A stretch of DNA of 10,462 nucleotides from positions 1 to 10,462 of the forward strand of contig JAVCBW010000031.1 in the NCBI GenBank assembly GCA_037917675.1, in the 5' to 3' direction. Positions 1-10,462 of this stretch are shown here, in pieces. The first letter of the stretch is position 1, and every line of letters begins with the position of its first letter. This stretch comes from Thermoproteota archaeon. GTDB lineage: Archaea > Korarchaeota > Korarchaeia > B14-G2. The notes beneath the pieces were generated by a model, which worked only from the letters and a program-made list of their open reading frames with translations, searched no databases and was not told the origin of the DNA. The position numbers and the translations under genes were made by a program.

Positions 1-12
1 GAGTGGGATGTA

Positions 13-933
13 GTGGAGGTGGTTTTTCATGGGAGGGGAGGGCAGGGAGTCGTCATTGCAAGCGAGCTATTGGCACAGGCTGCTTACATAGAGGGCTTTA
101 AGGAAGTCCAAGCCTTCCCATCCTTCGGACCCGAGCGAAGAGGAGCCCCGATCCAAGCCTTTACAAGAATAGCGAGGAAGCACATCCGCGTAGTTTCCCA
201 AATCTACAATCCCGATGTTGTAGTAGTCATAGACCCCCTACTACCCAAGTTCATTGAGGTAAGCAGAGGCCTGAAAAGCAGAGGCCACCTCATACTCAAT
301 ACCCCTCAGGCATCTACAGAGTATCCTGTAAGAGAGGATATCATAGTAGCTACTGTAGATGCAGGTAGCATAGCCAATGAACTTGGCCTTAAAATCGGAG
401 GAGCGCCAGTCTATAACTCGCAGATGCTCGGGGCACTCTGTAAAGCTACAGGCTTATGCAGCCTAGACTCTCTTATAAAGGCCATCCTCTCAAGGCTTAA
501 AGGCCAGATTGGGAAGTTAAATGCCAAAGCAGCTAAAATGGCATATGAAAGAACGCAAGTCAGAGGTCTCTTAAGGAAAGTGGATAGGGCAAGGTTTTCA
601 TCAATGACACCTCTTAAAGAGCTCCATTCGCTTCAAGAAAAGGAGGTTATTGAAGCCCTTAGAAGACGCAGGCTACCCTTCCTCCCACTATCCCTTCCAG
701 ATAGGGAGCCTGCTGGCGCAACTGGTTTATGGCGAAGCTACCGCCCAGCATTGAGCAGAGATAGATGTAAGAAGTGCATGCTATGCTGGCTATACTGCCC
801 AGATGCCGCCATAGAAAGGGGTGACGACGGATATCCACAGATAGACTACAGGGTCTGCAAGGGATGTGGCATATGTGCACATGAATGTCGCTTTAATGCA
901 ATAGAGCTAATCAGCGAACTTGAAGGTGGCTGA
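13..933 (+). CDS. 2-oxoacid:ferredoxin oxidoreductase gamma subunit fused to the 2x[4Fe-4S] delta subunit (PorC/PorD-like fusion)
   Basis: N-terminal gamma motifs FHGRGGQG and FPSFGPERRGAP. C-terminal delta part GLWRSYRP followed by CKKCMLCWLYCP and CKGCGICAHEC. The frame is open from base 1 (EWDV before GTG 13), so the true start could lie slightly upstream of the window. Confidence 0.93.
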   Translation: MEVVFHGRGGQGVVIASELLAQAAYIEGFKEVQAFPSFGPERRGAPIQAFTRIARKHIRVVSQIYNPDVVVVIDPLLPKFIEVSRGLKSRGHLILNTPQASTEYPVREDIIVATVDAGSIANELGLKIGGAPVYNSQMLGALCKATGLCSLDSLIKAILSRLKGQIGKLNAKAAKMAYERTQVRGLLRKVDRARFSSMTPLKELHSLQEKEVIEALRRRRLPFLPLSLPDREPAGATGLWRSYRPALSRDRCKKCMLCWLYCPDAAIERGDDGYPQIDYRVCKGCGICAHECRFNAIELISELEGG

Positions 934-934
934 G

Positions 935-2119
935 ATGGATAAGATCCTTCTGCTAACTGGCAATTACGCAGCAGCATATGCTGCTAAGGCAGCTAGAGTT
1001 GAGGTGATCGCAGCTTACCCCATAACCCCCCAGACACCTGTCGTTGAGAAGCTCTCCGAATTCTGTGAGAGAGGAGAGTTAAAAGCTGAGTTCATACATG
1101 CTGAAAGCGAGCACTCAGCGATGACTGCTATAATAGCTGCAGCATCAGCAGGAGCCAGGACATTTACAGCTACATCCTCTCAAGGGCTTGCATTGATGCA
1201 TGAGATGCTACACTATGCAGCAGGTGGAAGGCTTCCCATCTGCCTGTATGTCGCGAACAGAGCCTTAGCACTGCCCTGGAGCATATGGTGCGACCACCAA
1301 GACTCAATATCACAGAGAGACACGGGATGGATGCAGTTCTATGTGGAAAGCTGCCAGGAGCTATTCGACACAATACTAATGGCATATAGGATAGCTGAAG
1401 ACAAAGATATCCTGCTACCTATAATGGTATGTGCCGACGGCTTCATACTCTCACATAGACTAATGCCAGTAGAGATCCCGGATCAAAGTGAAGTAGACAA
1501 CTTCCTGCCACCATATGTACCTGAAATCAAACTCAGCCCAGAGAACCCCATACTATATGGGAGCGGTGTGCCGCCAGCATGGTATGCTGAGTATAAGTTC
1601 CTACAGCAGCAGGCAATGCTTAGAGCAAAGGAAAAGATAAGAGAGGTGTGCAAAGAGTTCGAGGAGAGGTTCGGGAGGTTCCATGGCACACTGATAGAAG
1701 AGTATAGGTGCGAGGACGCTGACGTAGTGCTGGTGAGCATGGGCTCCCTGGCGCTACAAGCTAAGATGGTAGTAGACGAGATGCGCAGCGAGGGATACAG
1801 GGTTGGAGCTGTAAAGCTGAGAGTGCTTCGCCCATTTCCAGCTGAAGACTTCAGGAGGCTTGCTAAGCAGGTCAAGGCATTCGCGGTTGTCGACCGAAAC
1901 ATATCATTCGGCTCTGCAGGCGTAGCCTTCACAGAAATCAAAGCTGCACTATATGAAGTAGATGAGCGCCCCCTGGTAAAGGGCTACATAATGGGCTTAG
2001 GTGGAAGAGACGTAAGACCAGAACACCAGTGCCTGATACTACTGAAAACCCTCAAGGAGCTGGAGAGAGGCTCAATAGGTGTGGAATGCGAGTGGATAGG
2101 CTTTAAAGAACCAGGGTGA
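935..2119 (+). CDS. porA: 2-oxoacid (pyruvate/2-ketoisovalerate family):ferredoxin oxidoreductase alpha subunit
   Basis: Motifs AAYPITPQT, ESEHSA, TFTATSSQGLALMHE, NRAL..P..IW.DHQD, RPFP, GLGGRD. Start placed at ATG 935, 1 nt after the upstream TGA, with GGTGG at 925-929 (the ORF track starts at TTG 920). The symbol is family-level and the substrate is not established. Confidence 0.93.
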   Translation: MDKILLLTGNYAAAYAAKAARVEVIAAYPITPQTPVVEKLSEFCERGELKAEFIHAESEHSAMTAIIAAASAGARTFTATSSQGLALMHEMLHYAAGGRLPICLYVANRALALPWSIWCDHQDSISQRDTGWMQFYVESCQELFDTILMAYRIAEDKDILLPIMVCADGFILSHRLMPVEIPDQSEVDNFLPPYVPEIKLSPENPILYGSGVPPAWYAEYKFLQQQAMLRAKEKIREVCKEFEERFGRFHGTLIEEYRCEDADVVLVSMGSLALQAKMVVDEMRSEGYRVGAVKLRVLRPFPAEDFRRLAKQVKAFAVVDRNISFGSAGVAFTEIKAALYEVDERPLVKGYIMGLGGRDVRPEHQCLILLKTLKELERGSIGVECEWIGFKEPG

Positions 2120-2125
2120 TCACCC

Positions 2126-3013
2126 ATGAAAATACTAGGGCTGCCTGGAGAGGAGATCCTAGCCCCTGGTAGAGCATGCGCAGGCTGTGGAAGCTATCTA
2201 GCACTAAGGCATGTGCTTAAGGCACTCGGCAGGAACACGATGCTAGTAGTGAATCCGGGCTGCATGGCAGTTTCAAGGGGAGCATTTCCCAAATACAGCT
2301 ACCACGTCCCAACACACTACACTGCATTTACAAGTGGCGCAGCCGCAGCAGAAGGCCTAGCTGCTGCCTTAAAGGCGAAGGGGATTGAAGATATCACGGT
2401 AGCTGCCTGGATAGGGGACGGTGGGACAGCTGACATAGGATTCCACTCGCTATCTGGTGCTGCAGAGAGGAGAGCAGACATCATCTACATCTGCTATGAC
2501 AATGAAAGCTACATGAATACAGGAGGCCAGAGATCCGGCTCAACCCCCATAACTGCAAGAACCACCACAACCCCAATACTCGGGAAGAAGCAGCCAAAGA
2601 AGCTCCTCCCAATCATCATGGCAATGCACGGCGTCTCATACGTCGCCACAGCATGCGTATCATACCCACATGACCTCTACAGAAAAGTGAAGAAAGCAAA
2701 GGAAAAGAAGGGCACCCTAAGATACATACATATACTCTGTCCATGCCCCCCAGGCTGGGGTTACGAATCCAGCAGAACCATAGAAGTCGGGAGACTAGCA
2801 GTAGAGACTGGAATGTGGATACTCTACGAGATCGAAGATGGGAAGCTTAAGCTAACAGGCCCCAGCAGCAGGCTAGCTGACCCAAGAAAGAGAAAGCCTA
2901 TCGATCAGTACCTTAAGCTCCAAAAAAGGTTCATTCCATTAAATGAGGAAGCAGTCAGGAAAATAAGAGAATGGGTAGATTTCCAGTGGAAAACCATAGC
3001 TAAACTAGGGTAA
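2126..3013 (+). CDS. porB: 2-oxoacid:ferredoxin oxidoreductase beta subunit (TPP-binding, [4Fe-4S])
   Basis: CAGCG, NPGC and CPCPPGW cluster cysteines. TPP motif GDGGTADIG...YDNESYMNTGGQRS. RBS GGTGA at 2115-2119 overlaps the alpha stop codon. The symbol is family-level. Confidence 0.93.
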   Translation: MKILGLPGEEILAPGRACAGCGSYLALRHVLKALGRNTMLVVNPGCMAVSRGAFPKYSYHVPTHYTAFTSGAAAAEGLAAALKAKGIEDITVAAWIGDGGTADIGFHSLSGAAERRADIIYICYDNESYMNTGGQRSGSTPITARTTTTPILGKKQPKKLLPIIMAMHGVSYVATACVSYPHDLYRKVKKAKEKKGTLRYIHILCPCPPGWGYESSRTIEVGRLAVETGMWILYEIEDGKLKLTGPSSRLADPRKRKPIDQYLKLQKRFIPLNEEAVRKIREWVDFQWKTIAKLG

Positions 3014-3027
3014 ACTAAAAGTGAAAA
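3012..3027 (-). terminator. Putative oligo-T terminator of the acd-CoA-transferase-larA operon
   Basis: The minus strand reads TTTTCACTTTTAGTTT about 40-55 nt after the larA stop codon, resembling an archaeal U-rich terminator. Confidence 0.4.
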
Positions 3028-3069
3028 GCTTCAGTACTATAGGGCAGCAGAAAGTAGCAGCTGCTAGGG

Positions 3070-4362
3070 CTAGCTGCGTTGGCCTTCTACAGTAGGGACT
3101 GTCGAAAAGCCATGTGGAGCAACGTATACCCTGGCGTCTCCCCCTACTATCTGGAGTGCTTTCTCTAATGCTTCTTGTAGGTCTCGAGCTGGGATCATGT
3201 TCATCTCTCTCAGTGTGCTCTCAGGGATCTCTGATCCTGCTATTATCACGTGTGCGTGTGCTAGTATTTTTGCCATGATATAGGGCTTGTGTGCTCCTAG
3301 AGCTTGAGACTTCCTCAGGTCATCTAAGACCTCCTGTGGGCTTCTATTCCTCATCTGCTCATAGAAGGTCTTGCTTCCGACGCCATCCTGGCACTTAGCC
3401 GGTATTATTATGACCCCTCCACGCCTTACAGCTGGCCTTGAGGTGAGTATGAAGTTATTTGCTGCACGTGTAGCCTGATATAGGTTGATGTCCTTAGGGT
3501 AGCCTGGTGCTGATATCACGATGTCTGCAGGCTCTCTGATTGAGGCCACGTATATCCTGCTATAGGTTTCAATGAGCTTCCTATGTACCTCCATGAAGCT
3601 TCCTGCTGCCACGTCAACTACATCATCTTGGCTGTTTAAGACGACGTTGACTGTAAAGTCTACTCCAGTCTTCTGAGCAGCTTCAGCTATATCCCTATAA
3701 ACAGGGTTGCTTCCTGTCTCACAGAGCTTGACGCTAGGGTGGTCTAGTAGCTCTGGTCTATGGGTAGCTGCTATGGTCTCTAGCCCTGAGACTCCTGGCA
3801 AAATGCTTTTTCCTCCTCCACTATACCCTGCGATCACATGTGCCTCAACTACTCCTGTTGTCACCTTTACATCAGCTTCCACGACAGCTCTATTCAAGTG
3901 TAGTGGAGCTTTCAAGCAGCTTGACTTACCCATGTACACTAGGCTCTCAGGCTGCTGGCTGTGATTAACAACTTCTACTAGCTCAGCTACATCTCTCCCA
4001 AACCTCCTAGCTATCTCAGCTTTTGTCATCGGCCTGTGCATGCCTAGCGCTATTACGACTGTGATGTCTTCTCTTCTTACACCTGCCTCTCTGAGCTCAC
4101 TTAGTATGGCTGGGACTATGATGTGCTCTGGGCATCTCCTTGTTAGGTCGGTAGCTACTATGGCTACTTTGTCTCCTCTCCTAGCTATCTTGGAGAGCCT
4201 CCTACACCCAGCTGGCCTAGCTAGAGCCTGCTTGATAGCCTCTCTCCCATCAGGTACAGCTGGCAGATCTCGAGGCTTAATTACGCCTGCAAAGTTCCTT
4301 CTCGGTATCTCAACCTCTATGCTCTCCTTTCCAAATGGGACTCTTACCCTAATGCTGCTCAT
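3070..4362 (-). CDS. larA: LarA-family nickel-pincer-nucleotide-dependent 2-hydroxyacid racemase/epimerase (substrate possibly not lactate)
   Basis: 430 aa. D72-x-x-R75 (TDLTR), ALGMH109R, H175..AGYSGGGK185SILPG, H201 and GYPKDINLY295Q296 match in order and spacing the Asp72/Arg75/His108/His174/Lys184/His200/Tyr294/Gln295 of L. plantarum LarA. RBS AAGGAG overlaps the upstream TAA (4369-4371). Confidence 0.92.
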   Translation of the reverse strand: MSSIRVRVPFGKESIEVEIPRRNFAGVIKPRDLPAVPDGREAIKQALARPAGCRRLSKIARRGDKVAIVATDLTRRCPEHIIVPAILSELREAGVRREDITVVIALGMHRPMTKAEIARRFGRDVAELVEVVNHSQQPESLVYMGKSSCLKAPLHLNRAVVEADVKVTTGVVEAHVIAGYSGGGKSILPGVSGLETIAATHRPELLDHPSVKLCETGSNPVYRDIAEAAQKTGVDFTVNVVLNSQDDVVDVAAGSFMEVHRKLIETYSRIYVASIREPADIVISAPGYPKDINLYQATRAANNFILTSRPAVRRGGVIIIPAKCQDGVGSKTFYEQMRNRSPQEVLDDLRKSQALGAHKPYIMAKILAHAHVIIAGSEIPESTLREMNMIPARDLQEALEKALQIVGGDARVYVAPHGFSTVPTVEGQRS

Positions 4363-4368
4363 CTCTCC

Positions 4369-5907
4369 TTAGGGTAGCATGGAGCCTTTCTCCATGTACC
4401 TGATATGCCAGGAGAAGGCTTCACTCAGGATGTGAGGCATGTGCCCTCCTACCTCCATACAGGCTTTCTCAAAGTACTTTAGTAGCTCATCCCTATAGTC
4501 TGGGTGGGCGCACTTCTCTATTATTTCTCTAGCTCTCTCTCTAGGAGATTTTCCTCTCAGGTCAGCGTATCCGTGCTCTGTGACTATCACATCGACATCA
4601 TGGTCTGGTATGTCAACATGGGTTACCATAGGCACTATCCTAGAGATTTTTCCTCCTCTAGTGGTTGAGGAGAGCAGGTATATTGCTAGATGAGATGCTC
4701 TAGCGAATTCTGGTGAGCCTCCTACACCATTCACTACCCTGCTACCGAGGACATGTGTAGCGTTCACGAAGCCATATATGTCGACTTCTATAGCCTGGTT
4801 CATGGCTATGACTCCTAGCCTCCTTATGACCTCATGATTGTTAGTGACTTCAATAGGCCTCAGAACTATCTTCTGCTTATACTCGCTAATGCCATCTACG
4901 AACTTTCTCATCAAGTTCTCTTCCCATGGCGGTATGTATAAGACTGCTCCAGACATGCATGAGAGCTTCCCGCTATCTATCATCTCTATATACCTGCATT
5001 GAGCTACCTCAGTCCAGACCTCTAAGCTCTCGAATTCTGATTCCTCTAGTAAGCTTGCTATGGTGTCTCCGATAGGTCCTATTCCAGTCTGTATCGGCAG
5101 CAGCTTCCTGCTAAGCCTCCCCTTCTCTAGCTCGCTATGCAGGAACTCCATCAAGTTCTCAACTATCTTGACATCAGTGTCTGTTGGCTTACCATAGTAT
5201 ACCTCACGCTCTGTCATCTTTGACTCGACTATTGCAGCTATCTTCTCAGGCTTACACTCAATGTAGGGGACTCCAATCCTCTGGTCGACTCTAGTCAGCG
5301 AGATAGGCTCTGACTCTGGTGGCATCTTGCCGAAGTATACGTCGTGTATTCCCTCTATGTCCATGGGCTTTGTCATGTTGATCTCAACTACTATTCTCCT
5401 CGCTAGCTTGACTATGGTTGGCATTATGTCCACAGATAGGCTAGGGACTATGGAGCCATCTTCTCTGATGGATACAGCCTCTACCACAGCTAGGTCTATA
5501 GGCCCACACGTGTCCTCGAGGAACCCAGCTCTAAGTGCATAGTTGAACTCACCGAGAGCTAAGTCATAGTACTGTACTTCACCTGCATCTATCTTCTTTC
5601 TTATCACAGGGTTGTTCTGGTATGTGTATCTCCTGCTGACTGCGTCAACCTTAGCTAGGGAGCCATCTAGCTCAGGTGCAGCAGAGCCCACAGTATAGAT
5701 GTTGAGCTTGAACTTCTCGCCGCTCTCTTCAACATACTTAGCTAATGTGACTGGCAGGACTTTAGGTGTGCTCATCTGAGCCATGCCACTCCATGCTACA
5801 GTGCCCTTCCTAGGCACGATGTGCCTGACTACGTCTACTGGGTCCATCACTATGCTATGGAGCTCTCTACACCTTACTCTCTCTTCGATAGCACTCAAGG
5901 CTAGCAC
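4369..5907 (-). CDS. Family I CoA-transferase / acetyl-CoA hydrolase (Ach1/Cat1/AarC, succinate CoA-transferase-like)
   Basis: 512 aa. Motifs PELDG, EGIHDVY, LPIQTGIGPIG, WTE300VAQ (catalytic Glu position), AIEVDIYGFVN, NGVGGS.EFAR, SRIVPMVTHVD, VTEHGYADLRGKSPRERA and CAHPDYR. An alternative start is TTG at 5898, preceded by GCGGTG. Confidence 0.92.
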   Translation of the reverse strand: MLALSAIEERVRCRELHSIVMDPVDVVRHIVPRKGTVAWSGMAQMSTPKVLPVTLAKYVEESGEKFKLNIYTVGSAAPELDGSLAKVDAVSRRYTYQNNPVIRKKIDAGEVQYYDLALGEFNYALRAGFLEDTCGPIDLAVVEAVSIREDGSIVPSLSVDIMPTIVKLARRIVVEINMTKPMDIEGIHDVYFGKMPPESEPISLTRVDQRIGVPYIECKPEKIAAIVESKMTEREVYYGKPTDTDVKIVENLMEFLHSELEKGRLSRKLLPIQTGIGPIGDTIASLLEESEFESLEVWTEVAQCRYIEMIDSGKLSCMSGAVLYIPPWEENLMRKFVDGISEYKQKIVLRPIEVTNNHEVIRRLGVIAMNQAIEVDIYGFVNATHVLGSRVVNGVGGSPEFARASHLAIYLLSSTTRGGKISRIVPMVTHVDIPDHDVDVIVTEHGYADLRGKSPRERAREIIEKCAHPDYRDELLKYFEKACMEVGGHMPHILSEAFSWHIRYMEKGSMLP

Positions 5908-5914
5908 CGCATTC

Positions 5915-7453
5915 TTAGAATATTATGTCTTCCCTCACCCAGCTTGGTATCATCTTATAGTACTCTGGTGGGTTAGCTTTGCTGAGCCCCTCATAGGTTG
6001 CTCTAGCTAGTATTATCTGCTTTGTTCTAGGATGCCTGTAGAGGGACACGAGCTTCTTCTCCTCTAGGCTCTGAAGCACCTTATCTAGCTCCTCGTCACT
6101 AACCTGAAGCTCCTCCTTCAGCTCATCTCTACTCATGTGCAGCCCTGGATTAACTCTATAGTATTCAGCTAGCACTTTCAGCAGCTTCTCCTCAAGAGGC
6201 CCTGAACTACCATACAGTGGCTTAACCCTCTTCAGATATGGTATCGGCATCTTGAGCTCTTCATCCATGTACCTCCATGGCGGCTTAAACTCCTCAGCCA
6301 TCCTCCTCACTCCCTGCCTTGCGATTATAACCTTCATTATCTCATTTGTCCCAGCTATTATGGGATATATCTTCGAGTTCCTGTAGTATAGCTCAGCTGG
6401 ATAATACCTGGTCCATCCATCTCCTCCCATCACCTGGACAGCTCCTATAGCAACTTCCTGGAAAGCCTCAGCGTTGAACATCTTAGCTATCGTCGCCTCT
6501 AGCACAGCTTCCTCTCCTCTATCTATCAGGTAGGCTGCATAGAAGGTGAGCAGCCTAGCTGTCCTATACCTCCAGAGCATGTCTGCTATCTTGAACTGGT
6601 TCTCCTGTATATAGAATGTTGGCTGCCCGAACTGTACTCTCCTCTGTGAGTGGTATATTGCATTTCTGATGGCTTCACGCATCTGCCCTAATGTCCCAGC
6701 CGATGAGATCGTCCTCTCAACATTAAGCCCACTGACTAGTATACGCCAGCCATCACCCTCCTCACCAAGCCTGTTCTCAGCTGGCACCCTCACATCATCT
6801 ATATCGAGGTACCCGTTATAGAGGCCATCCCACCCGCAAAGCTCGTTTATCCTCTCAACTGTGAGCCCTGGCATCCCCTTCTCGAGTATGAAGGCTGTCA
6901 AGTGCCTGTACTGGGCTTTATCCTTAGGGTCATCACTTGTCTTTGCATAAGTCATGTAGATGTCAGCTAAACCCGCGTTTGTTATGAACCTCTTCTTGCC
7001 CTTAAGTACGTACTCGTCTCCATCCCTCACAGCTACAGTCTCTATGGAAGCTGCATCTGATCCTACAAACGGCTCTGTTATCGTTATAGCCCCAATGAGC
7101 TTCCCCTCAGCTATCTTAGGAACCCACTTCCTCTTCTGCTCCTCTGTACCCCAGTGTAAGATCTGCTCCAAACCTCCAAACATCGTAGTCGTATATACAT
7201 GTGACACTATACCTATGCGTGAAAGCCCCTCAACTACTATGCAGGCGCCTGTGACTCCAAGCCCCATCCCACCATACTCCTCAGGAACCATAGCCCCAAA
7301 CCAGCCTCTCTTAGCAACCATATCTATGAGGTCAAGAGGCAGCTCCCTCCTCAGGCTGGCTTTAACACCTCTCGGAATCATCTCGTCAGCAAACTCGTGG
7401 ACCTCCTTACAAAGCTGCCTATGGGCATCAGACCACCATGGAAAAGGCTCCAT
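5915..7453 (-). CDS. Acyl-CoA dehydrogenase (IVD/LCAD-type catalytic Glu) with a ~130-aa C-terminal extension containing a winged-helix-like domain
   Basis: ACAD motifs PEEYGGMG, TEPFVGSD, GKKRFITNA, RRVQFGQP, VQVMGGDG and IIAGTNEI. The ACAD core ends near residue 382 but the protein continues to residue 512. RBS GAGGTGG at 7464-7458. Confidence 0.92.
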   Translation of the reverse strand: MEPFPWWSDAHRQLCKEVHEFADEMIPRGVKASLRRELPLDLIDMVAKRGWFGAMVPEEYGGMGLGVTGACIVVEGLSRIGIVSHVYTTTMFGGLEQILHWGTEEQKRKWVPKIAEGKLIGAITITEPFVGSDAASIETVAVRDGDEYVLKGKKRFITNAGLADIYMTYAKTSDDPKDKAQYRHLTAFILEKGMPGLTVERINELCGWDGLYNGYLDIDDVRVPAENRLGEEGDGWRILVSGLNVERTISSAGTLGQMREAIRNAIYHSQRRVQFGQPTFYIQENQFKIADMLWRYRTARLLTFYAAYLIDRGEEAVLEATIAKMFNAEAFQEVAIGAVQVMGGDGWTRYYPAELYYRNSKIYPIIAGTNEIMKVIIARQGVRRMAEEFKPPWRYMDEELKMPIPYLKRVKPLYGSSGPLEEKLLKVLAEYYRVNPGLHMSRDELKEELQVSDEELDKVLQSLEEKKLVSLYRHPRTKQIILARATYEGLSKANPPEYYKMIPSWVREDIIF

Positions 7454-7481
7454 ATATCCACCTCAAGGCACCATAAACCCC

Positions 7482-7500
7482 TATATTAAAACATTTCTTT
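7482..7500 (-). promoter_or_regulatory. Archaeal BRE + TATA promoter for the acd operon
   Basis: The minus strand reads AAAGAAATG-TTTTAATATA, a purine-rich BRE followed by a TATA box about 30 nt upstream of the ATG at 7453. Confidence 0.65.
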
Positions 7501-7655
7501 AAGAAGCCTTTCCTACCTCATACACAGCATGATGGCAGTCCCCTACATGCCTAAACCAATGCTTCTCAGCTCCTCACCATCCTGGCACATACCTAGGTAG
7601 CTCGAATACCTTTTCTCAGGCTAGAGAAGGCTAGTATGTATTCTCTGCTCTCAAG

Positions 7656-7676
7656 ATGCCATCTAGGAGATGGTAT
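7656..7676. repeat. Imperfect inverted repeat in the middle of the divergent intergenic region (candidate operator or hairpin)
   Basis: ATGCCATCT-AGG-AGATGGTAT: 8 of 9 arm positions are complementary, and the ninth is a G.U pair as RNA. Confidence 0.4.
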
Positions 7677-7812
7677 ATGGCTCACATCCCTCTAGAGACC
7701 TAGATGCCTCTGAGATTTGATCTGGTAGATAGCTATGCGATCTCTAGTTGATGCTGCTGCATACGTCTTAAGGCTTGTTGGTTAATTTTTTTTCCCTATC
7801 TTCCAGGCTAAT

Positions 7813-7828
7813 GAAAAGATTTATAAAT
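7813..7828 (+). promoter_or_regulatory. Archaeal BRE + TATA promoter for the OYE-family gene
   Basis: GAAAAGA-TTTATAAAT, a consensus BRE/TATA about 30-40 nt upstream of the GTG at 7859. It lies inside the ORF-track N-terminal extension, which argues against the 7775 start. Confidence 0.72.
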
Positions 7829-7858
7829 AGGATAGCTGTCGGGGGTAAGGTGTGGTTT

Positions 7859-9886
7859 GTGTCACAAGAGGAGATGTTTCGAAAGCTATTCGAGCCTGTT
7901 AAAGTAGGTCCCTTGACTGCTCCAAACAGGATAATAGCAGCACCTATGGTTCAAGACCTCGCTACTCCAGAAGGCTATGTGACTCGGAGGATGCTAGCTC
8001 ACTACAGAAGGCTAGCTGAGGGAGAGTGGGGCATCATAACTGTGGAGGCCACAAGAATACATCCCTCAGGCTCACAGTTTAGGCACATGCTAGCAATATG
8101 GAGTGATAAGCACATATGTGGTCACGCTGAGCTAGTTGACACCATAAAGCATGTTAGCCCCAATACACTGGTTGCTCTACAGATTGTACATGGAGGGCAT
8201 GCAGCAAGGTGGCAGATCACAGCATGGGAGCCTGACCGTGATGGAGCATACTGCATGAGCCCATCTGGGATCCAAGCACCATGGAGAGAGAATAGAGTCA
8301 GAGCCATGTCTTCAGAGGAGATCAGCAGGACGCTAGACTGGCATGCTGAAGCTGCTAGGAGAGCTAAAGAAGCTGGCTATGATCTAGTGATGCTTCACAT
8401 GACACATGGCTTCCTCCTACAGAACTTGATGTCTCCATACTGGAACAGAAGAACTGACAAGTGGGGAGACCCGAAGTATGTGTTAGAAGAGCTATTTGAC
8501 AGAGTCAGAGGGGTAGTAGGGAAAGACTATCCTATTTGTGCAAGGGTCTGTGCTGATGAGGGCATAAACAGGCTTTCAGCAAAATACCTTCTGAAAGCTG
8601 CTCATGGAGGCCCAGACAGAGACGGCATAACCCCAGAGTTCTTCATAAACACGATACTCCCAATACTTGAAGAGAACAATGTAGTCTGGCTCTCAGTGAC
8701 GGTAGGAGATGTGCTGCCTACATGTGACTACCTGATACCAGTAATCTACTACCCAAGAGGATACTGGCTACATATAGCTGAGAGAATCAAGAATGCATTG
8801 AAGAACAAGGAGATAGTAGTGTCATGTCCAGGAAAGCTAGCGATGGATCCAGGGCTGATGGCTAAGGTTGTTGCCGATGGCAGAATAGACATGGTTGAGG
8901 CTGGAAGGCCACAGTTCGCAGACCCAGATATCCCCAAGAAGATTAGAGAGGGTAGGCTAGATGAGATAACCCTATGTACATCATGTGACTGGTGTACACA
9001 AGACCTCTTTGAGCAGAAGGTAGTGAGGTGTGCAAGCAATCCTGCACAGGCATTTGAATACGAGTATGAGGAGAGGCCAGCTATCAAGCCGAAGACTGTT
9101 GTCGTAGTAGGTGGAGGCCCTGCTGGCATGGTGGCTGCAACAATCCTAGCGAGACGCGGCCACAAGGTCGTGCTGTTCGAGAAATCAGGGGAGCTAGGTG
9201 GCCAAATAGCTCTAGCTGCGAGAAACAGGCTTACAGCAGACTTCAGGAACTTCATAGTCTCATATGAGAATAAGCTGAAGAAGCTTGGAGTCGAGATGAG
9301 GCTCAATGAAGAGGCTACACCAGATAAGGTCAAGGAACTGAATCCAGACGCCATAGTGGTAGCAGCTGGATCCAGGCCAGCTAAGCCAGACATACCGGGA
9401 GTAGACAAGCCACACGTCCTAACAGAGGACGAGGCAATCCTCAAGGGCCCAGATGAGTTAGGAGATGAAATAGCGATAATAGGTGCAAGGAAGTGGGGTG
9501 CTGAGCTGGCACTGTGGCTAATAGAAGAAGGTAAGAAGGTGACGCTCATCGATGAGACAGCTGGGCCAGTTGGCATAGACACCAGAAACTGGAATAGGCT
9601 CTTCTACTACCTGCTATGGACACTTCAAGAGAAGGCTACAATATACCTAGAGGTCAAGGATATAGAGATAACAGACACAGGCGTTAGATTCAGGGACAAG
9701 AGTGGGGAGGTGAAGGAGGTAAAGGCAGACAATGTAGTCCTAGCTGTCAAGAGGGTGCCAAACAGAGAAGTCTATGAGGCTCTTAAGGGGCTGGCACCTG
9801 AGGTCTATAACATAGGAGACAGTGTGGCTCCAAGGTATCTGATAAACGCCACTCAGATGGCAGCCTACTATGCTAGAAAGATCTAG
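7859..9886 (+). CDS. Multi-domain NADH:flavin oxidoreductase / Old Yellow Enzyme family protein (FMN TIM barrel + [4Fe-4S] + FAD domain; FadH/enoate reductase/BaiCD-like)
   Basis: LFEPVKVG..NRIIAAPM, AKEAGYD, HMTHGFLL..MSPYWNRRTDKWG, GRPQFADP, C-x2-C-x2-C-x11-C (8975-9031), VVVVGGGPAG and IGDSVAPR. Start placed at GTG 7859 (AGGTG upstream, downstream of the TATA box). ATG 7874 is an alternative. Confidence 0.9.
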   Translation: MSQEEMFRKLFEPVKVGPLTAPNRIIAAPMVQDLATPEGYVTRRMLAHYRRLAEGEWGIITVEATRIHPSGSQFRHMLAIWSDKHICGHAELVDTIKHVSPNTLVALQIVHGGHAARWQITAWEPDRDGAYCMSPSGIQAPWRENRVRAMSSEEISRTLDWHAEAARRAKEAGYDLVMLHMTHGFLLQNLMSPYWNRRTDKWGDPKYVLEELFDRVRGVVGKDYPICARVCADEGINRLSAKYLLKAAHGGPDRDGITPEFFINTILPILEENNVVWLSVTVGDVLPTCDYLIPVIYYPRGYWLHIAERIKNALKNKEIVVSCPGKLAMDPGLMAKVVADGRIDMVEAGRPQFADPDIPKKIREGRLDEITLCTSCDWCTQDLFEQKVVRCASNPAQAFEYEYEERPAIKPKTVVVVGGGPAGMVAATILARRGHKVVLFEKSGELGGQIALAARNRLTADFRNFIVSYENKLKKLGVEMRLNEEATPDKVKELNPDAIVVAAGSRPAKPDIPGVDKPHVLTEDEAILKGPDELGDEIAIIGARKWGAELALWLIEEGKKVTLIDETAGPVGIDTRNWNRLFYYLLWTLQEKATIYLEVKDIEITDTGVRFRDKSGEVKEVKADNVVLAVKRVPNREVYEALKGLAPEVYNIGDSVAPRYLINATQMAAYYARKI

Positions 9887-9929
9887 CCCCCAACTTTTTT
9901 ACTAAAGCTTTAGCAAATAAAAAGAGGGG
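9887..9929. terminator. Putative bidirectional terminator between convergent genes
   Basis: CCCCCAAC-TTTTTT on the + strand right after the TAG, and CCCCTC-TTTTTATTT on the - strand after the MmgE/PrpD stop. The two flank the perfect palindrome CTAAAGCTTTAG (9902-9913). Confidence 0.6.
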
Positions 9930-9939
9930 ATCATTGTAG

Positions 9940-10462
9940 TTATGGCCTCTTGAATACTAGTAGGTCTGTCAGGCCGCTTAGATCTCTGTATGCTTCTATG
10001 TTCAATATTACTTCAGAGCTCCACTTAAGCTGTTCCTCTGAAAGCACAACACTAGCATACTTGTTATAGAGCTCAATGAACTGCTCTCTAGTCAGTGGGT
10101 ACTTTGGCCCACCTATAACCTGATCTCTCTCACCGCTTATTTTTCTACCATCTTTCAAGTATATGGTCACACGGCCTACACCAGACATGTAGGTTTTAGG
10201 CCACTCTGGGTGGACTATGACCTTCACTTTTGAGCGTGCTTCCCTGAACTTCGGGTCAAGTATCTTCTCCCAGCTCACAGTATCCACGTTAACGTCTCCC
10301 TCAAGCATCACCCCTGCCAGCACATGCTGTATGCTAAACCTGCAGTCCTCTAGATCCTTGGGGTCAGGCCTGTCAACGGTCGCATCTATTGGACCTAGCT
10401 CAGCCTCTACCTTCTCTATCTGGTCATAAGTTATGTTGTGCTCCTTAAGAAGCTTGATCATT
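9940..10462 (-). CDS. MmgE/PrpD family protein, C-terminal part only (5' end outside the window)
   Basis: The C-terminal domain pattern IEKVEA...RPDPKD..DCRFSIQHVLA..MLEG..., GRVTIYLKDGRK and GGPKYPLTREQFIELY resembles the MmgE/PrpD consensus FS..Y..A and G.P.NPLS.EE...KF. The ORF runs off the window edge, so the Met at 10461 is probably internal. Confidence 0.8.
   Translation of the reverse strand, partial: MIKLLKEHNITYDQIEKVEAELGPIDATVDRPDPKDLEDCRFSIQHVLAGVMLEGDVNVDTVSWEKILDPKFREARSKVKVIVHPEWPKTYMSGVGRVTIYLKDGRKISGERDQVIGGPKYPLTREQFIELYNKYASVVLSEEQLKWSSEVILNIEAYRDLSGLTDLLVFKRP

Follow-up and report, generated by a model that had tools for sequence, protein, structure and literature searches.

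The window, by which the whole analysed stretch of 10,462 nucleotides is meant, carries on its minus strand a unit of three genes (Table 1). The first of these, P0001, begins with ATG and encodes a product of 512 aa, an acyl-CoA dehydrogenase (ACAD) with a C-terminal extension. Its stop codon is followed after a gap of 7 nt by P0002, the product of which scores 544.9 bits against the NCBIfam model ScpC (cut-off 500) and matches Pfam AcetylCoA_hydro and AcetylCoA_hyd_C. The third gene, P0003, reaches 409 bits against the NCBIfam malate racemase LarAH6, which is under the cut-off of 500. Upstream, an intergenic region of about 420 nt separates the ACAD gene from a divergent plus-strand gene. The preliminary description of this DNA, made from the letters and their reading frames, had likewise placed the ACAD gene first in its unit and facing a divergent gene, as the ORF list bears out. 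The motif GAGGTGG lies immediately 5' of the ACAD ATG, with an A/T-rich box some 30-40 nt upstream, and TTTATAAATA at 7820-7829 precedes the probable ATG (7874) of the OYE/FadH-like gene. Repeats within this intergenic region are short and imperfect only, and an Rfam search of the same region returned no match.

Table 1. Features of the ACAD locus, with coordinates in the window
Feature	Coordinates	Strand	Evidence
ACAD gene with C-terminal extension, P0001	5915..7453	-	ORF list, translation, Pfam ACAD N, M and C
ACAD catalytic core, residues 1-382	6308..7453	-	Pfam and solved relatives
N-terminal FPWW motif, residues 4-7	7433..7444	-	sequence comparison
Glu246, likely catalytic base at IVD/LCAD-type position	6716..6718	-	invariance, alignment
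Conserved linker, residues 383-419	6197..6307	-	conservation, predicted beta-hairpin 393-397 + 402-406
Winged-helix domain, residues 420-486, order H1, b1, H2, H3, b2, wing, b3	5996..6196	-	AF2, Foldseek, VIA-align
Helix 3, residues 453-465 (DEELDKVLQSLEE), recognition-helix position	6059..6097	-	charge and conservation
Basic wing, residues 466-486	5996..6058	-	charge
Aromatic-rich C-terminal segment, residues 487-512 (YEGLSKANPPEYYKMIPSWVREDIIF)	5918..5995	-	conservation
Succinyl-CoA:acetate-type CoA-transferase, P0002, downstream gene 2	4369..5907	-	NCBIfam, Pfam
LarA-like nickel-pincer 2-hydroxyacid racemase, P0003, downstream gene 3	3070..4362	-	Pfam Lar_N, LarA_C
Divergent intergenic region, ACAD gene / OYE/FadH-like flavoenzyme gene	7454..7873	.	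sequence

P0001 belongs to the ACAD superfamily both by its three Pfam domains, each over cut-off, and by its fold. PF02771, PF02770 and PF00441 match residues 8-118, 122-221 and 233-380 with 90.5, 78.7 and 125.4 bits (cut-offs 22.9, 33.3 and 22.4), and the closest solved relatives (5lnx, 4l1f, 5ol2, and 1ukw) are found with E values of 5e-75 to 2e-67. Foldseek superposes the protein on solved ACADs with target-normalised TM scores of 0.91-0.95 over about 380-393 alignment columns, and the alignments of solved ACADs to P0001 all stop near residue 380-405. Glu246, invariant across 53 sequences, is likely the catalytic base as judged by alignment, and occupies the position typical of isovaleryl-CoA dehydrogenase (IVD) and LCAD. 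In the comparison with isovaleryl-CoA dehydrogenase 4kto, SGLNVER pairs with SGLDYER and IIAGT with IGAGT, and the MCAD-type base position of P0001 is held by Ala (IIAG, residue 367), the MCAD/Bcd-type chains having YEGT. None of the named ACAD equivalogs of NCBIfam, those considered including acryloyl-CoA reductase AcrC, glutaryl-CoA dehydrogenase Acd, and cyclohexanecarboxyl-CoA dehydrogenase, was matched over its curated cut-off; the best were AcrC (263.3 bits vs. 640) and GlutCoADH_Des (226.4 vs. 470).

Since the Pfam ACAD domains end at residue 380, residues 383-512 constitute an extension, and the original remark that the frame runs on for about 130 aa past the normal ACAD end was correct. 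The stretches quoted with it, IIAGTNEIMKVIIAR at residues 366-380 and LEEKLLKVLAEYYRVNPGLHMSRDELKEELQVSDEELDKVLQSLEEKKLVSLYRHPRTKQIILARATYEGLSKA at 420-493, are present in the translation, and the range flagged at that time, 5915-6301, spans residues 385-512 together with the stop codon. The recurrence of the extension goes well beyond chance: when residues 383-512 were used in a word-indexed search, 115 clusters of ACADs of about 506-512 aa were returned, with tail identities of 44-61%. Of the 117 nearest core homologues scanned, all but one (116) carry the tail (E 7.5e-40 or better), so that the same pairing of ACAD and winged helix, which had been suggested as something to look for in other genomes, is indeed found there; the single tail-less record (404 aa) is labelled partial. 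The architecture recurs in 391 metagenome relatives and, within one bacterial order, in 17 of 151 genomes, and the source genome (1.78 Mb) holds three tail-bearing paralogues in unrelated contexts.

The tail is restricted to ACADs. A tail-only profile run against 1.84 billion representative proteins matched 115 clusters, and a Pfam scan of 48 of these found an ACAD domain before the tail in 28, short proteins without a Pfam family in 17, and other families in 3 (an AMP-binding chimera, and weak matches to GntR and to PolB, one each). Among 12 profile matches read individually, 11 of them short and without a family, P0120, P0122, and P0136 begin in the last ACAD helix or in the linker; three of the short representatives have unrelated N-termini. 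A search for shorter tail-bearing proteins yielded 18, 11 of which carry a precomputed ACAD C-terminal Pfam domain. Six of the 18 were read: four start inside the ACAD or the linker, P0355 looks frameshifted, and P0356 joins an ACAD N-terminus straight to the tail. Short tail-bearing frames at the 83 loci inspected are mostly cut by a contig end, with that of L030 being a frameshift; at L074 the frame is joined to a fragment of an OYE gene, L001 retains a tail remnant of 36 residues, and L066 and L093 have frames of 441 and 379 aa. Neither these loci nor the short proteins read confirmed a stand-alone or split tail gene.

In a tree of the core alone, for which the outgroup consisted of only three tail-less ACADs, all from the source genome, the tail-bearing enzymes form one clade (SH-aLRT 100). 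Their hosts include Bathyarchaeia, Asgard and Korarchaeota-like archaea, Desulfobacterota, and Chloroflexota. Besides the tail, the subfamily has a further signature in an FPWW-type motif near the N-terminus: [FYLMW]xWW occurs within the first 45 residues of 230 of 232 tail-bearing proteins, and W6 and W7 are invariant across 53 sequences, while the three tail-less ACADs of the source genome read F-S/T-F-T or are without such a motif. Members of the subfamily, referred to here as ACAD-wH, are by definition some 500-545 aa long and have [F/Y]xWW near the N-terminus, an IVD-type base, YRVNPGL, a helix 3 that is acidic next to a wing that is basic, and YY(R/K)W(F)PxW..(I/V)F at the C-terminus; P0001 is a member by this definition. 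ACAD-wH is a distinct, widespread, and previously undescribed subfamily of anaerobic archaea and bacteria; a full-text literature search found no description of an ACAD-winged-helix fusion.

AlphaFold2 predicts the tail to be a canonical winged helix (pLDDT 84.5), in which residues 420-434, 442-449, and 453-465 form the helices, and 469-473 and 480-485 the strands of the wing. A Foldseek search of the PDB with the tail retrieves ZitR/MarR (E 5e-4, prob 1.00), and in VIA-align the best match is 2obp_B (Z 12.2, 81 residues aligned), with the MarR family at Z about 9-10.6 and the protein-binding winged helices of Scc1/ScpA and Rio2 near that range, at Z 8.8-9.4. The extension had been described as MarR/ArsR-like, with AlphaFold and Foldseek proposed as the check; at the level of fold both the predicted topology and the two structural searches agree, MarR-type regulators being among the best matches. 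At the level of sequence no Pfam winged-helix or DNA-binding family is over threshold, either for the window tail or for any of 7 tails (MarR_2 gives the window tail 14 bits against a cut-off of 27, and the best weak match across the 7 tails has an E value of 4e-4). The tail sequence matches nothing significantly in the PDB (best single-sequence E 0.11), and a search of the ESM Atlas with the tail gave no usable match. The 7-tail profile did match RSC8 in its SWIRM region with an E value of 1.2e-4; kinship with SWIRM was rejected because the score arises from a doubled stretch in that chain, which is counted twice at 7.7 bits each (i-Evalue 29), and Pfam SWIRM is absent among the matches of the tails.

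The tail is as well conserved as the enzyme that bears it: averaged over 52 homologues, identity to the window protein is 52.9% in the tail as compared with 51.1% in the core, and 60.3% within the winged helix. The best-conserved tail residues are mainly aromatic, Pro, Gly, and Leu (Y432, N435, P436, G437, Y487, G489, Y499, P503, and F512). Across 229 tails, P392, R394, L400, and P403 of the linker are at least 94% conserved, and Y487, G489, L490, P495, Y499, W501, P503, and F512 of the C-terminal segment at least 91%. The window protein has Met at 501 where the family keeps Trp, and its linker departs from the family by a 3-residue insertion, with a mean identity there of 34%. In the full-length AlphaFold2 model (pLDDT 91.6, pTM 0.88) the linker parts rise from pLDDT 61/80/64, when the tail is folded alone, to about 88/87/81, and the last 18 residues are likewise better predicted; the linker and C-terminal blocks gain 10-27 points with the core present. 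These model confidences, namely pTM and the differences in pLDDT, suggest that the tail may dock on the core.

The surface of the winged helix is strongly polarized. Helix 3, which lies at the position of a recognition helix, has a net charge of -5 in the window protein and a family mean of -3.3, with a negative charge on this helix in 98% of 229 tails; D453 is found in 192/229, E454 in 156/229, D457 in 163/229, and E464 in 223/229. The wing carries +6 in the window protein, with a family mean of +4.7, and is positive in 99% of the same tails, and the winged helix as a whole has a mean charge of -1.65. Helix 3 thus lacks the polar or basic character expected of the recognition helix in MarR/ArsR/GntR-type regulators. 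That the putative recognition helix is acidic and the wing alone basic had been entered as a caveat for this one protein; it holds nearly throughout the family, and the module for docking or oligomerisation that the caveat offered is a better reading of the tail than a regulator.

Taken together, it is probable that P0001 is a catalytically intact IVD-type ACAD of a distinct subfamily, the tail of which serves as a core-packed protein-contact domain and not as a DNA-reading repressor of its operon. The module of about 130 residues consists of a conserved linker with a hairpin, a winged helix of canonical form, and an end rich in aromatic residues. It would pack back on the catalytic core, probably with the involvement of both termini, N and C, which are aromatic. 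The surface left exposed would be conserved and bipolar, acidic on helices 1 and 3 and basic on the wing. As to the nature of the partner, we infer that this surface may contact protein, either at the enzyme's own oligomer interface or on a redox partner such as ETF. Helix 3 would then not be used to read DNA, nor would the module repress its own operon. The source genome has two ETF pairs, on contigs C43 and C53; ETF genes adjoin tail-less ACADs (C43) and not tail-bearing ones, an arrangement that fits a different partner or nothing at all. Two observations run against an accessory domain: DNA-binding regulators make up most of the top structural matches, and the wing is consistently basic.

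The basic wing could alternatively serve a ligand. Wing and linker, placed at the mouth of the active site, would clamp the 3'-phospho-ADP of acyl-CoA or bind a nucleotide-like effector, and in this way set substrate range or allostery. Such a role is consistent with several wing positions that are kept as Lys or Arg (e.g., reference positions 466, 470, 476, and 484), with a conserved linker for which order is predicted only in the presence of the core, and with neighbouring genes (ligases, carboxyltransferase, Mo-hydroxylases, and HGD-D/BcrAD) that suggest unusual CoA substrates from the anaerobic degradation of acids or aromatics. Judged by the neighbourhoods, candidate substrates of the enzyme are CoA esters of short-chain, branched, dicarboxylyl (succinyl, glutaryl, methylsuccinyl), and alicyclic type. 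The CASP13 target Bd2924 is likewise described as an ACAD with a C-terminal extension, studied around cyclic-di-GMP (PMC6851490). The acidic face of helix 3, however, shows conservation equal to that of the wing and would be left unexplained, and Pfam and NCBIfam recognise no ligand-binding motif; a ligand-binding tail is considered unlikely.

The preliminary description had raised a possible enzyme-regulator hybrid that senses acyl-CoA or the redox state of the flavin and regulates the locus. On this reading the winged helix would contact DNA, perhaps with the wing in place of helix 3, and the enzyme's state would control its own operon or the divergent gene. The conserved winged-helix fold at the center of that proposal stands, and control of the locus by its own first gene is unsupported, given the acidic helix 3 and the unconserved neighbours. 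The canonical fold, for which MarR-family repressors top the Foldseek matches (E 5e-4) and reach VIA-align Z scores of about 10, is what such a regulator would show, and a wing that is basic in nearly all of the 229 tails could touch the phosphate backbone. P0001 is first in its unit, with a divergent gene across the intergenic gap, and Pfam finds no regulator encoded on the 10.4-kb contig, as had been noted; two tail-only fragments have moreover been named ArsR-family regulators by automatic annotation at JGI. Against this stand the conserved D453, E454, D457, and E464 of helix 3, the net negative charge of the winged helix as a whole, and the want of any Pfam DNA-binding family over threshold among the 7 tails, as well as the occurrence of three paralogues with similar tails in one small genome.

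Gene context argues in the same direction. A search for conserved neighbourhoods had been suggested as a check, and the genes of the window are not kept across the 83 loci: the CoA-transferase is found at 0/83, LarA at 0/83, and OYE at 2/83. The commonest neighbours are instead an acyl-CoA ligase (29/83) and a carboxyltransferase (16/83), others being Mo-hydroxylases and HGD-D/BcrAD, and separate regulators lie nearby at some loci (TetR at 7/83, response regulators at about 4-5/83). An upstream gene on the same strand is present at 31 of 49 loci, in 10 of them with a gap of <60 nt. Among 35 non-redundant upstream regions no palindrome of the form 5-N(0-12)-5 occurs in more than one, shuffled controls giving at most 2, although operators may differ by lineage. 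ATGGA-N6-TCCAT and ATATGGAA were considered as operators and rejected, as their enrichment came from the conserved coding start and from redundant loci and was gone after trimming and de-replication. Transcriptional control of its own locus by the ACAD is accordingly regarded as quite unlikely.

A speculative variant, to which only a slight probability is attached, would combine core packing with a second function. The acidic helix-3 face would hold the tail on the core while the flavin is oxidised or substrate is absent, and acyl-CoA or flavin reduction would release the tail, leaving the conserved basic wing to bind nucleic acid or a dedicated redox partner other than ETF, making the subfamily new metabolite- or redox-sensing trigger enzymes of anaerobes. 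It is very improbable that the tail is a membrane or surface anchor which, like the extra domain of VLCAD and ACAD9, shifts the enzyme from tetramer to dimer and tethers it through the wing and the aromatic end. The conserved aromatic end (YYRWFPSW..IF) and basic wing would suit such a tether, and VLCAD and ACAD9, ACADs with an extra C-terminal domain, are among the PDB matches (aligned to about residue 388); the fold of the tail is nevertheless a winged helix, unlike the domain of VLCAD, which is helical; by sequence the tail matches neither VLCAD nor ACAD9, and neither a transmembrane segment nor an amphipathic helix is evident in the model. Fusion of an ACAD with a regulator gene downstream of it, through read-through or loss of a stop codon and confined to this assembly, has next to no probability and is refuted as an artefact, because the homologues carry the extension (116/117, with 391 metagenome relatives, three paralogues, and 17/151 genomes of one order).

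ACADs are textbook enzymes, and added domains (AidB, VLCAD/ACAD9, ACAD10/11) are known to alter their choice of partner, localisation, or function. Here an unannotated winged helix, better conserved than the catalytic core, is borne by an entire subfamily that spans hundreds of sequence clusters from anaerobic sediment bacteria and archaea, and the members of which are named in databases merely "acyl-CoA dehydrogenase" or "AidB-like." Once known, the contact made by the tail would reveal how acyl-CoA oxidation is coupled to electron carriers in these anaerobes, would end the automatic naming of tail fragments as "ArsR regulators," and would provide a clean case of an enzyme putting a DNA-binding fold to use as an accessory part. 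For the window locus itself, self-regulation is not to be assumed.

Among characterized enzymes, IVD and the short-chain or butyryl-CoA dehydrogenases (4kto, 1ivh, 5lnx MmgC, 4l1f, and 5ol2) have the three-domain fold of P0001 at 30-38% identity, and IVD also has a small residue at the MCAD Glu position and a Glu at the IVD position (E246 in P0001, within NVER). Unlike P0001, the solved members of this group end at about residue 380-390 and are without the linker, the winged helix, the aromatic tail, and the N-terminal xWW. AidB of E. coli, which has been reported to bind DNA, resembles P0001 in joining an ACAD core to an extra C-terminal domain (about 100 residues). AidB, PutA, and BirA are precedents for enzymes that also act on transcription. 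The AidB-type model PRK11561 of NCBIfam aligns to residues 116-379 of P0001 (model 176-437 of 540, E 6.6e-9); it covers the core only, and the tail is therefore not homologous to the last domain of AidB (domain IV), which is helical and is not known to be a winged helix. In VLCAD and ACAD9 an accessory domain is likewise added after ACAD helix K, where it alters quaternary structure, partner, or membrane contacts. That domain (helical, about 180 aa, past about residue 445 of VLCAD) is unlike the tail of P0001 in fold and without sequence match to it, and the alignments of P0001 to VLCAD/ACAD9 chains (3b96, 2uxw, 7s7g, and 8phe) extend no further than query residue 384-388. The topology of the tail (H1, b1, H2, H3, b2, wing, b3) is that of MarR-type regulators (ZitR 5yhx, MepR, and HpaR) and of 2obp, with identities of 11-25%, from which P0001 differs by its acidic helix 3 and, unlike MarR regulators, by the fusion of such tails to an enzyme (28 of the 48 scanned matches have an ACAD domain). 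The C-terminal winged-helix domain of Scc1/ScpA, which sits on SMC heads, and the N-terminal domain of Rio2 have a fold in common with the tail and are precedents for protein contact. A further precedent comes from a redox complex: a wHTH motif of BamF is reported to interface with BamI in the class II benzoyl-CoA reductase (bioRxiv 10.64898/2026.04.10.717634), so that there a winged helix serves as a protein interface.

All three Pfam ACAD domains of ACAD-wH score above threshold (residues 8-118, 122-221, and 233-380) and end at residue 380, and residues 383-512 therefore constitute an extension of the enzyme. Both this extension and the tail residues quoted in the preliminary description are present in the translation, and the range 5915-6301 covers residues 385-512 together with the stop codon. 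As also described, the gene comes first in its operon, and no separate regulator is encoded on the 10.4-kb contig. The operon is a tight three-gene unit and faces the divergent OYE/FadH-like gene across approximately 420 nt. For an archaeal genome of 1.78 Mb this intergenic stretch (7454-7873) is of unusual length; Rfam gives no match to it, and the repeats in it are all short and imperfect. The TTG start listed for the flavoenzyme gene is probably too early; its Pfam domain begins at residue 37, with an ATG at position 7874 and TTTATAAATA at 7820-7829. The contig genes could form a small cluster for hydroxy-acid or dicarboxylate utilization, a gene combination absent from 83 other ACAD-wH loci.

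Genes of the contig and structural elements of the ACAD-wH tail
Feature	Position	Strand	Basis
ACAD-wH ORF, ATG start, 512 aa	5915-7453	-	ORF list, translation
ScpC/YgfH-type succinyl-CoA:acetate CoA-transferase, 7 nt past ACAD-wH	4369-5907	-	544.9 bits, cut-off 500
LarA-like 2-hydroxyacid racemase, 6 nt past CoA-transferase	3070-4362	-	nearest model malate racemase LarAH6, 409 bits, cut-off 500
OYE/FadH-like Fe-S flavoenzyme, divergent from ACAD-wH	7775-9886 (listed start)	+	Pfam
PrpD/MmgE C-terminal fragment and three-subunit 2-oxoacid:ferredoxin oxidoreductase	within 1-3013 (+), 9940-10461 (-)		contig gene content
Short beta-hairpin	residues 393-396, 403-406		AlphaFold2 tail model
Helix 1	residues 420-434		AlphaFold2 tail model
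Helix 2	residues 442-449		AlphaFold2 tail model
Helix 3	residues 453-465		AlphaFold2 tail model
Wing strands	residues 469-473, 480-485		AlphaFold2 tail model
Two short helices and end	residues 487 onwards		AlphaFold2 tail model

Modeled alone with AlphaFold2 and a 53-sequence alignment, the tail reaches a pLDDT of 84.5 and a pTM of 0.75, and the predicted order of its elements is that of a canonical winged helix. The winged-helix fold proposed earlier is supported by this order and by two structural searches. Foldseek against the PDB returns ZitR, Rv0880, MepR, and other MarR proteins at the top (E 5e-4 to 1e-2; TM approximately 0.45 over 75-95 columns), while VIA-align (48,161 chains) places 2obp_B first (Z 12.2, 81 residues aligned, rmsd 3.0 Å), followed by many MarR-type regulators (Z 9-10.6) and by protein- or RNA-binding winged helices (Scc1/ScpA, Rio2, Hel308, and SelB; Z 8.8-9.4). 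Pfam winged-helix families give only sub-threshold scores on the window's tail and seven diverse tails, no solved structure matches the tail in sequence, and a full-length fold search returns none that covers it. Tail residues 425-486 resemble the SWIRM region of RSC8 (PDB 6tda_L) at the level of a motif (LAEDYRVNPGLYM...LEKKGLV against IINTYRLSPYEYL...LEKWGLI); each stretch amounts to 7.7 bits only and is thus not significant by itself.

The extension is a family trait and not an artefact. Queries with residues 383-512 retrieve 115 clusters of ACADs of approximately 506-512 aa with tail identities of 44-61%. The core (residues 1-382) finds relatives at 55-67% identity among the best 120 matches listed, and a tail profile run on 117 of these detects the tail in 116 (E 7.5e-40 or better), the single exception being a 404-aa record named partial; the tail-less homologs that would point to read-through are thus lacking among the scanned relatives. 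The same architecture, sought in other genomes as had been proposed, occurs across archaeal and bacterial records. Source names include Bathyarchaeia/Bathyarchaeota, Thermoproteota, Deltaproteobacteria, and Pseudomonadota MAGs, three tail-bearing species genomes are labeled Desulfobacteraceae, Dehalococcoidales, and Syntrophorhabdaceae, and metagenome contigs contribute 391 relatives. Of 151 genomes sampled from the bacterial order of the Desulfobacteraceae genome, 17 carry the tail, nearly always in single open frames of 507-581 aa (shorter frames of 205, 208, and 393 aa appear close to contig ends). The window's genome is archaeal, with TBP and an archaeal SSU fragment, and in the sample of its own phylum the tail is limited to 2 of 43 genomes and to 1 of 10 genera. 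The window's genome itself encodes three tail-bearing paralogs (C14, C26, and C21) and three tail-less ACADs. With the latter, from this one genome, as outgroup, a core-only maximum-likelihood tree built by a quick method and leaving out the truncated L002 gene, the G001 homolog, and most other matches unites 57 tail-bearing rows in one clade (SH-aLRT 100), within which the three paralogs cluster (support 87). A tail-only profile yields 115 matches among 1.84 billion representatives. Pfam places an ACAD domain ahead of the tail in 28 of the 48 scanned, 17 are short fragments without a family, and three fall to other families (an AMP-binding chimera, a weak GntR/FCD regulator at E 3e-5, and a weak PolB). 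By these sequence matches the tail is restricted to ACADs and is not a mobile regulator module.

Several odd relatives were encountered. In one Desulfobacteraceae genome the frame of the ACAD-wH gene continues immediately beyond its stop codon with the remnant of a second winged-helix start (KALKVLAQDYRANPGFYMSREDIQESF, E 7e-7; L001:8376-8678, equal to G043:C96:8960-9067), apparently a partial duplication in decay. The 135-aa protein P0356, encoded on a metagenome contig of 17 kb, joins an ACAD N-terminus (MEAFFWWTDEQK) directly to linker and winged helix with the entire catalytic core missing, either by in-frame deletion or as an assembly artefact. It is curious in that the subfamily has two signatures, the N-terminal WW motif and the tail. 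In the bacterial genome G115 a second, partial tail match (C1:902831-903001, plus strand, profile positions 1-59, 172-aa frame) lies approximately 5 kb from a full ACAD-wH gene, and a weak match (E 6.5e-7) occurs in a 264-aa frame at G179:C14:20342-20575 (+). A weak hit at G040:C9:633423-633605 (-) in locus L012 (E 2.4e-4), from another genome of the window's phylum, was rejected as a family member; it belongs to an unrelated membrane-anchored winged-helix protein (321-aa frame) and reflects ordinary winged-helix sequence similarity. JGI names the tail-only fragments P0355 and P0358 'DNA-binding transcriptional ArsR family regulator' and full-length members 'alkylation response protein AidB-like acyl-CoA dehydrogenase', automatic names that likely mislead.

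Gene neighborhoods, suggested earlier as a place to look for conservation, are variable. None of the window's neighbors accompanies ACAD-wH across 83 loci (CoA-transferase, LarA, POR subunits, and PrpD in none, OYE in two). The commonest neighbors at these loci are AMP-dependent ligase (29), carboxyltransferase (16), SDR and ABC transporter ATPase (11 each), Mo-hydroxylase subunits (5-11), TRAP transporter parts (5-9), thiolase (8), 3-hydroxyacyl-CoA dehydrogenase and TetR regulators (7 each), and HGD-D/BcrAD (4-5), and at 31 of 49 loci the gene upstream shares the strand of ACAD-wH. The other two paralogs of the window's genome occupy unrelated contexts. One is flanked by a gene for 4-HFC-P synthase and by an AlaX-like gene; the other (G000:C21:126775-128361, plus strand), the most divergent, with 40% tail identity, a terminal RYW, and a long tree branch, adjoins an ABC transporter operon upstream on the other strand and, 4 nt downstream, a 668-aa ORF without Pfam family (L014:10366-12372). 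This genome has two ETF pairs, one adjoining tail-less ACADs (C43) and none beside tail-bearing ones.

The charge pattern of the tail is bipolar. Helix 3 averages a net charge of -3.3 over 229 distinct family tails, 98% of which give a negative value, with acidic residues at D453 (192 of 229), E454 (156), D457 (163), and E464 (223); the negative share for helix 1 is 92%. The wing averages +4.7 and is positive in 99%, and the whole winged helix averages -1.65. The caveat raised earlier, an acidic recognition helix beside a basic wing, thus describes the family at large. Mean identity to the window protein is higher in the winged helix (60.3%) and the last 26 residues (59.5%) than in the core (51.1%). 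Conservation within the tail peaks at aromatic, Pro, Gly, and Leu residues (YRVNPGL, ATYxGL, P495, Y499, W501, P503, and F512), a pattern typical of packing surfaces, and the linker is conserved at P392, R394, L400, and P403, unlike a free tether. A second subfamily signature, the N-terminal [F/Y]xWW motif, is present in 230 of 232 tail-bearing proteins and absent from all three tail-less ACADs of the window's genome. Compared with the tail modeled alone, the full-length model (pLDDT 91.6, pTM 0.88) raises the pLDDT of the linker from 61/80/64 to about 88/87/81 and that of the last 18 residues from 81/73 to about 86/76, which suggests contacts of both with the core.

The fold, the conservation, the charge pattern, the variable neighborhoods, and the confinement to ACADs are shown by these results. 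From the model confidence we infer that the tail docks on the core, with the aromatic N- and C-termini probably packed together; the kind of partner it meets is likewise inferred. On balance the tail probably serves a distinct ACAD subfamily as a built-in accessory domain. Its linker hairpin and aromatic C-terminal segment would anchor the winged helix on the core, and the winged helix would offer a conserved bipolar surface (acidic helices 1 and 3, basic wing) for protein contact, either at the enzyme's own oligomer interface or with a redox partner. A tail acting as a clamp for CoA, a nucleotide, or an effector is an unlikely alternative. Ranking just below it is a trigger enzyme in which the wing mediates DNA binding. 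Winged-helix regulators insert helix 3 into the major groove, a placement incompatible with a helix 3 that is acidic throughout the family. Against a DNA-reading regulator also stand the packing-type residues of a winged helix more conserved than the core, the linker, the predicted gain in order with the core present, the accompanying N-terminal signature, the variable neighborhoods, and the confinement to ACADs. Among 35 non-redundant upstream regions, no half-site palindrome occurs in two or more, whereas shuffled controls peak at 2; this is weak negative evidence. The earlier proposal that the hybrid regulates its own locus is not supported. A VLCAD-like role at a membrane or in oligomerization is highly improbable, and an artefactual fusion can be dismissed given the tail's presence throughout the family.

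As an accessory domain, the tail would serve an enzyme whose best matches among solved structures are ACADs of the short-chain, butyryl, and isovaleryl types. In alignment, Ala (IIAG) stands where MCAD/Bcd-type enzymes have the YEG glutamate, and Glu246, invariant in 53 sequences, pairs with the glutamate of an isovaleryl-CoA dehydrogenase (IVD; NVER against DYER). We take these two glutamates to be the catalytic bases of MCAD and IVD, respectively, which makes ACAD-wH look like an active dehydrogenase whose base is of the IVD type. Every NCBIfam equivalog scores under its cut-off, the best being AcrC (263 bits, cut-off 640), and an ACAD-winged-helix fusion was not found described in full-text literature judged at the level of search results. 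The tail shares the winged-helix fold with the MarR, ArsR, and GntR families but differs from them in sequence and charge. The extra domain is not AidB-like, the AidB-type model covering only positions 176-437 of 540, nor is it VLCAD/ACAD9-like, as those alignments stop at residue 384-388. An ACAD with an added domain is a known kind of enzyme; a winged-helix tail on an ACAD is a new variety of it.
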